Made by a program: the position numbers and the translations under genes
In this document: piece by piece, positions 1 to 64,000 of the stretch
How the letters are laid out: each line of letters starts with the position of its first letter
Numbering within the stretch: the first letter of the stretch is position 1
The notes under the pieces: generated by a model
The model's database searches: none
Seen by the model: only the letters and a program-made list of their open reading frames with translations
What the model was told of the DNA's origin: nothing
Origin: Escherichia phage EC.W2-6
Length of the DNA: 64,000 nucleotides
Direction: 5' to 3' (one strand)
Sequence record: PP445229.1

Positions 1-197
1 TTGAGAAAAGACAGGCTCTTCGGAGACTTGAAGCCAAGTATTTAATGCTACGGTGCAAAATCAATCGACATGAACGTTTCGTTGAAGCTGCACAATCTAA
101 AAACTTTGAATCATCAGTGGAGATGTTCAAGACCCAACTTTCTTTTTATAGGAAAGAACAGGAACAAGTGTGGGATGAAATTCGTTCGTTCTACTAA
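1..197 (+). CDS. hypothetical protein, 5'-truncated at window edge
   Basis: Frame-3 open reading frame running from the window edge to TAA at 195-197; preferred over the listed 70..258 ORF. Confidence 0.3.
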   Translation, partial: EKRQALRRLEAKYLMLRCKINRHERFVEAAQSKNFESSVEMFKTQLSFYRKEQEQVWDEIRSFY

Positions 198-223
198 GCT
201 CAAGGATTCCAAGGAGGAAGAGC

Positions 224-2014
224 ATGTCAAAGATCATTTTGGGAGACACAGGTTGTAAGGAATGTATCTCTCATGGTCGTGATAAAACCCACAACCACAT
301 GATTCTCTTCCGTAACGAAGAGACTGGTGAGGAGTGGGGAAGTTGTAACCGTTGTGGGAATTACGAAGTGTTCGAAAAGGGCACTACACCTACTCCAAAC
401 GAGAAGAAAGAGTTATCCCCTGAAGAGTTGAGAGAAGTCTTAGATGATTGCTTAGAGCTTCCTCAGGGTGAACTTACTCGCCGTTTAATCCCAAAAGCTG
501 TATCAGAGCGTTTTGAGTGTCGTATTGGCCTCAGTCAAACTGATGGTCAGACACCAGACAGTTACTTCTTTCCTCGTGAACGTGATGGAAACATTGTCGG
601 ATATGAGGTTAAGCTGCTAGATAGTAAGAAGTTCTATTACGTCGGCAGTGTGAAAGAAGCAGATTTGTTCGGTATGGCACAAGCTCAACGTGGAGATGTG
701 TACAACAAGAAGCTGTTCATTTTTGAAGACCCGCTATCCTGTATGTCAGGTTTCCATGTCCTTACAGCTTTTACAAATGCAACAAACATTAAACCAGCAT
801 GTGTTTCTTTACCGTTCGGTGCAGGTTCAATCTCTTCTGTGTTGTCTCGTAACCGAGACTTCGTAAATGGTTTTGAGGAGGTTGTGCTCTGCATGGACAA
901 CGATGATGCAGGTGAGATAGCTTTAACAAAAGGTCGTTCTTTATTCCCTCATGTTAAGTTTGCTCGTATTCCTAAAGGAACTTTCCCATACAACGGTGTG
1001 GAGAAAGAGATTAAGGATGCGAATGACATGCTTCTGTCTGGTCGTGGTCAAGAGTTATTCAACATTCTCAAGTACTCAGCAAAGCGGGAATCTCCTGCTG
1101 GAGCTGTAACAATCTTTGATTGTCTTGATGATGCTCTGAAGAAAGCGGAGTGGGGTATCCCATATCCGTGGAAGACTCTGAATGAGATGACCTTCGGTAT
1201 TCGATGGGGAGAGGTGGTAGCAATTGGTGGTGGAGTAGGGAGTGGTAAAACACTCATTGCTCACGAGCTGGTTGCCCATCTGTGCTTAGAGCATGGTTTT
1301 AATGGAGGTGGCTTCTTCTTGGAAGAGAAGGTAGGCATGTCTGTTAAGAACATTGCTGGTAAGTCAGCATCAATTCCTTTCCACCGACCTGATGTTGAAT
1401 ATGATGAGGAGGATTTGCGTAATGAAGCACTTCGTTATGCAGACAAATTCTTCTTGTATGACAACTTCGGACAGAACGAATGGGAAGACATTAAACAGTG
1501 TATCCGTTTCTGGGTAGTTGAAAACCAGTGTAAGTTTATCATCCTTGATAACATTACCGCTCTGGTATCTCATTTAACACCTTCAGAGATTAACACTGAA
1601 ATCAGTAAGATTGCTTCCGAGCTTGCTGGTATGTGTAAAGAGTTAGACTTTACCGCTTTCGTGCTATCTCACCTTAATGCTCCGGCAGGTGGTGCTCCTC
1701 ATGAAGAAGGTGGACAGGTACGTGAAGTGCAGTTCACTGGTTCTCGTTCCCTTATGCGTTGGTGTCAGTGTATCATTGGCTTTGAGCGCGACAAGCAAGC
1801 TGATGGCTTAGCTAAGAACCTCTCAGTCATTCGATTACTGAAAGAACGTAACTACGGTCAGACGGGTGTCTGCTATACTAAGTATATCAGTGAAACCGGT
1901 AGACTTGTAGAAAGGGAAGACTTTGAAGTTGATGAAGATAATCCATTCGTTTTAACTAACGGAGAGGATGCAGCTTCTCTCGTCAACCAAGCAGATGGAG
2001 CTTCACCGTGGTAA
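224..2014 (+). CDS. DNA primase/helicase (T7 gp4-like)
   Basis: N-terminal Cys4 zinc motif (CKEC...CNRCG), central TOPRIM-like region, Walker [10 protein letters not shown]; RBS AGGAGGA upstream. Confidence 0.9.
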
Positions 2015-2565
2015 AGAAAAAGAAGAAAGTGTTTGCATTCGATATCGAGAGTAATGCACTGTACGATGACATAACTAAAGTATGGTGTATTTACATCTTC
2101 AATGTTGAAACTGGTGAAAGGTGGGGCTATCGGCCTCACCAAATTGAAGACGGGATTCGTAAACTTACAGAAGCTGATGTGCTCGTTGGTCATAACATTA
2201 TTGACTTCGACTTACCTGCTCTGAAGAAGATGTATCCTTCTTTGATTAAATATCATTTTAACGTCTTTGACACTCTATGTCTTAGTCGATATCTTAAACC
2301 TGACCGTATTGGTGACAGTCCTGAGTATCCGAAAGGCGACCCTAGACATGGCCCAAGAGGTCATGGCTTGAAGCAGTGGGGTGAGTTCTTAGAGGAACTT
2401 AAAGGAGATTACGGTGAGCAAGAGGAAGCATGGGATGCTTTCACTGAAGATATGTTTGCTTATTGTGAACAGGACGTTAACTTAACCGTTAAGGTTTATA
2501 AATACTTGTGTGAACTCACAGGATTCGACCCTTACGACCCACCTTCATTATATTGGAAAATGTAA
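2008..2565 (+). CDS. 3'-5' exonuclease (DnaQ/PolA proofreading domain, stand-alone)
   Basis: DEDD motifs FDIESN (Exo I), HNIIDFD (Exo II), YCEQD (Exo III); start overlaps primase stop. Confidence 0.7.
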
Positions 2566-2566
2566 A

Positions 2567-3928
2567 ATGATTGTTATCCCGATTAACCAAATTGAAGATA
2601 AGGTTTCTCAACAACCTGATATCACTGTTGGTCGTCACTTCATTGAGCAATTGATTAATAACAACTTAATTCCAGACGGTATCTGTCCCATCATTACTGG
2701 TGGGGCTGTTCGAGATGCTGTGCTTAATAACACAGCTCCACATGACATTGATATCTTTATTGTCAGAGGACAAACACCAAGAACTCAAAACACATTCATC
2801 CCAACTGACCGTTGGCAAGCTCTTGGAAGAGAGATTGAAAGTAATGTGAAGGAATGGCTAGAGTCACAAGATATCGAGTATGCATCCCTTCTTGCTGAAG
2901 CTACGAACGAATCCTATGCTGGGGGTTCTCAATTAACATTCACTGATATTATTGAGTTTCAGTGGAATGGGGTTCGTATCCAATTCATGTTTAATTATCC
3001 TACTTCTATTGAAGAGGTATTGGATAATTTTCCTATGATGTGTCGTGGTGCGATGACTCTTGACAATTTATTCATGACTTCTCATGGGTATTTGGCTATG
3101 ACCGCCCCCTGTCCAGTGGTTGTTTCTAGTCGTGAAATCAGATACGTTCACAAGAAGTGGCCTAACTCGCAAGTATTGAGATTTTCCTCTCCAGCAGTTG
3201 CACATCAATACATGGCCCAAACTCGATATCTTCCCACACCCCAGCCGGTTAGTCATCTGGTTAATGGATTAGGTCAGGTTTCTCTTATTGAGGATACAAC
3301 AAGTGCTCAATATTGTGTTAACCGAGACATGAGTCGATTCTTTGGAATCCCTTATGAAGAGATTCAGTTAATGTCAAGCATTCATGGCTCTAGCCAGATT
3401 CGTGCATATTGGTCTGAAGGGTTGACAAACTTAACAACTAATACAGGAGGAGATCTCCTTGGTCGAGAAGATGAACCTAATCGGCACAATGCAATTGAAG
3501 GGGTGTTTGTAGCCCCTGCAATGCGCCGAGCACAAGAGTCACGAAGAGTAAGCCCTACTCGTAGAACATCTTTTGAAGAAGCTCTTGGTATTACAAGTGA
3601 TTCTATGGAGAGATGGATGGCTAGTCCTTCTCGTGGTCGTCCAAATGGTTTAACTGTTAGCGCACGTCAGTTCTCTGGTCAGGGTTTTGCTGTTGGTGAT
3701 ATCAACGCACCTGTTAGGGCTGTGTGGACTGATGAAGGTGTGGCCCAAGATGTGGCAGGTAGTCTTGATGTTCCTTCTCATGAGGAACTTGCTGAGACCA
3801 TCAGTCGAAATCTCGCTGACCGCTTTGTTGCTAACAACCCTGAAGTATTAGAACCTCAAACCCGCACAGTTCGGTTTGCCGATGAAGCGGGTCGTGGAAT
3901 CTCTTTTGACATGGAAACAAACAACTAA
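2567..3928 (+). CDS. nucleotidyltransferase, CCA-adding enzyme/poly(A) polymerase head-domain family
   Basis: GGAVRD...HDIDIFI matches the class II CCA/PAP head motif GGxVRD...DxD; ATG at 2567 adjacent to upstream stop. Confidence 0.55.
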   Translation: MIVIPINQIEDKVSQQPDITVGRHFIEQLINNNLIPDGICPIITGGAVRDAVLNNTAPHDIDIFIVRGQTPRTQNTFIPTDRWQALGREIESNVKEWLESQDIEYASLLAEATNESYAGGSQLTFTDIIEFQWNGVRIQFMFNYPTSIEEVLDNFPMMCRGAMTLDNLFMTSHGYLAMTAPCPVVVSSREIRYVHKKWPNSQVLRFSSPAVAHQYMAQTRYLPTPQPVSHLVNGLGQVSLIEDTTSAQYCVNRDMSRFFGIPYEEIQLMSSIHGSSQIRAYWSEGLTNLTTNTGGDLLGREDEPNRHNAIEGVFVAPAMRRAQESRRVSPTRRTSFEEALGITSDSMERWMASPSRGRPNGLTVSARQFSGQGFAVGDINAPVRAVWTDEGVAQDVAGSLDVPSHEELAETISRNLADRFVANNPEVLEPQTRTVRFADEAGRGISFDMETNN

Positions 3929-3937
3929 GGAATAAGA

Positions 3938-4471
3938 ATGAGTTTACTAGGAAGTGTTGAACTGCACGATGTAATTGACAATGGCTATCTGGATGCGGAG
4001 CATAAGTATGTTAACGCTGCTAGTGTGGATATCCGTATTGGTGATACTATCCTTGTTGAAGAACAGGCTGATGGCATCGTTGATATTGATGCGAAAGAGA
4101 ATCTTCAGTGGAAGGAAGTAAAGATTCCTGAAGAGGGTTTGGTTATCACTCCGGGTCAGTTCTTCTTGGCTCACTCTATGGAGGAGTTTAATCTTCCAGA
4201 TAACATCTCAAGTCTGTTTGTTCTGCGTTCATCTATGGCTCGTTGTGGTTTGAACCATCTCCACGCTGGGTGGGCAGACGCAGGGTTTAATAGCAGTAAG
4301 CTGACATTTGAATTCCATAACGTAACCAAGCATCATAGCTTACGAGTTCGTGCTGGTATGCGTGTTGGTCAGATGGTTATGTTTGAGCACTCTCATGCAG
4401 GGGAGCACTCCTATGCAGTGAAGGGTCGTTATAATAACTCTGAAGGTGTAGTTGCATCTAAAGGTGTGTAA
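3938..4471 (+). CDS. dcd: dCTP deaminase / dUTPase-family protein
   Basis: Motifs VDIRIGD, RSSMARCGL, GWADAGF and C-terminal KGRYNNSEGVVASK resemble Dcd. Confidence 0.8.
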   Translation: MSLLGSVELHDVIDNGYLDAEHKYVNAASVDIRIGDTILVEEQADGIVDIDAKENLQWKEVKIPEEGLVITPGQFFLAHSMEEFNLPDNISSLFVLRSSMARCGLNHLHAGWADAGFNSSKLTFEFHNVTKHHSLRVRAGMRVGQMVMFEHSHAGEHSYAVKGRYNNSEGVVASKGV

Positions 4472-4669
4472 ATGAAAAAGTGGATTGTTCGTGTACATGA
4501 TAACACGACTGGAGAGTTAGTAGCTGTAGATTTTGTTAAGACTCGAGAGCACGCACGTAGGGTCAAAAATCAATACAAATCTACTTTTAGACTTAATAAG
4601 GTTACACTAGGAAAAGCTATCGTGAATAGTGAAGGTGCTTTTTGTGTTAACAGTAAGGTTTATTATTAA
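4472..4669 (+). CDS. small protein, tandem paralog 1 of 3 (C-terminal KVYY)
   Basis: 65 aa; shares TR..AR..K core and C-terminal KV.YY with the next two ORFs. Confidence 0.45.
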   Translation: MKKWIVRVHDNTTGELVAVDFVKTREHARRVKNQYKSTFRLNKVTLGKAIVNSEGAFCVNSKVYY

Positions 4670-4878
4670 TGAGACCGATCACTATGAGACAATTTTGGTT
4701 AGCAAAGATTAAGTGGGCATCAGGTGGTATGACTATGACTGCACTACTCACTCGTCAACAGGCTCGAGATTTTAAAAAGTCTATGTTCAATGTAGACTTA
4801 ACTAAGAGCATCAGTATTCATAAGGCCAAGGAGTATTCTTCTGGTCGTGTTTATATCAGCGGAAAGGTACATTACTAA
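4669..4878 (+). CDS. small protein, tandem paralog 2 of 3
   Basis: 69 aa; TAATG stop-start overlap; ends GKVHY. Confidence 0.45.
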   Translation: MRPITMRQFWLAKIKWASGGMTMTALLTRQQARDFKKSMFNVDLTKSISIHKAKEYSSGRVYISGKVHY

Positions 4879-5087
4879 TGAAAAAGATGTGGGCTATTCA
4901 TGTTGTTTGGGATCTTGAGCAACACATGAGAAAAGATAACATCAAATTGTTTGACACTCGCAAAGAGGCTCGTATTGCTAAGAAACAGTTGAAGACTCTG
5001 GGCACAATAGTAAAAAGCGCTGACATACATCGCTGGTATGAAGACCCTAACACTGGTTCTTTTATGTCTAAAGTAATTTACTACTGA
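4878..5087 (+). CDS. small protein, tandem paralog 3 of 3
   Basis: 69 aa; TAATG overlap; ends KVIYY. Confidence 0.45.
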   Translation: MKKMWAIHVVWDLEQHMRKDNIKLFDTRKEARIAKKQLKTLGTIVKSADIHRWYEDPNTGSFMSKVIYY

Positions 5088-5111
5088 TTGGTAGTAGATA
5101 TGATAACTCTC

Positions 5112-5122
5112 AAATGTATATA
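5112..5122 (+). promoter_or_regulatory. candidate phage-specific promoter element (AATGTATA motif)
   Basis: AAATGTATATA about 40 nt upstream of ATG 5160. Confidence 0.3.
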
Positions 5123-5159
5123 GAGTACAATAAGAATTTGTATTTTACAGGAGAGAGTT

Positions 5160-5489
5160 ATGTTAGATTTGAGTAAAGTGGCCCCGCCCACTGAAGAGAT
5201 TACAAAATCCAAGGTGATGCAACAGTTTTATCATCGTGATATGCTTGGTCGCTTTATCAAGAATCGTGATGTTGTTGCTTGGTCTATTGGTAATCAGGGA
5301 TATCTGTTGAAGGTTCTTCAGGTTACAGGCTCAACTGCTAAGCGAGTTAAGGTGTATGACCCTGAAATGGGGCGTTCTAAGTCAGTAGACCCACAGAACT
5401 GCATCGTAATTACCCAGCAGGTAATGGATAATATTGCACGTAACGTTGCTAACTCAGTTGAACTTGATGGAGAAAACCCAAATGCATAA
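5160..5489 (+). CDS. hypothetical protein
   Basis: ORF with GGAGAGAG RBS; no recognisable motif. Confidence 0.4.
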   Translation: MLDLSKVAPPTEEITKSKVMQQFYHRDMLGRFIKNRDVVAWSIGNQGYLLKVLQVTGSTAKRVKVYDPEMGRSKSVDPQNCIVITQQVMDNIARNVANSVELDGENPNA

Positions 5490-6045
5490 GAATGTTTTTG
5501 ATTTACCTGAGATTGGTCGTGACAGTTATAGTATGTTAGACCGGTCTGATCTTTCAATCTCTCGCCTTGAAACAATGCAAGGCATGATTAGTGCAAACAG
5601 CCTAGAACACATCCTGAGCTGCTTACAAGCTAACATGGAACTATTGCATATCAAAGCTAAAAACTACCACTGGAACGTCTCTGGTGCAGGATTTCAGGGT
5701 GTCCATGGTATGTTTGATGAGCTGGAAGATTACGCACGACAGGTAGGAGATCGTATTGCTGAACGTATGCGTTACCACTGTGTTAAAGTGGATGCTACAG
5801 CAGCTAATTATCTTTCTCATGCTTGGTTCTCAGAGGGGAATGCTGATCTAGACATGGACGGTATGCTCTCTGATATGTGCATGACCTTGATGTGTATTAT
5901 TGAGAAGATGGATGAGTTTGATGGTGATTTAGCCTCCCACCCTGTCGATCAGAGTATGCTTCAAGAAATTAATGAAGGTCTTGGCAAGTATTGCTACTTC
6001 GTCAAGAGCAACATGTCCCATTCAAGTGGTGACGTGTCTTACTAA
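5482..6045 (+). CDS. Dps/ferritin-like protein
   Basis: KNYHWNVSGAGFQGVHGMFDE...DRIAER parallels the Dps ferroxidase region (HWN..G..F..VHE..D...AER); ATG at 5482 overlaps upstream stop. Confidence 0.55.
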   Translation: MHKNVFDLPEIGRDSYSMLDRSDLSISRLETMQGMISANSLEHILSCLQANMELLHIKAKNYHWNVSGAGFQGVHGMFDELEDYARQVGDRIAERMRYHCVKVDATAANYLSHAWFSEGNADLDMDGMLSDMCMTLMCIIEKMDEFDGDLASHPVDQSMLQEINEGLGKYCYFVKSNMSHSSGDVSY

Positions 6046-6105
6046 AACCTCCGCCCTGTCTCCTAACCCGAGGTGGGGCGAACTTATTTATAAGGATATA
6101 GATAT

Positions 6106-6285
6106 ATGTTATCAGCAATCGTATGGGGTATTTGGGCTATCTTTATTGGTGGTGGTATTTATTGGGCTTCTGGTAAGCTTATTGAAGAAACTCCTGATAA
6201 GAAAGGTGAAATTCAAACAGCATCAACCATCATGGTTATTGTAGCTGTTGTTATCCCGTTCCTACTTCACCTCCTGACTGCATAA
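6106..6285 (+). CDS. small membrane protein (two predicted TM helices)
   Basis: 59-aa ORF with AAGGA RBS, not in the supplied track; preferred over overlapping 5972..6244 frame. Confidence 0.35.
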   Translation: MLSAIVWGIWAIFIGGGIYWASGKLIEETPDKKGEIQTASTIMVIVAVVIPFLLHLLTA

Positions 6286-6293
6286 GGATTTAC

Positions 6294-6569
6294 ATGTCTA
6301 AAGTAATTAAGTTTTATAGCGATCAGTGTGCTCCATGTAAAGCAATGGCTCCTACCTTTGAGAAGGTTGTTAAGGAGTTTGATGTAGAAGTGGAAGAGAT
6401 TAACATCCTTGAAGGTGATGGTCGTGAACAAGCTGTTAAGTATGGTGTACGAAGTATCCCTGCTTTCGTTGTGCCTGACCGTAACAGTGGTGCGCACTAC
6501 AGCCTCTCCGGTATGCAGACTGAAGCAAACCTGAAAGCATTTTTGGACACAGCCCTGAGAAATAAGTAA
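6294..6569 (+). CDS. thioredoxin-like protein
   Basis: Active-site-like CAPCK (Trx WCGPCK) in a 91-aa protein. Confidence 0.7.
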   Translation: MSKVIKFYSDQCAPCKAMAPTFEKVVKEFDVEVEEINILEGDGREQAVKYGVRSIPAFVVPDRNSGAHYSLSGMQTEANLKAFLDTALRNK

Positions 6570-6584
6570 TAAGGATATTCACGG

Positions 6585-7241
6585 ATGAATGAACAACTAC
6601 AAGCAACATTAATCGAAGCTATGGGAAGTGATCGTAGCGTAGTAAACGCAGCTCGAGTTTCCTTTGGCGTAACCCGTGAAGGTGATTTAAATGAACGTGA
6701 TGAACGTCTCATCAACTTTCTCGCAAGAGAGAAGCATGTTACCCCATTCCGACACCCGCAAGTCAGTTTCCGATGCAAAGCACCTATCGCAATTGCGAGA
6801 CAGCTGGGCAAGCATCAGGTTGGATTCTCGTGGAACGAAATGTCCCGGCGGTATAAAGATGGAGCAGTTGAAGTCTTCATCCCTAAAGAGATTTTTGCGA
6901 GACCTTCGGACCTCCATGCAGGTTCAGGGATTCAACTCATCGACGGAGAGCGAGCTGAAGCATTAATGCTGATTAATGATGCATATGAAGCTTCTCTAGC
7001 AGCATATGACAAGTTGATTGAATTTATTGCACCAGAGCAGGCTCGATTTGTTCTTCCTCAGGGGATGATCACTGAGTGGGTGTGGACTGGTTCTTTGTAT
7101 GGCTGGTTTGAGTTGTGCCGTCAGCGACTCTCCTCTCACGCTCAATATGAAGTTCGAGTGTTTGCTAAATCTCTAGATGAAGAGATGGCTAAACTCTACC
7201 CAATCTCGTGGGCAGCTCTGAAGAAAACTTTGGAGAGTTAA
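6585..7241 (+). CDS. thyX: flavin-dependent thymidylate synthase-like (ThyX)
   Basis: AARVSFG N-terminus and ARQLGKH...SWNEMSRRY region resemble the ThyX signature (RHR...S.RY), with H replacing RHR. Confidence 0.6.
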   Translation: MNEQLQATLIEAMGSDRSVVNAARVSFGVTREGDLNERDERLINFLAREKHVTPFRHPQVSFRCKAPIAIARQLGKHQVGFSWNEMSRRYKDGAVEVFIPKEIFARPSDLHAGSGIQLIDGERAEALMLINDAYEASLAAYDKLIEFIAPEQARFVLPQGMITEWVWTGSLYGWFELCRQRLSSHAQYEVRVFAKSLDEEMAKLYPISWAALKKTLES

Positions 7242-7242
7242 A

Positions 7243-7491
7243 ATGGCTAGTAAAAGTATTTGGATTCTGAGTCGTGTTGAAGAGACAGACAGAGGGGAGT
7301 ACACAGAAGTGCTTTGCTCTTTCATTACATACCCCACAAAACAACAGCTTGAAGATGCTGGAGTAGAAATAAATCTTTCTCAATCTCTTTTTGATAAAAA
7401 GGTTTCCAAGTCAACAGCCCCATTCTTTGGTTATTACTACACACTTGATAGTTTGGAGCTACTGATGAATGATTCTTGTTTGGAGAATTAA
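7243..7491 (+). CDS. hypothetical protein
   Basis: ORF abutting thyX stop; no motif. Confidence 0.4.
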   Translation: MASKSIWILSRVEETDRGEYTEVLCSFITYPTKQQLEDAGVEINLSQSLFDKKVSKSTAPFFGYYYTLDSLELLMNDSCLEN

Positions 7492-7625
7492 TGTTGGAAG
7501 AAGATGACGATGTGTTCTGCACCAAGTGTGGGATGACAGTTGATGATGCATATGACCCAAGTGTAGAAATTTGTCCATGTTGCAGAGTATGTGAATATTG
7601 CTGTTCCCACAACTCAGAGGATTAG
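7491..7625 (+). CDS. small Cys-rich (zinc-ribbon-like) protein
   Basis: 44-aa ORF, CTKCG...CPCCRVCEYCC; TAATG overlap with upstream gene. Confidence 0.3.
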   Translation: MLEEDDDVFCTKCGMTVDDAYDPSVEICPCCRVCEYCCSHNSED

Positions 7626-7637
7626 CAGGAATTCCTT

Positions 7638-7871
7638 ATGAAGATAAAACATATTACAGATATTCAGGAGGCATTTAGAATGCTTCCTCGAAGAGAGAAA
7701 GATAAGATTAAGAAGCTTATTCAAGTCTATGGTCATACATCTGAAGGTGATGTAGATTATATGCCTGCCACTTTTAGAGAATGCGGAATTGCTCGTAATT
7801 TCACATTTGATCATAAAGTATTTCAGCAATTCGTTGACCACTGGAGAAAAGATGGAAAAGAAAGTCTGTAG
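7638..7871 (+). CDS. hypothetical protein
   Basis: ORF with RBS; no motif. Confidence 0.4.
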   Translation: MKIKHITDIQEAFRMLPRREKDKIKKLIQVYGHTSEGDVDYMPATFRECGIARNFTFDHKVFQQFVDHWRKDGKESL

Positions 7872-8037
7872 CTTCTGTAATAAAGAGAAGACTGTCGCCA
7901 ACTTTAAACCTAATCCTGTAACTGGTCTGACCCATGTCATGTGCCACTCTTGCAGGATATATCTTGAAACAAAACACACTATCAATAGATTGCATTATTA
8001 TCACCCAACAACATTCAAATTTAAGGTTGTGAAATGA
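7852..8037 (+). CDS. small zinc-finger protein
   Basis: CSFCN...CHSCR; internal ATG with GGAG RBS chosen over the listed 7789 start. Confidence 0.4.
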   Translation: MEKKVCSFCNKEKTVANFKPNPVTGLTHVMCHSCRIYLETKHTINRLHYYHPTTFKFKVVK

Positions 8038-8363
8038 TTGACAGTAATACATTTAGGACTTCAAATGGAAGTGAAATAAGTCCCGCTGAAGTAATCAATC
8101 GGCATAGAAGGCAATTGATCATCCATTCCTATTTGTATTACTGGTTGGATGACCCTATCTGGTCTGATGATAAATGGCAACAAGTTGCTAATGATCTAGT
8201 GGAGCTGCAAGCTCTGTATCCAGAGCCTACCGGAGTCTTTGACAGTGAGTTCAAAGATTGGGATGGTTCTACAGGGATGCACCTCCCACACAATGAGACT
8301 GTTGCTTGTATGGCGACAGCTGTTTACAGGATTCATAAAGATATGAACCATGAAGTGCTCTAG
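8034..8363 (+). CDS. protein resembling NAD-dependent DNA ligase N-terminal Ia domain (stand-alone)
   Basis: HSYLYYWLDDPIWSDDKWQQVANDLVELQALYPEP mirrors LigA Ia (HNYRYYVLDDPEISDAEYD...L.ELEA..PEL); no adenylation domain follows. Confidence 0.4.
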   Translation: MIDSNTFRTSNGSEISPAEVINRHRRQLIIHSYLYYWLDDPIWSDDKWQQVANDLVELQALYPEPTGVFDSEFKDWDGSTGMHLPHNETVACMATAVYRIHKDMNHEVL

Positions 8364-8535
8364 ATGTGAAGGAACAAACCTTCATTTAAGTAACAAGGTT
8401 ATCAGAGAGCTTGCCAAAGGCTCTCCAACCAAAGGGAAGAACAAACGATTTACTAACGTCAGGGTTTATACAGCAATCTGCAAAGACTGCTTAACTACTG
8501 AGTGTCATTACGAAGAAATTGGAGAGCGTAAATGA
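8350..8535 (+). CDS. small zinc-ribbon protein
   Basis: CSRCEG...CKDC; overlaps neighbours. Confidence 0.4.
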   Translation: MKCSRCEGTNLHLSNKVIRELAKGSPTKGKNKRFTNVRVYTAICKDCLTTECHYEEIGERK

Positions 8536-9269
8536 GTCGTCGTCAATCACGGAAAGAATCACGGAAAGACCTTCGTCGAGAAGCACTTGTTACTCGTAAG
8601 GGTAAGCGAGAGTATGAAGAGGTGGTTTTAGCAAAGCCTGTAGTCCCTCAGAACCAGTTTCAGTCTGAGCTACTCAATGCTATTAAGACTAAACAAGTTG
8701 TGTTCACAGACGCTCCTGCGGGCTGTGGTAAGACCTTTGTAATCACTTCCACGGTTATTGATGCACTGAAGAGTGGTAAGATTCAGAAGATCATCCTGAG
8801 TCGACCTTCAGTTGGCATGGGTAACTCTCTTGGGTTACTTCCGGGAGGAATGCGTGAGAAGTTTGAACCATACCTGATGCCTATCATTGATGTTATTACT
8901 CAGCGATACGGTAAGGGATTCTATGAATGCCAAATCGGAAATGGTAACATTGAATTTGTACCTCTGGAATATCTCCGTGGTCGCTCTTTCAACGATGCCA
9001 TTGTTATCGTAGATGAGTTCCAGAACACAACTAAGGATGAAGCCTTCTCCATCATGACTCGATTGGGAGAAACCTCTCAATTGTTCTGTATGGGTGATAC
9101 AAACCAGCATGATATGCGTGGTCGCGAGAGTGGTCTAACTTGGGCTACTAACTTTATTGATGAACACGATCTGTATGAGTTTGCTGAGATTGTAGATGGT
9201 GAATCAGATGATATTGTTCGTTCTGGTTTCTGTAAGGCGATTGTTAAAGCAATGGAAAAGAAAGCTTAA
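8532..9269 (+). CDS. phoH: PhoH-like ATPase
   Basis: Walker A DAPAGCGKTF and PhoH-like length/layout. Confidence 0.8.
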   Translation: MSRRQSRKESRKDLRREALVTRKGKREYEEVVLAKPVVPQNQFQSELLNAIKTKQVVFTDAPAGCGKTFVITSTVIDALKSGKIQKIILSRPSVGMGNSLGLLPGGMREKFEPYLMPIIDVITQRYGKGFYECQIGNGNIEFVPLEYLRGRSFNDAIVIVDEFQNTTKDEAFSIMTRLGETSQLFCMGDTNQHDMRGRESGLTWATNFIDEHDLYEFAEIVDGESDDIVRSGFCKAIVKAMEKKA

Positions 9270-9280
9270 ACAGTAACTTA

Positions 9281-9291
9281 TAATGTATACT
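9281..9291 (+). promoter_or_regulatory. candidate phage-specific promoter element (TAATGTATACT)
   Basis: Exact TAATGTATACT 35 nt upstream of ATG 9326, no sigma70 -35. Confidence 0.35.
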
Positions 9292-9325
9292 CCTTAGTGT
9301 ACACTGATATATTAAGGAGTTTTAA

Positions 9326-9643
9326 ATGGCAGATCATGTAGGAAAGAGAGATTATGCACAAGAAAGACGTACCGCAATTGCCCGTGGTGAGACAGGCGTT
9401 GGGAGCAAGAGCGGAGATGCTCAGCGCCACCGTGCACGTCGCATCGTTGAAAAGCGCGATGGAAAAGCTGCTGTCAGAGGTAAAGACGTTGGACACAAAC
9501 GAGCTGTCAAGTCTGGAGGCTCTAATGCGTCAAGCAACTTACGTGTTGAATCAGTCAGCTCAAACCGTTCAAACGGCGGCAAAAGTGGTGATCGAGCTGG
9601 AAAAGCAAACGGAGCTAGGAAGGGGGCGTTGAGTGGTTCTTGA
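9326..9643 (+). CDS. basic low-complexity protein (Gly/Ser/Arg/Lys-rich)
   Basis: AAGGAG RBS; codon pattern (cgt/ggt/gct/gtt) supports this frame over overlapping 9354..9632. Confidence 0.4.
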   Translation: MADHVGKRDYAQERRTAIARGETGVGSKSGDAQRHRARRIVEKRDGKAAVRGKDVGHKRAVKSGGSNASSNLRVESVSSNRSNGGKSGDRAGKANGARKGALSGS

Positions 9644-10124
9644 TGACACCTTATCTTACGATGCGGTCACAGGTAACCTATATTACACAAAATCTCCTAG
9701 CAAAGGAGTGATGTGGAACAAAAGCCACCCCGGAAAGATAGCTGGATGTATGATATCGAAAGGCTATATCGGTGTGTATTTCCAAGGAAGACGATGGAGA
9801 GCGCACCGACTTATAGCTACGCACTTTATACCAAACCCTAACAATTATCCAGAAGTCAACCACATCAATGGGATAAAAGACGATAATCGACTGGAGAATC
9901 TTGAATGGGTATCCGCTTCTGAAAACATACAACATTCCTTTGATACAGGGTTGAATAAAGGGCACACTCGTGACAATAACGGAATGACCAAATTATCCTC
10001 TGGAGATGTTGTAAAGATTAAACAGATGTATGTGAAGGGTTCTAGGGATTTTGGCTCTAGAGGTCTTGGTAAGTTGTTTGGCGTGAGCCATACAGCTATA
10101 CTCCATGCTTTAAAGGAGCTTTAA
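9633..10124 (+). CDS. HNH homing endonuclease
   Basis: AHRLIA...EVNHINGIKDDNRLENLEW...ENIQHS HNH-type motif. Confidence 0.7.
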   Translation: MVLDDTLSYDAVTGNLYYTKSPSKGVMWNKSHPGKIAGCMISKGYIGVYFQGRRWRAHRLIATHFIPNPNNYPEVNHINGIKDDNRLENLEWVSASENIQHSFDTGLNKGHTRDNNGMTKLSSGDVVKIKQMYVKGSRDFGSRGLGKLFGVSHTAILHALKEL

Positions 10125-10140
10125 GCTCATCGTAATATGA

Positions 10141-10168
10141 GGCTACCCAAATGGGTGGCCTTTTCTTT
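10141..10168 (+). terminator. intrinsic terminator
   Basis: GGCTACCC-AAAT-GGGTGGCC stem-loop followed by TTTTCTTT. Confidence 0.6.
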
Positions 10169-10203
10169 CATATAAACCAAAATAAACTTCTTAGGTAATA
10201 AAT

Positions 10204-10458
10204 ATGTCTATTGTAAAAATCGTAAATATTTTTGATGTAACCAGAGATGGCAAGATTGTTAAGTGGACTTTCACTAACCACCACAACAAATCAAACAAGA
10301 TCATCGAACGGATGATTGAGATTAACCCAAAAACAGCTCGCACTAACGTACTCCTTCGAGGAGCTGATGGAAAATTTATCTCTTATAAGAATAAGAACGT
10401 AGAAAAATCTTTCCGTGTTGCAGTAGAAAATCTCATCCCATTCCCTAAAGGAGTTTAA
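10204..10458 (+). CDS. hypothetical protein, tandem paralog A
   Basis: Shares KTARTNV(L/M)LR...GKFISY...PFP(K/R)G with next ORF. Confidence 0.45.
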   Translation: MSIVKIVNIFDVTRDGKIVKWTFTNHHNKSNKIIERMIEINPKTARTNVLLRGADGKFISYKNKNVEKSFRVAVENLIPFPKGV

Positions 10459-10459
10459 T

Positions 10460-10744
10460 ATGAATAAGTTAGCTATGGTTCAGATTCGAGACACATACCC
10501 TAACCGCCCGGAGCAGAAACCGCGTACTTGGTCTTATCTGTTGGCTGAAAGTAAGACTATTGACAAATACGCTGTAGGGATTGATGCTATTCCAAATAGT
10601 GTCACATTACTCCCTCACAAAACAGCCAGAACTAATGTAATGTTACGTGATAGCAAAGGTAAGTTTATCTCTTATCGTGATTCAAGAATCAATAATGAAA
10701 TTAAATCTGCTGTGGAATTTTTGATGCCATTCCCAAGAGGTTGA
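10460..10744 (+). CDS. hypothetical protein, tandem paralog B
   Basis: Paralog of 10204..10458. Confidence 0.45.
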   Translation: MNKLAMVQIRDTYPNRPEQKPRTWSYLLAESKTIDKYAVGIDAIPNSVTLLPHKTARTNVMLRDSKGKFISYRDSRINNEIKSAVEFLMPFPRG

Positions 10745-10747
10745 GTT

Positions 10748-10906
10748 ATGAAAGAGTATATTTACGTTGGTCAGCGGTGGTTCGGTGATGAATGGGAAGG
10801 TGGATACAGCGTTGTGAAAGCTTTTAAGTCTGAAGAAGATGCCAAGGCATGGGTCTTAAAAGATGACGTTGGCGAGAGAACTTACATTGAAGTAGAGGTG
10901 GAGTAG
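10748..10906 (+). CDS. small hypothetical protein
   Basis: 52-aa ORF, tightly packed between neighbours. Confidence 0.3.
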   Translation: MKEYIYVGQRWFGDEWEGGYSVVKAFKSEEDAKAWVLKDDVGERTYIEVEVE

Positions 10907-10907
10907 A

Positions 10908-11330
10908 ATGCCATTACCAGCTAGACACCAAAACCGTTTCTTAGTTCTTAAGTGGGATGATATCGAAATGAATCTCACTGAACATGAACTTGATTTGTTC
11001 CATGAACTACTGTCAGAGATTCGCTCTGGTATCCCTGAACGTCAGTATGTGGTTATCAGTGATAAGCACCCTCAAGAGTTTGAAGAAGCTTGGGGTATGA
11101 AGTTGGCTTACATTCAGAGAGCTATCCGAGAAAGAGAAGAAGTCGCTAACCAAAGGGTTGTGGCTCATTTAGTACGAGAGCAACCTCGTGAAGCTAGGGC
11201 TAACCATGCACCACCTCCACCTACTCCTCGGATAGTTGTTAACGGGGCGGTTAGGGCTTACAGTTATGAAGCTACCGCGTTAGATGTGATAGAAGATAAC
11301 CAAGCATTTACAGATTTACTTTACCAATAA
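10908..11330 (+). CDS. hypothetical protein
   Basis: ORF directly upstream of polymerase; no motif. Confidence 0.45.
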   Translation: MPLPARHQNRFLVLKWDDIEMNLTEHELDLFHELLSEIRSGIPERQYVVISDKHPQEFEEAWGMKLAYIQRAIREREEVANQRVVAHLVREQPREARANHAPPPPTPRIVVNGAVRAYSYEATALDVIEDNQAFTDLLYQ

Positions 11331-11346
11331 TTTAAAGGAGTATAAA

Positions 11347-13191
11347 GTGAGCAACCCGGACGCTCTTCCATTTTTGACAGAGATGACTGTCGCTGATATA
11401 ATCTCTAAGCAAGCAAAGCACGGAGTTAGTTTCAACCGAAGAAATGCTCGGTGGTATGTTCACCTCCTTAAAGAGATTATTGTTAATATTGACAGAGAGT
11501 TGATTCCTCTCTTACCTAAGATGAGATTAGATGGCTCTACTTATATGAAGCCGTTTAAGAAGTCTGGAGCTTTACAGAAGTGGCCTCAAGCTTATTGTGA
11601 TAGGGTTGGGCTGAAAAGAGAAGACATTGGTGGAGCATTCACCTGTGTCGAATATGTAGACTTTGATCCATCGAAAGATGCACGAGTTAAAGAAGCTCTT
11701 ATGGATGAGGGCTTTCTTCCTCCAGAGTTTAACGTATCTAAGAAGCCTTGGAATACTTTCGAAATTAAGAAAGATATGAGAAAGTATGGAACATACCAAG
11801 CATGGTATACTGCTTGGATGCGAGGTAATGCTAAACAGAAGCAGACAGCCGAGATGGTTGACGCTGATATTAGAAAGTTCTTAGAGAAGCATTTTCGGTT
11901 TAAAACTAAGAACTACATGAAGGCTTACGTATTTGGTTTGGGATTAAACCCTAATCGCCGTAATCCTGTAACGTTTGATGAGATTAAGAAAGCACTAGCC
12001 ACATCAAACAAGTGGCCTACAGCTCCTACAAACCTCGAGGAGACTCTTGAAGAAGGGTTAGGGGGTGAGCTAGGGAGTGTCGGAAGTTTGCTTAAGAGAC
12101 GCGTTGTGGCGGCTCACAGGCTAGGTCTTATCAGTGGACTCATAGCAAAGGAACGCGAAGATGGTAAACTTTCGGCAGAAGCTAACAGCTGCGCTACGCC
12201 GACTTTTCGATTCAAACATCGTATCGTGGTTAATATTCCCTCCCGTGGTCTGTTTGGTCACGAGTGTCGCAGTTTGTTTGAGTCTGACTATAACTCAGAC
12301 AGTGATCACTCTCGTCCTTTCGTTATTACTAACGTTGTTCCTGATGGTTGTTATATACGAAAAGGTACTAACGTAATTTACGAGAAAGGTAAGCCGGGGA
12401 AGAAAGACAAACCTGTAGGCGCTTACAAATATTACATACCCACTGGTAAAGAAGTATTCTTAGGGTATGATGGTTCTGGACTGGAACTTCGTATGCTCGC
12501 TCACTACCTCATTAAAGAGTGTAGGGATATGCTTGCTGAGGCAATTGAAGAGAACAACCCAGCTAAGAAAGCTCTGGCAGAACGTGGTTTAGCTTCTGCT
12601 ATTATGTATCGTGATATTCTCCTTGAAGGTGATATCCACTCCCACAACCAGAAACTTGCTGGTCTTCCTACTCGTGACAACGCTAAGACATTTATCTATG
12701 CATTCAACTACGGTGCTGGCGATGCTAAGCTTGGTTCAATTGTAGGTGGTGGGGCTGACGAAGGTTCAGTGATGCGAGCACGTTTCTTAGCAGAGAACCC
12801 ATGTATTGCAATCCTCATTGATCGTATGACAGAGAAAGCTGCTCAAGGATACTTGATTGGAGTTGATGGTCGTAAGATTACAATGAGACGGGATGCCACT
12901 GGTAAGGTTATGGTTCATAAAGCCCTTAACACACTCCTGCAATGTGCTGGTGCTGTTGTTATGAAATATGCTATGATGTTCCTTAACAAGTGGATTGAGA
13001 AAGATAAGGTTCGTTGTGCTAAGGTAATTGATATGCACGATGAAGGTCAATTCTCAGTAAACCGTAATGATGTACAGAAACTCAAAGAGCACACTGAGCT
13101 TTGTGTTAAGAAAGCTGGCGAGTATCTGAACATGGAATGTCCTCTGGCATCTGATTGTCAGATTGGACTTAACTGGATGCATACACACTAA
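11347..13191 (+). CDS. DNA polymerase, family A polymerase domain (T7 gp5-like)
   Basis: DGSGLELRMLAHY (motif A) and GDIHSHNQ...LPTRDNAKTFIYAFNYGAGDAKLG (motif B) closely match T7 gp5; GTG start with AAAGGAG RBS. Confidence 0.9.
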   Translation: MSNPDALPFLTEMTVADIISKQAKHGVSFNRRNARWYVHLLKEIIVNIDRELIPLLPKMRLDGSTYMKPFKKSGALQKWPQAYCDRVGLKREDIGGAFTCVEYVDFDPSKDARVKEALMDEGFLPPEFNVSKKPWNTFEIKKDMRKYGTYQAWYTAWMRGNAKQKQTAEMVDADIRKFLEKHFRFKTKNYMKAYVFGLGLNPNRRNPVTFDEIKKALATSNKWPTAPTNLEETLEEGLGGELGSVGSLLKRRVVAAHRLGLISGLIAKEREDGKLSAEANSCATPTFRFKHRIVVNIPSRGLFGHECRSLFESDYNSDSDHSRPFVITNVVPDGCYIRKGTNVIYEKGKPGKKDKPVGAYKYYIPTGKEVFLGYDGSGLELRMLAHYLIKECRDMLAEAIEENNPAKKALAERGLASAIMYRDILLEGDIHSHNQKLAGLPTRDNAKTFIYAFNYGAGDAKLGSIVGGGADEGSVMRARFLAENPCIAILIDRMTEKAAQGYLIGVDGRKITMRRDATGKVMVHKALNTLLQCAGAVVMKYAMMFLNKWIEKDKVRCAKVIDMHDEGQFSVNRNDVQKLKEHTELCVKKAGEYLNMECPLASDCQIGLNWMHTH

Positions 13192-13199
13192 GGTGAGTG

Positions 13200-13565
13200 A
13201 TGAAAGAAACCAATATCATCTACAGAACATTGAGATGTTTAGCTAAAGAGAGGGGGATGGAGGATTTCCTCCTCCAATATTATGAAATAACTAAGACTGG
13301 AATTTATCCAAAATGGTTTAGTGAAGATCACGGATTATGCTTCAACTTTCGCTGTTATAAGAGGTATTACTATTTCACAAAGCATTTAGATATTGACGAC
13401 ATGAAGAATATGTTTAATCAAGAAAAGTTTTTGGACCCAACATACCCATTCGGATGTTATCAATATTTTAGAGATAGGGAAAACGGGGCACATCATAAGA
13501 ATCCAAAACGACGGGCTTGGATTAAAGATACACTGAAAACTCTGTACAGTATTGAGGTTGAGTGA
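13200..13565 (+). CDS. hypothetical protein
   Basis: ORF with AAGGTG RBS. Confidence 0.4.
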   Translation: MKETNIIYRTLRCLAKERGMEDFLLQYYEITKTGIYPKWFSEDHGLCFNFRCYKRYYYFTKHLDIDDMKNMFNQEKFLDPTYPFGCYQYFRDRENGAHHKNPKRRAWIKDTLKTLYSIEVE

Positions 13566-13756
13566 TGAGTGTTCGTGGTTATTATGAATCTTGGGCCGTC
13601 TTCAGCGGTGGCTCCACTCTCGTAGCATTAAATGGTCAACTGTGTATCTTTGAGACAGAGAACTTAGCAATAACCAAAGCAGCAGAGCTAGTTCGAAAGT
13701 TTCCAAACAAGACATTCACAGTTAAAAGGATAGAAGTACCTGCATTGGTAGAGTGA
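13562..13756 (+). CDS. hypothetical protein
   Basis: ORF, ATGA overlap with upstream gene. Confidence 0.4.
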   Translation: MMSVRGYYESWAVFSGGSTLVALNGQLCIFETENLAITKAAELVRKFPNKTFTVKRIEVPALVE

Positions 13757-13820
13757 ATAAATAAGACGAATGAACTATTCTTATTGATTGGTTCGTAACA
13801 AGGAGATTGAAGTGGAAGAG

Positions 13821-13940
13821 ATGCCATCGGATTGGTGTTATCGTCAGAGCGCCATCTGTAATGAACAAGGTCGTCCTGATGAGGCTGAGTTCTATCTAGA
13901 GCTAGCCGAACTGTGGAAAGAACGAGAGGAGAAAGAGTGA
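13821..13940 (+). CDS. small hypothetical protein
   Basis: 39-aa ORF with AAGGAG RBS. Confidence 0.25.
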   Translation: MPSDWCYRQSAICNEQGRPDEAEFYLELAELWKEREEKE

Positions 13941-14107
13941 TGGAAGGTATTTACCGTAAACCGCCTCCAAAATATAACATCCTTTATACTGATGCAACAG
14001 GTGAGTTTAGAAGTGTGTTAGTTTACACGGATGAAGAACGAAACCAAATGGTTGCTGCTATTGAAGCCAATGGTGGTACAATCATGCGAATTTATAACAT
14101 AACATAA
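13940..14107 (+). CDS. small hypothetical protein
   Basis: 55 aa from internal ATG of listed 13913 ORF. Confidence 0.35.
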   Translation: MEGIYRKPPPKYNILYTDATGEFRSVLVYTDEERNQMVAAIEANGGTIMRIYNIT

Positions 14108-14116
14108 GGAATATCA

Positions 14117-14293
14117 ATGACTGCTTCTGAATTAAAAGAAACCCTATCCACTGAAGAAGGTAAAGCTTTCTTCTTATCTCAAGTACACTCTATGGGTAAA
14201 GATGCCCTTCGCCAAGCAGTCGTTGAGCTTACTGGTGTAGTGATTGACTTGAGTATTGAAAATGAAACACTTGAAGCTAAAGTGAACGGTTAA
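14117..14293 (+). CDS. small hypothetical protein
   Basis: 58-aa ORF with TAAGGA RBS, followed by terminator. Confidence 0.3.
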   Translation: MTASELKETLSTEEGKAFFLSQVHSMGKDALRQAVVELTGVVIDLSIENETLEAKVNG

Positions 14294-14298
14294 ATAAG

Positions 14299-14323
14299 AA
14301 GCTGCCTTCGGGCGGCTTTTCTT
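14299..14323 (+). terminator. intrinsic terminator
   Basis: AAGCTGCC-TTCG-GGCGGCTT then TTTCTT. Confidence 0.55.
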
Positions 14324-14339
14324 GTCTAAAGGATTTGAC

Positions 14340-14732
14340 ATGAATATTGGTTTAGATTATGATGACACTTACACAGCAGATAGACGTCTGTGGAGAGATG
14401 TGATAGGATTGATGAAAGGGTATGGACATGATGTAAGATTCGTGACTTTCCGTTTCTCAGAGCCTAATGGTTATGATAACGTGGATATCCTCTATGATGC
14501 AGAGACCCTGCAAATCCCTGTCATCTTTTGTAATGGTGTGCAGAAGGATGAGGTGTGTCGACAGTTAGGTTTCTTCGTCGATATCTGGATTGATGACTTC
14601 CCTGTTGGAATCCCCAAAAAGGACCACCTAGATGGTATGCTGAAGGGCGTAAGACTTAATGACCTTAGGGCAGCACCTCCTGTAGAAATAGCCGCTCCTG
14701 TGTACTCTGAAGAGCCTTTGGTGATTCGATGA
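14340..14732 (+). CDS. HAD-like phosphatase/nucleotidase (tentative)
   Basis: N-terminal IGLDYDDTYT (DxD motif I-like) and WIDDFP; AAAGGA RBS. Confidence 0.4.
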   Translation: MNIGLDYDDTYTADRRLWRDVIGLMKGYGHDVRFVTFRFSEPNGYDNVDILYDAETLQIPVIFCNGVQKDEVCRQLGFFVDIWIDDFPVGIPKKDHLDGMLKGVRLNDLRAAPPVEIAAPVYSEEPLVIR

Positions 14733-14896
14733 AGAAATATAGTGTATGGATTAACGAGGAAGAAGAAGGTTTTGATGAAGCTGGAGGGTGGGTGAATATC
14801 CTAAACACCGACGACATAGAAGAGGCCGAGAAGTGCGCCCTAAACTATAACTCTGGATATTATGAAAGAAATTGGGAATATGGGGAAGAAGAATGA
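14729..14896 (+). CDS. small acidic protein
   Basis: 55-aa ORF, ATGA overlap. Confidence 0.3.
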   Translation: MKKYSVWINEEEEGFDEAGGWVNILNTDDIEEAEKCALNYNSGYYERNWEYGEEE

Positions 14897-15114
14897 TTTG
14901 GGTTCACACTTATAGAATTGGAAAGAAAGGGCTTACTACTATTCATACCTCTGAAGACAGTGCTAAAGCATCTCAGGCTGTACTGAAAGGGAAGATCACA
15001 CCTTATGTAGTCGCTGAAGAAAAGAAGAGTCCTCCAGTTTTGGAATACTTAGGAACAGGTAAAGCTTATACAGCACTGGATGTTATTAACAACAAACAAG
15101 GAGATGTGGCATAA
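14893..15114 (+). CDS. hypothetical protein
   Basis: Internal ATG of listed 14872 ORF, ATGA overlap. Confidence 0.35.
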   Translation: MIWVHTYRIGKKGLTTIHTSEDSAKASQAVLKGKITPYVVAEEKKSPPVLEYLGTGKAYTALDVINNKQGDVA

Positions 15115-15116
15115 AA

Positions 15117-15332
15117 ATGGAATACATTGATAAATACTCAAGTGAAGACTCAACCAACGCTGAAGTTTTGTTCGTACTAAAAACAGACTGCCTCGAACAT
15201 GGTCAGCTCATTAACTTTATGGAGTTGGCAAAACTTAAAGAAGAGATTGATCAACTATACAGCGATGAGCAATCCAGATTACTTTCCCTGTCCCTGCTAG
15301 GTGACTTAACTTGTGATGGGTGTACTATCTAA
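15117..15332 (+). CDS. hypothetical protein
   Basis: ORF; no motif. Confidence 0.4.
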   Translation: MEYIDKYSSEDSTNAEVLFVLKTDCLEHGQLINFMELAKLKEEIDQLYSDEQSRLLSLSLLGDLTCDGCTI

Positions 15333-15341
15333 GAGGTCTTT

Positions 15342-15845
15342 ATGGCTGAAGTTTATTTTGCAGGGGATGGTCACTTAGGCCATCGCAACATCTGTAGTTT
15401 TCGTAAGCAATTTAAAACCATCGAAGAACACGACAAAGTAATCCTAGCTGCATTTGATCATGTAACTAAGCGTGATAAAATCTTCTTTACCGGTGATTGG
15501 GTGTTTGAAAAGTATGCCCTTGATATCATCGCTGAAGTAAGAGGAGAGAAGCATCTAGTCTTAGGAAACCATGACAGGTTAGAACTTCTCCCTGATATGA
15601 TGAAAGTCTTCCGTAGAATCTCTGGTGATTATAAATATAAAGAGTTTTGGGTAACTCATATTCCTATTCACACTGATGAGATGAGAGGAAAGTTTAACAT
15701 TTATGCTCATACACACAACCATGTAATTGATGATTGGAGATATTTCTGTACATCAATGGAGCAAATTGACTATAAAGCTGTTTCTCTGCAAGAGATTAGG
15801 AAGGTCTTTGATGAAAGAAGAAAAGAACAAGATCTCATTATTTAA
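15342..15845 (+). CDS. metallophosphoesterase (calcineurin-like)
   Basis: GDGHLGH, GDWV and GNHD motifs. Confidence 0.65.
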   Translation: MAEVYFAGDGHLGHRNICSFRKQFKTIEEHDKVILAAFDHVTKRDKIFFTGDWVFEKYALDIIAEVRGEKHLVLGNHDRLELLPDMMKVFRRISGDYKYKEFWVTHIPIHTDEMRGKFNIYAHTHNHVIDDWRYFCTSMEQIDYKAVSLQEIRKVFDERRKEQDLII

Positions 15846-16089
15846 AGAACCTGTAGTACATAAAGATTCTATCAGAGATCAATATAATGAGATGTTAAAG
15901 AAACAAGCTGATTCTAATCTTCGTTATCAGAGGATAGTAGAACAATCTAACTTTAAAGGTTTACTTGAATGGTAACTTATATCCTTTACTTTTTAGCTTT
16001 CTTAGGAATAGTCTTTTTATCTATTCTTATTGAATTTGGTTTAAGTAAGTTAGTTAATTATTTAGGTAATAAGTAATTAATATTCTTTT

Positions 16090-16155
16090 AAATAGAGAAT
16101 CAAAGTCCCTAGGAGTCCCTACAACCTAAATCAAGGATTCCTTAATTCTCTATTT
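16090..16155. repeat. inverted repeat (11-bp arms) in AT-rich intergenic region
   Basis: AAATAGAGAAT at 16090-16100 and its complement ATTCTCTATTT at 16145-16155. Confidence 0.5.
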
Positions 16156-16323
16156 TTATCTCGCAGGTGGCTCCTGCCCTTCGGTACTTGCAAGGGATTC
16201 TGTGAATTGCCCAATATACAAGCCTGCAATAACTTTATCAGCTATACAATATATACATTACTAGTGTGATATATCTACTACCAAAGATACTTATATTATA
16301 TAGTACTCTTATCGGTATAAGCG

Positions 16324-16334
16324 TAATGTATACT
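16324..16334 (+). promoter_or_regulatory. candidate phage-specific promoter element (TAATGTATACT)
   Basis: Exact TAATGTATACT 58 nt upstream of SSB gene. Confidence 0.35.
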
Positions 16335-16391
16335 ATACATAACCGCTCAAAGAGAGCAACAATCTTTCAAATTAAATAAGGAAATTAAAAT

Positions 16392-17138
16392 ATGTCTATG
16401 ATTCCAACTATCGCAACCGCTTCCCGTAAATCCAACTACGATGTAATCCCTGATGGTGAGTACGAAGCACGTATCGTTCGTGTAGTAGGTTTGGGTGTTC
16501 ACAATCGTGACCCTTGGATTGACCCGAAGACCAAAGCAGTGACTCCTAAGAATCCGGCTTTCCGTATGGATTTAGCTTTCGAGCTGATTGGTGTTGATGC
16601 TACTGGTAAAGATTCCGATGGTAAGGCATTAGAACCACGTCCAGCTTGCCAGTTCAAGAGCTATGATGTAAACCCACGAGCTAAGAACTCTGGTATTCTT
16701 GATCTTTGCAAGATGATTGACCCAAGTATTCAAGCACTGAAAGGTGATCTATCTTGGTTCAAGGATGTTCTGTTAGGTCAGCCTGTTAACATTCTGGTTA
16801 ACTCTTATACTAACAAAGCTGGTGAAGTTAAAAACTCCATCAAGACCATTTCTCCAATCCCAACCAAATATCGTGCAGCAGTTGGTGAAGCTCGTAGTCC
16901 TCTGGTATTCTTCGAACCATATGCTGAAACCGACGAGAACGTAGCATCCTACCAACTGATGTTCCCGTTCCAGCGCAACCTGCTTACTCAAGCTAATGAC
17001 GCTAAGAACATGCCTCTGGCTGGTCGTGAAATTACTCGTGCTTCTGAAACAGAGCAGAAAGAAGCTACTCCTTCAATCCCTACGATTGATAAAGAGCCTG
17101 CTTCTACTTACGAAGACGACAACGATAGCCCATTCTAA
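16392..17138 (+). CDS. single-stranded DNA-binding protein (T7 gp2.5-like)
   Basis: Acidic C-terminal tail ending in Phe (YEDDNDSPF), strong codon bias, own upstream region and terminator. Confidence 0.65.
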   Translation: MSMIPTIATASRKSNYDVIPDGEYEARIVRVVGLGVHNRDPWIDPKTKAVTPKNPAFRMDLAFELIGVDATGKDSDGKALEPRPACQFKSYDVNPRAKNSGILDLCKMIDPSIQALKGDLSWFKDVLLGQPVNILVNSYTNKAGEVKNSIKTISPIPTKYRAAVGEARSPLVFFEPYAETDENVASYQLMFPFQRNLLTQANDAKNMPLAGREITRASETEQKEATPSIPTIDKEPASTYEDDNDSPF

Positions 17139-17149
17139 TAACTCTCCTT

Positions 17150-17173
17150 GTTATAGCTTAGCCACCTCCGGGT
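17150..17173 (+). terminator. intrinsic terminator after SSB gene
   Basis: AGCCACC-TCCG-GGTGGCT then TTTTTT. Confidence 0.7.
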
Positions 17174-17195
17174 GGCTTTTTTCGTTGGAGACAAC

Positions 17196-17546
17196 ATGCA
17201 AAACACATTAAGTGATAACTTAGGGTTTATCGTTTTCTCAGCTCTTGTATTCTTTGGTGGTATGAAGTTTAACGAATATCAAACAGACAGCAGTAATCTG
17301 GACAAAGAGAAGCACCAGCAAGAGTTAGAGATTGAAAGAAGTAGAGCAGCTGATGAAGTTGCTCAGAGAGTTCTTACCGGTTTATCTAACTGGAAGAAGA
17401 ACACAGAAACCGTTTATAAAGAGATGCATTATGAGAAAACTAAACCAGTTTTTTATGATGTCTGCGCTAGTGATGACTATGTCCGCATGTTCAATGATCG
17501 ACAGCAGCAGGCAATCAATGCCCTTACCAACAAACCTAAAAGCTGA
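17196..17546 (+). CDS. candidate i-spanin (Rz-like)
   Basis: N-terminal TM helix then coiled-coil; overlaps next ORF in another frame. Confidence 0.45.
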   Translation: MQNTLSDNLGFIVFSALVFFGGMKFNEYQTDSSNLDKEKHQQELEIERSRAADEVAQRVLTGLSNWKKNTETVYKEMHYEKTKPVFYDVCASDDYVRMFNDRQQQAINALTNKPKS

Positions 17547-17690
17547 ATGCAGGGTTGACTTACCTTTTTTAGAGAGTGCTCAAGGAAAAGCACTAGCCAC
17601 TACGTTGGAGTGGTATCAGGACCAGTACACAGAATGTGCTGCCAATCACAATGGATTGTTAGAAGCTCTGAAAGAGCGTGGAATAGAATA

Positions 17691-17691
<1 letters not shown>
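17431..17691 (+). CDS. candidate o-spanin lipoprotein (Rz1-like)
   Basis: MRK...ALVMTMSAC lipobox-like signal; begins in +1 frame inside the preceding ORF. Confidence 0.4.
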
Positions 17692-19177
<1,486 letters not shown>

Positions 19178-19187
<10 letters not shown>

Positions 19188-20077
19188 ATGAAGAGGTAAA
19201 AGCTTTAAAGAAAGCTCTTGCAATTAAAATCAAACATTTAAATTTCGTCAGAGATGAGTTGGAGGAGCTATCCAACTTATCAGGATATGAGTTACAGAAT
19301 GAGCTTGTAGAGTTTCAAATCAATATTGATGGCGGTAAATACGTAGAAACAACTAGAGCGATTTTACCTAAAGTTACTGGTAACAAAACTTCTCCAGTAG
19401 ACTACTCACATGACCACACGGAGCAATTAGAAATGGAATCTCAAGGCAATCCAGCACTGACCAATATGGTGGGAGATTCCCATTATAAGCCTTTAGTAGT
19501 AATTCTTAATGGGCCTCCGGGTTGTGGTAAAGATACGATAGCCAATGCTTGGGTCAATGCCCATTCATACCATCACAATTATTCAACCAAATCCTTCAAG
19601 GAGCCAATGTACAAGGTAGCTGCTGCTGCACTAGGCATACCTCTAGAAAACTTTCTAGCACGCTATGAAGACCGTGAATGGAAAGAAAAACCTAGACCAG
19701 AATGGGGAGGGAAGTCTGTAAGAGATTTGATGATTTCTACAAGTGAAGACTTCTTAAAACCTATGTTTGGCAACAGCCATATGGGGGATCTTGCTGTAAA
19801 AAGCATCAAACAAGAAGGGTTAGGTCAGGATGATATTGTCATGTTTACTGACGGAGGTTTTGATGCAGAGGTACGAGAACTAGAAAAGAATTTCCATGTC
19901 CAAGTTGTACAAGTTCTTAGAGATGGTTGCTCTTTTGATGGAGACTCTCGCTCATATATTGAAGGCGAACAGAGAAAAACATATCTACTGTTTAATGACT
20001 CAACTATTGAATCAGCAGTATCAGATCTAGATTGGATTATTGCTCAAGCTCAGGATGATATTTATGGAAGAAGTTAA
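19178..20077 (+). CDS. deoxynucleoside monophosphate kinase (T4 gp1-like) with N-terminal coiled-coil extension
   Basis: P-loop NGPPGCGKDT and downstream blocks resembling T4 dNMP kinase. Confidence 0.6.
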
Positions 20078-20882
20078 GCTCCCTGAAGTTGCTATAGTGG
20101 ACGCTGACGTTCTTCGGTATGAAGTGGGCGCTCTTACTCAGGAGCATCCCTTTCTTGACACAGGACGTGTTCCAGTTGATTACAATTTCATGATTGAACG
20201 ACTTCAGTACAAGATCGATACAATCATAGCTCGCTCGGGTTGTAGTAAGGTTGTATTCTACTTCAGCGAAGGTGGTAACTTTCGTTTCGATGTTGCTAAG
20301 CAACAAGACTACAAGGCAAATAGACCTCCCGGAGAAAGACCTTTTCACTGGCAAAACGTTGGCGATTACATTAAAGCCAAGTACGAATATGTTGAGGTCT
20401 TTGGGAGAGAAGCTGATGATGCATTAGCTGAAAGGCAACGTAGGGATAAGAATACTATCATCTGTACTAGAGACAAGGATTTGTTGATAACTCCCGGATG
20501 GCATTATCGCTGGGCTTGTGGAGAAAGACAGAAAGAAGTACCTCCTCATTATGTATCTGACTTGGTATCATGGCAAAATTTCTTCTATCAAATGTTGATT
20601 GGGGATGGGACAGATAACATTCCCGGATGTGGTGAACGTAAAGAAGTTATGTGGGGCGGTAAGCTCCAGCTACGACGTCAAGGTGTCGGGAAGAAAGCAG
20701 CAGCTAGTCTGTTGGCTGGTGTTGCAGATAAGTGGACCATGTATCATATAGTACGAATGGAATATTATAAGAAGTTCGATACTGAAGATGAAGAGAAGAT
20801 GCTCGAGAATGCTCGGCTTCTCTTTGTTGGTCAGACTCCGGAAGACCTGTTCGACTGGACATGGTTAGATAAATCTTGGTAA
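20064..20882 (+). CDS. 5'-3' exonuclease / flap endonuclease (T7 gp6-like)
   Basis: VAIVDADVLRYE and IICTRDKDLLI resemble FEN motifs; start uncertain (20040-20064). Confidence 0.65.
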   Translation: MEEVKLPEVAIVDADVLRYEVGALTQEHPFLDTGRVPVDYNFMIERLQYKIDTIIARSGCSKVVFYFSEGGNFRFDVAKQQDYKANRPPGERPFHWQNVGDYIKAKYEYVEVFGREADDALAERQRRDKNTIICTRDKDLLITPGWHYRWACGERQKEVPPHYVSDLVSWQNFFYQMLIGDGTDNIPGCGERKEVMWGGKLQLRRQGVGKKAAASLLAGVADKWTMYHIVRMEYYKKFDTEDEEKMLENARLLFVGQTPEDLFDWTWLDKSW

Positions 20883-20895
20883 TAAGGATATTATA

Positions 20896-21075
20896 ATGGG
20901 TAAATTTGATTATCGTTCATATGATGAAAACTCCTCCAACCGTGAATCTCGTAAAGACCAAAAGATTAAACATCAACTGTTTGATCAGAGAACTGGTCGT
21001 ATTCCTCGTGAGGGTAAGGTGAGCCATCGTGTAAACAAACGAGTTTGGGAAGAAGCTGATTATGGCGAAGTCTGA
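20896..21075 (+). CDS. small basic hypothetical protein
   Basis: 59-aa ORF with AAGGA RBS; overlaps start of next gene. Confidence 0.25.
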   Translation: MGKFDYRSYDENSSNRESRKDQKIKHQLFDQRTGRIPREGKVSHRVNKRVWEEADYGEV

Positions 21076-21463
21076 GAAGACTCGCTGTAGTGGAATGTGG
21101 ACTGAAGCTCGTTACAACTCTTTCATCAAGTCAGGGATTCGTTCTCTGACTAGAAAGTGGAAGCCCATGTTCGATGCACTAGCAGACGCCAAGACAGAGC
21201 AGAAGATTAATCCAAAGACAGGAAGACTGGCAATGCACTTTAAATGTGCCATGTGTGGTTCTGACCACCCTGTAAAGGATATGGCTATTGACCACATAGA
21301 GCCTATAGTTCCCTTAGATCATGAAGCAACTTGGGATGAAATCATCTCTCGTGCTCTGTGTGAGAAAGAAGGTTTTCAGGTTCTATGTAAAGACCCTTGT
21401 CATAAGATTAAAACAAAAGAAGAGAATGATGCAAGAAAACAATTCAAAAAAGGAAATGAGTGA
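21062..21463 (+). CDS. HNH endonuclease
   Basis: CAMCGSDHP...DHIEPIV...LCKDPCHKIK HNH pattern. Confidence 0.65.
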   Translation: MAKSEKTRCSGMWTEARYNSFIKSGIRSLTRKWKPMFDALADAKTEQKINPKTGRLAMHFKCAMCGSDHPVKDMAIDHIEPIVPLDHEATWDEIISRALCEKEGFQVLCKDPCHKIKTKEENDARKQFKKGNE

Positions 21464-21683
21464 TGATCAAAAATCTACGCAACAAGTGCTTCGCTTTCGC
21501 TATCGCAATTGGAGAGGCGAGGTTGCTGACCGGTCCGTTATTCCACTCCGAACCTCCGTTGCTAGCTCCCGTTTTCATAACGGTGGCAAACCTTGTTGGA
21601 TTATGACAGCGATAGATGTAGAGAAAGATGAGATTCGAGAGTTCAAACTCTCTGACATTATTCAGTATTACGATTTAATCTAG
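21456..21683 (+). CDS. hypothetical protein
   Basis: Internal ATG of listed 21321 ORF overlapping HNH stop. Confidence 0.4.
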   Translation: MSDDQKSTQQVLRFRYRNWRGEVADRSVIPLRTSVASSRFHNGGKPCWIMTAIDVEKDEIREFKLSDIIQYYDLI

Positions 21684-22008
21684 GAACTGACATTATCACA
21701 CAAGCAGATAAAAATAAACTCTTCGACTTAATCCACGACCTATTAGAAGCTCAGAGCTTTATTGACAATGCCGATACTTGGGAGATGGAAGCAGCTGGAA
21801 AAGCTTTTGATGAAAGTGAAGAGAAACTTACTAATTTTATAAACACAATCTAGGAGGGTATATGAATGAAGAAGTTGTTATCCTTGGAAGTAAATCAGAT
21901 TGGTTCTATGGAGGCATCTCAGGATGCTTTGAAGATGAACATCCAGACTTCTGAAGAAAATTGGGATGTATGACGAATTTGATGGTTTTTAAAACTTAGA
22001 AACAAATA

Positions 22009-22041
22009 AAGCCCCTTCCTTTCGGTTGGGGCTTTTCTTTT
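22009..22041. terminator. bidirectional terminator between convergent blocks
   Basis: AAGCCCC...GGGGCTT hairpin flanked by A/T runs on both sides, at the junction of + and - blocks. Confidence 0.6.
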
Positions 22042-22042
22042 A

Positions 22043-25000
22043 TCACTCCTTAGGTCGAACTCTTACACGGAGTCTCGATTGACGCTTACTGCGTTCAAGC
22101 TTCTCTGACAATGAGCCACGTTTAATCTTAGGCTTCCCTTCGTCATTAAACTTCTCCAAGAACTGCAAGTACTCAGTACGATTTGTTGTCTTGTAAGAAG
22201 GAATCTTGATATCAGGGTTCTCTTCAATCACACGTCTCATCTTCGCTACATCATCCCTACCAAGCAACTTACTCTTAGCCTGTTCAGCTGTAGAACCAAA
22301 GATCTTCTCCAGTGCTCTGGATTTGTTACCACCTGCGGAAGAAGCACCAAGTTTAGCAATGGCAGAGTAATCATCAGCACTAAACCAAGCTACTGGATTA
22401 TCACCATACTTCTTCTTGTTTTCAGCAGCAGTCTGCAATGCACGTACAAAGCGACGGTTGTTACCAGCCTTATCTGCACCATGAACCCTGTCTAAAACTT
22501 CAGCCACACTAGCTAATTCATCCAAGCTCTTCCCGCTTAAGAAAGCTTTCTCTACTTTATCAGCAAAGACCTCTTCCTGTTGTTTAATGCTTTCCAAGAT
22601 ATCAGAATTTGCTTGAGATTTTTCATCATCAGGTAGAGCAGAACGAATCTTCTCCATCTCCAATTCTTCCTCTTGCAGTTTCTTAATATCAGAGTCAACC
22701 TTCTGAGCCTCCTCAATAGCCTTCCTAGTATCCGCATCCAAGTTATCAAGCTTACCTTCAGTATCTCCAGTAACCTTAACAATCTCTTTCTCGATAGGAG
22801 TCATTGATTCGTACTTCTTAGCAAACTTCTCAACATCAGCTTCGATACGAGAACGAGCATTCTGATGTTCAGTAGGAGTCATAGGTTTCTCAAGAAGTGC
22901 ATAACGGTTGTCCATATAGGAACCAGCAAACGCTTCAGCATCCTCTCTAGATATGCCCTTATCTTCCATAGTACGCATCAGGCGGCGATGAATGTCATCA
23001 CGTTGACGTTGTACTGCCATAAGATCATTCTCACGCTCTTGGGCCGCTTTAAGCTCTTCACTGCGCTTAACTCTCTTGTCCACATCAAACTTACGGTTCA
23101 TCTCTTCCGCTTGCTCGTACATCTTGTTCCACTTGGCCTGACGAGCATCTTCCTCTGCATCAGTTAAACGACGCTGACGATCAAGGTAATCTGACTCGGC
23201 GTTGTGGATACGTTCAATGTAACTACGGAACTTCTCTGGAGGAACTGGAGAGTTCTTGTCATGGTGAGCAGCCAACTGTTTCAATGTACGAGATTCCTGA
23301 GCCTCACGAACAGGTTTAGGTAAACCTTCCATCATCTTCTCAATCTCACTCTTCTGAGCTGCAATAGCCTCTAAAGTTTTACGTTCATTCTCAACAGCAG
23401 CCTTAGCATCTGAACGAGCCTGAGCCTTTTTCCTGAGGGTAGCAAGACGTTCTTCACGAGCCTGTAAGTGCTTAGCAGCAGCTTCGTACTGAGAGTTCTT
23501 GTTAGCTTTGTTGAAGGCATTCACTTCTCTGTTGTAGGTGTTAATAAACCCATCCCAAATATCCTTCATCTGACCAACTTCCAAAGCCTCTTCCCTACCA
23601 GCCTTCTCTGAAGATTTAAACTTCCCATCTACAAAGTCATTCATCAGCTTACGCATAGCATCTTTCTGAGCAGGACGTAAAGGTTCTGAATCAATCAAAG
23701 CATCAATCTCAGACTGAAGCTCTTTCTTCTGATCAACCAGTTTAGGAGCATCTTTCTTATCGAAAGCTTTGTTCTCTTCTAGAGCTTGTTGGTACAGTCT
23801 ATCAAACTCATCCTCACGCTGCTTCTGATACAACCTTTCAGCACGACGTTTCAGACTATCCAAGTTAGTTACGTTCCCACCTAAACCTTTCTCTTCAGCA
23901 CGTAATGCCTTAGTAGCAATGTCTTCTGGCAGACCACGTTCTTTAACCCATTCAGCAAAATTAGTTCGTACAGTGTTGTTCTTAGCAGTAGCAATACCTT
24001 GCTGAGAGGCCAGCTGGTTACGAGCCATTTCTTCATGACGTTCAGTGTTGATAGCATTATCTTCCTGACGAATACGACGCATCAGTTCCTTAGGATCGCC
24101 TTTATAAGCCAAGAAGTTTTCAGCAGTAGCTTTAGCTTTAGCAGCCTTAGAGTACAGAGAACGAGCAAAGCGTTCTGCACGATCTTTAGTAGCCTGACGA
24201 GCAGCACTAGACATAGCAGCTAAACGTTCTACACCACTTGCCGGTTTAACGTCCTGTACAGCTTCCTTAGGAGCTTTAGGAGCACGAGCAGGTAACGGCT
24301 CAGCTTTGACTGTTGGTTCCTCTACGGTTGGTTCTGGAGCCTGTGCGGCCTCTTCTTGAGCACGTTGCTGTTCCATTGCACGACGCTCCTCTAGAGGGTT
24401 ACGAGCAGGGAGAGGTTCAGCCTGTGGAGCTTGTTCGACCGGAGCTTCTTGAGCTGCTGCTGCCTCTTCTTCAGCTCGACGCTGTTCAGCCTGACGGATA
24501 GCGCGTCTTTGCGCAACTAAATCACGAGCTGTGAGAGGGGTTTCTTGAGGAGTAGAAGAAGGAAGATTTTCTTCCGTCACAGTACTAGAAGAAGGCTCCC
24601 GAACCGGTTCGGTTTCCACGTCATTTTGCGTCTTAAATTTAATGTCATCAACAACTGGTTCTTCTTCCATCTTAGCACGAGCTTCATCAGCAGTAGATTT
24701 AGCACGAGCAACTTCCAAATCACCACGAGCCAGAGAGCGGATAGCTTCACTATTAGACTCTTGTTGCTTAACACGTTGAGAACGGGCACGCTGAGAAGAG
24801 AAGCGATTCAGAGCATATTTAGCAGCACCGAGAGTGTTCATCACCAGACTAGGAGAAGAAGCCTCACGGAATCCATCATCAGTCAAGGAAGTCCAACCAC
24901 GATCTTGGTTGCTCATGAATTTAGCTGTATTGTTCAGAGTATAAGCATCTTGAATAGGATTAAAACCTTCAGGCATACCTTTCAGTTTCTTCAACCCACC

Positions 25001-26464
25001 AATAGCTTTCTTCATCTCTGGAGAAACATTATCAGCCATCTTCTGTAGTTCAGCAGCTTTCTCTACAAAGTTATTAAAGTCTTCGCCATCACGAGCTTTG
25101 AATCGATTTGCTTCATTGTAGAAAGTCTTGTAAGCATCAATGAAATCACGGTCGGCTTGTGTACGGTTCTTAATATCAATCGGACTACCAGTAAAATCAC
25201 CAGAAGCTCGGAGAGAGGTTAATTCACGATCTAGATTATCTAGAACATCTGTAAGAGCTTTCGTGTTGTCTTTGGTGTAGTCAGCCATTGCATCCTTCAT
25301 AGCAACAGCCTGCTTCTGGTTGTGCTCGTTATCAGCGAATGCTTTACCACGAGTCTTAGCAGGAGAAGCTAAAGGGTTGAGGCCCGGAATGTTGGAATGT
25401 TCTTTCTGAATGGAAGCAGCTTTCTCAGCACGAGCTTGGTCAGTATTAAGAATACGCTGAGCAGCAGGAGAGTCTACAGCAACAGCATCTGTAATACGGA
25501 ATCCATTCTCATCCAGAAGGTTCAGAGCAGAAGCAGCGTTAGCAGTTTCAGCTTTAGAGTAAGCTTCTTTCAGTTCATCAATATTCTTAGCACTACGAAT
25601 TAGTTCATCATCAGCAGCAATATCAGTCTTCGCATACTCTGGAGTGTTCTTGAAGACAGTAGAATCCGGACGGTTAATCAAACCATGAACCCCACCAACT
25701 GCACCACCGAATGCAGCACCCATAGCACCTTCTTCGATAGCACCTTCTAATACATTAGCAAAGGTTGTATCATCTCCATGCTTGTTCTGAGCTTCAGCAG
25801 CACCTACAAGAGCGCCACCTTTAGCACCAGCCACTGCGTTAGTAGCAACGTTCTGACCAATACGTCCAAGTGTGGACTCAGCTGTACCAACAGCGCCCGG
25901 AAGGATTCTCTGAGCCGCATAGTTAGCACCACCAACTAAGGCTGCATCTAGAATAGATTTATCTTCCCCCTCTTCAGGGGTTTGGTCTGCATATGCACGA
26001 CCTGTCTCACGACCTGCGATGATAGCAGCAGCAGCCAATGGGTTAGCAACAGTCATACCAATATCACCAGCAACGCCAGCATACTGACCTACAGTTTTAC
26101 CAATCCCATCCTCAATCTTATCCATACGTTCTTTCAGAAGATTCTGAGAGTTCTCTTGGATACGCTTACCATAACTAGTTTGTGCTCCAGCTAGATTCTC
26201 ACCAATCTCAACTAAACCACCAATACCTTTAGCAGCACTAGCTGCAATATTTGCACCACCAGATTGAAGAGCATTTGACACACCTTGAGCAAACTCACCT
26301 ATAGCACCACGTTCTTCTTGTTGTGGTTGTGCTACTGGCTGTTCCTCAGGAATAGAGCCACCTGCTGCCTTATATTGTTCTCTCATTTGAGCTTGTTGCT
26401 CCGGAGAGGCATTCAGATACGCAGGAGCTTTGGAAGCTTCTTCCCACGGTTTAATGTTAGCCAT
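22043..26464 (-). CDS. large internal virion/ejection protein (1473 aa)
   Basis: Gly/Ala-rich N-terminus, long coiled-coil, AEPLPAR repeats; AAGGAGA RBS before ATG at 26464; last gene of late operon. Confidence 0.6.
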   Translation of the reverse strand: MANIKPWEEASKAPAYLNASPEQQAQMREQYKAAGGSIPEEQPVAQPQQEERGAIGEFAQGVSNALQSGGANIAASAAKGIGGLVEIGENLAGAQTSYGKRIQENSQNLLKERMDKIEDGIGKTVGQYAGVAGDIGMTVANPLAAAAIIAGRETGRAYADQTPEEGEDKSILDAALVGGANYAAQRILPGAVGTAESTLGRIGQNVATNAVAGAKGGALVGAAEAQNKHGDDTTFANVLEGAIEEGAMGAAFGGAVGGVHGLINRPDSTVFKNTPEYAKTDIAADDELIRSAKNIDELKEAYSKAETANAASALNLLDENGFRITDAVAVDSPAAQRILNTDQARAEKAASIQKEHSNIPGLNPLASPAKTRGKAFADNEHNQKQAVAMKDAMADYTKDNTKALTDVLDNLDRELTSLRASGDFTGSPIDIKNRTQADRDFIDAYKTFYNEANRFKARDGEDFNNFVEKAAELQKMADNVSPEMKKAIGGLKKLKGMPEGFNPIQDAYTLNNTAKFMSNQDRGWTSLTDDGFREASSPSLVMNTLGAAKYALNRFSSQRARSQRVKQQESNSEAIRSLARGDLEVARAKSTADEARAKMEEEPVVDDIKFKTQNDVETEPVREPSSSTVTEENLPSSTPQETPLTARDLVAQRRAIRQAEQRRAEEEAAAAQEAPVEQAPQAEPLPARNPLEERRAMEQQRAQEEAAQAPEPTVEEPTVKAEPLPARAPKAPKEAVQDVKPASGVERLAAMSSAARQATKDRAERFARSLYSKAAKAKATAENFLAYKGDPKELMRRIRQEDNAINTERHEEMARNQLASQQGIATAKNNTVRTNFAEWVKERGLPEDIATKALRAEEKGLGGNVTNLDSLKRRAERLYQKQREDEFDRLYQQALEENKAFDKKDAPKLVDQKKELQSEIDALIDSEPLRPAQKDAMRKLMNDFVDGKFKSSEKAGREEALEVGQMKDIWDGFINTYNREVNAFNKANKNSQYEAAAKHLQAREERLATLRKKAQARSDAKAAVENERKTLEAIAAQKSEIEKMMEGLPKPVREAQESRTLKQLAAHHDKNSPVPPEKFRSYIERIHNAESDYLDRQRRLTDAEEDARQAKWNKMYEQAEEMNRKFDVDKRVKRSEELKAAQERENDLMAVQRQRDDIHRRLMRTMEDKGISREDAEAFAGSYMDNRYALLEKPMTPTEHQNARSRIEADVEKFAKKYESMTPIEKEIVKVTGDTEGKLDNLDADTRKAIEEAQKVDSDIKKLQEEELEMEKIRSALPDDEKSQANSDILESIKQQEEVFADKVEKAFLSGKSLDELASVAEVLDRVHGADKAGNNRRFVRALQTAAENKKKYGDNPVAWFSADDYSAIAKLGASSAGGNKSRALEKIFGSTAEQAKSKLLGRDDVAKMRRVIEENPDIKIPSYKTTNRTEYLQFLEKFNDEGKPKIKRGSLSEKLERSKRQSRLRVRVRPKE

Positions 26465-26531
26465 AACGTCTCCTTTTATAAATAAAAATGTCCTACCCCC
26501 TATATACATTATAGAAGGCAGGACTTAGGTC

Positions 26532-28187
26532 TTATTGAGTAAACCAGCTAGTGTCTTCGACAGCTGATAAAGCACCATTGAGCTTAGGATTGGTTGCTGC
26601 ACCACCAACTGCTTCTTCTGCTTGTTCAGAGAAAACACCTAGAGGGTCATAGAAACCACCAGAAGGGATTGCACGGTTAACCAATGCAGTAGCTCTCTTC
26701 TTATCCATACCAGAACCGATGTAAGCTTCAATCGTAGCTCTCTTAGCATCAGCAACACCTTTCATTGCAGAGGTGTGACCAACGTTAGCTTGCTTACGAG
26801 CATAAGCAAGAGCAGAATCAGTAGGACGCCATCCAGATTTCAGTGCAAACTTGTTGCCAACACGAACGAAGATTGATGGGTCTTCTGCAAAGTGCCCCAA
26901 GTCTTCTTCGGTAAGAGAACGAGTAGCACCGATTTCAGCCCTTGCGGAGTTCATGATAGCCTGCATGTAAGCAGAACGAGCTGTCTGATAGTCTTTATCC
27001 TTAACAGCCTTATCAGCCAAATCCAAGTCTTTGTTAGACTGGTTAAACAGGCCACCTTTCTCTGCCCACTGCTTAGCAACCGTACCTTCAGCTGTATTCT
27101 GAGCAAGACGAACTTCTTTCGGGTTAAAGTTAAAACTCTGAGCAGCTTGTTCAGCACGTTCAGCCTTAACCTTATCACGATAACCAATCAACTCTTTCTG
27201 ACGTTCAAAGTTCATGTTAGCTCTTTCTTCAGCGGCACGACGAGTTTCATCAGCACGCTCACGCATAGTTTGCTCTTGAATCTGTTGACGTCTATCCCAT
27301 TCAGCATTTTGTCGTTCTTCACGAGCAGCATACAACGCTTCTTTCTGAGCAGGGTCTACAGCTCTCATCTTCAGTAGAGATGGGTCTCCGTTAGCAATAG
27401 CAGCTGCAATCGAGTCTTGAGAGAAGCCTTGTTCAATCAGAGCATCACGGTTAGCTTCCAGTTGCTTCTTAGTCTCATCTTGATTAGCCATTCCCTGACC
27501 AATCTGGAAAGCTTCAATAGGAGACTTACCTGACATAATGGAAAGACCTACACCCATCAAACCTGTGTAGAAACTAGAGTTCTGATAGAATGGTTCTTTC
27601 TGTAGCTTGTTCCAAGCTTCCGAAGGGTCTTTAGCTTTCGCAACTTGCAAGATATCATTGTTAACACGTTCCTGATCTTTAGCACGAGTAGCAGCAGCCA
27701 TTCCATCACCAGTATCTTGTCCTTGAGCAAGAGTATTAATCACACCTTGTGCCTGTTCCACCTGAGAAGGAGTAAACTCCATAGGACCAGCTTCTAACGG
27801 TTTAGTAGGAGGTGTTACCGGAAGAGGGTCACTAGGCATAAGCCCAGCATCCTGTAAACCTTGATCAGTGGATAGGTTAGGGTTAGACGCTACAGGGGCC
27901 GGTGCTCCAATATCAATACCTTGAAGACTTGTAGGAGTTCCTTGATTCTGCTGTTCCATAAGACGTTGCTGGAATCCCGGATTAACCATAGCAGTCTGAT
28001 CTTCTTCTGCCTGAGAGACAAGACCCGCAAGAGATGAAGGTACAGCAGGACGTTGATACATAGAAATATCTGCTGTCTGAGTTGGTCTAGCCATATAAGG
28101 AGAGGCCGAAGCCGCTCCCGGATTAACACCATAGAAAGTATTTCTCGGGTCACGACTTCTGACCTGAGCGTAAGTTGTCTGTTGCAT
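26532..28187 (-). CDS. virion structural protein (551 aa)
   Basis: Late-operon ORF with AGGAGA RBS; coiled-coil central region. Confidence 0.5.
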   Translation of the reverse strand: MQQTTYAQVRSRDPRNTFYGVNPGAASASPYMARPTQTADISMYQRPAVPSSLAGLVSQAEEDQTAMVNPGFQQRLMEQQNQGTPTSLQGIDIGAPAPVASNPNLSTDQGLQDAGLMPSDPLPVTPPTKPLEAGPMEFTPSQVEQAQGVINTLAQGQDTGDGMAAATRAKDQERVNNDILQVAKAKDPSEAWNKLQKEPFYQNSSFYTGLMGVGLSIMSGKSPIEAFQIGQGMANQDETKKQLEANRDALIEQGFSQDSIAAAIANGDPSLLKMRAVDPAQKEALYAAREERQNAEWDRRQQIQEQTMRERADETRRAAEERANMNFERQKELIGYRDKVKAERAEQAAQSFNFNPKEVRLAQNTAEGTVAKQWAEKGGLFNQSNKDLDLADKAVKDKDYQTARSAYMQAIMNSARAEIGATRSLTEEDLGHFAEDPSIFVRVGNKFALKSGWRPTDSALAYARKQANVGHTSAMKGVADAKRATIEAYIGSGMDKKRATALVNRAIPSGGFYDPLGVFSEQAEEAVGGAATNPKLNGALSAVEDTSWFTQ

Positions 28188-28200
28188 ATTTATCTCCTAA

Positions 28201-29169
28201 TTAAGTACTAGCCAACCCACCGATTACACCCCCAGCTAATGCACCCCAAGGCCCAAAGGAAGAGCCAGCTGCTGCACCACTCATAGCTCCACCAAGGAAA
28301 CCACCTTTGCCACCAGATGTTTTAGTAGTTGTAGTTTGTCCGAGAGCACCGTTAAGTACACCTGCTGCACCGAGTTGGTTATTGATATCTTGCCATCCCC
28401 AATTAGCTGCGTTCTGAGCATTCTGGTAGGCATTATCATATTCATTCTGTTGTTGCTGTTGTTGCTGCAACCCTGCATTCCATTGATTCATTATTTGCTG
28501 TTGAGACAAATTAGCACCCTGCTGACCTAGGTTAGAAAGGTTAGAACCAATATTAGAAAGACCAGAGAGAGCAGCTGCCTGATTCTGTCTATTACCAGAG
28601 AGGATGCTTTCAGCTTGGCTAATAGCCGAGTTATAGGCACTATTGGTAATATCTGTTGCTTGGCCTTGCATCTGATTCAGAGCATCACCTTGGGCAAAAG
28701 ACTTAGCCATACGAGCACCTGAACCTTGTTGACCAGCAAACTGTTGAGCTAACTGAGGAAGAGCATTACGTGCCAAGTTCTGTTGAACCTGTTCATTATT
28801 AGCTGTAATGGCTGCTTGCACAGCGTCATCATCATACAGTTGACCAGCGAGAGCACCAATCTGCTCTCCAGTAATCCCACCTTGTCCAGAGAGGCTCTGA
28901 TAACCTTTATAGGCATTATCTAGATAACCCAAGCCTTGACCTGCTGCATCCATATACTGCTGTGAGAGAGTACCTAGAGCGCCAGATTGTGCTAGGTTGT
29001 TAAGTGCCTCTGTCTGATTGTTATTAAACCCTACATTGTCACGATAAACATAATCCCCTGAACTAGTATTACCAATCTGTTGGTTAAGCTGGTCAATATA
29101 CTGTTGAATGTATTCAGGGCGAATCATTTGGGAAGTAGTTTTACTACCCCCGCCTCCGAAAAGTCCCAT
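28201..29169 (-). CDS. Gln/Asn-rich virion protein with C-terminal Gly-zipper segment (paralog A)
   Basis: Starts MGLFGGGGSKTTSQ, Q/N-rich, ends GGAMSGAAAGSSFGPWGALAGGVIGGLAST; AAGGAG RBS. Confidence 0.5.
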   Translation of the reverse strand: MGLFGGGGSKTTSQMIRPEYIQQYIDQLNQQIGNTSSGDYVYRDNVGFNNNQTEALNNLAQSGALGTLSQQYMDAAGQGLGYLDNAYKGYQSLSGQGGITGEQIGALAGQLYDDDAVQAAITANNEQVQQNLARNALPQLAQQFAGQQGSGARMAKSFAQGDALNQMQGQATDITNSAYNSAISQAESILSGNRQNQAAALSGLSNIGSNLSNLGQQGANLSQQQIMNQWNAGLQQQQQQQNEYDNAYQNAQNAANWGWQDINNQLGAAGVLNGALGQTTTTKTSGGKGGFLGGAMSGAAAGSSFGPWGALAGGVIGGLAST

Positions 29170-29181
29170 ATCAAATCTCCT

Positions 29182-30234
29182 TTAGTTTGCTCCAAATGCC
29201 CCTAAGACACCACCTAAGATATTACTACCTGCTGTGGATAACCAGTTAGACTGACCTTTCTGTTGAGAAAGATTAGAACCACCAATCATAGGACCAGCCA
29301 TTCCAGATTGCCCACCTGAGTTGTTATAGGAACTCCAAGCATTCTGAGTCTGTTGATTAGGAGAGAAAGCACCCATACGACCTGCAATACCTAATCCAGT
29401 GATACCAGCACCTAGGAGCTGTTGTCCAGTATTAACCCCCGGAGCAGCATTCTTAATCGTGTACCCAGCCATTGGGCTTACACTATTTAATACATTAAGT
29501 TGGTTGTTAAGCTGATTCCACCTATACTGTTGAGAGCCAATAGCGTTCTGCCAATTAATATCAGCTTGAGCTTGGGCTTGTTGCTGTTGTAGATTACCAG
29601 CCATGAGTTGATTCTGGATAGCTTGTTGAGTTGCCTGAACACCTTGAGCACCAAGATTGAGATTCTGTCCAGCCAATCCTGACTGAGCACCAAGTAAGCC
29701 CCTCTGGAAGTTTTGGTCTTGTTGAAGAGCACTGATTCCCATATTCTTGCCACTGATAGTACGAGCTAAGTTTGTATTAGCACTGTTCAGAGCAGCACCT
29801 TGAGCAGCAGCTCTACGGAGAGAGCCTGAATCAGAACCATTTCCGAGGGATACATTGGAAGCTGCCTTACTAGTCGCTTGAGCAAGAGCTGAGTTATTCA
29901 ATCCTTTACTAAAGTTATTAACACCATCAGCAGTTAGACCACCACCATTGACAATATTCTGATACTGCTGTGCAAGAGAGTTTAATTGGTCCAACCCTTG
30001 CTGTGTACGAGGCGTGTACATATCAGCCAATTGCTTCTGAGTAGTAGAAGCTGCTAAGTTGTTCAGAGCACCCTGTTGGTTGCCATTAAACCCAGCCAGT
30101 TGTTGGGAGATGAATCCCGGATCGTTGTTCTGCATATTCTGAGCATTAGCAACAATCTGCTTCAGCAGGGCATCAACCTGAGAGGAAGGGGCCACTGTGG
30201 TTTTGCTAGAAGCTGATTTTCCAAATAAAGACAT
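29182..30234 (-). CDS. Gln/Asn-rich virion protein with C-terminal Gly-zipper segment (paralog B)
   Basis: Starts MSLFGKSASSKTT, Q/N-rich, ends AGSNILGGVLGAFGAN; AAGGAGG RBS. Confidence 0.5.
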   Translation of the reverse strand: MSLFGKSASSKTTVAPSSQVDALLKQIVANAQNMQNNDPGFISQQLAGFNGNQQGALNNLAASTTQKQLADMYTPRTQQGLDQLNSLAQQYQNIVNGGGLTADGVNNFSKGLNNSALAQATSKAASNVSLGNGSDSGSLRRAAAQGAALNSANTNLARTISGKNMGISALQQDQNFQRGLLGAQSGLAGQNLNLGAQGVQATQQAIQNQLMAGNLQQQQAQAQADINWQNAIGSQQYRWNQLNNQLNVLNSVSPMAGYTIKNAAPGVNTGQQLLGAGITGLGIAGRMGAFSPNQQTQNAWSSYNNSGGQSGMAGPMIGGSNLSQQKGQSNWLSTAGSNILGGVLGAFGAN

Positions 30235-30253
30235 AAGTCCTCCTTAAAGATTA

Positions 30254-31036
30254 TTACTTTACACCAATGCTAGCCAGACGTCTGAGCACTGCTTGTGTTT
30301 GTGGACTGTACTGAGAACCTGCTGCATGTGGTGCACTTGCCCTCTGAACTGTTTGAGAAGTGGGAGGTTTACCAGCAAGCATAGCAGCTACCCCTAATAC
30401 TGCATTACCAAAGTTCTGTTGAGGTTTCTGATTTTCGCCTTCCTGCACTTCATCAGAGTAAAACTCTACTGGATTTCCACCTAAAGCACCTGTCTTAGAA
30501 GCAGCAATCTCTGCCTGAGTTGGAGCTTGTGCGGCCTTCTCTCTATCTAACAAGTCAGGACTAAACTGATTGACTGGTTGAACAGCTTGCAAAGCTCCAA
30601 CAGGGTTAGCAATCTGAGAAGCTGCATCACCATAGAAAGGAAGAAAGTGTTTATTGTTCATGGAGTCAAGAGCTTGTGGAGTAAACCCCTTTTTACCAGC
30701 GAACATTTGCTTAGCTCCACCGATACCTTCTGAATAACCAACCATTGCTTTCTTAACATCACCATTAAAAGCTTTTAAGTTATCTCTTATGTAACGAGCG
30801 CCCATATCAATATTCTTTGCTGGGTCAAGTCTATCTTCTAGTTTGTAACCGTAATCTTTAGCCAACCCTTTACTGATCTGCATTAAACCTACAGGACCAG
30901 TTCCAGAGGCCACTGTAGGACGACCACTGGACTCTCTTTGGATGACAGCATGAATCAAAGCAGCAGGAATCCCATACTTCTTTGAAGCTTGCTGTACCAT
31001 TGGGTCTAGTTCTTCGATACCCATTCTGATTGCCAT
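30254..31036 (-). CDS. lytic transglycosylase (SLT domain) virion protein
   Basis: RESSGRP...GLMQIS SLT motif. Confidence 0.75.
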   Translation of the reverse strand: MAIRMGIEELDPMVQQASKKYGIPAALIHAVIQRESSGRPTVASGTGPVGLMQISKGLAKDYGYKLEDRLDPAKNIDMGARYIRDNLKAFNGDVKKAMVGYSEGIGGAKQMFAGKKGFTPQALDSMNNKHFLPFYGDAASQIANPVGALQAVQPVNQFSPDLLDREKAAQAPTQAEIAASKTGALGGNPVEFYSDEVQEGENQKPQQNFGNAVLGVAAMLAGKPPTSQTVQRASAPHAAGSQYSPQTQAVLRRLASIGVK

Positions 31037-31045
31037 AATATCTCC

Positions 31046-32080
31046 TTATTGTATACTCCTGAATATCTTTCTAGCATCTAATATTGGAATACTTAACCCG
31101 AGGGCACCACCCCCTCCTAAATCATATTGACTACTCCAAGAGTAAATCATCCTTCCGAAACCTGTACCGAAAGAAGAGCCATTCATCATGTGAGATCTTG
31201 TGTGTTGAAAATACCAACCACTAGCCTTGCCTCTTATTGCTCCTGCTCCGTAAGATAGTGGTATCATTGGATAGGCCAGAGATGTGTTACCGCCACTCAT
31301 AGGCATAAATCCCTCAACACTAAAAGGGGTTCTATATGTAGAAAATACACACTGAGACCCATTTGGAGAGAAGATATTTAAACCACCATTGTGGGTTGGT
31401 ACTCCAGAACCATCACAGAAGACGGCAATTCTAACACCACCAATGTATCCTGTTTGGTTTGTGTTACCATTATCATGAGACCTGTTCTGGTACACATAAA
31501 CAACCCTATTGGATGGATTGTATAGCAGCCCTGCTCCACCGTTACTCCAATTCGCGTAGACAGTTGCTCGGCTCATATCAAAACCACCAATATCTGGTAT
31601 TTGAAGAGAACCATTTATGTCACCCTCCCAAGCCCAAATACATTGACCAACAACCCCAGAATCGGATATTGAGAAATAGTCAGCAGAGTTGGAGAATGTG
31701 ATTCCATAATTCCTGTTAGCTCTAGGCCATATTTGATACACATTAAAAGCCATATCAAATACCCAACCGTTTACATTATAGTCCATAGTAACTCTGAAGG
31801 TTGAGTTATTAATAACAGATATATCCGTTATCCAATACACATCAGACGTTACGTTAGGAGGTATGTATCTCTCCCAAACAACAGACCCTGTTGGAACTAC
31901 AACTATCTGACCACTACCATCCCAACCACTTATAGGCAAGTCACAGGTATTTCCACTAAAAGAGAAATTCCCACTGACTCTATTTCTGAGTTGAGGGAAT
32001 GTGCTACCACTATCGATGTAAATATCAGCAGGTGCCGCTGGACCCGGACCAACCGGGCGTGTCCATATTCCATATGCCAT
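31046..32080 (-). CDS. virion/tail-associated protein
   Basis: Late-operon ORF with GGGAG RBS; Gly/Asn/Ser-rich. Confidence 0.5.
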   Translation of the reverse strand: MAYGIWTRPVGPGPAAPADIYIDSGSTFPQLRNRVSGNFSFSGNTCDLPISGWDGSGQIVVVPTGSVVWERYIPPNVTSDVYWITDISVINNSTFRVTMDYNVNGWVFDMAFNVYQIWPRANRNYGITFSNSADYFSISDSGVVGQCIWAWEGDINGSLQIPDIGGFDMSRATVYANWSNGGAGLLYNPSNRVVYVYQNRSHDNGNTNQTGYIGGVRIAVFCDGSGVPTHNGGLNIFSPNGSQCVFSTYRTPFSVEGFMPMSGGNTSLAYPMIPLSYGAGAIRGKASGWYFQHTRSHMMNGSSFGTGFGRMIYSWSSQYDLGGGGALGLSIPILDARKIFRSIQ

Positions 32081-32081
32081 G

Positions 32082-33050
32082 TTACCAACTCCCTATTCTT
32101 ATGCGAAGAGTTCCACTCCCATCATAAAAATCTATTCTATTACCATTCATCCACAACTGAGAACCACCTGTACCACCCATAACAAAATCACCACCAACAG
32201 TAAGTCTCCAGTTAGAACCCCACATAGAACCAGCAGTGATTTTATCCGCTGATAAGTTCTGAATCTGAGCATTGGAGATAGATACGTTATCAATCTGTGC
32301 CCATTGGATCCTAGCGTTGGCAATCTGAGCAGTTGTGATGTTGACGTTCTTTATGTCAGCGAATTCCATCCTAGCTCGCCCACCCTCAAATACGAAGGGG
32401 GTATTCCCAGAGCTGCCATCACCAACAATAAATTTGTTAGCTGTTACTTGGAATTGACTGTTTGTTCCGTTGTTAGTTAACTTGACCCCAGCATATCTTC
32501 CGTTGACTGTAGAGTTAACACCCCACGTAGCTTCATACTCAGAGAGTTTCATATACTGAGAAAGGCTTCCGTTGATATTTTGCAGTTCTGTCTGAACAAG
32601 AGCAATCTCTTGACCTTGATCGTTAACAATACCTTCTACTGTCTGAATTTTAGTTGTGTTACCTTCGATGCTGGTCTTAAAACCAGATACAGTGCTTTCT
32701 AGCTTCACAGGGGGTTGAACAGAATTATCCCAAATGTCCTCAGTGGACAGGTTCCCCATCTGGGTTTGGATATCTGCAATAGCTGTTTCTATCTCTGTAG
32801 TAATTCTATTCTCAAGCTCATCAAATTGTAGATTCATTGCATTAAGAGCTTTAATACGAACATCAATCTCTTCGTGAATTTCATCTATAGCTTGGAACAT
32901 TTGGTTAGTAGCTGTGCTAACTTTTTGTAATTCATCATACACGGCTACGTTATATGTTTCTGTGTCCTGTACATTATTGAGAAACCCAACGTTGTACGGG
33001 AGTGTGGTGTTGTTGCGACCAGTGTTCTTACGAAAACCACCTGCACCCAT
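32082..33050 (-). CDS. tail-fibre-like protein
   Basis: Coiled-coil N-half then beta-rich repeats (ISNAQIQNLSADKI); start at internal ATG 33050 with GGAGGA RBS. Confidence 0.5.
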   Translation of the reverse strand: MGAGGFRKNTGRNNTTLPYNVGFLNNVQDTETYNVAVYDELQKVSTATNQMFQAIDEIHEEIDVRIKALNAMNLQFDELENRITTEIETAIADIQTQMGNLSTEDIWDNSVQPPVKLESTVSGFKTSIEGNTTKIQTVEGIVNDQGQEIALVQTELQNINGSLSQYMKLSEYEATWGVNSTVNGRYAGVKLTNNGTNSQFQVTANKFIVGDGSSGNTPFVFEGGRARMEFADIKNVNITTAQIANARIQWAQIDNVSISNAQIQNLSADKITAGSMWGSNWRLTVGGDFVMGGTGGSQLWMNGNRIDFYDGSGTLRIRIGSW

Positions 33051-33093
33051 AAGTTCCTCCAAAACAATAAAAGGGGCACGAAGCCCCTTGTTG

Positions 33094-36000
33094 TTATCTC
33101 CGCCCGCCAACAGCAAACTCTATCGTTAAACCATTGATAGCAGCATTACTATTAACATCATTATCTATAACATTATAGAAAAGGTATGGATGGTTCAGTC
33201 TCACCGAGACATGCCTGTCAACACCGATCGTATATGTCTTAGATGTGTGTGGGTGTCCATATTCATTTGAGAATTGACTACCACCAGCTTCAAATATGTA
33301 AGTACCTGAACCAGTTGTCTGAGGTCGGAACCTGTTAATATGCTTCTGATTCCACTCATTCGTCACATTATCAAAATCTATACCAGTCCTCTCCAACCTC
33401 ATTTCCAGAGGCTTCTCTATAACAACATCATTTAGCCTGTCATAGAAGTAATCAAGAGCACCTACATCCACTTGATAGAATCCCTTCAAGAATGAACCTA
33501 CTATCGTAACCCTCTGTCTAAAGTTTGTTGCATCCTTTCTCCAAACGAGTTCTTTAATAGATGGGTCATCCCAAGTGATTTCTTGGAAGTCAGACCAGAT
33601 TGGACCTCTTTCTAAAACAGGAGGATCAACCAGACCAATACACTGAGCATATGGGATAGTACGGAATGACCAAGTATCAAACTCGTAGTTCCATACAGCA
33701 GCTTTAGTACAAGCGAAGCTTTCTTTTGGCTCTCCCGGACCTACGTACAGAACCCAAACTTCTTTCTTATCCTGATGCAAATGCACTCGAGTTGCTAGAG
33801 GGTTAACCAGACATACCTCGTTAATCAGCATATTCTTAACACGGTTAGATGCAATTGACTTCTTAGTTGCACCGTTGTGTAAGATTACATCGTTCTGAGT
33901 AACTACGAAGTGACTACCTTCTACTTCAACCACACACTCAGGAGCAAGGATACCAGAGTCGTTAAAGAGCTTCTTGAACATTAGAGGTTGGTACGTGTTA
34001 TTAGTCGGAGAACCAATATACGTTTCAAACTCTGTATAAACGAACAAGTAATCTTTAAGAGGTAGGATATCAATCAAGCTACCATTAGAATCTGCTAAGT
34101 CAATGTAACCAGCATACCCATTCTCTAGAGCCTGAGTCTGCCCTACGATGTTAGAAGCTAAGTCCGAAGACACAACTCGATCATAGGCAAAGTCATCCCA
34201 CAGTGTAGGAGCCTTGTTCTCATTGGCAAAGTTAGACCAACGAAGACGAAGCGGGTAGTTAGTGGTAACACCAGAAGCATTAGCCTCTCTCATATTCAGA
34301 GCAAAAAGACGGTTGTTAAAAGATCTTACTCTCTCACATTTCCAGTTAAACTTCTTGACTGAAGGGTTTCCATCACTATCCACCACTGTTTGCTCACCCC
34401 ACCCCGGAAGGTCTACAAAGTATTCTGATTCGAATTCTTTTACCTGAGGAGTTTCATAGTGAGTTGTAGCAACTGCACAGTTAGAGATAACAGCGTGATA
34501 CCAAGGGTAGTCATCAAAAGCATCGTAATCCTTCTGAGTCATCTGACTGACAGTACATGTTACGTTAATCTCTCCTTTACGAAGAGCAACCAGTTTGATA
34601 GATTTACCAGTGACTGAAGTTGTAGAAACATAACCAGTTTTATCAACAGACCACTGATAAGAGTACTCACCTTCTGGAGAAGCTGTGGCTGTAATGACAA
34701 CCTCTTCACCAACATCAAGAGAAGCGCTGACAATATCTAAGGTTACAGATGACAAAGGGGTTGCCAGTAAAGAAGCTCTTGCAAAACCTTCAATGTCATT
34801 CACGTTAGAGTAGTCATAGAAGTTATTACCTTCGTACATCCCTGACGTATCAATACCGGATGTAGGCTCAGCAAAATAAACCGTCTCTTCACTTTCAGGA
34901 GGAGTTACTACTTCTTCCTCTTGAGTTTCTACTGACTCTGACACAGGAGCAGCAAATGCCATAGAACTTGTTCTCATTGTTCTTCCAGCTAAATCTACAC
35001 GTACAGTACAGACAGCAACCCTGTTGCCTTCTTCAGTGGTAGCTGTAATCTCAGTAAAGCCAGCAAGTAAAGCGTTGATCGTCCCTTGTGTGCTAGTCCC
35101 TGATACTGTTGCAATATTTGGATTAGAAGAGGTCCAAGTAATATTTTGATTAGGGGCGTTAGCAGGAGAAAGGGTAGCAGTTAAGATATACTGAGAACCT
35201 CTACTCACAATAACATCTGACTGGCTTAAAGAGATACTATCAATCTGAGGGATGGAAACAACCTCACAAGAAGCAGTCTTAGTTCCGTTATCAGCAGTGA
35301 TTGTTACATTACCTTCTCCATTCGCTGTAATGACAGCAGTTAAAGAATTGGCGTTAGGGGTTACGGATACAATAGAAGCGTTATTGCTGGACCAAGTTAC
35401 AGGAGTCTTGCCAGTAACAGCCGTGAGAGTAGTAGTCCCTCCTTTACGAATTGTAACAGTGTCTTGACTCAAGAAGATGCCTGAATCACCGTCGATGATA
35501 TTAACAGCAATCTGAGCCACTACGGATTCGTTGGCAGTAGAGATAGTTACTACAAGATTACCTTCTTTCTCAAAAGATGTTAGAGTAGCAAGTTTAGAGT
35601 CACTAGGGTCTACCGTAATACTTCCATAGGATGAGTTACTAACCTCCCAAATAAGATCAGTATTGTTAGCATCAGCAGGGAGAAGAGAAACCTCTAGATT
35701 CTTGGTCTGATTGAAGTTCATTGAGATAGTTGATTCTTTAGGAACGATCTGAGAAACAACTGGATAAATCTTAATTGAGGCAGAAGCCTTCTTAGTGACT
35801 GTAGCAACCTTACGGCTAATATCAGTCAAGCTTTCATCTGTCAGTTTATATAACTTCTTATCCGTACCTACAACAAGAAAGCTATTACCTGCGCTATAAT
35901 AATCGAAAGGCATAGAAACGAAAGACAGAGGGGTTAAATCCTTATCTTCATCTACATAAGAAAGAGGGGCATTGCCCCCCGTCTTAAATACTCTCTGCTC

Positions 36001-36111
36001 AACAAATCGAGCATTTATAGCATTAGTGAAAGCATTAGGAGCTAAGTCTGTCGGAGCCTGATCAGCGATAATGCCTACAGCACCTAGTGACTTTATTGGA
36101 TACAGCGCCAT
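33094..36111 (-). CDS. large structural protein with Ig-like (Big_2-type) repeats
   Basis: 1005 aa with several Thr/Ser/Val-rich Ig-like repeat units; AAGGAGGA RBS. Confidence 0.6.
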   Translation of the reverse strand: MALYPIKSLGAVGIIADQAPTDLAPNAFTNAINARFVEQRVFKTGGNAPLSYVDEDKDLTPLSFVSMPFDYYSAGNSFLVVGTDKKLYKLTDESLTDISRKVATVTKKASASIKIYPVVSQIVPKESTISMNFNQTKNLEVSLLPADANNTDLIWEVSNSSYGSITVDPSDSKLATLTSFEKEGNLVVTISTANESVVAQIAVNIIDGDSGIFLSQDTVTIRKGGTTTLTAVTGKTPVTWSSNNASIVSVTPNANSLTAVITANGEGNVTITADNGTKTASCEVVSIPQIDSISLSQSDVIVSRGSQYILTATLSPANAPNQNITWTSSNPNIATVSGTSTQGTINALLAGFTEITATTEEGNRVAVCTVRVDLAGRTMRTSSMAFAAPVSESVETQEEEVVTPPESEETVYFAEPTSGIDTSGMYEGNNFYDYSNVNDIEGFARASLLATPLSSVTLDIVSASLDVGEEVVITATASPEGEYSYQWSVDKTGYVSTTSVTGKSIKLVALRKGEINVTCTVSQMTQKDYDAFDDYPWYHAVISNCAVATTHYETPQVKEFESEYFVDLPGWGEQTVVDSDGNPSVKKFNWKCERVRSFNNRLFALNMREANASGVTTNYPLRLRWSNFANENKAPTLWDDFAYDRVVSSDLASNIVGQTQALENGYAGYIDLADSNGSLIDILPLKDYLFVYTEFETYIGSPTNNTYQPLMFKKLFNDSGILAPECVVEVEGSHFVVTQNDVILHNGATKKSIASNRVKNMLINEVCLVNPLATRVHLHQDKKEVWVLYVGPGEPKESFACTKAAVWNYEFDTWSFRTIPYAQCIGLVDPPVLERGPIWSDFQEITWDDPSIKELVWRKDATNFRQRVTIVGSFLKGFYQVDVGALDYFYDRLNDVVIEKPLEMRLERTGIDFDNVTNEWNQKHINRFRPQTTGSGTYIFEAGGSQFSNEYGHPHTSKTYTIGVDRHVSVRLNHPYLFYNVIDNDVNSNAAINGLTIEFAVGGRR

Positions 36112-36120
36112 AATTCCTCC

Positions 36121-36924
36121 TTAGCTAATACGTCTCCAAATGTGAGCTGCTCTGAATGGTGGCAAAGTGTTAATAGGTTGACGAGAGATATCATCACGAC
36201 CAAGACTTACACTACCAGAGATTGTATGAGTGTGAGTATCATTATCAGTTCTCTGACTGTATCCACCACCCGGACTATACCAGTTTGGCGAGCTGTTATG
36301 ACCACTAGCATCTCCACGACCAAATACCATGTTGTGACTGTGAGTATTACTGGATAGAGAGAAGCTGGAGCCATTAACTGTCATCAAAGGTACGTTCTCA
36401 GTTCGAATAGTATTGAAGACACGACCACCAGTACCACCTGCTTGGAACTCAACTCTCTGAGCATTAGGGACAGAACCATCAGGGTTTACTACACCAGTAC
36501 CCATGATAACACCAGTCACTTTAGCCCAAGAGCCAAACCCTAAGGAGATGGAATCACCGGGGTTAATATCTTCTTCAGTGATGTAGTAAGAACCAATTCG
36601 ATAGAGCTTATTCTCCATCCAGTTCTTCATGAACGCTTCCATCTGGCCTTTAGTAACAACATCCTTGTCACCAGTTCCCGGAGTAACGTTCTTGATCATA
36701 AGACCACCAACATCCATTGAATCACCAGTAAACTTGAGCTTCTCTGACATAATCTTAAAGGTGTCAGAATCTATATCAACTGGTTCTGTAACATTGGGGA
36801 ATGTGTTCTGTAACGTTTGTTTAATGAGGCGGATTTGAGCCGCCCCTTCGTAGATGTAATCCCTGTCTCTAGGATAGAGCGGGTTTAAGTCGGTAATAAC
36901 TACCGCATTAGTTTCGATAGCCAA
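36121..36924 (-). CDS. virion protein (apparent TTG start)
   Basis: Reading frame begins with TTG preceded by GGAGGTG RBS; no ATG at this position. Confidence 0.45.
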   Translation of the reverse strand: MAIETNAVVITDLNPLYPRDRDYIYEGAAQIRLIKQTLQNTFPNVTEPVDIDSDTFKIMSEKLKFTGDSMDVGGLMIKNVTPGTGDKDVVTKGQMEAFMKNWMENKLYRIGSYYITEEDINPGDSISLGFGSWAKVTGVIMGTGVVNPDGSVPNAQRVEFQAGGTGGRVFNTIRTENVPLMTVNGSSFSLSSNTHSHNMVFGRGDASGHNSSPNWYSPGGGYSQRTDNDTHTHTISGSVSLGRDDISRQPINTLPPFRAAHIWRRIS

Positions 36925-36936
36925 AAGGCACCTCCA

Positions 36937-37428
36937 TTAATATTTACCTTCGGTGTAAAGATTAGCTTCTGCAACTCTTCTATTATGAAGACCCTGACTT
37001 CTCTGCTTCTCTCCCTTGACCGTTATTTTATCCCAACGAAGAAATTCGGAATAAACATCCCCCTTAACATCTCCATTGATTACCTTCCTTAACTTAGATG
37101 TGCTCAAAGCCCCACTGCCAACATTGAAGTTGAAAGAAGTGAGTGCATCAAACTCATGAACTAGTAAAGGAACCTTTATGTTCTTCTGAGTAGCACGAAC
37201 AGAGTCTTGTGTGTCTCTATCTAGCAGAGCTAGACAATCCTCTATAGAATACGTTAATCCTTGTCTAACCGGATAACCATTCATATCGCGCGTAGCCCCT
37301 ACACATATAGTCCAGATACCTGCGGAATCTTTATAAGCCTTGGTTCTCATACCCTCATGCTTCATGATGAATTCCATTCCAGCTGGGCTTAAGTTTAATT
37401 GTACAGGTGGCAATGCGGCGTTATCCAT
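36937..37428 (-). CDS. endolysin, GH24 (T4 lysozyme-like)
   Basis: MKHEGMRTKAYKDSAGIWTICVGAT matches the lysozyme E...D...T catalytic block. Confidence 0.8.
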   Translation of the reverse strand: MDNAALPPVQLNLSPAGMEFIMKHEGMRTKAYKDSAGIWTICVGATRDMNGYPVRQGLTYSIEDCLALLDRDTQDSVRATQKNIKVPLLVHEFDALTSFNFNVGSGALSTSKLRKVINGDVKGDVYSEFLRWDKITVKGEKQRSQGLHNRRVAEANLYTEGKY

Positions 37429-37457
37429 TTCTAACCTCCTTTTGTAGTCCCTTTAAA

Positions 37458-37676
37458 TTAAGGTAGTATCTTTCTCAGAGCGTTAGATTCAGCATCAGGG
37501 CAAATAACAACTAAGTTATTTTGAATTGTTCTCTGCTTGCATTGAGAGCTAAGCTTCTCTACTGGAGCAGGGACAGTTACTAATGGATGAACTGCGCCTA
37601 CAGGAACTGCGGTGGATACCACAACACCTGCGCCTAAACATATTAAACCATATGCAGCTTGTTTCATCATTTTCAT
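37458..37676 (-). CDS. small membrane/secreted protein (possible holin or lysis accessory)
   Basis: N-terminal hydrophobic segment AAYGLICLGAGVVVSTAV; adjacent to endolysin. Confidence 0.4.
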   Translation of the reverse strand: MKMMKQAAYGLICLGAGVVVSTAVPVGAVHPLVTVPAPVEKLSSQCKQRTIQNNLVVICPDAESNALRKILP

Positions 37677-37688
37677 TTGAGTGTCTCC

Positions 37689-37697
37689 TATATATTA
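37689..37697 (-). promoter_or_regulatory. candidate late promoter element (TAATATATA, minus strand)
   Basis: One mismatch to TAATGTATA; between terminator 37747-37766 and gene start 37676. Confidence 0.25.
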
Positions 37698-37746
37698 ACC
37701 TCTTGGGATATAGTAGTTTCATTACTTATTCACCAGTTTTACTCCT

Positions 37747-37766
37747 AAAAGCCCCCGAAGGGGCTT
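37747..37766 (-). terminator. intrinsic terminator after tail fibre gene
   Basis: GCCCC-CGAA-GGGGC hairpin; T-run on minus strand. Confidence 0.6.
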
Positions 37767-37769
37767 ATC

Positions 37770-39938
37770 TCACTTCTCTGCTAACTTCGCTTCTAGAACT
37801 TCAATACGCTTCAGCAGATCTTGAACAACCTGCATGGTATCTAAAAGCATTGGAGTTGCATCCAACTCTTTCTGTTCCTGCTCTACCCCATCGTTGTCAT
37901 GGAATTTACGAGTTTTAACATAAAGAGGTTCAACTTTCTCTGCCTGCTGTGCAATGATACCACGACGAGTTCTTCCTTGATTATCATTGTTGTACACAAA
38001 CGATTTGAAATCCAAACCTTTTATCGCACGAATTGCTTCATCAGGAGAGATATCTTGGATGTTATGTTTCAACTTTTCATCAGATACAGGATTCATAGCA
38101 AGAGTATAAGTTCCGGTTGAACTTGGCTGCCAAGTGTAGTAGTAAATCTCGTTCCTGTTTGGTCGGAGAGTTAAACGACAACCATATTTGTTGTCTTCAT
38201 CTCCCGAAACATGCCAACAGGAATCAGCAAAAGATCCAGCATCATTGTGAATCATCCCTACATGGGTAGTAGTTTTGTATCCACCTTGGGATGCTTGGGA
38301 AGCACTCAGTATAGAGTTAAAAGAGTAGTTAGCACCAACCCCTTGGTTGTCTATAGAAAACGTCCCTCTGCGACTTCCTGTTTCACTCCAAGACATCAAT
38401 GTTCTAGACCGAGCAACATATCTATCAGAGTTCAGGGTTCCAGAATCGTCAAAAGCTAATTGCTTGGTAACTCCTTTGGTTTTATTATAAACATTGATAA
38501 TCCCATAATAAGCTCCGTCGATATAAGCATCAGTTTGGAGCGTAGTAGAGGCTTCTACTTCTGAACCTATTTTATATTCAGAAACAACTGAACCGCTAGT
38601 TACCCTAGTTCCACCAGCAGGACGGTTTGCATCACTGTTAATAACTGACCAAGAGGTGTTAGCAGCAGTAAAACCTCCATGAGCACGAATAGTCCAAACA
38701 CCTACAAAGTTACGGGTCAGAATCTCCTCAGTGGAGCGACCATAAATAGGACTGGAACGCGATGCGTCAAAGTTTGTGGATATGTATTTACCTCCAGCCC
38801 CCACTGGAGCCACATCGTCTGTAGAGGTGATTGATTGAATTGCCCCGTTAGTCGCCACCTGCCCCGGAGCGGAGGCTAGTGTTACCATTGTGTGAGGGGA
38901 CGCATATGTGATATTCGGTGCAGCAGAATCAAACACTTGGCCATTTGCAGCAGAATTACCACCATCACCACGGCCATATAAAGCTCTCAGTGACCCCTCT
39001 TGGATACCATTTCGGTCAGGAACACGGAAAGTTGTTGTACCATTTCCGGTAGAATACCTACCCCTCTGATAGATATTAGACAACCAAAGAGAGTCTTCAA
39101 TTGGGGATAGCAGTTGTGCATAAGCCCATAAATCTGGGTAGTCAGCACGATTCAAAAGCTGCCCATCCGACACAACCTCAAAAGCTGGGATGAAAGCTCG
39201 ACTGTCACGTAAATGGAAATCACCAATACCAAAGTTAGAGATACCGCTCATCGTAGGACCACCAGAGCCACCACCACTGTTTCGAAGCTGTCTCAAAGTA
39301 ACCGCATCATAATCACCAACTGCATCAGGGACAGTTACTGGTTGAGTGAAAGTAACTTTCTGTGTGAGCTGTTTGATATCAGAGTTAATCCCTGTACGAG
39401 TAACACCTACCGTACGACCTTTAGAGTCTTTAACATAAGAACCAATTGCAGCAAAAGGCAAATCCTCAATCTCAGGACGGTAACGTTTAGAATAAACTGG
39501 ATACTTAGTTTCTACCCCAGAGTCATTCTGGTCAACAACCTGAAGACGACCAGCAGAATGAATCTCTACACCTTGAACTGAAGAGGCATAACTACCAATC
39601 TTGATTGAGTTATCAGTAGTAACTTTCATCATATCAACTGATTCTACACCATTAGCTCCAGTAGAACGGAATGGGGTATCATTAACAACCCAAGGGTCTT
39701 CTCGGAACAGCGCACCAGACATAATAGGTTGAATCGAATCCAGCACAAAATCTTTAGATGCACCCTCTGTTTTAGTTTGATAGGTAGCAGCTGCGTCGGT
39801 TTTCTGTAAATATTTTCCGGTGAGGTTAATAGCTCCAGTCTGTCCATCTACAGTAGAAACCCCAACAACAGCCGCGTCTCTGGTTACAACCACATGAGGC
39901 ATCATTATACCAGATTTGGGCATTAATTCTCTAGACAT
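37770..39938 (-). CDS. tail fibre/tailspike with C-terminal S74 intramolecular chaperone domain
   Basis: C-terminal SDEKLKHNIQDI...GLDFKSFVY matches the self-cleaving chaperone (S74) motif. Confidence 0.8.
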   Translation of the reverse strand: MSRELMPKSGIMMPHVVVTRDAAVVGVSTVDGQTGAINLTGKYLQKTDAAATYQTKTEGASKDFVLDSIQPIMSGALFREDPWVVNDTPFRSTGANGVESVDMMKVTTDNSIKIGSYASSVQGVEIHSAGRLQVVDQNDSGVETKYPVYSKRYRPEIEDLPFAAIGSYVKDSKGRTVGVTRTGINSDIKQLTQKVTFTQPVTVPDAVGDYDAVTLRQLRNSGGGSGGPTMSGISNFGIGDFHLRDSRAFIPAFEVVSDGQLLNRADYPDLWAYAQLLSPIEDSLWLSNIYQRGRYSTGNGTTTFRVPDRNGIQEGSLRALYGRGDGGNSAANGQVFDSAAPNITYASPHTMVTLASAPGQVATNGAIQSITSTDDVAPVGAGGKYISTNFDASRSSPIYGRSTEEILTRNFVGVWTIRAHGGFTAANTSWSVINSDANRPAGGTRVTSGSVVSEYKIGSEVEASTTLQTDAYIDGAYYGIINVYNKTKGVTKQLAFDDSGTLNSDRYVARSRTLMSWSETGSRRGTFSIDNQGVGANYSFNSILSASQASQGGYKTTTHVGMIHNDAGSFADSCWHVSGDEDNKYGCRLTLRPNRNEIYYYTWQPSSTGTYTLAMNPVSDEKLKHNIQDISPDEAIRAIKGLDFKSFVYNNDNQGRTRRGIIAQQAEKVEPLYVKTRKFHDNDGVEQEQKELDATPMLLDTMQVVQDLLKRIEVLEAKLAEK

Positions 39939-39978
39939 TTAAATCTCCTTAAAGCCCCCCGAAGGGAGCATTGTTAAA

Positions 39979-42537
39979 TTACTCAGAAGGCATTTCAACA
40001 CGAACTGAAATAAAAGCATCACTCGGGATATCAATAGGATCACCGTCAGAAAAACCTTCTATCTCATTTCTAGAAAAAACCGGAGAGGTTGGATGGGTTC
40101 TGTGATAGGTTTTAACTAAAATAGAACCATCTTCTTTAATCTCATAGTCCAGCCAAACCCTAGGTTGTTTGTTGCGGTCAGTAGGGATTTCAAAGCCGCC
40201 GTCAATGCCTCCCCATTTTGCATCTGCGTTTAAGCCAAGGCAACCGGTAATCAAGTACTCACCAACACCTTGCCGAATGACATTAACCCCCTCAGATTCC
40301 TCGTTCGTCTCATATCGACCGTCGGAGTAAATATGAACTACCGGAGATGCCGCTTTGATAAATCCGTTTACATCAACAGTGGTGTTTTTGTTTGTAAGAC
40401 AATGGACATATTTTATTGTTCCGTCTGCAATCTTTATTGCGTAAGATATGCGACCGTATTGTGAGGCTTCGCCACCAGACCCTGCATATGACACACCGTG
40501 GGCAATCCAGAAGTTAGTATCCTCTGGCTGCATATACCAGTAGCAGTTAAACAAGTCTAAAGTAAACAGGCCGTTCCCGGAGGCATGTTGGACACGATCC
40601 CCAGTACCACCTACGCCTGAATTTGCTGGGGTGTTACTTAGCGCTCCAATATTGAACCTTGCACCAGCAGCATCTCCAGCCCCTGTCCCACCATTAGCAA
40701 TAGGTACATTATCCAGAGTAGAAACACTTCCCAACCCTAGATTAGAACGAGCACTAGCAGCATTTTTAGCTCCAGTGCCTCCTCTTTCAACACCTAGAGC
40801 CAAATCGCCAACTCTTCCAGGCGAGGTACTGTAACATCCCCACCCATTATTATCCACAAAGAGGTAGGTTTCTTTGTTAGGAGATAGTAATCTACTCTCC
40901 CCAGAGGCTTGATCAACTCTATCTATAGATAAATTGGAACGAGCAGCATCAACAGTAGTTGCCCCTGTACCACCATTAGCTATAGGAATTGTGTTGAGTG
41001 TAGCTATGGAGCTTAGACCTAGATTAGAACGAGCACTAGCAGCGTCTTTAGCTCCAGTGCCTCCTTGTGTGACAGACAGTGCTGTAGTGAGTCCCGTGAG
41101 GGATGTTATATCAGAGTTTGTACCAGAAGCGGCAGCACCTAAAATTGATCTGGAGATGTTCACATTACCAGTAATCTCATCAGGAGCTTGGTTATTTACA
41201 GTAACAACATAAGGTTTCTGAGCCTGTACAGACCCATTGTACTGAGAGTCTTTATCAGAATCTGGTGCTCTTATTGCCTCCCCTCCAGTCCAATCAGGAA
41301 GTCGAATGTTGATAAAATTAGTAGAATCTGCATCGGTAATACCATCTGCCAATTTACCCCAAGAGAAGTATTGTTTAGCCCCTGCTTGCCATTCAGTTTC
41401 AGAAACAACAGGAAGTTGTCCACTGACAAGGGATGGGCCTAAATCTGAAGCAGACTCTTTAGACACTAGACGACCATCGGCTGGAAGAACGCCCGGATAG
41501 GAGATATTCTTTGTTGGGTCATAAGGGAACATTACCATCTCACCAAGATATAGAGAAGGGTTTCCTGTTGGAATGGTAATGTCAATATTACCACTGGAGT
41601 CTGGAGAACGGGAATTAACAGTAAGAATTCTACCTTCAGTTTTAACAGGAGTTAATGTTTTGTTAGCAGCAACAGTATAAAATTCATACTTAGTAGCTTC
41701 CCAAACTAAGACCTTCTCACCAACTTGGCGATACTGAGCGTCAGCATCAGCTTCTGCTTTAGATTGATATGTCTTGGTGGTTTTATCAAACTTGTCATTA
41801 ATCTCTTGACGACTGTACTGAGCAACGTTCAGAACATTTCCTAAACCTACCGTCTCTTTGTTAAGCGTTAGAGCAACCTCTCCATCAAGAGCTGGACCGC
41901 CGTTAATAGAGACAGAACGGACAGATGGGATTAAGTTAGCAATGTTATCTAGAGTAGTTTTGTGGACGGTGTTGTCATCTTTGTCAACATAGAAACCTAA
42001 ATCACCTAGCTCTGGAACACCTGTAGGTGCTGTATCCAAATCCTTAACAGAACCATCTTTTCCGGGATCACCTTCTGGAATACCTAAAGAGATTACACCA
42101 GTGTTAGGATTAAAAGAGCCAGTAGCTGGAGTTCCCGGAGGGAGAGTTGTTACATCAACAGACATTCCTAACAGAACATCAAGCTGATTCTGGACTTCAA
42201 TAAGTTTTTGGTTAATGAGAGCAACGGCATTATTAGCATCCGATACTGCTGCGTTGGTTTGGGCAATCAGAGTCATCAAACGAGCATCTTGATCCTTAAA
42301 ATCCTGCTTAAGATCTTCAATATCCTGCTTCATCAGAACACCCTGTTGATATAGACGCTCTACTTCAGCGATTAAATCATCAATTGTACCAAACTTAGAT
42401 TCTGCTAGCAGTGCCCAATATTTGGAGTCAGCTGCATATTCTGCTGCTTGCTTGTAAGCTCCGATAGAGCCTTCAGTAGCACCAAACTGCCCAACGTTAT
42501 TCACTGCATCAGGTGCTTGGTTATTATAAACGATCAT
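39979..42537 (-). CDS. tail fibre protein with internal repeats
   Basis: Two copies of GGTGAK.AASARSNLGL...IANGGTGA repeat; coiled-coil N-terminal region. Confidence 0.7.
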   Translation of the reverse strand: MIVYNNQAPDAVNNVGQFGATEGSIGAYKQAAEYAADSKYWALLAESKFGTIDDLIAEVERLYQQGVLMKQDIEDLKQDFKDQDARLMTLIAQTNAAVSDANNAVALINQKLIEVQNQLDVLLGMSVDVTTLPPGTPATGSFNPNTGVISLGIPEGDPGKDGSVKDLDTAPTGVPELGDLGFYVDKDDNTVHKTTLDNIANLIPSVRSVSINGGPALDGEVALTLNKETVGLGNVLNVAQYSRQEINDKFDKTTKTYQSKAEADADAQYRQVGEKVLVWEATKYEFYTVAANKTLTPVKTEGRILTVNSRSPDSSGNIDITIPTGNPSLYLGEMVMFPYDPTKNISYPGVLPADGRLVSKESASDLGPSLVSGQLPVVSETEWQAGAKQYFSWGKLADGITDADSTNFINIRLPDWTGGEAIRAPDSDKDSQYNGSVQAQKPYVVTVNNQAPDEITGNVNISRSILGAAASGTNSDITSLTGLTTALSVTQGGTGAKDAASARSNLGLSSIATLNTIPIANGGTGATTVDAARSNLSIDRVDQASGESRLLSPNKETYLFVDNNGWGCYSTSPGRVGDLALGVERGGTGAKNAASARSNLGLGSVSTLDNVPIANGGTGAGDAAGARFNIGALSNTPANSGVGGTGDRVQHASGNGLFTLDLFNCYWYMQPEDTNFWIAHGVSYAGSGGEASQYGRISYAIKIADGTIKYVHCLTNKNTTVDVNGFIKAASPVVHIYSDGRYETNEESEGVNVIRQGVGEYLITGCLGLNADAKWGGIDGGFEIPTDRNKQPRVWLDYEIKEDGSILVKTYHRTHPTSPVFSRNEIEGFSDGDPIDIPSDAFISVRVEMPSE

Positions 42538-42546
42538 ATTATCTCC

Positions 42547-43299
42547 TTATACACGAGAAGTACGAATACCATAAATATCAGGCAAGCTGCTCTGAAGCCG
42601 AGTCATGTTATTCGGAATTGCGATAGGTGAACCTGAGTACTCTTGTTTCTTATTCTGCTCTACCATTTCATCAAGGATAGCTTTTCCTAATGCTGACCAT
42701 TTCTGAACACCGTTATCATCTTGAACAAAGAGACAAGCATGACGTAGGGTGAAGTACAGAAGAAGTTCTGGTGCGATAGTAAGAATAGCACTGGTATCTG
42801 TATCTTCGTGGAATTCCGGTGGGTCTGCATAATAGCTAAGAATCACTGAGTTTTCTGCTGGAATTAAAGGGCTTCCATCATCAGGATAAACAGGAGTATC
42901 TGCTTCAATACTAGGGTAGAAAATGAAACGACTCCCGAAACGAGCAAAGTTAACAGGTTGGTTATTCCAGTGAGATGGATTAATTGTTCCATGCTGTCTA
43001 CGATAGCTAATCTCCTCAGGAGAGGTTACTTGGAAGATTGTACCATCTTTGGCTCTCATCATCCATTGAGCTTCTAAGTAATCAGGAGGAATATAAGCTA
43101 CTCCATCTTTGATATCTAAATACACTTCTTTTTCCAGAGGAGGAATACGTAAGTTACGATAAATCTCTTTCTCTGCAAAGTTAATAAAGTTTGGAATTTG
43201 ATTAACAAATTCATCGTCGTCCCTATCTGCCCAGAGGGCCACGGCCTTCTTTAGCCACCCATAGGTATTGATGGGGTATTGAACATCTGGCATTGCCAT
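42547..43299 (-). CDS. virion structural protein (possible adaptor/fibre-associated)
   Basis: Position between capsid and fibre genes; no motif. Confidence 0.45.
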   Translation of the reverse strand: MAMPDVQYPINTYGWLKKAVALWADRDDDEFVNQIPNFINFAEKEIYRNLRIPPLEKEVYLDIKDGVAYIPPDYLEAQWMMRAKDGTIFQVTSPEEISYRRQHGTINPSHWNNQPVNFARFGSRFIFYPSIEADTPVYPDDGSPLIPAENSVILSYYADPPEFHEDTDTSAILTIAPELLLYFTLRHACLFVQDDNGVQKWSALGKAILDEMVEQNKKQEYSGSPIAIPNNMTRLQSSLPDIYGIRTSRV

Positions 43300-43332
43300 A
43301 GGTTGTCCTCCTTGTTATATGTAGACAAAGAA

Positions 43333-43341
43333 TATACATTA
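43333..43341 (-). promoter_or_regulatory. candidate phage-specific late promoter element (TAATGTATA, minus strand)
   Basis: Reverse complement reads TAATGTATA, between terminator 43371-43393 and gene start 43299. Confidence 0.35.
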
Positions 43342-43370
43342 CACACTAGCTTGTATAGGTCTTAAAACGA

Positions 43371-43393
43371 AAAAACCCCGCCCGAAGGCAGGG
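43371..43393 (-). terminator. intrinsic terminator after capsid/decoration genes
   Basis: Minus strand CCCTGCC-TTCG-GGCGGGG followed by TTTTTT. Confidence 0.65.
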
Positions 43394-43400
43394 TCTGATT

Positions 43401-43913
43401 TTAAGCAGGTGTTACACCAGTAAAAGTGCATGTTGCATTGATGGACGGGTCAGCTGTCAAACTTGCTTGAACAGTAACTTCGCCACTTGCAGCAGCATCT
43501 AAGGTTAACGCACCAGCGGCGCTTACTGTACCGGCTTCTGTAGGAGTTACAACAAACGTGTAATCCGCAGCAGCAGAGTTAGTTACAGTAAACATGGTAG
43601 TGAAATTAGTGGAAGAACCACCAGTTTTACCCGTAATTGGACCCTTAGCTACAATAGTAGGAGCAGGAGCAACAATTTCAGAAATGGTTGCTGTACCAGA
43701 AACACCTTCTAAAGTTGCAGTAATGGATACATCAGTGGATTGAGACGCACTCGGAGCAGTATACAAACCAGACTGAGTGATAGAACCACCTCCTGTCACT
43801 GACCAAGTAAAGCCAGTTGTTTCGGTAGAACCATCACTTTTCTCCGCGCTTGCAGTGAACTGCCGAGTAGCCCCTGTCTCTAGACTTGCTAAAGACGCAG
43901 GGCTAACAGTCAC
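43401..43913 (-). CDS. Ig-like domain protein (possible capsid decoration)
   Basis: Thr/Ala/Ser-rich beta-strand repeats immediately downstream of capsid gene. Confidence 0.5.
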   Translation of the reverse strand: MTVSPASLASLETGATRQFTASAEKSDGSTETTGFTWSVTGGGSITQSGLYTAPSASQSTDVSITATLEGVSGTATISEIVAPAPTIVAKGPITGKTGGSSTNFTTMFTVTNSAAADYTFVVTPTEAGTVSAAGALTLDAAASGEVTVQASLTADPSINATCTFTGVTPA

Positions 43914-43924
43914 ACTGTCTACTG

Positions 43925-44983
43925 TTACGCCGCCACCTTTCCCGCAGCAGTGAACAGAACGCCGGAAGCATACGGGTTGCGGTGACGCAGACCAACTTCC
44001 ATTTCAATCATCCACTTCTCGTAAGAACCGTCTTTAGCCAGTTCAGTACGTTTCGGAGCACGCAGAACCATCTGAGTCCAGTCAGCGCTACGGAAGAAGT
44101 AAACTGCATCGGTAGGCATCCAACGGTTAACGATGATTTTGTAGCTCTGGCCCAGCGGGTCAGTGATGCTGTTAACTTCGTAGATGAACTGCTTGGTGTT
44201 CTCAAAGATACGCTTACGTGAACCCTGAGTATTTTCTTGCAGACCAGCAAAGATCTTAGCATGAGCCGGGTTAATCATGATGATATCTGCTTCAGAACCA
44301 GCGGTATACAGTTGCAGAGTCATATCAAAGATATCAGCTTCGTCGAAACCAATGTTAGTGGTCGGGTTAGAAGCATTCTGTGCAACTTTAACAGTTACTG
44401 CACCAGTGTCCGGGTCAGCAGGACCATTCTTGGTCTTGTCAACAACGCCACCAGCCAGACCACCGTGAGCACACAGGAACTGGAATGCACCAGTCTTACG
44501 AGCTGCATGGGTGTCATTCAGACCAACAACAGCAGGATCAGTTGCAGAGTTAGTCAGATACTGGTCAGCCAGAACGTCGGTACGAGCCTGACCGGACAGA
44601 AGGATTTTCTCGAGGTCACGCTTGATCTCTTTACCTTTCTTCTCCAGCTGATACATCAGTTCACGACCACGACCGTAGTTAGCGGTGGTGTTAGCAGTAT
44701 CAGAAACACGAACAACCTTACGCAGAATCTGAGTAACGTTAGATTTGATAACAGTCGGTTTCATTTCACCGTCTTCAGCACGAGAGCCTTCGACGTGTGC
44801 GTTATTACCGTCAACGCTTGCCAGTGCATCGGTCTGCCAGCTAAAGATAGTCTGGTTGATAGACTCTTTACCGGTCATAGATACGAACGGGGTATCCTGA
44901 GGGGACAGAACAGAAATCCAGTTAGCAAAAGAAAGTTTTTTACCATTCTGGTCATACGATACAAATAAAGTTGGATTAGCCAT
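43925..44983 (-). CDS. major capsid protein
   Basis: 352 aa, strong high-expression codon bias, located between scaffold and decoration genes. Confidence 0.65.
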   Translation of the reverse strand: MANPTLFVSYDQNGKKLSFANWISVLSPQDTPFVSMTGKESINQTIFSWQTDALASVDGNNAHVEGSRAEDGEMKPTVIKSNVTQILRKVVRVSDTANTTANYGRGRELMYQLEKKGKEIKRDLEKILLSGQARTDVLADQYLTNSATDPAVVGLNDTHAARKTGAFQFLCAHGGLAGGVVDKTKNGPADPDTGAVTVKVAQNASNPTTNIGFDEADIFDMTLQLYTAGSEADIIMINPAHAKIFAGLQENTQGSRKRIFENTKQFIYEVNSITDPLGQSYKIIVNRWMPTDAVYFFRSADWTQMVLRAPKRTELAKDGSYEKWMIEMEVGLRHRNPYASGVLFTAAGKVAA

Positions 44984-45024
44984 GTTATGTTAGCTCCTAT
45001 ACTATTAATAATTTAATTTGTCGA

Positions 45025-46101
45025 TTAATCTACGAGGAATTTGAATGCGTCTTCGTGACTAACGCGACCCTCTGCGAATGCCTTGGCAACCTTAGCGTTG
45101 TCGGGCTTATTGGAAGTGCGAGACTTTGCAGCATCAGACTTCACAACCTTGCGTGGAGCACCGGGACGTTTAATCTTAGCCATCACCTGTTGCTTACCTT
45201 TATCAAATTGGTATGCTTTGTGGAGAGCTAGGAAAATAGACGGACGGTTTTCCTTCAATACTTCTTCTTCAGTAGCACCTAAGTCAATTGCGTATTGCAT
45301 TAAGTTTTGATATAAGTTTTCATCCCAATTTGGAATCTCACGTTTCAGAATATTAACACATTCAATACTCTTGGCTTGGAAAGCTTCCTGCTCTTTAGCT
45401 GCTGCTTCCTGCTTAATACGGACCTGAGCCTGTTCAAGCTGTTGACGGCGAGCTGTGTACTTCTCTAGGAAACGTTTGTTTTCAACATATGCTTGAGGAT
45501 CTTCTACTGCAAGCTTGTCCCAATCAAAACCGTTATAATCTTCAATTACTCGGTCTGCTTCTAAAGACGCTAGTTCTAATACATCCTTCAAACCTACTAC
45601 ACGTTCCTCGAATGCTTCCATATGACGCTGAAGAGTTGATTCTCGTTCTGTCATATCAGCACCAGTAAGATAGCCATTAGAAAGTTCTTCAATAGTCATC
45701 TCACGTCCATCAGGAAGGGTGATAACGGTTTCGTAGTCTACATCAAAGACTTCACCTTCACCGTCAGCAGAATCATCTTCATACTCTGCATCGCTTGAAT
45801 CTTCTTCCTCTTGTTCTTCTGCTTCAGAGGATTCGTCTTCATCTTCTTCGACTTCGCCTTCCTCTTCACGATCTTCCCAACCATCTTCATCTTCGAACTT
45901 AAGCTCATCGCTTTCACCGAGAAGGTCGGTATCAAAGTCGAAATCGTCACCGTCTTTTTCCGGGAACTCATCGTCAATGTCCACTTCTGGTTCTTGTTCA
46001 GATTCTAATCGACCGAGTTCTTCTTTGAAAGAACCTTTCAGGTCATCCAGTTGGAGGAAAGATTTAAAATCGTTCGGGTCAATATAATTATCTTGTGGCA
46101 T
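45025..46101 (-). CDS. scaffolding protein
   Basis: Highly acidic Glu/Asp-rich N-half, helical C-half; between portal and capsid. Confidence 0.55.
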   Translation of the reverse strand: MPQDNYIDPNDFKSFLQLDDLKGSFKEELGRLESEQEPEVDIDDEFPEKDGDDFDFDTDLLGESDELKFEDEDGWEDREEEGEVEEDEDESSEAEEQEEEDSSDAEYEDDSADGEGEVFDVDYETVITLPDGREMTIEELSNGYLTGADMTERESTLQRHMEAFEERVVGLKDVLELASLEADRVIEDYNGFDWDKLAVEDPQAYVENKRFLEKYTARRQQLEQAQVRIKQEAAAKEQEAFQAKSIECVNILKREIPNWDENLYQNLMQYAIDLGATEEEVLKENRPSIFLALHKAYQFDKGKQQVMAKIKRPGAPRKVVKSDAAKSRTSNKPDNAKVAKAFAEGRVSHEDAFKFLVD

Positions 46102-46337
46102 TATGAAACATCTCCTGCACTATTGATAGCAGCTTTTATGACCTCTTTTAAGCTACCAACCATTTTATACTTTTGATAACAATCTTCGCGTTTCTTATTC
46201 TCATGAGGTTCTGTTTGAACTATCTCTGTCATGAGTCTTTCTTTCAATGCCTCTAATGCTGCGTCAAGACTGCCGTTAAGGTTGAGAGCCGCCAAAGCGG
46301 CGGCGTGCTCTTTATTAAATTGATGTCTAATGTTCAT
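46101..46337 (-). CDS. hypothetical protein
   Basis: 78-aa ORF overlapping neighbours. Confidence 0.4.
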   Translation of the reverse strand: MNIRHQFNKEHAAALAALNLNGSLDAALEALKERLMTEIVQTEPHENKKREDCYQKYKMVGSLKEVIKAAINSAGDVS

Positions 46338-46346
46338 TCGACGTCC

Positions 46347-48590
46347 TTAGTTTTTACTTCCAAGACGTTTGCCTGGAATCCGTGAATCTTTGAGAGAAGC
46401 TTGTTGCTCTTTCTTAGTTACATTAGCTTCTTTCTTTTGGAGTTCCAAAGTTTTATCCTGAACACGAGCTTGCTGAACAATCTTCTCTTGGTCTACCTGA
46501 TGCTCCATAACCATCTGCAATTCTTTCAGTACAGACTCATACTGACGGACCTGCTGTTGCATAAGAGCTAACTTGTGCTTAGCTTGTTCCAGAGTAGCAT
46601 TGTTATCCTCTTTACGGTTTTCCAGAGTCATAGCATCTGCTGCATTTTCTTGCTTGAACTGCAACTCTTCCTGACGCAGACTTAATTCATCCGCAGCTTT
46701 CTGCTGTTCGAATGTAGTACGTTCACGTTGGTCGAATGCATCAGCAATCATCTTCTGAGAAGAAGCCTGTACGTTCTCAACCTGTGCTTTAGTCATCTCG
46801 AGTTGGAGGATTTCCATTGGAGACGGCTCAGGAGGCTGATACTGTTCCAGAGGCAGTAAGTATTTATGAGTGTCCTTAATACCCATCAACTCAAAGATCT
46901 GTGCAGTCATGTAACGGTCTTGCTCCAAACCGAAGAGAGGTGCTAACTGTGCATCTGCTGCAATCAGCTGTTTCAAGCTAATCAGTTTCTGTGCACGTTC
47001 TGCTTTCTCATTAGGAGAGATAGCTACAACAACTTGAAGATTGTGACGAGCTGGCAATTGTTTCGGATTTACCTGAACCATACCACGAGGGGTTTGTACC
47101 TCAATAGGAACTTCACCATTTTCTCTGATAAGGCTGTAAATACCACGCATCAATTCAACCATACCATTGTGAGCAATGTTACGACATACCATACGGAGAC
47201 GGTTCTGTGCAGCATTCATCATCAAGCCTACAGTTGCATAAGCGTTATCATTCTTAAACACATCAGGGTTGATACCCATGCCTAGTTTGGTTACACCTGT
47301 ACGTGTCTCTTTAAGCTCCTCAGACATGCCTAGGAGGCCGTCAATACCTTGAGGTAGGTTATGGTATGGGAACAGGTCAATAGCGTCCTGACGTTCCATT
47401 TCAACCACTCCACCGGGACGGTTATCAAGCAGAGAGCGACGGTCGTATGCACCAACAAGAGCTTTGTATCGACCATAGTTAGCATTGTTGACGTTATCAA
47501 TATAACCACGAACTAACGCGGTACGTAAATCTTGAATATCTTTCGTAATGTCATAGACCGATTGACCATAGAAGGAACCCGGAATCGGATATGGGCAGAA
47601 GGTTACAAACGGAATGTGAGTTACTTCTTCAGTGTGAAGGATATGCTCACCAGCTTGGATAACCTGATAGAGTTTAGACTCTTTATTCTTATCTAGAACA
47701 CCAGTACGAATGTAGTGCTCGTAAACCCAAACCATAGAAGCGATATCTTCGGTATCTGTACCAATATCAGCATCAATATCTTGACGCCAGTCAGTACGAG
47801 ACCAAGCAACTGTAGATTGAGTAGTATCCATCGTGTCTGTCCAGTCGTTGAATGCTTCAATCTCATCTTTAGGGAAGCCCATAGCAACCAGATCTTCTTT
47901 AGAACGACGTACACGATGACAGAAGTATTGTGCATCTGCAAAAGAGGTAGCATGTTCATCAACAAAGATTTGCTCTGAAGGAACATATTCAACTTTCACA
48001 CGTTTAACAGTTTGTTCGTAAGTAACTTTAACATCGACTGTACCGTCTTCATTTTCTTCAGTGAAGACTTCCAGATTCTTGAGTCCACCAGCTTCTAATC
48101 CCTGAACATATGCAGCCAATGCTTCCGGTGGTACACCTTCAGCTTCTTCAGTTTGAGTAGAAGTTTGTTCATCCCAATAATACTTGATAAAAGAGTTACG
48201 AGTAACTAGACATTCTTGTGCAGCAGAAGAGATAATATTGTATCCCGGATTATCACGCAGAAGAATTTGGTTAACTAATTTAGTTGCTACATCAGCAGCA
48301 TCAGAATCCTGTTGGTTGTCAGCTACGAAAGTAACTGCTTCATCACCAGAACAGAATACGTTAATAATATCTTGCAATGTACCGTTAACAGATTCCCAAA
48401 CAGTACGATCTACCCAACTAGAGCTGCCAGCAGTTACTGGTGCAGGTAAGTTACCATAGAAATATTCCCAAGCTTCACGAGCATAGCCCTTAACAGCCAT
48501 GTCCACGTAACCTTGAGCGTAATTAAAACGACGTTGAAGGTCAACACGTAACTCGTCCAACACCTCTTCACTATATTTTTGCTTAGCCAT
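46347..48590 (-). CDS. portal protein
   Basis: 747 aa, directly downstream of large terminase, C-terminal coiled-coil with basic tail. Confidence 0.65.
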   Translation of the reverse strand: MAKQKYSEEVLDELRVDLQRRFNYAQGYVDMAVKGYAREAWEYFYGNLPAPVTAGSSSWVDRTVWESVNGTLQDIINVFCSGDEAVTFVADNQQDSDAADVATKLVNQILLRDNPGYNIISSAAQECLVTRNSFIKYYWDEQTSTQTEEAEGVPPEALAAYVQGLEAGGLKNLEVFTEENEDGTVDVKVTYEQTVKRVKVEYVPSEQIFVDEHATSFADAQYFCHRVRRSKEDLVAMGFPKDEIEAFNDWTDTMDTTQSTVAWSRTDWRQDIDADIGTDTEDIASMVWVYEHYIRTGVLDKNKESKLYQVIQAGEHILHTEEVTHIPFVTFCPYPIPGSFYGQSVYDITKDIQDLRTALVRGYIDNVNNANYGRYKALVGAYDRRSLLDNRPGGVVEMERQDAIDLFPYHNLPQGIDGLLGMSEELKETRTGVTKLGMGINPDVFKNDNAYATVGLMMNAAQNRLRMVCRNIAHNGMVELMRGIYSLIRENGEVPIEVQTPRGMVQVNPKQLPARHNLQVVVAISPNEKAERAQKLISLKQLIAADAQLAPLFGLEQDRYMTAQIFELMGIKDTHKYLLPLEQYQPPEPSPMEILQLEMTKAQVENVQASSQKMIADAFDQRERTTFEQQKAADELSLRQEELQFKQENAADAMTLENRKEDNNATLEQAKHKLALMQQQVRQYESVLKELQMVMEHQVDQEKIVQQARVQDKTLELQKKEANVTKKEQQASLKDSRIPGKRLGSKN

Positions 48591-48613
48591 CTATTCTCTC
48601 CCTCGGTTGATAG

Positions 48614-48644
48614 CTTAAATAAAAGAAGGGAGGACAAACCTCCC
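48614..48644 (-). terminator. possible attenuator hairpin between terL and portal
   Basis: GGGAGG-TTTGT-CCTCCC followed by T-rich run on minus strand. Confidence 0.3.
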
Positions 48645-48651
48645 CCTTACT

Positions 48652-50193
48652 TTAGTAACTCTGATTCCATCTGCTTACGTTTGCCTCATACAGAGAAGCA
48701 CTTCCGTAGCTAACGTCATGCTTAGAGCGACCACGATGTGTAACAGAGCACGCTGAATAGCGCATTGCATCCATTAAGTCATCATGTTCTTTAATAATCT
48801 TACCAACCTTACGGTGATATCTAGCTTTCTCTTCGAATAGCTTAGCATTAGCGGCTGTGTTAAAGATTTTAAAGCGTCCACTCATCATTCTTTCTCGGAT
48901 ATCTGTGATTCCCGGTTCTACAAAGAAGTTCTTTTTACCATCCATTCCAATTTTGTTGTAGAAGGTCTCACTCTGTACGTTAACTCCTGCATTCTTATAG
49001 AATTGAGCAACAGATGAGCCACTACCTTTCTCAATATTGTCCGCATCGTGCGGTAGGATGACAGGAATCCACTGACCACGACCATTAATAGCTGGAGCAT
49101 GATACACTGGAGTAAAGCCACCTTCTTTATATGAGTCGTAAACATAGATAGTATCCGTGTTTGCATCGTAAGCTGTCCAAACAGCAGCAGTTGGGTGATC
49201 AATACCAATATCAATTGCACAGACACGTTTCCACGTATCAGGAATTTCGAATGGTTCACATTTAATTGTGTCATCCGATACATCATAAATCAAACCACTT
49301 CCTAACAATGGCATACCTTTCGAACGCATCTCTAACTGCCACGCTGGAATACCTTCAGTCATATCTTTTATATCTTGGTCAGTGATATGTCCACCTAGGT
49401 CTGCATGAGCATCCCACCAAGAAGCGTTCTGGAAATATAGAGAACCTGTGTTCTCATCCCCTTCGCCTTTCATAAATTTATCTACCAGTTCAGTTAAACC
49501 GTTCTCTGGTGTAGCTGTAATTGTAACTAGACCTTTAGTTGTGAGTGTACGTGTGACGCACTGTGCGAATATAGCCATAGACTCGTATGGATCTTCTTCG
49601 TCTAACCAAATGTAGTCAACTGTTGCACCCATCAATGTGTGTTCACCCTGTTGGGTTGAACGGAATTCTAATGTACTTAAACCGTCAAACTCCCCTCTCT
49701 CATTTTGATGTTTGATTTGTACGATTTGAAGTTTGTTACCATCTCGTTCTATCGTGTCAATGACGATAGCATCACGAGGAATGACACCTGTCCCCAATAA
49801 GTTTGTATCCTTTCCGATAGGTGTACCAAACAATTCCTTTTGCAATACTTTCCTTGTGGAATCCCCTGTAATACCAACTGCCCATGCTAAGATAGGTCTT
49901 TTAAATTTATATCCTGTCCACCAAGTTGGGTAGCGACCTGTGACATGACAAGCAAACTCGTATGCCTCGCTATAAGATTTACCAACACGGTTCGCTGCAC
50001 ACAAGAATCTAAAGCGATGCTTCAATCCTGCTGCATAAAATTTCTTTTGGAAGTCATACGCCTTGAAAGACAAAATCTTATTATACTTCCTCCATTGGTC
50101 ACGCTCTTTCAACATATTCAATAGTGCTTTCTTTTCCTCTACACTAAGATTGTTACCAGTTAGAGCTTCATAAATTTGTTTATCTAATGACAT
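48652..50193 (-). CDS. terminase large subunit
   Basis: Walker A-like AANRVGKS, Walker B IWLDEE, C-terminal nuclease-like region. Confidence 0.85.
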   Translation of the reverse strand: MSLDKQIYEALTGNNLSVEEKKALLNMLKERDQWRKYNKILSFKAYDFQKKFYAAGLKHRFRFLCAANRVGKSYSEAYEFACHVTGRYPTWWTGYKFKRPILAWAVGITGDSTRKVLQKELFGTPIGKDTNLLGTGVIPRDAIVIDTIERDGNKLQIVQIKHQNERGEFDGLSTLEFRSTQQGEHTLMGATVDYIWLDEEDPYESMAIFAQCVTRTLTTKGLVTITATPENGLTELVDKFMKGEGDENTGSLYFQNASWWDAHADLGGHITDQDIKDMTEGIPAWQLEMRSKGMPLLGSGLIYDVSDDTIKCEPFEIPDTWKRVCAIDIGIDHPTAAVWTAYDANTDTIYVYDSYKEGGFTPVYHAPAINGRGQWIPVILPHDADNIEKGSGSSVAQFYKNAGVNVQSETFYNKIGMDGKKNFFVEPGITDIRERMMSGRFKIFNTAANAKLFEEKARYHRKVGKIIKEHDDLMDAMRYSACSVTHRGRSKHDVSYGSASLYEANVSRWNQSY

Positions 50194-50262
50194 ACTTCCT
50201 CCAGTTTAAAAATAGAAAAGGGAAAGTCCCTTCGTCAAAGAACCTCCCCTTCTTTCCTTTAC

Positions 50263-50736
50263 TTAACTCTCGTCCGCTTCCTCCCCCTTTTCAGCGTCCT
50301 CAGAGTTGTCTTCTTCTGGAGGCATAACGTCGATACCAAGTGCTCCAGTCAAGAAGTCCTTGATTTGTGCATTCAATGATTCTTCGTTGATTACATTCTC
50401 TTCCTCAATCTTAACTTCAACAGAGGCCGCCTTAGGATATACCAGATCTGCAACTTTTGATGCAGCCTTGAATCTAAGATCAGGTGGAATATTAGGATCT
50501 TCGTAAATTTGAATTAACACTTCATCAGGAGACAAATGACTTGCAGCAACACGGTCCAACATTAATTGTGTCAGTTTACCTCTACTACCTCTGGGTCGTC
50601 CGAATTTATTTCCCTTTTGAAACTTCCCATTGCTTGGGTTCATACCACGGCCTTCAAGTTCTTCCGTTACTCCGGGTAATCTTCCTGTAATCTCAGCTAC
50701 CTGTGCAGGCGTGAGTTCTCCGTTTTCTCCAAACAT
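50263..50736 (-). CDS. terminase small subunit (putative)
   Basis: 157 aa immediately upstream of large terminase; acidic C-terminus. Confidence 0.45.
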   Translation of the reverse strand: MFGENGELTPAQVAEITGRLPGVTEELEGRGMNPSNGKFQKGNKFGRPRGSRGKLTQLMLDRVAASHLSPDEVLIQIYEDPNIPPDLRFKAASKVADLVYPKAASVEVKIEEENVINEESLNAQIKDFLTGALGIDVMPPEEDNSEDAEKGEEADES

Positions 50737-50792
50737 TTTATACTCCTTCTACATTATCAACAACACAAAAAGCCTCCCAACGGAGGCAAATA

Positions 50793-51425
50793 TTACTTAC
50801 AATCACCAACGGACAGGTTAAACATCTTACCTAGAGCAATCGTCTCACCTTCCCACGGAAGTTCTGCACCCTTCTCTTCCTCTAAAAGAATAGAGCCGTC
50901 GACCAAAAATTTTTCGTAGTCTCGCAGTGCGTCGTCTACTAGCTCACTCTTGTGAATCCATGTAATTGTTTCTGTACCATCCTCTTCGATTCTAACATCA
51001 CGATGCCATTCATCTTTGGAGGTAATATAATCATGGAGCATTTCGTATTCAGCTTCTTCAATCATCTCAATCATTGCACGAGCATAGTCAGGGAGGTGAT
51101 CATGTTTAGTAGATTCGTATTCAACTACTTCCAGAGTAGAAGGCTTAGCCCGTGCAACTTCTTCAAGTACTTTTGAGCGATCTTTGTAGTAGTTCTCATA
51201 TTTATCACCAATAGTACCGACTTGAAGTCCACGGTATTGTTCTACTAAACTCATCATATCTTTCTTCTCCGTAATAGTTGGTTTAAGAATACTTCCACTA
51301 TATAAATCTTGTACAGCCAATCCTGAAACATTTCCCATAGTTTCTAAATGCTGTAAGCTACAACCAGATCGACATAGCTGTGAATTGTAATCGTTAAGGT
51401 CCATCGCTTGGATTAAATTATTCAT
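50793..51425 (-). CDS. hypothetical protein
   Basis: Start at internal ATG 51425 with AGGGAGA RBS. Confidence 0.45.
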   Translation of the reverse strand: MNNLIQAMDLNDYNSQLCRSGCSLQHLETMGNVSGLAVQDLYSGSILKPTITEKKDMMSLVEQYRGLQVGTIGDKYENYYKDRSKVLEEVARAKPSTLEVVEYESTKHDHLPDYARAMIEMIEEAEYEMLHDYITSKDEWHRDVRIEEDGTETITWIHKSELVDDALRDYEKFLVDGSILLEEEKGAELPWEGETIALGKMFNLSVGDCK

Positions 51426-51672
51426 TTGTATCTCCCTTGCTGTAATCTTTGTATGTTTCTTTTCTGTAAGTGCGGAATGCTCTGAAGAAGAGCCAACCAA
51501 AACTACTTACATCAATTGTAATATCGAAATCTGTTTCATCATCTAAATCAACAAGACGGCCTAAGCAAGTAGCTTCCATCCCTTCTTCAGAGTCACTGTT
51601 GACCACGAAAGCGTATGTCTCCGTTCTGAACCGAGGCACCATCTCTGATAAAAAGTCTAGTACTAAATTCAT
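51418..51672 (-). CDS. hypothetical protein (first gene of late operon)
   Basis: GAGGAGA RBS; acidic 84-aa product. Confidence 0.4.
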   Translation of the reverse strand: MNLVLDFLSEMVPRFRTETYAFVVNSDSEEGMEATCLGRLVDLDDETDFDITIDVSSFGWLFFRAFRTYRKETYKDYSKGDTNE

Positions 51673-51696
51673 AATTCTTCTCCTCTGAATAAGAGT

Positions 51697-51978
51697 ATAA
51701 AGGGCACATCATAAGACCTACCCGTAAAGGCCACCTCACATTAACACCCGTGAGAATACCTGTATTCATTTTCGTAGTCTTCTTCAGAGAAGCTACCGTA
51801 TTCATCTTCTGTCATACATCCCTCTGATAAAGTTAAGACATAAAGGGGACGTCATCTTTGATGACTACTTCACATTAAGGCACCCCCATAAAGGCCATGT
51901 CACGTTAAGGCCTATCCATCCATGTGCTGTGTTTAAGCTTACCACATTTACTACATCTCCAAGTGGACTTATAAAGGG
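51697..51978. repeat. three degenerate ~135-bp direct repeats (ATAAAGGG / CACATTAA units)
   Basis: ATAAAGGG at 51697, 51840, 51971, each followed by related CCCGTAA / CACATTAA segments. Confidence 0.5.
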
Positions 51979-52264
51979 TGTGAACTCTTTCATCCCCGTA
52001 AGCTTTGCGTATCCGATAGTACTCATGATCACATTTGAATTGCTTAATGATTAACTTAATTTTCCACATAAGTTCTCTTTCAACCTTATATATAAGAGTT
52101 TAAAATACAGATTTATAAAAAATAAAGATGTATATATCTGTTTAAAATTCTGATTTGACCGAGTGGGGCTAGCCGCTCGCCGCGCGTTTCCTAAAAGGGG
52201 GGAGTCCTCATTTAAAAAAGGGTTATTGGCAATGCCTTTACACCTCCTTCCACGTTCCAACCTT

Positions 52265-52327
52265 TCCCCGTGCCTACTCCCCGTTATTCTTTCCCCGTGT
52301 ATACCATCCTATTCATTAGCTACCCGT
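52265..52327. repeat. short direct repeats (T/C)CCCGT array
   Basis: TCCCCGT at 52265, 52278, 52292 and TACCCGT at 52321. Confidence 0.5.
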
Positions 52328-52636
52328 TTATTTAGTACCCCTTTAGAGAGTGAGAGAAAGGCTATACTCTGATAAGGCACAATCATAACAGGTCTAATAA
52401 TACCGTATTGTTACCGTTCAGCTCCCCATAGTTTGAATGTAAATAGTTTCAATAGTAATGATTATGAGTGCAATAATGATGTATGTATTAATTAAGTGGA
52501 TGATTGTAATTCTTTTAATAATTGCTTTTATTCTTTTCTTTTTCAGCGTGCCTTTGTGAGCGTAGCGAACGTCTTTGATGTTTGAGTTATACAATTATTT
52601 AAGTGGTATATTATTACCGCACTATCTTGCTATGTT

Positions 52637-52720
52637 TCCCCGTGGTCTACCCTGCGGTTGTATGCTCCCCGTGTCCTGGTCTGTTGGTCTGCTACCCGTA
52701 GCACCAGCGTAACACCCGTA
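52637..52720. repeat. short direct repeats CCCCGTG / ACCCGTA array
   Basis: TTCCCCGTG 52637, CTCCCCGTG 52665, TACCCGTA 52693, CACCCGTA 52713. Confidence 0.5.
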
Positions 52721-52836
52721 GGATTAGTGTTATAAAGTAACAATAGCTAGTAAGCTGATTCTCTGAGTATGGAAGGTTTAGTAAATTAAATTCCTTTAGT
52801 TTTCAGTGAGTTATAAGAAAGTTAGAAAATAAATGG

Positions 52837-52864
52837 TTGACAGGTTTTTCCTTTATTATATAGT
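52837..52864 (+). promoter_or_regulatory. sigma70-type early promoter
   Basis: TTGACA, 16-nt spacer, TATAGT; spacer TTTTCCTTTAT shared with promoter at 55090. Confidence 0.5.
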
Positions 52865-52908
52865 TGCGATTGTAATTTGTAGTTTTCATCAACCATAAGG
52901 AATATCAA

Positions 52909-53781
52909 ATGTCTAAAGTAGCAATTAACCACTTGAACAAAGCAAACGAAAGCCTTTCCTCTTTAGGCTTAACCGTTGGTAGTCCTGATGCGTGGATGGA
53001 AAACGAAAGCGCACGTAAAGGATTCAAAAACTCTGTAATGCTGGCTTGCTTGATCATTAATTCTACTGCGAACGCCTTACAGTGTGAAGATGAAAGCACG
53101 TTCAAAGAGAATGGCTTTACCGATATACAGGACGCTATCAACTGTTACATTCAGGCAAATTTGGATAGCTGGAATCAGAAAGATTGGCCTGAGTCATGCC
53201 GTGATGTGAAAGCTGAATTATCCCGCTTGTCTGTCATGGTTGAAGCATGGAACAAGAAAAACAAGAAACAACCAATCAAGCCTACTGTTGCAAGTAAGAT
53301 TATGAAGTCTGTTAATCTGGCAAGTTATGCACTGGTTGCAGCTATCGGTGTTAGTGCACTGGTCACGTCTCTTTCTGATAAGGCTATCGCTAGTCCTGCT
53401 CCTGCAACTGATGCGGCTAGTGTCTTCTCTAGTTCCATCAATAAGGGTTGGATGATTTGCAACGGTGCGGATAGTGACGGCAATAATATCGTGCTAAAGA
53501 TGAAATTTAGCAACGTAACAAATGATGGAGTTCTCTTTCAATCTAAAACGTTAGATAATCAGCCTAACAGTGATCTAGTTCTCAAGCGTACTGATAACGA
53601 TGCGGATATGGTGACATTTGGCACTGTACAACGTTATGAAGACGTTAAAGCTGTAACCAACCTAGTGAGCTATGGCCCGATCAATGAGTCGATGATCGCC
53701 ACCACGGTTTACAATAACGCTGATAATGCTGTTTATACTGTTCACGTTAATTTAGCCAACTGCATTAAGGCTAGTAAGTAA
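52909..53781 (+). CDS. early protein, unknown function
   Basis: First ORF downstream of a sigma70-like promoter; central hydrophobic helix. Confidence 0.5.
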   Translation: MSKVAINHLNKANESLSSLGLTVGSPDAWMENESARKGFKNSVMLACLIINSTANALQCEDESTFKENGFTDIQDAINCYIQANLDSWNQKDWPESCRDVKAELSRLSVMVEAWNKKNKKQPIKPTVASKIMKSVNLASYALVAAIGVSALVTSLSDKAIASPAPATDAASVFSSSINKGWMICNGADSDGNNIVLKMKFSNVTNDGVLFQSKTLDNQPNSDLVLKRTDNDADMVTFGTVQRYEDVKAVTNLVSYGPINESMIATTVYNNADNAVYTVHVNLANCIKASK

Positions 53782-53805
53782 ATAACCTATTTTGGGAGTG
53801 TAAAA

Positions 53806-54069
53806 ATGGCTATCAAAGAAATTAAGTTATCTAATGGCTTTTCTTGTTTTGTTGGTGGAAGCTCTATCCTGTTTAATACACTTGATGGTCAGATAACGTT
53901 ACCTGTTATCACTTTTTGCAGGATGGAATATCAGCCTCTTAAAGATTGGCTAGCCTTTGCTGATTTTGAAATTACCCGTGAAGACTTCAAATCAATCTAT
54001 ATTGACGGTGATTTATCACTGGCTAACCTGCTCAATCATGGACTAATTAAGGGTGATATTAATGGGTAA
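53806..54069 (+). CDS. early hypothetical protein
   Basis: ORF with GGGAG RBS. Confidence 0.45.
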   Translation: MAIKEIKLSNGFSCFVGGSSILFNTLDGQITLPVITFCRMEYQPLKDWLAFADFEITREDFKSIYIDGDLSLANLLNHGLIKGDING

Positions 54070-54316
54070 TGAAACAATCGCACTGATTGACACGCACAAT
54101 TACGGTGGCGTTACGCTCTCCTTTGATGAGTCAATCGACTACACTTATTTGTCCTTTCTAACTAAGGGTGAAATAAAAACTATTAGCTTTCCTGCGGTCT
54201 ATTTAGTACAGGATTATCTCACTATTGGGAAGTATTTAGCCCAACGCGGGATTCTTCTGTCGCTGGAAGAAGTGGAACAGGTTAGCGTAGCATTTTTTGG
54301 CGAGGATAGCAACTAG
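54062..54316 (+). CDS. early hypothetical protein
   Basis: ATG at 54062 preferred over GTG 54053. Confidence 0.4.
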   Translation: MGNETIALIDTHNYGGVTLSFDESIDYTYLSFLTKGEIKTISFPAVYLVQDYLTIGKYLAQRGILLSLEEVEQVSVAFFGEDSN

Positions 54317-54420
54317 TGATTCATGATTATTTTTGGCGTTGCTTGTTCGTTGTTACAGTGGCGTTATTCGTCGCTGATATGCTTTATTCTTATATTCTCT
54401 AACTATAGGTGATTATTATC

Positions 54421-54786
54421 ATGGGTATTATCAAATTTGTAGTAAAAGTATTCGTGGGCTTCTTCCTTGTCGTTCTCCTGCTGGGTGTGCTCCTATCGGC
54501 TATGGGTAGCGTTAAGGCTGCAACATTCTCCCCTGCTACGGTGGAAGGTTTACAGTGCACCTATTTGATAGAAAATTATGATACCGGTAAAAAGTCACCT
54601 AAAGTTATTATTTTGCATGTAAATGATTTCGATCATGTGCAATCAGATAGTAAAACTATTCTACTGGTAAATGAAACTACTGGTAAACAAATCACGGTCG
54701 ATCACTTGATGCGCTCATCGTTAACGCTCTTTGATGAGTCCATGAATGAAATGGCATCCGGTAATGGTCAATGTGTAAATCCATAG
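54421..54786 (+). CDS. early secreted/membrane protein
   Basis: N-terminal signal/TM (FVVKVFVGFFLVVLLLGVLLSA); followed by terminator. Confidence 0.45.
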   Translation: MGIIKFVVKVFVGFFLVVLLLGVLLSAMGSVKAATFSPATVEGLQCTYLIENYDTGKKSPKVIILHVNDFDHVQSDSKTILLVNETTGKQITVDHLMRSSLTLFDESMNEMASGNGQCVNP

Positions 54787-54863
54787 GCTTAATCTTTCTC
54801 CTGTATTGTGCCGTAGTCATGCCTATGGTCATAATTTATCTGATGCTTTAAATCCTTCCTGTA

Positions 54864-54890
54864 AGCCTCCTAGTGAGGCTTTTCTCTTTT
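54864..54890 (+). terminator. intrinsic terminator
   Basis: AAGCCTC-CTAGT-GAGGCTT then TTCTCTTTT. Confidence 0.6.
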
Positions 54891-55089
54891 ATGAGGTGAT
54901 TGTATGCCTTACTCCCTTTTAGCTCGTTGTGGTGCGTTACAGGCCGCTTATTATTGCTTTACAAGCCGTTTTCTATGATGTATCACGCGCCCCCGCTCTT
55001 TTACCTCCTGATTTCTTCCGGTGTCCTACCGACAATAAAATAAATTCCTTTATAAAACAGTGAGATGAAAAATAATTTGAAAAAAGGGT

Positions 55090-55117
55090 ATTGACATGAT
55101 TTTCCTTTATAGTAATA
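55090..55117 (+). promoter_or_regulatory. sigma70-type early promoter
   Basis: TTGACA, 16-nt spacer, TAATAT. Confidence 0.55.
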
Positions 55118-55296
55118 TGAATCCCGTAGTAAGCAGTAAGTAACAACAAGTAGTAAAAACTCCTCGATAGGTGATTAGCATCACGGTAAAAGGCTTCAAC
55201 GGGGAGCGGTAGGAATACCGACAGTAAGACGCACAATGAAGGTGCTACGCTCTTTAAAAATCAGGCTAGAAAGTGAAAATATTCTTAAAAAGAGTA

Positions 55297-55325
55297 TTGA
55301 CACCGAAAACAGCCTGATTCATAAT
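55297..55325 (+). promoter_or_regulatory. sigma70-type early promoter
   Basis: TTGACA, 17-nt spacer, CATAAT; near-duplicate of promoter at 55599. Confidence 0.55.
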
Positions 55326-55443
55326 AAGCACTCAGTCAGCGATGACTTAAAAAATCCCGCTCTTTAAAAACTTATCATCTTGCCTTTTCGCATAGATTCA
55401 CGCGAGATAAGGGAAAAGAATAAAAGAAGATGATAAAAAAGAG

Positions 55444-55472
55444 ATTGACAAGCTAACACGATGTGTTAAGCT
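55444..55472 (+). promoter_or_regulatory. possible sigma70-type promoter (weak -10)
   Basis: TTGACA with poor -10 (AAGCTG) at 17 nt. Confidence 0.25.
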
Positions 55473-55598
55473 GTAAATGCTACACCGCTCTTTAACAATA
55501 TGAATCATAAGTTAAGCATCACCGCTTAATCTTCAATCAAATAAAGCTGATTGATATATCCTCCCAATAGCGGGAACGACGAAAAAGATTAAAAAGTG

Positions 55599-55627
55599 GT
55601 TGACAGCGAAAACAACATGATTCATAA
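55599..55627 (+). promoter_or_regulatory. sigma70-type early promoter
   Basis: TTGACA, 17-nt spacer, CATAAT. Confidence 0.55.
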
Positions 55628-56549
55628 TGAGCACTCACTAAGCAAATCACCGCTTCAGTGAAAAGCGTAACAACGGCTAACAGTTGCATAGTGTGAGAAA
55701 GCACACTGATAGATTTACCGCTCTTTAATAATTTAAACATTCTCCTATATCGGTTGAATATGTTAGATGATAATAACCATCGGATAACATACCAGATAAA
55801 ACGGTGTAAGATTCTCTAAACTATCAGAGAAAACAATCTTATAATCCCTTGCTGGAAACGTCACCACTGATAAACGGATTCATTGAGTGTACGCAAAGAT
55901 TTAAGCTAATCGCCCACGGTTAAGGGTAGCGGCGGTCATCGCTAACAAGGCGCTACAGTGAAAGAAGTTAATCAGGGTAGGCAAGCCCGAAGAATTAACG
56001 CTCAATTGAGAGCGGCGGGGAGTGGTTAAAAAGTGGCAAATTGCTATTTAACAATAAGGTTTAGTGTGAACGTTTACGATGTGAATGATTTGAGGCCACT
56101 ATTGATGGCGTACATAGTCAGTTTATGTAGTAAACTTGCCGAAAGATATAAAACGTCAGAACATTAGACGGTCAATGACTCTTTCACAATAGCATCCCGT
56201 TGTGGGCGATGGCTAGTGATTGAGAGTTGATACAAAAGGATAGGCGAGAGCGAAAGCAAAGTAGACGATATTGCCGACGGTTACAATAAACGTAACTAAT
56301 TAGAGTCGGACGCACTGCCTTATTGTGATGATTGATCATCGCTATCAGGTCGGCTTCGTTTATAGCGACTAATTAAAGATACCAGATGAAACATCACGGA
56401 TAAGGGGGCGGCAAGGTTAACTCCTGATAAGACCGCCCCGCTTACCTATAACTACTTAACAACGAGTGGTTATAGTTAAGTTAATAGTGACTTAAACAAG
56501 CTCATAGAGAGCGGGGCAATAGCGCCCTTACAAGTGAAAGGTGAATATC

Positions 56550-57449
56550 ATGGCTAAAATCTTTACTCTGGTTAACGAATCCGGTTTTAATGCTCTGGCT
56601 AACAACATTCGCAGTAATAACGCGGCGATCAAACAAGATGTTTCTAACTTCCTGTTAGGGCACTTACAGCACTTCCGCAGTAATGGTAAGAAGCTGGACG
56701 TATTGCAGTCGGCGGTTGACTTTCTGTTAACTGAACGTTTCCGTGATATGGATGTTATTGCCACTGCAATTACTTTCTTAACTCCTATCAAGTTTAACAC
56801 CGATGCGGCAAATGGTCGTAAAAAGTGGATTAATCTGGAAGGTGAGGCGAAAGCTAAAGAAGACGCGAAAGAAGCGCAAATTAAAACCAAAATGGAACAA
56901 AACCGCGCTCGCTGGTCAAATGCTTTCGAGAATTTTGCTTTAGGCCGTGAAATTGAAGTTGATAATCCTAACTTTTACAAGGGTTGCAATGACAACGTGG
57001 CGGCACACCTGCAAATCCCGGCGAAAAACAAGGAAGATTTTAATCAGGATATTTACGCTTTAGTTGAACGCTTGAATGCAATCCGTATTGAAGCCAAATT
57101 ATTGGCTGATGAGCGCAATGGTGCTACCAGCGATAACACTATCGCCTTAAGTGAAGAAGTGGGCAAAGTTAAGAAGTCATTCGACTCGCTCATCAAGAAA
57201 GTCACGGCCTCAACGGTAGCGATCTCTGATAACTACCTGATGAACGCATCAAGCAAGGAATTAGAATCACTCGATTCATACGCTGATGAAATGGAAAAGA
57301 CTGTTGCAGCTATGCAGGAGAAGTTAGAAAGTCTGCGCGGTCGTATCTCTTCAACGGTTGCTACCCGTACCGAACAAGCTGCGAAAGCAGAAGAGGAAGA
57401 AGTATTGCGTAAAGCGGCTGAAATTATGGCGGCACGTCAAGCGGCATAA
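56550..57449 (+). CDS. early protein, unknown function (300 aa, helical)
   Basis: AAAGGTG RBS; first ORF after tandem promoter array and long leader; terminator follows. Confidence 0.55.
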   Translation: MAKIFTLVNESGFNALANNIRSNNAAIKQDVSNFLLGHLQHFRSNGKKLDVLQSAVDFLLTERFRDMDVIATAITFLTPIKFNTDAANGRKKWINLEGEAKAKEDAKEAQIKTKMEQNRARWSNAFENFALGREIEVDNPNFYKGCNDNVAAHLQIPAKNKEDFNQDIYALVERLNAIRIEAKLLADERNGATSDNTIALSEEVGKVKKSFDSLIKKVTASTVAISDNYLMNASSKELESLDSYADEMEKTVAAMQEKLESLRGRISSTVATRTEQAAKAEEEEVLRKAAEIMAARQAA

Positions 57450-57472
57450 GTAAGACAATTTAAATAAACATA

Positions 57473-57506
57473 AGGTGCTATCTTAACGGGTAGCGCCTTT
57501 TCTTTT
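57473..57506 (+). terminator. intrinsic terminator
   Basis: AGGTGCTA...TAGCGCCT stem then TTTCTTTTAT. Confidence 0.5.
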
Positions 57507-57560
57507 ATCAGTGCATTGATTCAGTGCATTAATCAAAGAATTTAATCAAAGGTGATGATC

Positions 57561-57779
57561 ATGTTAATTACGCATACCACGATTTATAGGAATCTTGTCA
57601 ACGGTCAACATTACCGCCTATCTAAAAAATATGGCGTTGAATGTAAATGTATTATTACCGGTGAATGGTATCCGTCACCAATGAAGATTGAAACATTGGA
57701 ACGTGAAGCGATCAGCTATATTATCACGCAAGAAACAACGTTAGGCCGTATCTTAAGAAAGTTGGGATTGAGAAAATGA
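57561..57779 (+). CDS. early hypothetical protein
   Basis: ATG at 57561 with AAAGG RBS. Confidence 0.4.
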   Translation: MLITHTTIYRNLVNGQHYRLSKKYGVECKCIITGEWYPSPMKIETLEREAISYIITQETTLGRILRKLGLRK

Positions 57780-58000
57780 TATTCAGTAATAATTTTGGCA
57801 AGTGTCCTATTTGTGAGAAACATCGCAGCACGGGAAACCATCGCAAATGTAGTAAGATATTACAGCGCCAACGTGATAACAACCATTGGGATACTGTACA
57901 CGCTAATCAGCGTAAAGAAGAAGTTAAAGAAATGGCTGTTAAAGCATCCTTTGCCCAATCCACCCGTATTGAACACATCCAAAGGTATCAAGCATTATGA
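57776..58000 (+). CDS. early small Cys/His-containing basic protein
   Basis: CPICEKH...HRKC; ATGA overlap. Confidence 0.4.
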   Translation: MIFSNNFGKCPICEKHRSTGNHRKCSKILQRQRDNNHWDTVHANQRKEEVKEMAVKASFAQSTRIEHIQRYQAL

Positions 58001-58206
58001 TCACTAATATTTCAGAGTTTAAGAAAGCGCCTTCTCGTCTGTTAGGTCGTCGTGTTGTGTATCTTTATAGCAATAAAGGTAAAGCTACAACTGGACGAAT
58101 TACAACAGTAAGTAGTGTTACTAAAGGTTTGCTCAAGTTATGTGTAGCTATGGACGATGGTACAATCCTGCTACGCAGTTGGAAGTCATTTAGTTTACTC
58201 GATTAA
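57997..58206 (+). CDS. early hypothetical protein
   Basis: ORF, ATGA overlap. Confidence 0.4.
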   Translation: MITNISEFKKAPSRLLGRRVVYLYSNKGKATTGRITTVSSVTKGLLKLCVAMDDGTILLRSWKSFSLLD

Positions 58207-58275
58207 GTTATTTGTTCAAGCCTGTCACCTTGATGGGCTTGCCCGATATAATTTATCACTAAAAGGAATAAGGTT

Positions 58276-58719
58276 GTGGCTAAATCTAAAATCAGCATGA
58301 AGGGCGGGCGTTGTTTTTCTATATCTGAACTGGAGAAAGAGAATCCAAAGGCAACCAATCACGTCAGCAAGCGTAGTTTAAAACGTCGTGCTGCAAAGGC
58401 TGAAGCTGAATCCCATATCCCTTCTAGTGTGGCAAAACGTGTAGGCCATCGTGTCCATCGTGCTGATGCGTTATTGTTAGCCGATCATAAACGTTCTTTG
58501 TTAAAGAGCGGGGGAGCAAAAACAGAAGAGGAGAAGAAGTTAGAAATCTTCTGTAATGGTCGCACCCGTGGTAAACAGAAGTTTAAGGGTAGCACGAAAG
58601 ACCCGCAGGCTTTTCCTAAGACAAGCCAGTGCGCACCTGATGTTTTCTACGCAGACAGTAAACACAAGTGGGGCGTTGAAAAATACATTGATCCCATCAA
58701 AGAGGCGAGGGTAAAATGA
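58276..58719 (+). CDS. early basic protein (GTG start)
   Basis: AAAAGGAATAAGG RBS then GTG; Lys/Arg-rich. Confidence 0.45.
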   Translation: MAKSKISMKGGRCFSISELEKENPKATNHVSKRSLKRRAAKAEAESHIPSSVAKRVGHRVHRADALLLADHKRSLLKSGGAKTEEEKKLEIFCNGRTRGKQKFKGSTKDPQAFPKTSQCAPDVFYADSKHKWGVEKYIDPIKEARVK

Positions 58720-58889
58720 TTTATTCAGAGATTCTAAATAAAGTCAGAGAGATGCGGCAAGGTGATGCAGTAGTTGATGTTCTGGTCCATCTGGTAGCAT
58801 CCTTGCAAGAAGAAAACGAATTGGTTAAACAAGAAAACAAGGCATTAAGGAAGGCAATAAGTAACCTCTCCAATAGCCTCTCTTTTTAG
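58716..58889 (+). CDS. small coiled-coil protein
   Basis: 57-aa ORF, ATGA overlap; two terminators downstream. Confidence 0.3.
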   Translation: MIYSEILNKVREMRQGDAVVDVLVHLVASLQEENELVKQENKALRKAISNLSNSLSF

Positions 58890-58945
58890 TACTATGACGC
58901 TCTTTCTGTCGCGTCGTGCCCTCTCCCCATTTGAAGCTTCCGCAT

Positions 58946-58968
58946 AGCCGCCTTTGAGCGGCTTTTTG
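58946..58968 (+). terminator. intrinsic terminator
   Basis: AGCCGC-CTTTGA-GCGGCT then TTTTTG. Confidence 0.55.
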
Positions 58969-59030
58969 CGTTGCTGTAAGTGCATTTGCGAGTGTATTTA
59001 TAGCAACGGTCATGTGTTGCTTTCAGGTTT

Positions 59031-59056
59031 GCCCCGGCTACGGCTGGGGCTTTTTT
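59031..59056 (+). terminator. intrinsic terminator
   Basis: GCCCCGGC-TACG-GCTGGGGC then TTTTTT. Confidence 0.7.
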
Positions 59057-59105
59057 ATGCCCGTAAAACAGGAGGTATCAAGTTCTGATAACAACGGCAC
59101 AGCTA

Positions 59106-59495
59106 ATGTTGACATTGACTATTTATTATGAGGCAGGGAATCAGCCAACCGCATGTAAGGCTTTAGTTGCGGATACCGTGATAAATAGAATGGCCCAACG
59201 AAAACTGACCGCTGAACAGGTGATAAGACAAAAGAACCAGTTTGAGTGGATTCCGGTACTATTAAAACAGGAGAAACCTTATAAACGTTATGTAAAGCTG
59301 ATTCGTGATAAAAATCCGATGACTAAGCAAGCCATTGGAGAAAGCGAGCGGCTGGCTAAACGTGCCCTTAAGAAGAATTATGTTCCGCTGTACAGTGGGA
59401 CTTACTTTCAGAGTAAGAGCGAAGGGGTGCCAAAATGGTATGCCAATCCTATGTATTGTGGTGATTTAGTATTTGATAATAGCTCTAGGGAATAA
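59106..59495 (+). CDS. SleB/CwlJ-like cell-wall hydrolase domain protein (tentative)
   Basis: YYEAGNQP...KALVADTVINR and ...KWYANPMY resemble Hydrolase_2 family blocks. Confidence 0.45.
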   Translation: MLTLTIYYEAGNQPTACKALVADTVINRMAQRKLTAEQVIRQKNQFEWIPVLLKQEKPYKRYVKLIRDKNPMTKQAIGESERLAKRALKKNYVPLYSGTYFQSKSEGVPKWYANPMYCGDLVFDNSSRE

Positions 59496-59694
59496 TCACT
59501 AGTGCCAGATTTGACAAACTAAATTCCTTTATAAACCAACCACTTAGTAAATTTATTGAAAAAGATGGTAGTATTCTGGGACTATGGGTAATGCTCTGTA
59601 TATAGACCCTTTGAAAATTTCTTAGAAAATAAGTTTACTAAATATAACTTACTTAAATAATATTACTTTTAATCTCTGATAAAGGGTAAATAAT

Positions 59695-59991
59695 ATGACT
59701 TTAGAAGTATATAAATTCCTTTTTGTAAGCTGTTTAACTATCAGCGTTCTAGGATTTATTGTTCTAAGAAACAAAGCAGCAAGCTGGGAAAGAATGTATA
59801 AATCCCTAGTCCGAGTGGATGAGATGTATAATGAGAAGGTTAAAGTAACACTCAACGATCTTATTATGCAAGTTGAGGACAGAAACAAGCGTCTTCAGAA
59901 CCTCAATCACGAAGTGTTACGCCTTGCTCGTGCTAATGAAGACTTGCGAATAGCTATTGCTAAGCAGCAGGAGATTAACAGTGATAATTGA
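59695..59991 (+). CDS. membrane-anchored coiled-coil protein
   Basis: N-terminal TM (FLFVSCLTISVLGFIVL) then heptad-rich region. Confidence 0.4.
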   Translation: MTLEVYKFLFVSCLTISVLGFIVLRNKAASWERMYKSLVRVDEMYNEKVKVTLNDLIMQVEDRNKRLQNLNHEVLRLARANEDLRIAIAKQQEINSDN

Positions 59992-59992
59992 T

Positions 59993-60217
59993 ATGAACAA
60001 CGCCCCAAAGGTTTTAACTCTTGGGGATTTAGAATCAGGTGATGTATTCCAGTTCCCTCTGGATGGGGAGAATTACTATATGTTATCTAGTCAGAAGTTT
60101 GGGACAACAGACAAGAGAAGTTATATCAATCTTTCCTGTGGCGTTATTGCAACGGATGAAGGTAATACAGTCATCAAGAAGGTCAGCAATGCTCGGCTTA
60201 CCAATAAGGTGGATTAA
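59993..60217 (+). CDS. small protein, GD(V/L)F paralog family member 1
   Basis: LTLGDLESGDVFQF; internal ATG fits family N-terminal length. Confidence 0.45.
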   Translation: MNNAPKVLTLGDLESGDVFQFPLDGENYYMLSSQKFGTTDKRSYINLSCGVIATDEGNTVIKKVSNARLTNKVD

Positions 60218-60219
60218 CA

Positions 60220-60456
60220 GTGAAAGTTAATATTAAATCCGATCGTACAATGCTTCGCTTAAACAACATGAAGCCGGGCGTTCTATTTGAGCGTAAAGAA
60301 TCCCTTTACATTAGAACCGACACATTGTACGCAGACAATTATGTCAACTGTGTTGATGTGGTAACTGGAAAGCTCATTCCTTTTAAACGGGATGAAGTCT
60401 GCCAAGTACGCAGCGATCTCCACATAACTAACATAGAGGCTAAAGATGAAGATTGA
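60220..60456 (+). CDS. small protein, paralog family member 2 (divergent)
   Basis: MKPGVLFERKESLYIRTDTLYADNYVNCVDVVTGKL. Confidence 0.45.
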   Translation: MKVNIKSDRTMLRLNNMKPGVLFERKESLYIRTDTLYADNYVNCVDVVTGKLIPFKRDEVCQVRSDLHITNIEAKDED

Positions 60457-60703
60457 TTTGAAGGTAAATGAACCATCTTTGTGTGTTGGTGATCTCAAAC
60501 TTGGAGATGTATTCCAAATCAGGGAAACACGAGCAGATTTCTACATGGTTGTTCAGCTATTTACCTCACAGATTGAAGAGACCAAGCCTTCTGATGGGGG
60601 TTGTGTCGTCCTTAGTCTGACAAATAAGCAAGTCCTTAAGCTTAGCTCGAAAAGCAAGGTTGTTCTTCTTCATGATGTTGTTATTACTAACAAGGGCAAG
60701 TAG
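60446..60703 (+). CDS. small protein, paralog family member 3
   Basis: LCVGDLKLGDVFQI. Confidence 0.45.
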   Translation: MKIDLKVNEPSLCVGDLKLGDVFQIRETRADFYMVVQLFTSQIEETKPSDGGCVVLSLTNKQVLKLSSKSKVVLLHDVVITNKGK

Positions 60704-60922
60704 ATGGAAATTAAAGTAGTTGATTATCCTAAATATGCAAATGCAGAAGATGTTAAAGGTGGTGATGTTTTCTCTTACGACAGACGTTTCTGGCTGATGT
60801 TAGAAGATAAAACTCCCGATGGTTTATGTAAGGCCGCCAATCTGAACAGCGGTTCTGTTGAAGTCTTCGGTCTATCAACCACTGTTATGCCACGCCCTGA
60901 TCTGTGTTTATCCCAAAAGTAA
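60704..60922 (+). CDS. small protein, paralog family member 4
   Basis: GGDVFSYDRRFWLMLEDKTPDGLCKAANLNSGSVEVFG. Confidence 0.45.
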   Translation: MEIKVVDYPKYANAEDVKGGDVFSYDRRFWLMLEDKTPDGLCKAANLNSGSVEVFGLSTTVMPRPDLCLSQK

Positions 60923-61280
60923 CATCGACTTATAGCCCTTGTGTTTATCAGAGGGCTATGTGAGGGTGTTCCTCATTAACTTATTAATTCAGGCATATGC
61001 CACACCGCTAGGGAGAGCTTGCTCGAACATCCGGTGTTAGACTAAAACCTGTTCAATTTCGGTAGACTTTCCACTACGTAGGGGTACGTATTGGTTTGGG
61101 ATTCAGGAGATCTCCTAGGGGTAGGAGGTCTTCACCAGTTGGGATAAGAGATAGCTCTAGAACCTGAACTCTTAGGCAGAGAGGGTCGGCAATGAGTACG
61201 AGGTCAGAATTAGCCTCCTGACTAGGGCTATCCCTTATATCAACTGGCAATAATGCCTCCACTAATAAAGAGAGAACGTT

Positions 61281-61421
61281 ATGAAGAAGTCAACCAAGAG
61301 TATGAACCGTCCTGAGCGTATGGATGCAGTAGCAAATGGTGCACTGAAGATCGAGTCTGCCATGCTGCGTCTGATGGGTAACATCCGTAAGCGTCAAGGT
61401 GGTTGGGTTTACAATAACTGA
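61281..61421 (+). CDS. small basic protein (46 aa)
   Basis: ORF with strongly biased codons after a 350-nt structured non-coding stretch; terminator-like hairpin follows. Confidence 0.3.
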   Translation: MKKSTKSMNRPERMDAVANGALKIESAMLRLMGNIRKRQGGWVYNN

Positions 61422-61634
61422 TTTAATAAAAGGCTGCCTAGAAATAGGTGGCCTTTGTTGTTTTAATTAAGGGTCAACTCTTACTTAAACTAACAACGGG
61501 TGTATGGTATTGACAGGCATCGGCACGGAACTTGTTACCAACAAGGTTGGCGAATCAAGACCTCTGTGAAGCTCCGAAGAAATCAAGGCAGGTTCGACTC
61601 CTGCTCCCCGACCAAATCAGCAAGAGGTGCTTAT

Positions 61635-61988
61635 ATGAGAAGCATGGTTAAAGATTGGGTAACTAAATCAGGTCTTCGTGCTGTGATTATGCACATGAAC
61701 GACTCCCACTTTTGTGGATATGTAGAGCTACCAGACAGCTTAAAACATAAAAACTTCACCGGATATAACGGGAATGAAGAAGTTTGTTATGTAAGTGTTC
61801 ATGGTGGTGTCACATGGCAAGATACCCTTGAAGAGATGGATGGTTTAGATACAATCGGATTTGATTGTGCCCATGCAGGTGATAAGACACGGTTCAACCC
61901 TAACGGGGTTCCAAGAACAGAAACGTTCTGCATCAACGAATGCGAACAAATGGCTGAACAACTAAGAGATCTCGAATCAAATGTCTAA
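61635..61988 (+). CDS. hypothetical protein
   Basis: Internal ATG with GAGGTG RBS preferred over listed 61500 start. Confidence 0.4.
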   Translation: MRSMVKDWVTKSGLRAVIMHMNDSHFCGYVELPDSLKHKNFTGYNGNEEVCYVSVHGGVTWQDTLEEMDGLDTIGFDCAHAGDKTRFNPNGVPRTETFCINECEQMAEQLRDLESNV

Positions 61989-62157
61989 GCAAACAATCAA
62001 ACATACGCAAGCTGGTTACTCTTATATCAACTCTCCTTGTTGTGGTGCTCGTGTGAATCTGGTTAAGGAAGAGGTTCGTATCGTTCAGCGTGGCGCTACT
62101 GTTGTTCGTTCATGCTGTGTCTGTGGTAATGACATTTTTATCAAAGGTAAAGTATGA
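61981..62157 (+). CDS. small zinc-ribbon protein
   Basis: 58 aa, CCGAR...CCVCG; overlaps both neighbours. Confidence 0.3.
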   Translation: MSKQTIKHTQAGYSYINSPCCGARVNLVKEEVRIVQRGATVVRSCCVCGNDIFIKGKV

Positions 62158-62405
62158 AAAACTTCCAAGCTGCACCAATAACTAAAGTGATCGAAGTTGA
62201 CGGTGTAATGATGACTGTTCCTCTGAACACTCGTTACATTGCAATTGACAAGATGGGCTATGTATGGGCTTGGAAGATCAAGCCTAGTTATAACGCACTG
62301 TTTGATGAGTTTGTTTGTACTGGTACTTACAGTCCTACATTCTTGGGTTTATTTGGAGAGTTTGATGGTAAGCATAAAATCATCACTCTCCCTGCTTGTG
62401 CTTGA
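62154..62405 (+). CDS. hypothetical protein
   Basis: ORF, ATGA overlap. Confidence 0.4.
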   Translation: MKNFQAAPITKVIEVDGVMMTVPLNTRYIAIDKMGYVWAWKIKPSYNALFDEFVCTGTYSPTFLGLFGEFDGKHKIITLPACA

Positions 62406-62412
62406 GGTTATT

Positions 62413-62577
62413 ATGTTCAAGTGGTTTAAACGTTTCTTCCATCTCCATGATTGGGAGACAATAAAAGAAATTCGTTTACACATATATAATGAGATTGGTC
62501 AAATAGAAGACACAGGTACTCGTTATATACTTCGATGTAAAACATGTGGTCATATCACCAAGCGAGATATGATCTAA
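62413..62577 (+). CDS. small zinc-binding-like protein
   Basis: 54 aa with GAGGT RBS; C-terminal CKTCGH. Confidence 0.35.
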   Translation: MFKWFKRFFHLHDWETIKEIRLHIYNEIGQIEDTGTRYILRCKTCGHITKRDMI

Positions 62578-62585
62578 ATAATTCT

Positions 62586-62661
62586 GCGCTCTTAGCTCAA
62601 TGGATAGAGCAGTAGCCTTCTAAGCTATTGGTTACAGGTTCGAGTCCTGTAGGGCGCACCA
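62586..62661 (+). tRNA. tRNA-Arg (anticodon UCU), CCA encoded
   Basis: Cloverleaf by hand: 7-bp acceptor GCGCTCT/AGGGCGC, D-arm GCTC/GAGC, anticodon stem GTAGC/GCTAT with loop CTTCTAA, T-arm ACAGG-TTCGAGT-CCTGT, then ACCA. Confidence 0.85.
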
Positions 62662-62801
62662 CATTTAGGGCTAGTATGGGTGCGGCACCAGAGTTAGTGT
62701 ATCCCTGTTGAGGCAAGTGCTTTTATAACAGTGGGAATTACTTTCTTAGTGAGCTTCTGGTTCGATTCCAGATAGTCCACCAAATCTAATAGGAGGTAAT
62801 T

Positions 62802-63101
62802 ATGAGTTGGGGTGGTGTAATATCCTTAATCTGTATCTTCCTTGTCTGTATAGCCCTTACAGGCTGCGTACAGAGTCGTCCTGATGGATGGTGTGCAGTA
62901 GCAGTGGAAGGTGTTTGTGTTTCTCGCTGGCATAAAGGTAAGAAGGTTCCTTCTGGTGAAATTGATATGCGCTGGAACGGAGCAACCTGCTCTAATGCTA
63001 ACCCTTCTATCAACGAAGAGAAATCTACACCGGATAATGTTGTGATTGATACAGCGTTGTGGTGTGGTGGCTCTGTAACAACAACCGGTAAGGAGTGGTA
63101 A
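62802..63101 (+). CDS. lipoprotein (Cys-rich)
   Basis: Signal peptide with lipobox IALTGC; TAGGAGGT RBS. Confidence 0.5.
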   Translation: MSWGGVISLICIFLVCIALTGCVQSRPDGWCAVAVEGVCVSRWHKGKKVPSGEIDMRWNGATCSNANPSINEEKSTPDNVVIDTALWCGGSVTTTGKEW

Positions 63102-63102
63102 T

Positions 63103-63351
63103 ATGACAGCTCATTATTGGAATACAAAGAAGCTTCTTGAGGAGATGGCTGGGGGTAGTAGAGTACAGCTAATCTCTATGCTTCGAATGGATGCTCGCTC
63201 TTTACGCTTTCAAGTGAAGATTGGTAACTTCAGCGATGGTCTTTATTATACCTTGAAGGAAAGAATTAAGAAAACTCACTTCATCATGTACGGAATCAAA
63301 CCGAGAACGTACGTTAACTACATGTATTGGGATACATGCTACGATAGTTGA
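63103..63351 (+). CDS. hypothetical protein
   Basis: ORF abutting previous stop. Confidence 0.4.
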   Translation: MTAHYWNTKKLLEEMAGGSRVQLISMLRMDARSLRFQVKIGNFSDGLYYTLKERIKKTHFIMYGIKPRTYVNYMYWDTCYDS

Positions 63352-63358
63352 GGCTATT

Positions 63359-63580
63359 ATGAAATTAGATTCTAAACAATCACTTAAAACTGTTGAACTA
63401 TCCACCCTTCCAAATGGAAGTATTTTTGGTCATGATAAACACTTCTGGATTAAAACAGACTACTTGAACGATGGGTATATCACCTGTGTCAATCTTTGGA
63501 ATGGCTCAGTGGATGGCTACCGCCCTAGTGCAAAAGTAGTCCCTCAGCCTGATGCAAAAGCTATAGGTTTGGTCTACTAA
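63359..63580 (+). CDS. small protein, paralog family member 5
   Basis: HDKHFWIKTDYLNDGYITCVNLWNGSVDGY parallels 60704..60922. Confidence 0.45.
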   Translation: MKLDSKQSLKTVELSTLPNGSIFGHDKHFWIKTDYLNDGYITCVNLWNGSVDGYRPSAKVVPQPDAKAIGLVY

Positions 63581-63589
63581 GGAGTTCAT

Positions 63590-63763
63590 ATGAGCTGTTA
63601 TGGTGGAGGTGAAGTTTATGATGACGATGATATGGAATCTAATGGGGAATGCCCTGATTGCGGGTGTGAGACGTTTGATGGTGTATCAGTATATCCTGCC
63701 TGTAGTTACTCACCAGTGATCTGTAAAACATGTGGTGATCAGCCATGTGACCAATCTTGTTAA
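63590..63763 (+). CDS. small Cys-rich acidic protein
   Basis: 57 aa with four CxxC-like pairs; AAGGAG RBS. Confidence 0.3.
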   Translation: MSCYGGGEVYDDDDMESNGECPDCGCETFDGVSVYPACSYSPVICKTCGDQPCDQSC

Positions 63764-63772
63764 GAGGTTAAT

Positions 63773-64000
63773 ATGGACGGAGAAATGGTTTCATATATAG
63801 CCATGACCTACTTGGTAGGTTGGTGGGTTGCAGTGTTGGTGGTGAAGTGGTGCTTCAAGAGAGGGAAGTTTAAAACTTTCCTACATACTCCTTGGGGGAA
63901 CCCTGACGAAACTGCAATGTGGGTTGTGATCTTCTTCTGGCCTGTTATCTTATTATTCTTTATCATCTTCCCAATCCTACTACTATTTGACACTGTATTA
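63773..64000 (+). CDS. membrane protein, 3'-truncated at window edge
   Basis: GAGGT RBS; two hydrophobic helices; open to window end. Confidence 0.4.
   Translation, partial: MDGEMVSYIAMTYLVGWWVAVLVVKWCFKRGKFKTFLHTPWGNPDETAMWVVIFFWPVILLFFIIFPILLLFDTVL

What the first reader, a model, noticed from the sequence alone, without database searches (positions are those of the whole stretch)
5482..6045. Phage-encoded Dps/ferritin-like protein
The product carries the Dps ferroxidase-centre pattern (HWN..G..F..VH..FDE....D.IAER). Dps homologues are unusual in lytic phage genomes. It could protect replicating phage DNA from oxidative damage, sequester iron, or act as a nucleoid-binding takeover factor.
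Basis: partly seen in the sequence, partly recalled or inferred. Interest (0 to 1): 0.55.

Follow-up and report, generated by a model that had tools for sequence, protein, structure and literature searches.

The report
Kuravirus phage Dps mini-ferritin gene
The ORF is a real iron-oxidising Dps "mini-ferritin" that every phiEco32-like coliphage carries among its DNA-precursor genes; it has been annotated as Dps since 2008 but never tested, so the finding is correct but not new.

Summary
Confirmed, and already known. Window 5482..6045 (+) encodes a 187-aa protein that is 98% identical to phiEco32 gp67, which RefSeq annotates as a "member of the Dps family". The window itself is 100% identical to Kuravirus phage EC.W14-3. 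Pfam Ferritin scores above its threshold. All 53 significant PDB profile hits are Dps proteins. AlphaFold2 gives a four-helix bundle with the short BC helix, and every top Foldseek match is a Dps dodecamer. The five ferroxidase ligands (H63, H75, D79, D90, E94) and W64 are invariant.

The protein is strongly acidic (pI 4.8). Instead of a Lys-rich DNA-binding tail it has a 44-aa acidic N-terminal extension with a clade-specific motif, so the common label "DNA binding protein" is unsupported. The label "integrase", carried by this very phage's record, is wrong.

Observations I did not find in the papers I could search:
- The gene forms a conserved two-gene unit: a phage-sigma promoter, a 109-aa protein of unknown function (gp68-like), Dps, then a terminator hairpin.
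- This unit always sits in the dNTP-synthesis module (dCTP deaminase, thioredoxin, ThyX, and NrdD in relatives) across prolate-headed podophages.

Most likely it acts as a peroxide-consuming iron sink during phage DNA synthesis. That role is inferred, not tested.

The parts
5112..5120 (+). AAATGTATA, a match to the phiEco32 gp36 (phage sigma) middle/late promoter element tAATGTAtA, in the intergenic region upstream of the gp68-like ORF
   Evidence: One mismatch to the consensus. The intergenic region is identical to phiEco32 and the element is conserved in SU7. A perfect TAATGTATA sits at the same place in two metagenomic relatives. A gp36-dependent promoter was mapped experimentally upstream of phiEco32 gene 68, according to PMC8948821. 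The 9-mer by itself is not enriched in the window (22 matches against 19.6 expected), so position and conservation carry the argument.
5160..5489 (+). gp68-like ORF, 109 aa, function unknown (phrog_10984); its stop codon overlaps the Dps start codon
   Evidence: No Pfam hit; phrog_10984 at 1.9e-64. Homologues (31-37% identity, E 5e-14 to 5e-17) lie directly upstream of Dps in Privateer, GAP52, BUCT695 and LAh_8, and 85% identical copies do so in metagenomic relatives. The SU10 orthologue CDS68 was detected by mass spectrometry. The AF2 model has low confidence (pLDDT 62) and shows a small beta-barrel plus a helix; Foldseek found no match at E<=1e-3.
5482..6045 (+). Dps-family mini-ferritin gene (187 aa, 21.2 kDa, pI 4.8), orthologue of phiEco32 gp67
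5482..5613 (+). Codons 1-44: a lineage-specific acidic N-terminal extension (net charge -3) containing the conserved motif S-I-S-R-L-E-x-M (residues 25-32, nt 5554-5577)
   Evidence: R28 is invariant and M32 nearly so. The motif [GS]R[LM][DE]x[ML] occurs in 24 of 174 Dps proteins examined, all of them in the Kuravirus-like clade. The extension is absent from the Dps of 7-11, Privateer, GAP52, BUCT695 and LAh_8, which have short basic or neutral tails instead. AF2 predicts a helix at residues 19-37 with pLDDT about 60. dN is about 5 times that of the core (0.35 against 0.068).
5668..5763 (+). Codons 63-94: the ferroxidase-centre segment H63, W64, H75, D79, D90, E94
   Evidence: Aligns to E. coli Dps H51, W52, H63, D67, D78, E82 (offset 12; 1dps row). 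Invariant in 16 homologues and kept in six distant phage Dps. The spacing pattern is matched by 142 of 174 family proteins.
6052..6080 (+). Terminator-like G+C-rich hairpin (11 pairs) followed by a T-rich tail, 7 nt after the Dps stop codon
   Evidence: RNA fold -18.5 kcal/mol, z -2.3. A hairpin plus U-tract sits at the same position with unrelated stem sequences in two metagenomic relatives (z -4.4 and -3.1) and in SU7 (z -3.65).
3938..4471 (+). Context: dCTP deaminase gene (dNTP module)
   Evidence: Annotated orthologue phi32_72; PF22769 DCD in relatives.
6294..6569 (+). Context: thioredoxin gene
   Evidence: PF00085 at 2.1e-13; orthologue phi32_65.
6585..7241 (+). Context: flavin-dependent thymidylate synthase ThyX gene
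   Evidence: Annotated in phiEco32 and EC.W14-3; PF02511 Thy1 in relatives.

Best explanation
The gene encodes a genuine Dps-type mini-ferritin. Shown here: it has the Dps fold and all five ferroxidase ligands. These ligands form an iron site only across a subunit dimer interface, so the protein must at least dimerise. Inferred from established Dps biochemistry: it assembles into the usual 12-subunit hollow shell, oxidises Fe(II) preferentially with H2O2 at the inter-subunit sites, and stores Fe(III) inside. That would remove both Fenton reagents from the infected cell. Shown here or in the cited papers: it is made in the middle phase of infection. Transcription starts at a phage-sigma (gp36-type) promoter, covers a bicistronic unit with the upstream gp68-like protein, and ends at a hairpin terminator. 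In all prolate-headed (C3) podophage lineages examined, the unit lies inside the dNTP-synthesis and replication module: dCTP deaminase, thioredoxin, ThyX, and in relatives the oxygen-sensitive anaerobic ribonucleotide reductase NrdD. Inferred: its role is to keep free iron and peroxide low while phage DNA and its precursors are made, at a time when exponentially growing E. coli has little Dps of its own. Because the protein is strongly acidic and lacks a Lys-rich tail, direct DNA coating of the E. coli Dps type is unlikely for the Kuravirus version.
For: Family and fold: Pfam Ferritin scores above its cut-off. All 53 PDB profile hits are Dps. The AF2 model (pLDDT 80.6) has helices at 41-65, 72-98, 107-112 (BC), 125-150 and 154-176. 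The Foldseek top 50 are Dps or Dps-like, with target-normalised TM up to 0.90.
Ligands: H63, H75, D79, D90, E94 and W64 are invariant. They align to E. coli Dps H51, H63, D67, D78, E82 and W52 and are kept in distant phage Dps.
Selection: dN/dS against SU7 is about 0.06 overall and about 0.04 in the core. 97 of the 98 Kuravirus-like records hold the gene at 80% identity or more.
Expression: SU10 CDS67 (>=95% identical to the window's protein) gave 6 peptides and 35.8% coverage and is listed among middle gene products.
Transcription unit.
Conserved dNTP-module context, with NrdD adjacent or nearby in relatives.
Not host-derived recently: only 39% identity to E. coli Dps over 41 residues.
Acidic character: pI 4.78, net charge -15, N-terminal extension net -3.
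Against: No biochemical or genetic test of any Kuravirus Dps was found in the searchable literature. Dodecamer formation could not be modelled with these tools. The link to dNTP enzymes is guilt by association. Kuravirus itself lacks NrdD, so the most suggestive neighbour is missing from this window. The Dps of Privateer was found in CsCl-purified virions, which a purely cytoplasmic role does not explain. The conserved N-terminal motif and the conserved gp68-like partner have no place in the canonical Dps mechanism, so part of the biology is unexplained. The NCBIfam Dps equivalog models score far below their cut-offs (34.9 against 114 bits): this is a divergent family member, not an orthologue of cellular Dps.
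Confidence: 0.65

Rival explanations
1. DNA-binding or nucleoid-compacting protein: it coats or condenses phage or host DNA, as the widespread annotation 'DNA binding protein' implies and as the first reader's 'takeover factor' suggests.
For: E. coli Dps and several others bind DNA (established knowledge). Most database records call this protein a DNA-binding protein. Dps from the sister lineages (7-11, Privateer, GAP52, BUCT695) do carry short Lys/Arg-rich N-terminal tails, net +2 to +5. The upstream partner gp68-like is mildly basic (pI 8.8), and its weak fold matches include small beta-barrels, one of which is an ssDNA-binding PWWP domain.
Against: The Kuravirus protein has pI 4.78 and net charge -15. 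Its 44-residue N-terminal extension is net -3 and its C-terminal tail is uncharged. The annotation traces to family membership, not to an assay. Many Dps proteins do not bind DNA (for example Listeria Fri and A. tumefaciens Dps; own knowledge). It is a middle gene in the nucleotide-metabolism module, not an early takeover gene. All ferroxidase ligands are under strict conservation, which pure DNA binding would not need.
Confidence: 0.1
2. Virion-associated Dps: the protein is packaged in, or bound to, the prolate capsid. There it would protect the packaged genome or be delivered with it, in analogy to ferritin-like cargo inside HK97-fold encapsulin shells.
For: The Dps of Privateer was detected by LC-MS/MS in phage purified by a CsCl step gradient plus an equilibrium gradient (PMC7881722). 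SU10 CDS67 was among the best-covered non-structural proteins in a phage preparation. The gene is restricted to, and conserved across, C3 prolate podophage lineages. The clade-specific N-terminal motif could be a docking peptide.
Against: The SU10 preparation was only 'amplified and concentrated'. It also contained DNA polymerase, the sigma factor, PhoH, terminase and scaffold protein, so it reflects lysate carry-over. The later SU10 cryo-EM study lists gp20-24 as internal/ejection proteins; searches of its main text and three held supplementary files found no occurrence of gp67 or Dps. The gene is in the middle class, not with the late structural genes. A 9-nm cage cannot pass through a podophage tail (own knowledge). 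Privateer's Dps lacks the N-terminal motif, so the motif cannot be a general packaging signal.
Confidence: 0.1
3. Iron depot or donor rather than protectant: the cage buffers iron to supply iron-dependent nucleotide enzymes during infection, namely the NrdG [4Fe-4S] activase of NrdD in relatives and the host di-iron NrdB in Kuravirus.
For: Dps lies immediately next to NrdD in GAP52 and BUCT695 (with an NrdD-like remnant at that position in Privateer), near NrdD and NrdG in LAh_8, and within about 2 kb of NrdD in metagenomic Kuravirus-like relatives. Thioredoxin is a constant neighbour.
Against: Kuravirus keeps Dps although it has lost NrdD, or never had it. Dps proteins are classically sinks, not donors (own knowledge). 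Nothing in the sequence distinguishes this reading from the protective one.
Confidence: 0.12
4. Integrase, as annotated for this exact gene in EC.W14-3 (WYM30766.1) and many other Kuravirus records.
For: Only the database label.
Against: Pfam finds nothing but Ferritin. The fold is a four-helix bundle. All structural neighbours are Dps. At 187 aa the protein is too short for a tyrosine or serine recombinase (own knowledge).
Confidence: 0.01

Closest known systems
phiEco32 gp67 (phi32_67, YP_001671812.1) and its orthologues SU10 CDS67 and SU7 gp067
   Same: Orthologous gene: 98% amino-acid identity to phiEco32, the same position between gene 68 and the thioredoxin gene, the same start codon. 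The RefSeq note already reads 'member of the Dps family'. SU10 CDS67 is described as containing a DPS domain and was detected by MS.
   Different: Nothing of substance. In this window's own phage record (EC.W14-3) the gene is mislabelled 'integrase'.
Cellular Dps mini-ferritins with solved structures (B. anthracis Dlp-2 1jig, B. subtilis MrgA 2chp, M. smegmatis Dps2 2z90, S. aureus Dps 2d5k, E. coli Dps 1dps)
   Same: Four-helix bundle with a short BC helix, the inter-subunit ferroxidase ligands H/H/D + D/E, and the adjacent Trp.
   Different: Only 22-27% identity in structural alignments. Scores fall below the NCBIfam equivalog cut-offs. It has a 44-residue acidic N-terminal extension with a clade-specific motif instead of a Lys-rich tail. 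It is much more acidic than E. coli Dps (pI 4.8 against 5.7). It is encoded by a virulent phage, paired with a gp68-like gene and expressed from a phage-sigma promoter.
Dps of the sister C3 podophages (Salmonella 7-11 gp073, Proteus Privateer gp068, Cronobacter GAP52 gp052, Aeromonas BUCT695 and LAh_8)
   Same: 31-45% identical. All ligands are kept, the genes lie in the same nucleotide-metabolism module, and a gp68-like gene sits directly upstream in all but 7-11.
   Different: These are 146-156 aa with short, mostly basic N-terminal tails and no S-x-x-R-L-E-x-M extension. They lie next to the anaerobic RNR gene NrdD, which Kuravirus lacks.
Dps-like genes of other phage groups (Lactobacillus plantarum myophages, 'Gratiaviridae' and 'Flandersviridae' gut phages, large Streptomyces phages, cyanophage S-SRM01)
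   Same: Phage-encoded Dps proposed to buffer iron and reactive oxygen during infection (PMC6669764, PMC8008677). They are detected by tblastn.
   Different: They belong to different sequence clades: the two tblastn searches overlap very little. Hosts and genome contexts differ. None has been tested experimentally either, as far as the searchable literature shows.

Membership tests
Dps family (mini-ferritins; Pfam PF00210 Ferritin-like domain, Dps subgroup) | Significant sequence match to the family profile | tested here: met
   PF00210 scores 31.2 bits against a cut-off of 24.5. A profile of 16 homologues hits 53 PDB sequences, all Dps, with best E 6.3e-15 over core residues 39-171.
Dps family (mini-ferritins; Pfam PF00210 Ferritin-like domain, Dps subgroup) | Four-helix bundle with a short helix in the long BC loop and no fifth C-terminal E helix | tested here: met
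   The AF2 model (pLDDT 80.6) has helices at 41-65, 72-98, 107-112, 125-150 and 154-176. The Foldseek PDB top 50 are all Dps or Dps-like, with target-normalised TM 0.71-0.90.
Dps family (mini-ferritins; Pfam PF00210 Ferritin-like domain, Dps subgroup) | Inter-subunit ferroxidase ligands: two His and one Asp from one subunit, plus Asp and Glu from the two-fold partner (E. coli H51, H63, D67, D78, E82) | tested here: met
   H63, H75, D79, D90 and E94 align with offset 12 to 1dps. They are invariant in 16 homologues and in 6 distant phage Dps.
Dps family (mini-ferritins; Pfam PF00210 Ferritin-like domain, Dps subgroup) | Conserved Trp next to the first His (E. coli W52) | tested here: met
   W64 is invariant.
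Dps family (mini-ferritins; Pfam PF00210 Ferritin-like domain, Dps subgroup) | Assembly into a 12-subunit hollow shell with 23 symmetry | not testable with these tools
   No multimer prediction was available. Indirect support only: the ligand set is split between two subunits, so a functional site requires the Dps dimer.
Dps family (mini-ferritins; Pfam PF00210 Ferritin-like domain, Dps subgroup) | Acidic three-fold 'ferritin-like' pores for iron entry | tested here: inconclusive
   The CD loop and the start of helix D are acidic (D144, E145, D147, D149, D156), and P154, V155, Q157 are invariant. However, D156 is Thr in the sister phage lineages, and no superposition on a solved pore was possible.
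Dps family (mini-ferritins; Pfam PF00210 Ferritin-like domain, Dps subgroup) | Fe(II) oxidation by H2O2 or O2 and formation of an iron core | not testable with these tools
   This needs a biochemical assay. No published assay for this clade was found.
Orthologue (equivalog) of E. coli Dps, haloarchaeal DpsA or cyanobacterial DpsA (NCBIfam NF006975, NF041388, NF052461) | Score above the curated equivalog cut-off | tested here: not met
   34.9 against 114 bits, 32.4 against 170, and 17.8 against 300. The protein is a family member but not an equivalog of any curated cellular Dps.
DNA-binding Dps subgroup (E. coli type) | Flexible Lys/Arg-rich N- or C-terminal tail | tested here: not met
   N-terminal residues 1-44 carry net charge -3, the C-terminal tail net 0, and the whole protein -15. 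This feature is not required for Dps family membership.
Phage integrases (tyrosine or serine recombinases), as annotated in EC.W14-3 and other records | Recombinase catalytic domain | tested here: not met
   No Pfam hit other than Ferritin at E<=1. The fold is a helical bundle.

The most novel reading that the evidence does not exclude
The conserved pair of gp68-like and Dps is a dedicated two-protein device of prolate-headed podophages, not a stand-alone mini-ferritin. The small beta-barrel partner, or the clade-specific N-terminal S-x-x-R-L-E-x-M motif, would tether the Dps cage to a target. Candidate targets are replicating or packaging DNA, or the capsid itself, which would explain the detection in CsCl-purified Privateer virions. 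That would make it a phage counterpart of ferritin-loaded encapsulins.
Probability: 0.1. Interest if true: 0.7.

Novelty: already known. Interest (0 to 1): 0.3.

Why it matters
The identification adds nothing new to biology: phiEco32 gp67 has been labelled a Dps family member since the genome was published. Three practical or follow-up points remain.

1. The gene is labelled 'integrase' in this phage's own GenBank record and in many other Kuravirus records. These phages are being developed for therapy, including EC.W14-3 (PMC11670814). A false integrase flag wrongly suggests a temperate lifestyle.

2. The equally common label 'DNA binding protein' is not supported by the sequence of the Kuravirus version.

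3. A virulent phage lineage keeps an intact ferroxidase cage under strong purifying selection. It is always coupled to one unknown small protein and always lies inside the dNTP-synthesis module. This makes a cheap, testable case for iron and peroxide control as a requirement for phage DNA synthesis, a function no one has yet tested for any phage Dps in the literature I could search.

Tried and rejected
- Longer TTG-started ORF (5434..6045): rejected. The ATG at 5482 has a GGAG Shine-Dalgarno sequence, matches the phiEco32 annotation, and homologues begin with MH(K/N)N.
- Structure of gp68-like: the AF2 model reached only pLDDT 62. Foldseek against PDB gave nothing at E<=1e-3, only weak Tudor/PWWP/SH3-like small-barrel matches at E 0.016-0.09. 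I treat this as inconclusive and assign no function.
- N-terminal extension as an amphipathic docking helix: the hydrophobic moment was 0.135, and 79% of shuffles scored at least as high. Not supported.
- The promoter 9-mer as evidence on its own: it is not enriched in the window (22 matches against 19.6 expected). Only its position, its identity to the experimentally mapped phiEco32 site and its conservation in relatives count.
- Original phiEco32 papers (Savalia 2008, PMC2587145; Pavlova 2012, PMC3275717): not held in the library. The promoter mapping is therefore cited second-hand from PMC8948821, and I could not check whether gp67 was in the phiEco32 virion proteome.
- SU10 cryo-EM paper: searches of its main text and three held supplementary files found no mention of gp67 or Dps.
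- Recent capture from the host: rejected, since identity to E. coli Dps is only 39% over 41 residues.
- dS between the window and SU7 is saturated (about 2 overall, undefined for the N-terminal part). The dN/dS values are therefore rough upper-level indicators only.
Full report
WHAT THE WINDOW IS. The region 4500-7500 is 100% identical to Escherichia phages EC.W14-3 (PP496998) and EC.W8-1. It is 93-98% identical to dozens of Kuravirus (phiEco32-like, Gordonclarkvirinae) coliphages with prolate heads.

THE OBSERVATION. An ATG-initiated ORF occupies exactly 5482..6045 on the + strand and encodes 187 aa, 21.2 kDa. GGAG lies 9 nt upstream of the ATG. The ATG overlaps the stop codon of the preceding ORF (ATGCATAA). 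The only slip is spacing: nine residues, not four, separate FDE from D.IAER.

The protein matches Pfam Ferritin (PF00210) above the gathering threshold, 31.2 against 24.5 bits. It matches phrog_3636 at 1.5e-54 and Dps proteins in PDB by phmmer, the best being M. smegmatis Dps2 at 1.4e-9. A profile built from 16 homologues (alignment A1) hits 53 PDB sequences, all of them Dps family proteins. The best is B. anthracis Dlp-2 at 6.3e-15, covering the whole core.

FOLD AND ACTIVE SITE. AlphaFold2 on that alignment gives mean pLDDT 80.6, and above 85 for most of the core. The helices are at 41-65, 72-98, a short one at 107-112, then 125-150 and 154-176. That is the Dps four-helix bundle with its characteristic BC helix and no fifth ferritin helix. 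An extra, less confident helix lies at 19-37.

The top 50 Foldseek matches in PDB are all Dps or Dps-like, nearly all of them described dodecamers, with target-normalised TM-scores up to 0.90.

The PDB row for E. coli Dps (1dps: query 56-95 against chain 44-83) and a direct BLASTP alignment fix the offset at 12 residues. H63, W64, H75, D79, D90 and E94 therefore correspond to E. coli Dps H51, W52, H63, D67, D78 and E82. From established Dps structural work, those are the inter-subunit ferroxidase ligands and the neighbouring tryptophan. All six are invariant in 16 homologues down to 48% identity. They are also kept in the Dps of phages 7-11, Privateer, GAP52, BUCT695 and LAh_8 at 31-45% identity.

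IS IT MAINTAINED?
- 97 of the 98 Kuravirus-like records matched by DNA carry the protein at 80% identity or more.
- Against the SU7 orthologue (82% amino-acid identity), dN/dS is about 0.06 overall and about 0.04 for the core. dS is saturated, so these are rough values.
- In an exhaustive HMMER scan of 1.84 billion representatives, only 13 proteins reach E<=1e-10 and 658 reach E<=1e-3. The clade is well separated from cellular Dps.
- Identity to E. coli Dps is 39% over 41 residues, so this is not a recent capture from the host.
- NCBIfam equivalog models for cellular Dps score far below their cut-offs.

IS IT ALREADY KNOWN? Yes.
- The phiEco32 RefSeq record annotates the orthologue phi32_67 as 'DNA binding protein; member of the Dps family'.
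- The SU10 paper lists CDS67 as containing a DPS domain and as present in all five C3 phages then sequenced. [quoted passage not shown]
- The Privateer paper reports a Dps family protein in CsCl-purified virions and notes homologues in Kuravirus (PMC7881722).
- Dps-like genes have also been noted in Lactobacillus myophages and in gut 'Gratiaviridae' and 'Flandersviridae'.
- A tblastn search with E. coli Dps finds a further 131 or so phage records, mostly large Streptomyces phages. Together with the 136 records found with the window protein, about 0.5% of 50,697 phage records encode a Dps. That is rare overall but fixed within several lineages.
- I found no experimental study of any Kuravirus Dps.

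WHAT THE SEQUENCE ADDS.

(a) Charge. The protein has pI 4.78 and net charge -15. Where E. coli Dps has a Lys-rich DNA-binding tail, the Kuravirus protein has a 44-residue extension of net charge -3. The sister lineages instead have short N-terminal tails, basic in four of the five (for example MLGARPKRPAP in 7-11 and ..ARPGSKRKAG in BUCT695). The common label 'DNA binding protein' thus rests on family membership alone and is not supported for this version.

(b) N-terminal extension. It evolves about five times faster than the core (dN 0.35 against 0.068). Even so, it keeps a short motif, S/T-x-[GS]-R-[LM]-[DE]-x-M, with R28 invariant. The motif is found in 24 of 174 Dps proteins examined, all within the Kuravirus-like clade. 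It is not an amphipathic helix. Its role is unexplained.

(c) Mislabel. The gene is labelled 'integrase' in EC.W14-3 (WYM30766.1) and many other records. Pfam, the fold and the structural neighbours exclude that.

A CONSERVED TWO-GENE UNIT. The upstream ORF 5160..5489 encodes a 109-aa protein (phrog_10984, no Pfam hit).

Its homologues lie directly upstream of the Dps gene, abutting or overlapping it, at 31-37% identity and E 5e-14 to 5e-17. This holds in Privateer, GAP52, BUCT695 and LAh_8. Only in 7-11 is it four genes away. Metagenomic Kuravirus-like relatives whose Dps is 53-56% identical keep the same 8-nt overlap.

Upstream of the pair lies AAATGTATA (5112-5120), in an intergenic region identical to that of phiEco32. 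In phiEco32 a promoter dependent on the phage sigma factor gp36 was mapped in front of gene 68 (consensus tAATGTAtA; PMC8948821). The metagenomic relatives have a perfect TAATGTATA at the same place.

Seven nucleotides after the Dps stop codon there is an 11-bp G+C-rich hairpin with a T-rich tail at 6052..6080. A hairpin plus U-tract occupies the same position, with unrelated stem sequences, in the relatives (z -3.1 to -4.4).

The SU10 orthologues of both proteins were detected by MS.

The partner's structure could not be resolved. The AF2 model has pLDDT 62 and shows a small beta-barrel, and Foldseek found no match at E<=1e-3.

GENOMIC CONTEXT. In every lineage examined, the pair sits in the nucleotide-metabolism and replication module: primase/helicase, polymerase exonuclease subunit, dCTP deaminase, thioredoxin and ThyX.

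Outside Kuravirus proper, the oxygen-sensitive anaerobic ribonucleotide reductase NrdD is the immediate neighbour in GAP52 and BUCT695, with a remnant in Privateer. It lies within a few genes in LAh_8, and about 2 kb away in the metagenomic relatives. This window has no NrdD-sized ORF in the module.

MECHANISM.
- Shown: Dps fold, intact split ferroxidase site, strong purifying selection, middle-phase expression as a bicistronic unit, and constant association with dNTP-synthesis genes.
- Inferred from established Dps biochemistry: assembly into a dodecameric cage, oxidation of Fe(II) with H2O2, and storage of Fe(III). This would suppress Fenton chemistry while phage DNA is replicated.
- Further inference from my own knowledge: flavin-dependent ThyX leaks H2O2 in air, glycyl-radical RNRs and their Fe-S activases are oxidant-sensitive, and exponentially growing E. 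coli contains little Dps. Each of these would give a virulent phage a reason to bring its own.

I put 0.65 on this explanation as a whole. Family membership alone is about 0.95.

Rivals:
- DNA coating (0.10), disfavoured by charge.
- Virion association (0.10), suggested by the Privateer data. Against it, the SU10 preparation also contained polymerase, sigma factor and scaffold protein, and searches of the SU10 cryo-EM paper found no mention of gp67.
- An iron-donor role for RNR components (0.12).
- Integrase (refuted).

VERDICT. The finding is real and correctly interpreted, but it is already annotated and published as a Dps family member, so novelty is low. The residual interest lies in four things: the untested function, the conserved unknown partner, the clade-specific N-terminal motif, and the unexplained virion detection.

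Noticed in passing
window 5160..5489 (+): A 109-aa ORF of unknown function (phrog_10984, no Pfam hit) whose stop codon overlaps the Dps start. Homologues sit directly upstream of Dps in four other C3-podophage lineages and in metagenomic relatives. The Kuravirus-type copies are about 20 residues longer at the N-terminus, in the same lineage where Dps gained its N-terminal extension.
   Followed up: partly
window 5482..6045; PP496998.1 protein WYM30766.1: This Dps gene is annotated 'integrase' in the window's own phage record and in many other Kuravirus GenBank/RefSeq records. The label is a propagated error, and it matters for phage-therapy safety screens.
   Followed up: yes
window 4472..4669, 4669..4878, 4878..5087 (+): Three tandem, head-to-tail small ORFs (65-69 aa) all match the same family of unknown function, phrog_4939 (E 1e-27 to 1e-29). 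They are only 22-24% identical to each other and share a T-R-x-x-A-R motif and a terminal Y. This looks like an old triplication just upstream of the gp68-like/Dps unit.
   Followed up: partly
L007 3457-5589, L008 3432-5525, L006 1-1128 and 2451-2942, L009 6161-7522, L011 6312-7564: Relatives of this phage carry the anaerobic ribonucleotide reductase NrdD (plus NrdG or GrcA-like genes) next to or near the Dps gene. Privateer keeps only a 98-aa fragment annotated as ribonucleotide reductase. The window (Kuravirus proper) has none in this module.
   Followed up: partly
window 62586..62661 (+): ARAGORN finds a tRNA-Arg(TCT) gene, whereas the paper describing EC.W14-3 states that the phages have no tRNA genes (PMC11670814).
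   Followed up: no
window 6106..6285 (+): A 59-aa hydrophobic ORF (phrog_9296, unknown function; annotated 'membrane protein' in some records) lies between the Dps terminator hairpin and the thioredoxin gene.
   Followed up: no
window 9281-9289, 16252-16260 (-), 16324-16332, 26503-26511 (-), 43333-43341 (-): Five perfect copies of TAATGTATA, the phiEco32 gp36 promoter consensus. They are probably the other middle and late promoters. The pair at 16252 (- strand) and 16324 (+ strand) are about 70 bp apart on opposite strands, so they may be divergent promoters.
   Followed up: no

What the first reader, a model, noticed from the sequence alone, without database searches (positions are those of the whole stretch)
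6294..6569. Own thioredoxin alongside a T7 gp5-like polymerase
T7 DNA polymerase uses host thioredoxin as its processivity factor. This phage has a gp5-like polymerase and also encodes a CxxC thioredoxin (CAPCK). It may supply its own processivity subunit and so be independent of host trxA. No ribonucleotide reductase is present in the window to offer the obvious alternative role.
Basis: inference. Interest (0 to 1): 0.45.

Follow-up and report, generated by a model that had tools for sequence, protein, structure and literature searches.

The report
Phage thioredoxin beside T7-like polymerase
This E. coli phage (a Kuravirus) does encode a small thioredoxin, a T7-type DNA polymerase and no ribonucleotide reductase, but the gene is already annotated, the idea that it clamps the polymerase was published in 2021, and sequence analysis cannot tell that role from ordinary redox work.

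Summary
ORF 6294-6569(+) encodes a 91-aa thioredoxin-fold protein with a CAPC motif and a cis-Pro. The window is a Kuravirus, 100% identical to Escherichia phage EC.W14-3. Its polymerase is T7 gp5-like. Neither the window nor the complete SU10 genome has a ribonucleotide reductase.

- The polymerase is split into an exo subunit (2008-2565) and a pol subunit (11347-13191).
- It carries a ~53-aa insertion exactly where T7 has its 76-aa thioredoxin-binding domain; Klenow has none.
- Sequence similarity inside the insertion is marginal.
- AlphaFold2 models the insertion as an ordered subdomain without a partner.
- The same insertion occurs in LUZ24-like phages, which encode no thioredoxin.

All phage orthologues keep CxPC. 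The gene sits in a conserved helicase–exo–dCTP deaminase–Trx–(small protein)–Dps module.

The processivity-subunit hypothesis was already published for this phage group (Privateer paper, 2021) and is still untested. I estimate about 0.45 for a redox role and about 0.25 for a polymerase subunit. The finding is already known and of modest interest.

The parts
6294..6569 (+). Thioredoxin-fold gene (91 aa). It lacks the N-terminal beta1-alpha1 of E. coli TrxA.
   Evidence: Pfam PF00085 at 50.6 bits. PDB thioredoxins align from E. coli residue 23/24 onward. NCBIfam TIGR01068 scores 49.2, below its cut-off of 96.8. dN/dS against phage EK010 is 0.14.
6327..6338 (+). Active-site codons C12-A-P-C15 (CxPC).
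   Evidence: Read directly from the sequence. C-x-P-C is conserved in every orthologue examined, down to about 35-40% identity, including 70-78-aa mini versions.
6459..6461 (+). Codon of Pro56, the cis-proline of the thioredoxin fold (R-S-I-P).
   Evidence: Aligns with E. coli TrxA Pro76. Conserved in all orthologues.
11347..13191 (+). T7 gp5-like family A DNA polymerase, polymerase subunit only (614 aa, GTG start).
   Evidence: Pfam DNA_pol_A. T7 gp5 is the best PDB hit at 1e-32. AlphaFold2 mean pLDDT is 91.9. The top 27 Foldseek hits are T7 gp5.
11503..11661 (+). Thumb insertion (residues 53-105) at the position of the T7 thioredoxin-binding domain.
   Evidence: Alignment with T7 gp5 and Klenow shows 76 aa in T7, about 53 here and none in Klenow. 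The family profile aligns to T7 318-363. pLDDT is 88-93 with strands at 59-66 and 98-104 and a helix at 78-87. dN/dS is 0.02, though dS is saturated.
2008..2565 (+). Separate 3'-5' exonuclease subunit of the split polymerase (185 aa).
   Evidence: Pfam DNA_pol_A_exo1. PHROG 'DNA polymerase exonuclease subunit'. SU10 gp075 annotation.
224..2014 (+). T7 gp4-like primase-helicase with an acidic C-terminal tail ending in Trp.
   Evidence: Pfam DnaB_C. The last 30 residues hold 7 D/E and 0 K/R and end in ...GASPW.
5482..6045 (+). Dps/ferritin-like protein. It neighbours the thioredoxin gene in most of the related phages examined.
   Evidence: Pfam Ferritin. NCBIfam Dps, below cut-off. Ferroxidase-centre residues align with E. 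coli Dps. Neighbourhood seen.
5160..5489 (+). 109-aa protein of unknown function (phrog_10984), a conserved partner of the Dps gene.
   Evidence: PHROG hit. Orthologues lie next to Dps in nine other loci. The AlphaFold2 model is weak (pLDDT 68), a small SH3/Tudor-like barrel.
6585..7241 (+). ThyX (flavin-dependent thymidylate synthase), immediately downstream of the thioredoxin gene.
   Evidence: Pfam Thy1 at 149 bits.
3938..4471 (+). dCTP deaminase, part of the same nucleotide-metabolism and replication module.
   Evidence: Pfam DCD at 118.5 bits.

Best explanation
The gene encodes a redox-active, minimal thioredoxin expressed with the middle (replication and nucleotide-metabolism) genes. By inference, host thioredoxin reductase keeps it reduced. 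It then acts as a general disulfide reductant during the burst of phage DNA synthesis. It would feed electrons to the host ribonucleotide reductase (or, in relatives that have one, the phage RNR) and to peroxide- and damage-control enzymes, alongside the co-conserved Dps ferroxidase.

What is shown: the fold, the intact CxPC and cis-Pro catalytic apparatus under purifying selection, and the conserved gene neighbourhood. What is inferred: the actual substrates and the dependence on host TrxB.
For: - Both cysteines of CxPC, the cis-Pro and the [ST]-G loop are kept in every orthologue, from Kuravirus to Grimontviridae and in the 70-78-aa mini versions, at 35-50% identity. dN/dS is 0.14.
- The gene lies in a conserved module: primase-helicase, exo, dCTP deaminase, (PhoH/MazG), Trx, ~90-aa protein, Dps, (NrdD or a small ATP-cone protein). 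It is never adjacent to the polymerase subunit.
- Several relatives carry NrdD/NrdG or NrdAB. In Aeromonas phage LAh_8 the only thioredoxin-like gene sits beside the class I RNR.
- PHROG_22 places it in a very large phage thioredoxin family. Homologues occur in phages with unrelated polymerases, such as the N4-like Axy12 and a crAss-like phage.
- In the one phage thioredoxin studied experimentally (cyanophage Syn5), the authors concluded a redox/RNR role rather than processivity.
- SU10 proteomics detected the protein at 52.8% coverage, so it is expressed.
Against: - Kuravirus and the complete Pantoea phage TacPo2 genome have no detectable RNR yet keep the gene. An RNR-coupled role would therefore have to go through the host enzyme, which already has TrxA and Grx1.
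- The protein departs from canonical TrxA. Trp31 of WCGPC is replaced by Gln/Ser/Thr, the N-terminal beta1-alpha1 is missing, and it scores below the NCBIfam thioredoxin equivalog cut-off. Recognition by host TrxB is therefore unproven.
- No phage-encoded reductase or obvious thiol-dependent substrate lies in the window.
Confidence: 0.45

Rival explanations
1. This is the first reader's idea, also published by Corban & Ramsey in 2021. The phage thioredoxin is a dedicated accessory subunit of the split T7-like polymerase. It would dock through its active-site face on the ~53-aa thumb insertion and, as E. coli TrxA does on T7 gp5, order basic loops that clamp the duplex and recruit the acidic C-terminal tail of the helicase. 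Replication would then be processive and independent of host trxA.
For: - The polymerase's closest solved relative is T7 gp5.
- An insertion of about 53 aa sits exactly at the TBD site, between helix H and H1, where Klenow has nothing.
- Its C-terminal end resembles the T7 TBD: 'KREDIGGAFTCVEYVDFDPSK' against 'TREYVAGAPYTPVEHVVFNPSS'. A family profile aligns to T7 318-363. From memory, this segment holds E319 (a suppressor of trxA G74D) and T327 (next to Trx Cys32).
- The insertion is net basic (10 K/R against 6 D/E), and the helicase has an acidic tail ending in an aromatic residue, as in T7 gp4.
- A thioredoxin-fold gene is present in most clades that share this polymerase, including two without an RNR (Kuravirus, TacPo2). 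It keeps a fixed place two to three genes after the exo subunit.
- In T7, binding needs the reduced cysteines (from memory), so CxPC conservation does not argue against this role.
- T7 TBD-Trx recognition is highly specific, so a dedicated co-evolved subunit would remove a host escape route.
Against: - Similarity within the insertion proper is marginal for the window (z = 2.8) and absent for GAP52 and P0057. The insertion is 23 aa shorter than in T7 and lacks T7 residues 258-276 and about 311-316.
- AlphaFold2 predicts the insertion as a confident, ordered subdomain without any partner, pLDDT 88-93. The T7 TBD, by contrast, is flexible without thioredoxin (from memory; residues 300-314 are unresolved even in the complex).
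- LUZ24-like phages have the same insertion and motif but no thioredoxin-fold gene in a complete genome.
- The gene is not adjacent to the polymerase subunit.
- No virus-encoded thioredoxin has been shown to act this way, and the Syn5 study argues against it for that phage.
- A complex model could not be made.
Confidence: 0.25
2. The thumb insertion binds the host's TrxA, as in T7, or needs no partner at all. The phage thioredoxin would have an unrelated structural or regulatory role. Examples are a redox partner of the Dps/109-aa pair (iron release or peroxide handling), or a non-redox assembly cofactor like TrxA in filamentous-phage assembly.
For: - The insertion is equally conserved in phages with and without their own thioredoxin.
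- The Trx, ~90-aa protein and Dps triad is conserved across Gordonclarkvirinae and Grimontviridae.
- The Dps keeps its ferroxidase residues.
- ThyX, a flavoenzyme known to leak H2O2 in air (established knowledge), lies next door.
Against: - The 109-aa/Dps pair also occurs without the thioredoxin (LAh_8, L087, L093).
- TacPo2 has a mini-thioredoxin, and my family search did not look for a Dps there, so the linkage is loose.
- The 109-aa protein family has no conserved cysteines.
- There is no direct evidence for any such partner.
Confidence: 0.2

Closest known systems
E. coli TrxA bound to the thioredoxin-binding domain of T7 gp5 (PDB 1T7P and related entries)
   Same: The polymerase is of the T7 type. 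It has an insertion at the same thumb position, a partly similar C-terminal segment of that insertion, a gp4-like helicase with an acidic tail ending in an aromatic residue, and a thioredoxin-fold protein available in the infected cell.
   Different: - Here the thioredoxin is phage-encoded, only about 30% like TrxA, lacks residues 1-22 and has QCAPC instead of WCGPC.
- The insertion is 53 aa rather than 76 and is predicted to be ordered on its own.
- The polymerase is split into exo and pol subunits.
- Binding has not been shown.
Thioredoxin of phiEco32, SU10, 7-11, GAP52 and Privateer (C3-morphotype podophages); hypothesis of Corban & Ramsey 2021
   Same: It is the same gene family, 97-99% identical in SU10 and phiEco32. 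The same hypothesis was proposed, that the thioredoxin couples with the T7-like polymerase to raise processivity.
   Different: Nothing differs biologically. This work adds the mapping of the thumb insertion, its presence in thioredoxin-less relatives, and the conserved gene module.
Phage thioredoxins and glutaredoxins that serve ribonucleotide reductase (T4 NrdC; cyanophage Syn5 thioredoxin)
   Same: It is a small CxxC redoxin encoded among replication and nucleotide-metabolism genes. Some relatives of this phage carry NrdD/G or NrdAB nearby.
   Different: Kuravirus has no RNR of its own, so the gene is not next to one.
Minimal archaeal/bacterial thioredoxins (MJ0307 and MTH895 families; Pfam Thioredoxin_3)
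   Same: The size is 75-90 aa, with no N-terminal beta-alpha unit. There are weak hits to TIGR00411/TIGR00412 and PF13192.
   Different: The scores are far below those families' cut-offs, and the best match is still classic thioredoxin PF00085.

Membership tests
Thioredoxin (Pfam PF00085) | Profile score above the gathering threshold | tested here: met
   50.6 bits against a cut-off of 23.5.
Thioredoxin (Pfam PF00085) | CxxC active site and cis-proline loop | tested here: met
   C12-A-P-C15 and R-S-I-P56 align with E. coli C32-G-P-C35 and R73-G-I-P76.
Canonical TrxA (NCBIfam TIGR01068 / PRK09381 equivalogs) | Equivalog score, WCGPC motif and full five-stranded fold with N-terminal beta1-alpha1 | tested here: not met
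   49.2 bits against a cut-off of 96.8, and 37.5 against 138. The motif is QCAPC. The alignment starts at E. coli residue 23/24.
Canonical TrxA | Disulfide reductase activity, recycled by thioredoxin reductase | not testable with these tools
   Needs an enzyme assay.
T7-like family A DNA polymerases (cluster 5 of Czernecki et al. 2023) | Closest sequence and structure relative is T7 gp5; Tyr at the ddNTP-discrimination position of motif B | tested here: met
   PDB phmmer gives 1e-32 to T7 gp5 against 1.5e-6 to Klenow. Foldseek gives 1e-26 to T7 gp5 against 2e-16 to Bst. 'RDNAKTFIYAF' aligns with T7 'RDNAKTFIYGF', which holds Y526.
T7-like family A DNA polymerases | Exonuclease and polymerase domains in one chain | tested here: not met
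   The exo domain is a separate ORF at 2008-2565, 8.8 kb from the pol ORF.
T7 thioredoxin-binding domain (TBD) | Insertion between thumb helices H and H1 that is absent from Pol I | tested here: met
   Alignment with T7 gp5 and Klenow. AlphaFold2 helices 31-55 and 111-120 flank the insertion.
T7 thioredoxin-binding domain (TBD) | About 76 residues, with sequence homology to T7 258-333 | tested here: inconclusive
   The insertion is 53 residues. Smith-Waterman against shuffles gives z = 2.8 (36/2000) for the window and is not significant for GAP52 or P0057. The profile hit to T7 318-363 scores 17 bits but is partly carried by helix H1.
T7 thioredoxin-binding domain (TBD) | Binds thioredoxin tightly and raises processivity | not testable with these tools
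This needs AF-Multimer/AF3 or biochemistry.
RNR-coupled phage redoxin (T4 NrdC type) | A ribonucleotide reductase encoded in the same genome, usually nearby | tested here: not met
   There is no RNR in the window or in the complete SU10 genome. One is present in some relatives.

The most novel reading that the evidence does not exclude
The phage thioredoxin is a virus-encoded, dedicated processivity subunit that docks on a shortened thioredoxin-binding insertion of a three-piece T7-type replicase (exo + pol + Trx). This would make Kuravirus replication independent of host trxA. It would be the first case of a virus carrying its own copy of the cofactor that T7 steals from its host.
Probability: 0.25. 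Interest if true: 0.6.

Novelty: already known. Interest (0 to 1): 0.25.

Why it matters
If the phage thioredoxin really were the polymerase's clamp, it would show how a virus internalises a host factor and closes a host escape route, since trxA loss blocks T7. It would also give a compact three-protein processive replicase for biotechnology. Kuraviruses are candidates for phage therapy against E. coli, so knowing whether they depend on host trxA matters for predicting resistance. As it stands, the gene is a routinely annotated phage thioredoxin and the hypothesis is already in print. The value of this work is a sharper, testable statement of that hypothesis.

Tried and rejected
- **Complex modelling.** I built an alignment of nine natural Trx/pol pairs fused by a Gly-Ser linker (A2) to model the complex with AlphaFold2.
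- **IMG/VR scan.** A scan with the polymerase alignment returned mostly distant marine T7-like podoviruses that match only the palm and fingers. None had a thioredoxin within 10 kb. It was of little use for this clade.
- **An argument I withdrew.** I first classed the phage of polymerase P0057 (L089) as thioredoxin-less and was going to use its near-identical insertion as evidence against the hypothesis. A more sensitive scan found a 70-aa CGPC mini-thioredoxin at the syntenic position there and in the Pantoea phage TacPo2, so I dropped that argument.
- **Literature.** Searches for host-factor data (trxA + Kuravirus) and for T7 interface residues (Thr327/Cys32) found nothing. Two T7 reviews were not held. 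The statements about T7 E319 and T327 therefore rest on my memory.
- **The 109-aa neighbour.** Its structure came out at low confidence (pLDDT 68) with only weak SH3/Tudor-like matches, which is not informative.
- **Defence systems.** PADLOC gave no hit for the thioredoxin, Dps or the small neighbours.
- **ThyX as partner.** I rejected ThyX as a thioredoxin client. Flavin-dependent thymidylate synthase is reduced by NAD(P)H through FAD (established knowledge), and the adjacency is not conserved: in 7-11, L088 and EK010 other genes intervene, and the GAP52 region shown has no ThyX.

Full report
**1. Observation**

The ORF at 6294..6569 on the + strand is real. It has an ATG start preceded by AAGGA, encodes 91 codons and ends in TAA. 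It is a thioredoxin-fold protein:
- Pfam PF00085 at 50.6 bits, with a cut-off of 23.5.
- PHROG_22 'thioredoxin domain'.
- Dozens of solved thioredoxins at E of about 1e-8 to 1e-10.

The active site reads F-Y-S-D-Q-C12-A-P-C15-K, and the cis-proline loop is V-R-S-I-P56. Two features separate it from canonical TrxA. All alignments start at E. coli residue 23/24, so the N-terminal beta1-alpha1 unit is missing. The Trp of WCGPC is replaced by Gln. It also scores below the NCBIfam equivalog cut-offs for thioredoxin (49 against 96.8).

**2. Where the window comes from**

The region is 100% identical to Escherichia phage EC.W14-3 and EC.W8-1, and 92-97% identical to SU10, phiEco32-type phages and several BASEL phages. 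It is therefore a Kuravirus (Gordonclarkvirinae). The gene is annotated as 'thioredoxin', 'thioredoxin domain' or 'thiol-disulfide isomerase and thioredoxin' in many of the 129 phage records that hold it, and as 'hypothetical protein' in others.

The complete SU10 genome (129 features) has no ribonucleotide reductase. I found none in the window either.

**3. The polymerase**

The gp5-like enzyme is split. A 185-aa 3'-5' exonuclease subunit (2008..2565) follows the primase-helicase (224..2014). The 614-aa polymerase subunit lies 8.8 kb downstream (11347..13191).

T7 gp5 is by far the closest solved relative:
- By sequence, E = 1e-32 for T7 gp5 against 1.5e-6 for Klenow.
- By structure, the AlphaFold2 model (mean pLDDT 91.9) has T7 gp5 as its 27 best Foldseek matches, at E = 1e-26 and TM 0.58. 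Bst and Klenow types follow at 1e-16.

The Tyr that T7 uses for ddNTP acceptance is conserved.

**4.

I aligned the family with T7 gp5 and with Klenow (polA from E. coli K-12).
- Klenow runs directly from helix H ('...KKAHEIAGE') into 'EFNLSSTKQL' (helix H1).
- T7 inserts its 76-residue thioredoxin-binding domain (258-333) there.
- The window polymerase inserts about 53 residues (53-105: IPLLPKMRLDGSTYMKPFKKSGALQKWPQAYCDRVGLKREDIGGAFTCVEYVD) at exactly that point.

The AlphaFold2 secondary structure agrees: helix 31-55, then the insertion, then helix 111-120. The last part of the insertion resembles T7 ('KREDIGGAFTCVEYVDFDPSK' against 'TREYVAGAPYTPVEHVVFNPSS'). A profile of 79 family members aligns locally to T7 318-363 at 17 bits.

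From memory, not tested here: T7 E319 is a suppressor site for trxA G74D, and T327 lies next to Trx Cys32. The insertion is net basic. The helicase ends in an acidic tail with a terminal Trp, which recalls the T7 gp4 tail that contacts the TBD.

The criterion 'no thioredoxin-binding insertion' is therefore not fulfilled.

**5. Limits of that result**

- When only the insertion is compared with the T7 TBD, the similarity is marginal. For the window z = 2.8, with 36 of 2000 shuffles reaching the score. For the GAP52 and P0057 orthologues it is not significant.
- The insertion is 23 residues shorter than in T7.
- AlphaFold2 models it, without any partner, as a confident ordered subdomain: pLDDT 88-93, strands 59-66 and 98-104, helix 78-87.
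- It is the most constrained part of the gene. dN/dS is 0.02, against 0.08 for the whole polymerase, although dS is saturated.
- It is conserved in every member of the family, with invariant P57, G74, G96 and F98. That includes LUZ24, whose complete genome contains no thioredoxin-fold ORF even in a sensitive profile scan.

The insertion is thus an old feature of this polymerase lineage. Its presence does not depend on a phage thioredoxin.

**6. Comparative genomics of the thioredoxin**

Using profile scans of six-frame ORFs and precomputed Pfam hits, I found a thioredoxin-fold gene in:
- Kuravirus and Suseptimavirus: the window, SU10, EK010, L007, L099, L100.
- Grimontviridae and metagenomic relatives: GAP52, 7-11, P59, L088, L090, L091.
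- Pantoea phage TacPo2 and contig L089, as a 70-78-aa mini form with CGPC.
- Aeromonas phage LAh_8, as a 76-aa form next to the class I RNR.

It is absent from LUZ24 (complete genome). It was not seen within 10 kb of the polymerase in L087 and L093. L092 has a glutaredoxin with NrdAB instead.

The recurrent order is primase-helicase, exo, dCTP deaminase, (PhoH or MazG), Trx, ~90-aa protein, Dps, (NrdD or a small ATP-cone protein). In Kuravirus the order is 109-aa protein, Dps, 59-aa membrane protein, Trx, ThyX. The gene is never next to the polymerase subunit.

Two lineages without a detectable RNR (Kuravirus; TacPo2) keep the gene. A role tied strictly to a phage RNR is therefore excluded for them.

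**7. Sequence constraints**

Every orthologue keeps both cysteines (C-A/V/S/M/G-P-C), the cis-Pro and the [ST]-G loop that corresponds to E. coli G92. The position of E. coli G74 varies (S, Q, G, N, A). dN/dS between the window and EK010 is 0.14.

This is what a working redox thioredoxin looks like. It is also compatible with T7-type docking, which uses the same face and, from memory, needs the reduced cysteines.

**8. Literature**

- The SU10 paper lists the thioredoxin, the polymerase, Dps and the 109-aa protein among the few middle genes shared by all five C3 phages. It detected the thioredoxin by mass spectrometry (PMC4281155).
- Czernecki et al. 2023 note that only about 29% of T7-like polymerases have a TBD of at least 50 aa, and that an exo/pol split exists in S-SBP1-like cyanophages (PMC10201439).
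- A 2026 preprint on cyanophage Syn5 shows that its thioredoxin is redox-active and enhances phage DNA replication. AlphaFold3 puts host thioredoxins, not the phage one, on the polymerase, and the authors favour an RNR role.
- T7 TBD-TrxA binding is tight (about 5 nM) and specific enough that a 57%-identical thioredoxin is not recruited (PMC8010470).
- I found no data on Kuravirus growth on trxA mutants.

**9. Weighing the explanations**

For the subunit model:
- a T7-type replisome;
- an insertion at the right place, with a partly T7-like end;
- no RNR;
- retention of the gene in RNR-less lineages, at a fixed place in the replication module;
- a plausible selective advantage.

Against it:
- only marginal homology of the insertion;
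- an insertion that is predicted to fold on its own;
- the same insertion in a thioredoxin-less lineage;
- no adjacency to the polymerase subunit;
- the general rule that phage thioredoxins are redox proteins, and the Syn5 precedent.

I put a redox role at about 0.45. In this model host TrxB-dependent disulfide reduction supports dNTP supply through host or phage RNR and oxidative protection alongside Dps. I put the polymerase-subunit role at about 0.25, and other roles (including the polymerase using host TrxA or no cofactor) at about 0.2. The remainder is unassigned.

**10. Verdict**

Both the gene and the hypothesis are already in the public record, so novelty is low ('already known') and interest modest (0.25). 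What this analysis adds:
- a mapped candidate docking insertion (residues 53-105 of the pol subunit);
- the finding that it is shared with thioredoxin-less relatives;
- the conserved helicase-exo-DCD-Trx-p90-Dps module;
- a concrete set of decisive experiments.

Noticed in passing
window 2008-2565 and 11347-13191: The family A polymerase is split into an exonuclease subunit and a polymerase subunit encoded 8.8 kb apart. The same arrangement is conserved in Kuravirus, Grimontviridae, LAh_8, TacPo2 and LUZ24 ('DNA polymerase part I/II'). Czernecki et al. 2023 describe an exo/pol split in S-SBP1-like phages as the first seen in PolA. This older, non-adjacent split looks like an independent and much wider case.
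   Followed up: partly
In ten loci it is paired with a conserved ~90-109-aa protein of unknown function (phrog_10984; motif HRD.L.R.I...D.V.W, acidic tail). That protein's AlphaFold2 model is only a weak SH3/Tudor-like barrel. In several relatives a stand-alone ATP-cone protein of about 90 aa follows Dps.
   Followed up: partly
window 11641-11643 (pol Cys100): In Kuravirus and Suseptimavirus polymerases the residue after the Thr that aligns with T7 Thr327 is a cysteine (GGAFTCVEY). Other family members have Ala, Val, Pro or Ser there. From memory, an engineered T327C in T7 gp5 forms a disulfide with Trx Cys32, so a natural Cys next door could allow a mixed disulfide with the phage thioredoxin. 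This is pure speculation.
   Followed up: no
window 1925-2014 (helicase C-terminus): The primase-helicase ends in an acidic tail (7 D/E and no K/R in the last 30 residues) with a C-terminal Trp. This resembles the acidic, Phe-terminated tail of T7 gp4 that contacts the polymerase.
   Followed up: partly
L101 15261-15497 (Pantoea phage TacPo2) and L089 7523-7735: These are mini-thioredoxins of 70-78 aa (CGPC, cis-Pro) at the position syntenic with the Kuravirus thioredoxin, after exo, dUTPase/DCD and MazG. They are annotated as hypothetical. The TacPo2 one scores exactly at the Pfam threshold (23.5 bits), and the L089 ORF has no precomputed Pfam hit.
   Followed up: partly
window 2510-3928: A protein of about 456-472 aa between the exo subunit and the dCTP deaminase gives a weak hit to the poly(A) polymerase / CCA-adding enzyme head domain. 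It is annotated 'nucleotidyltransferase' in SU10.
   Followed up: no
window 9633-10124: An HNH endonuclease ORF lies in a stretch where related Kuravirus genomes align in several pieces (92-94% coverage). This suggests a mobile homing endonuclease that is present in some relatives and absent in others.
   Followed up: no
window 17610-18131 and 15342-15845: A Macro-domain (ADP-ribose-binding/hydrolase) protein and a calcineurin-like phosphoesterase lie among the middle genes. The neighbouring ORF at 18151-18798 is probably the phage sigma factor, by synteny with SU10 gp032 only.
   Followed up: no
SU10 record L002 12523-20900; LUZ24 L094 9902-13075; TacPo2 L101 3256-7795: A conserved cluster of GATase, ATP-grasp (RimK-like), amidoligase, COOH-NH2 ligase and gamma-glutamyl cyclotransferase genes lies upstream of the helicase in all these phages. 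It lies mostly outside the window, and its product is unknown.
   Followed up: no

What the first reader, a model, noticed from the sequence alone, without database searches (positions are those of the whole stretch)
15976..16391. AT-rich 415-bp intergenic region with an inverted repeat upstream of the SSB gene: candidate origin or regulatory hub
A long gap without genes precedes the heavily expressed SSB gene. It contains an 11-bp inverted repeat (16090-16100 / 16145-16155) around a CCCTAGG-containing loop, further hairpins, and the TAATGTATACT element on one strand with TATACATTA (its complement) on the other at 16252-16260. The layout resembles replication origins placed next to promoters.
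Basis: inference. Interest (0 to 1): 0.4.

Follow-up and report, generated by a model that had tools for sequence, protein, structure and literature searches.

The report
Back-to-back phage promoters plus hidden RNA
The gap upstream of the SSB-like gene of this phiEco32-type coliphage holds the already known phage-sigma promoter for that gene, plus an unannotated, strongly conserved promoter on the other strand that probably makes a ~160-nt structured non-coding RNA; nothing here shows it is a replication origin.

Summary
The window is a Kuravirus (phiEco32/SU10-like) genome. The region is AT-rich, and the 11-bp inverted repeat and both TAATGTATA copies are real. However, a 35-aa gene annotated in relatives (phi32_41 homologue) trims the gene-free gap to 315 bp (16077-16391).

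The + strand TAATGTATA is P40, one of six experimentally mapped promoters of the phage sigma factor gp36.

The - strand copy has not been reported in any paper I could read. It carries TTGGTAGTAGATAT-11 nt-AATGTATATA. Both elements and the spacing are identical to P68, the promoter solved in the gp36 cryo-EM open complex.

It points away from gene 40, into the best-conserved stretch of the locus. The predicted RNA (16245 to about 16085) has four parts:
- a 5' hairpin starting exactly at +1, with four unrelated sequence families that all pair;
- a swappable central module (four versions);
- a GC hairpin with one compensatory change;

On the + strand that repeat is followed by T5 and probably terminates the upstream operon.

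"Regulatory hub" is supported. "Origin" is untested: GC skew shows nothing, and more distant relatives lack the element. An orphan phage promoter firing into AT-rich DNA does recall T4 and T7 origins.

The parts
15969..16076 (+). 35-aa hydrophobic ORF (phi32_41 homologue).
   Evidence: ORF. Annotated as a CDS in WFI101126, Bas90 and phiEco32. Matches phrog_24970 at E=1.8e-25. Absent in Suseptimavirus-type relatives.
16090..16157 (.). Outer stem 16090-16103/16142-16155. On the + strand there is also an inner stem, 16110-16117/16135-16142. The loop holds the direct repeat AGTCCCTA x2 (16104-16111, 16114-16121). T5 follows at 16153-16157. It is the probable + strand terminator of the upstream operon and the 3' hairpin of the - strand RNA.
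   Evidence: Almost invariant in 26 distinct sequences. Not called by the terminator scan, because the loop exceeds 8 nt and the stem is AU-rich.
16163..16177 (.). GC hairpin GCAGG-TGGCT-CCTGC.
   Evidence: Invariant stem, and variation only in the loop (G/T) across relatives. One compensatory A-U to U-A change in L045 (GCTGG/CCAGC).
16184..16224 (-). Variable central module (version A here). Replaced by unrelated versions B, C or D in other lineages, between the conserved CCCTTC and TGCAA.
   Evidence: The module C hairpin shows two compensatory pairs plus a U.G that would be A.C on the + strand.
16229..16245 (-). 5'-terminal hairpin of the predicted - strand RNA (AUAGCU-GAUAA-AGUUAU), starting at the predicted +1.
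   Evidence: Nine sequence variants from four unrelated families all fold over the whole segment. The commonest variant has a G.U pair, which becomes A.C on the + strand, where the MFE is 0.0.
16250..16284 (-). Unannotated gp36-type promoter P(-). Reading 5'->3' on the - strand: TTGGTAGTAGATAT at 16284->16271 (positions -39..-26), an 11-nt spacer, then AATGTATATA at 16259->16250 (positions -14..-5). Predicted +1 = 16245.
   Evidence: Both elements and the spacing are identical to P68 (5088-5122 +). The -37G, -34A and -14..-11 AATG contacts are defined in the P68 open-complex structure (PMC12276001). Conserved in all 26 distinct relatives that carry the element.
16085..16245 (-). Predicted non-coding RNA, about 160 nt here and 150-195 nt in relatives. 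The 3' end is not defined.
   Evidence: Fold gives -45.8 kcal/mol, z = -2.4. Relatives give z = -1.5 to -3.3. No conserved ORF. No Rfam family.
16300..16339 (+). P40, the known gp36-dependent middle promoter of gene 40. TAATGTATA at 16324-16332. Predicted +1 = 16339.
   Evidence: The region is 99.4% identical to phiEco32.
16339..16391 (+). Gene-40 leader. Hairpin GCUC-AAAGA-GAGC (16345-16357), then an AU-rich stretch with Shine-Dalgarno AAGGA (16378-16382).
   Evidence: The stem co-varies in relatives: GUUC/GAAC, GUCC/GGAC, GAAGAG/CUCUUC.
16392..17138 (+). Gene 40 (phi32_40 homologue), a predicted OB-fold ssDNA-binding-like protein with an acidic C-terminal tail.

Best explanation
The 315-bp gap is a compact transcription-control region of phiEco32-type phages. 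It is built from two back-to-back promoters for the phage sigma factor gp36, with predicted start sites 94 bp apart.

P40 (+ strand, +1 about 16339) makes the mRNA of the SSB-like gene 40. This part is already known.

P(-) (- strand, +1 about 16245) is a copy of the P68-class middle promoter. It has no gene downstream. I propose that it transcribes a stable, structured non-coding RNA of about 160 nt with four parts:
- a 5' hairpin that starts at +1 and would protect the RNA from 5'-end-dependent decay;
- a lineage-specific exchangeable middle module;
- an invariant GC hairpin;

The same inverted repeat, read on the + strand, is followed by T5. It most likely terminates and 3'-stabilises the upstream middle operon. 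The two convergent transcripts would then overlap exactly at this hairpin.

My committed mechanism, with low confidence in this last step, is that the RNA works like lambda OOP. It would pair with the complementary 3' end, or read-through, of the upstream transcripts. That would insulate gene 40 expression from the upstream operon, and divergent firing of P(-) would help the weaker P40.

Shown: the sequence identity to mapped promoters, the conservation, and the covariation of the 5' hairpin, the module C hairpin and one pair of the GC hairpin.

Inferred: that P(-) fires in vivo, where the RNA ends, and what it does.
For: Identity of the phage:
- The region is 100% identical to Escherichia phage EC.W14-3 and 98-99% identical to SU10 (1.9-kb query) and phiEco32 (315-bp intergenic query).

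P40:
- The window carries the same 41-mer as the SU10 promoter table.
- Gene 40 is one of six genes behind experimentally mapped gp36 promoters.

P(-):
- The 12-mer TGGTAGTAGATA occurs only twice in 64 kb, at P68 and here. In both places it lies 12 nt upstream of AATGTATA. Read directly, the identity extends to TTGGTAGTAGATAT, an 11-nt spacer and AATGTATATA.
- The bases contacted by gp36 in the P68 open complex (-37G, -34A, -14A, -13A, -12T, -11G) are all present.
- The other four exact TAATGTATA copies in the window all lie at mapped promoters: P58, P40, P26 and P13.
- The -35 and -10 elements and their spacing are conserved in every relative that has the element, including contigs whose gene-40 protein is only 71% identical.

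The RNA:
- The conserved block 16107-16196 has 0.93-0.99 identity, as high as or higher than the flanking coding sequence.
- The 5' hairpin begins at the predicted +1 in nine variants from four unrelated sequence families.
- G.U pairs in the commonest 5'-hairpin variant and in module C favour the - strand, as does the XT32 (L016) outer-stem substitution, which keeps a G.U on the - strand.
- Module C shows two compensatory pairs, and the GC hairpin shows one.
- Fold z-scores are -1.5 to -3.3.
- No conserved ORF is present; a 1-nt indel in module A breaks the only 32-aa frame.
Against: - No transcript data were available. P(-) is not among the six published promoters, and I could not read Pavlova et al. 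2012.
- There is no U-tract after the hairpin on the - strand, and no convincing - strand terminator within 4 kb. The 3' end is therefore undefined, and the RNA may simply be a long antisense read-through.
- Fold z-scores are as good on the + strand.
- The 3' domain is almost invariant, so it gives essentially no covariation.
- In three lineages the -10 element reads AATGAA with spacing one base shorter, and one contig has AATATA.
- A 16-nt weight matrix built from the six known promoters ranks P(-) only 12th in the window at 10.8 bits, because its flanks differ, although the 11-nt core equals that of P26.
- A pure cis-antisense role does not explain why even the loops are invariant.
Confidence: 0.55

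Rival explanations
1. Transcription-primed replication origin. P(-) is an orphan middle promoter whose untranslated transcript runs into the AT-rich stretch 16000-16090. There it forms an R-loop or primer for the phage DNA polymerase. This is the arrangement at T4 ori(34) and ori(uvsY) and at the T7 primary origin (established knowledge of those systems; not tested here).
For: - The promoter has no gene behind it and points against all neighbouring genes.
- The DNA just downstream is among the lowest-GC DNA of the window, down to 0.18, and the RNA there would be A-rich (AT skew).
- The element is unique in the 64 kb.
- It lies among replication genes: DNA polymerase at 11347-13191 and the OB-fold gene 40.
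- It is of the middle class, matching the time when replication should start.
- The strong sequence invariance would suit protein recognition.
Against: - There is no skew switch or other compositional signature at 16 kb.
- There is no iteron array, only two 8-bp direct repeats.
- The element is missing upstream of the gene-40 homologue in Grimontviridae and in the L034-L036/L044 lineage, although those phages share the replication genes.
- The covarying 5' hairpin and module hairpins point to a stable RNA product rather than a transient primer.
- The AT-rich stretch is poorly conserved and partly coding.
Confidence: 0.2
2. There is only a terminator plus P40. The inverted repeat with T5 is the intrinsic terminator of the upstream operon. 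The - strand motif is a silent promoter look-alike. The conservation reflects frequent recombination through a shared intergenic 'linker' rather than selection on an RNA.
For: - On the + strand the hairpin is directly followed by TTTTT.
- The + strand is certainly transcribed from upstream promoters.
- Modules and flanks are clearly shuffled between lineages: A/B/C/D versions, the ES17 insertion, and presence or absence of gene 41.
- The + strand fold z-scores are comparable.
Against: - The stem is AU-rich and the structure is 66 nt long, unlike this phage's canonical terminator at 17160-17177.
- The conservation extends about 25 nt beyond the T-run and includes loops.
- An accidental promoter would not keep both elements and their spacing in all 26 distinct sequences.
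- A hairpin would not co-vary exactly at its predicted +1.
Confidence: 0.15
3. A DNA-level operator. A phage or host protein binds the direct repeats AGTCCCTA-GG-AGTCCCTA (one helical turn apart), or the cruciform, and controls P40 and/or termination.
For: - The repeats are 10 bp apart.
- The motif is kept as AGTCCT x2 in the other lineage.
- Loop nucleotides are invariant.
Against: - There are only two 8-bp copies, more than 180 bp from P40.
- No candidate binding protein was identified.
- This does not explain the - strand promoter or the covarying hairpins.
Confidence: 0.1

Closest known systems
phiEco32 gp36-dependent middle/late promoters (P68, P58, P40, P26, P13, P6)
   Same: P40 here is the homologue of the mapped phiEco32 P40. 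P(-) has the same -10 core as P26 (TAATGTATATA) and the same -39..-26 element and spacing as P68.
   Different: P(-) is on the opposite strand to all middle genes, has no ORF downstream, and is not among the six published promoters. Its activity is untested.
Lambda OOP RNA and P22 sar RNA (short phage antisense RNAs made from their own promoter against an operon)
   Same: A small untranslated RNA from its own promoter, convergent with and complementary to the end of a neighbouring transcript.
   Different: OOP and sar end at proper intrinsic terminators, and their sequences are not otherwise constrained. Here there is no - strand U-tract, the 3' domain is invariant including its loops, and the middle module is exchangeable.
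T4 ori(34)/ori(uvsY) and the T7 primary origin (phi1.1A/B): a phage-specific promoter plus a downstream AT-rich unwinding element
   Same: An orphan phage-specific (middle) promoter followed by very AT-rich DNA, located among replication genes.
   Different: About 160 nt of conserved, structured RNA lies between the promoter and the AT-rich DNA. There are no replication data. The element is absent from related phages that have the same replication genes.
Bidirectional or shared intrinsic terminators between convergent transcripts
   Same: A hairpin flanked by an A-tract and a T-tract, sitting where two convergent transcripts meet.
   Different: The stem is AU-rich, the hairpin is 66 nt long with an internal loop, and a T-run is present on one side only.

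Membership tests
gp36 (phiEco32 sigma) promoter | -10-like element tAATGTAtA, with AATGTA centred at -11.5 | tested here: met
   Exact TAATGTATA at 16324-16332 (+) and at 16260->16252 (-). Consensus from PMC12276001, PMC4281155 and PMC8948821.
gp36 (phiEco32 sigma) promoter | Upstream (-35 region) contacts -37G and -34A at P68 spacing | tested here: met
   P(-) carries TTGGTAGTAGATAT at -39..-26, identical to P68. P40 itself has ATAGTA there, so only -34A is present.
gp36 (phiEco32 sigma) promoter | Lies upstream of a middle or late gene | tested here: not met
   This is true for P40. P(-) has no conserved ORF downstream.
gp36 (phiEco32 sigma) promoter | Start site mapped in vivo, or transcription in vitro by core RNAP plus gp36 | not testable with these tools
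   Reported for P40 in phiEco32 (cited in PMC8948821). No data exist for P(-).
Replication origin of the T4/T7 transcription-primed type | Phage-specific promoter followed by an AT-rich unwinding region | tested here: inconclusive
   P(-) is followed, after about 160 nt, by DNA of 18-25% GC. Intergenic DNA in this genome is generally AT-rich.
Replication origin of the T4/T7 transcription-primed type | Replication initiates there | not testable with these tools
   This needs marker-frequency data or origin-cloning assays. GC skew follows gene orientation, with extremes at about 22.0 and 52.4 kb, not at 16 kb.
Intrinsic (Rho-independent) terminator | GC-rich stem-loop immediately followed by a U-run | tested here: inconclusive
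   On the + strand there is a U5 directly after the hairpin, but the stem is AU-rich and the structure is 66 nt long; the scan did not call it. On the - strand there is no U-run.
Any described RNA family (Rfam 15) | Covariance-model match at or near the gathering score | tested here: not met
   Only the tRNA-Arg at 62586 passes in the window. In 15900-16450 the best E-values are 2.9-6.8, far below gathering scores.
Structured non-coding RNA (generic) | Compensatory base changes that keep helices | tested here: met
   Met for the 5' hairpin (pair types UA/GC, GC/GU and CG/AU/UA, plus three entirely different stems), the module C hairpin (two double changes) and the GC hairpin (one). The long 3' hairpin is invariant and so uninformative.
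Single-stranded DNA-binding protein (gene 40) | OB fold and an acidic C-terminal tail | tested here: inconclusive

The most novel reading that the evidence does not exclude
The orphan promoter and its RNA are the phage's replication-initiation device. A gp36-made, structured transcript would form the primer or R-loop in the adjacent AT-rich DNA. This would make it the first origin defined for the Gordonclarkvirinae, and a hybrid of the T4/T7 'promoter plus unwinding element' design and the ColE1 'folded primer RNA' design. A second reading that is also not excluded is that it is a new class of modular phage RNA, whose invariant 3' scaffold binds a host or phage protein and whose exchangeable middle module sets specificity.
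Probability: 0.22. Interest if true: 0.65.

Novelty: new member of a known kind. Interest (0 to 1): 0.42.

Why it matters
phiEco32 is the model for phage-encoded sigma factors, with a cryo-EM structure of gp36/gp79/RNAP on P68. Its published promoter map has six promoters, all in front of genes.

A seventh, P68-class promoter that faces the other way and drives a conserved non-coding RNA would add an unrecognised player to this well-studied regulatory circuit. It would also give a concrete candidate for the still unknown replication origin of these therapeutic-candidate coliphages.

The prediction is cheap to test: one in vitro transcription reaction, or one 5'-end mapping experiment.

If P(-) is silent, the region is ordinary: a known promoter plus a terminator.

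Tried and rejected
- Rfam at gathering and at E<=10 gave no family for either strand. tRNA/tmRNA scanning found nothing here.
- The sigma-70 promoter and terminator scans gave nothing above shuffles in the gap.
- Coding potential of the - strand 32-aa ORF 16131-16229 is rejected. It has a TTG start and no Shine-Dalgarno sequence, it is broken by a 1-nt indel in SU7-type phages, and it is replaced entirely in module B, C and D phages.
- A search for other copies or trans targets inside the window found only the P68 -35 element. A 15/16 match of module A to 8913-8928 looked like a possible target. It does not co-vary in L032 (11/16), so I treat it as chance.
- There is no similarity to E. coli genomes and no exact match of the hairpin core in 185,579 bacterial species genomes.
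- Thermodynamic strand discrimination failed. The - strand MFE is 3.5-10.5 kcal/mol lower, but z-scores are alike.
- GC skew used as an origin test was uninformative.
- A degenerate search for the GC hairpin in IMG/VR gave only known relatives plus four chance hits in unrelated coding DNA.
- Single-sequence structure prediction of gp40 failed at pLDDT 36 and was repeated with an alignment.
- Pavlova 2012 and Savalia 2008 are not held in the library. One literature search was wasted on loose terms.
- The 16-nt PWM is overfitted to flanks and was not used as evidence for P(-).

Full report
**What the window is.** A 1.9-kb stretch around the finding is 100% identical to Escherichia phage EC.W14-3. 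It is 98-99% identical to SU10 and other Kuravirus phages, and the 315-bp gene-free gap is 99.4% identical to phiEco32. Here the middle genes run on the + strand. The late genes run on the - strand further downstream, and GC skew simply follows this layout. The ORF at 16392-17138 is the homologue of phi32_40.

**Checking the observation.**
- The gap, its low GC, the inverted repeat and the two TAATGTATA copies are all present at the stated coordinates.
- The gap is shorter than stated. The 35-aa ORF 15969-16076 is annotated as a gene in relatives and belongs to a PHROG, which leaves 315 bp (16077-16391).
- The repeat alone is only mildly unusual: 7 of 300 shuffles reach 11 bp. Conservation is what makes it stand out. 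In an alignment of 12 diverged phages, 16107-16196 is the best-conserved part of 1.5 kb. In 15 phages the block from 16091 to about 16184 is nearly invariant, loops included.

**The + strand motif is a known promoter.**
[quoted passage not shown] Its promoters share tAATGTAtA, with AATGTA centred at -11.5.
- Six promoters were mapped experimentally, in front of genes 6, 13, 26, 40, 58 and 68.
- The SU10 promoter table lists, between CDS37 and CDS38, a 41-mer identical to window 16319-16359.
- So 16324-16332 is the -10 element of P40. Using the numbering of the P68 open-complex structure, +1 falls at about 16339.
- The 53-nt leader begins with a small hairpin (16345-16357). Its stem co-varies in relatives: GUUC/GAAC, GUCC/GGAC and GAAGAG/CUCUUC.

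**The - strand motif is a second, complete promoter.**
- Read on the - strand, the sequence is cTTTGGTAGTAGATATatcacactagTAATGTATATAttgtAtag. P68, at 5088-5122, reads TTGGTAGTAGATATgataactctcaAATGTATATAgagtAc.
- The 14-nt upstream element, the 11-nt spacer length and the 10-nt downstream element are identical.
- TGGTAGTAGATA occurs only at these two places in 64 kb.
- In the cryo-EM structure of RNAP-gp36-gp79 on P68, gp36 contacts -37G and -34A in exactly this upstream element, and -14A, -13A, -12T and -11G in AATG. Mutating them abolishes activity. All six bases are present here.
- The four other exact TAATGTATA copies in the window all lie at mapped promoters.
- Both elements and their spacing are kept in all 26 distinct sequences that carry the locus. 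These include metagenomic contigs whose gene-40 protein is only 71% identical. In those distant lineages the -10 element reads AATGAA and the spacing is one base shorter. One contig has AATATA.
- I found no mention of this promoter in the papers I could read, and none of 98 GenBank records annotates it. The original mapping paper was not available.

**What lies downstream of P(-).**
- There is no conserved ORF. The predicted transcript starts at 16245.
- It begins with a hairpin that spans +1 to +17. Nine sequence variants belonging to four unrelated sequence families (AUAGCU/AGUUAU, AGAGUUA/UAACUCU, ACAUC/GAUGU, AUCUCU/AGAGGU) all pair over the whole segment, and all are followed by UGCA. In the commonest variant, which is the window's, one pair is G.U. 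That pair is A.C on the + strand, where the segment does not fold at all.
- Next comes a module that differs completely between lineages. Version A is here. Version B is in MN05, ECBP2 and ES17. Version C is in L033, L039 and L045. Version D is in L042. Within version C, two base pairs change on both sides (C-G to G-C, U-A to C-G) around a U.G pair, which again favours the - strand.
- Then follows the invariant 3' domain.
- On the - strand this hairpin forms 14-16 contiguous pairs using G.U pairs. The one substitution seen there (XT32) keeps a G.U on the - strand and breaks the pair on the + strand.
- Whole-RNA folds have z = -1.5 to -3.3, but the + strand does as well, so energy does not decide the strand.

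**The inverted repeat on the + strand.** It is followed directly by TTTTT (16153-16157), and an inner stem GGAGUCC/GGAUUCC forms with a G.U pair. The + strand is certainly transcribed from upstream promoters. A role as terminator and 3' stabiliser of the gene 41-43 transcripts is therefore likely, even though the stem is AU-rich and the consensus scan did not call it. On the - strand there is no U-run after it, and no good terminator for 4 kb. The 3' end of the - strand RNA is therefore unknown. Rho termination followed by trimming back to the hairpin is my inference.

**Distribution.**
- The element is found in Kuravirus, Suseptimavirus, Nieuwekanaalvirus and a few metagenomic relatives.
- It is absent upstream of the gene-40 homologue in Grimontviridae and Lahexavirus. 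These phages (7-11, GAP52, Privateer, LAh_8, PKM.Lu.22.1) have gaps of only 50-100 bp containing just a promoter and a leader hairpin.
- It is also absent in one intermediate lineage, L034-L036 and L044.
- It has no match in E. coli genomes or in 185,579 bacterial species genomes.

**Interpretation.**
- The 'regulatory hub' reading is correct and can be made precise: two back-to-back gp36 promoters, one known and one new, plus a shared hairpin where convergent transcripts meet.
- I consider a stable non-coding RNA the best reading of the - strand unit (confidence about 0.55 for the unit as described). My committed but weakly supported mechanism is an OOP-like antisense and insulating role, with divergent firing helping P40.
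- The invariance of loops and the exchangeable module suggest a protein partner that I could not identify.
- The origin reading remains possible (about 0.2). Orphan phage-specific promoters firing into AT-rich DNA are exactly what T4 and T7 origins look like (established knowledge). Nothing measured here supports initiation at this site, and relatives with the same replication genes lack the element.

Noticed in passing
window 16345-16357, and homologous leaders in L018, L021, L033, L039, L042, L045: The gene-40 mRNA leader carries a small hairpin about 7 nt after the P40 start. Its stem co-varies across families (GCUC/GAGC, GUUC/GAAC, GUCC/GGAC, GAAGAG/CUCUUC, GAGAGA/UCUCUC). An unstructured AU-rich stretch with the Shine-Dalgarno sequence follows. 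The layout recalls the autoregulated T4 gene 32 leader; that comparison is from memory.
   Followed up: partly
window 26510 (-) and 43340 (-), versus 5113 (+) and 16259 (-): The two late promoters P26 and P13 share TAAGACCTA at -38..-30. P68 and the new P(-) share TTGGTAGTAGATAT at -39..-26. This suggests class-specific upstream elements for a sigma factor originally described as recognising a single element.
   Followed up: partly
window 11374-11402 (+): A perfect sigma-70 consensus (TTGACA, 17 nt, TATAAT, with an upstream TG) sits at the start of the ORF listed for the DNA polymerase. A second site matching 11 of 12 lies at 14335-14363.
   Followed up: no
L008 (ES17) about 700-840; also L024, L027, L029-L031: One lineage has a roughly 140-bp insertion carrying a 47-aa annotated ORF between the -35 element of P(-) and P40. 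It also has a G-to-T change in the -35 element (TGGTAGTATATC).
   Followed up: no
L001 3349-3762 (WFI101126; also SU10, FH3, 1-6af, Ptacy1532): An HNH homing endonuclease gene is inserted immediately downstream of gene 40 in several relatives but not in this window. HNH genes also flank the homologue in L034, L042 and GAP52.
   Followed up: no
L037 1-199 and L038 1-203: Two independent metagenomic contigs (23 and 29 kb) end about 200 bp upstream of the gene-40 homologue, inside this intergenic region. The likely cause is an assembly break from strain variation in the exchangeable module. This was not checked.
   Followed up: no
window 5127-5141 (+): The P68 transcript also seems to start with a short hairpin at +1 (ACAA-UAAGAAU-UUGU). 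This hints that 5'-terminal hairpins are common on gp36-made RNAs. It was read from the sequence and not tested.
   Followed up: no
window 62586-62661 (+): A tRNA-Arg(TCT) gene, the only Rfam or ARAGORN hit in the window.
   Followed up: no
window 8913-8928 (+): A 15/16 match to module A of the predicted RNA (16/16 for the phiEco32 variant of the module), inside a 245-aa ORF. It does not co-vary in L032, so it is probably chance.
   Followed up: yes
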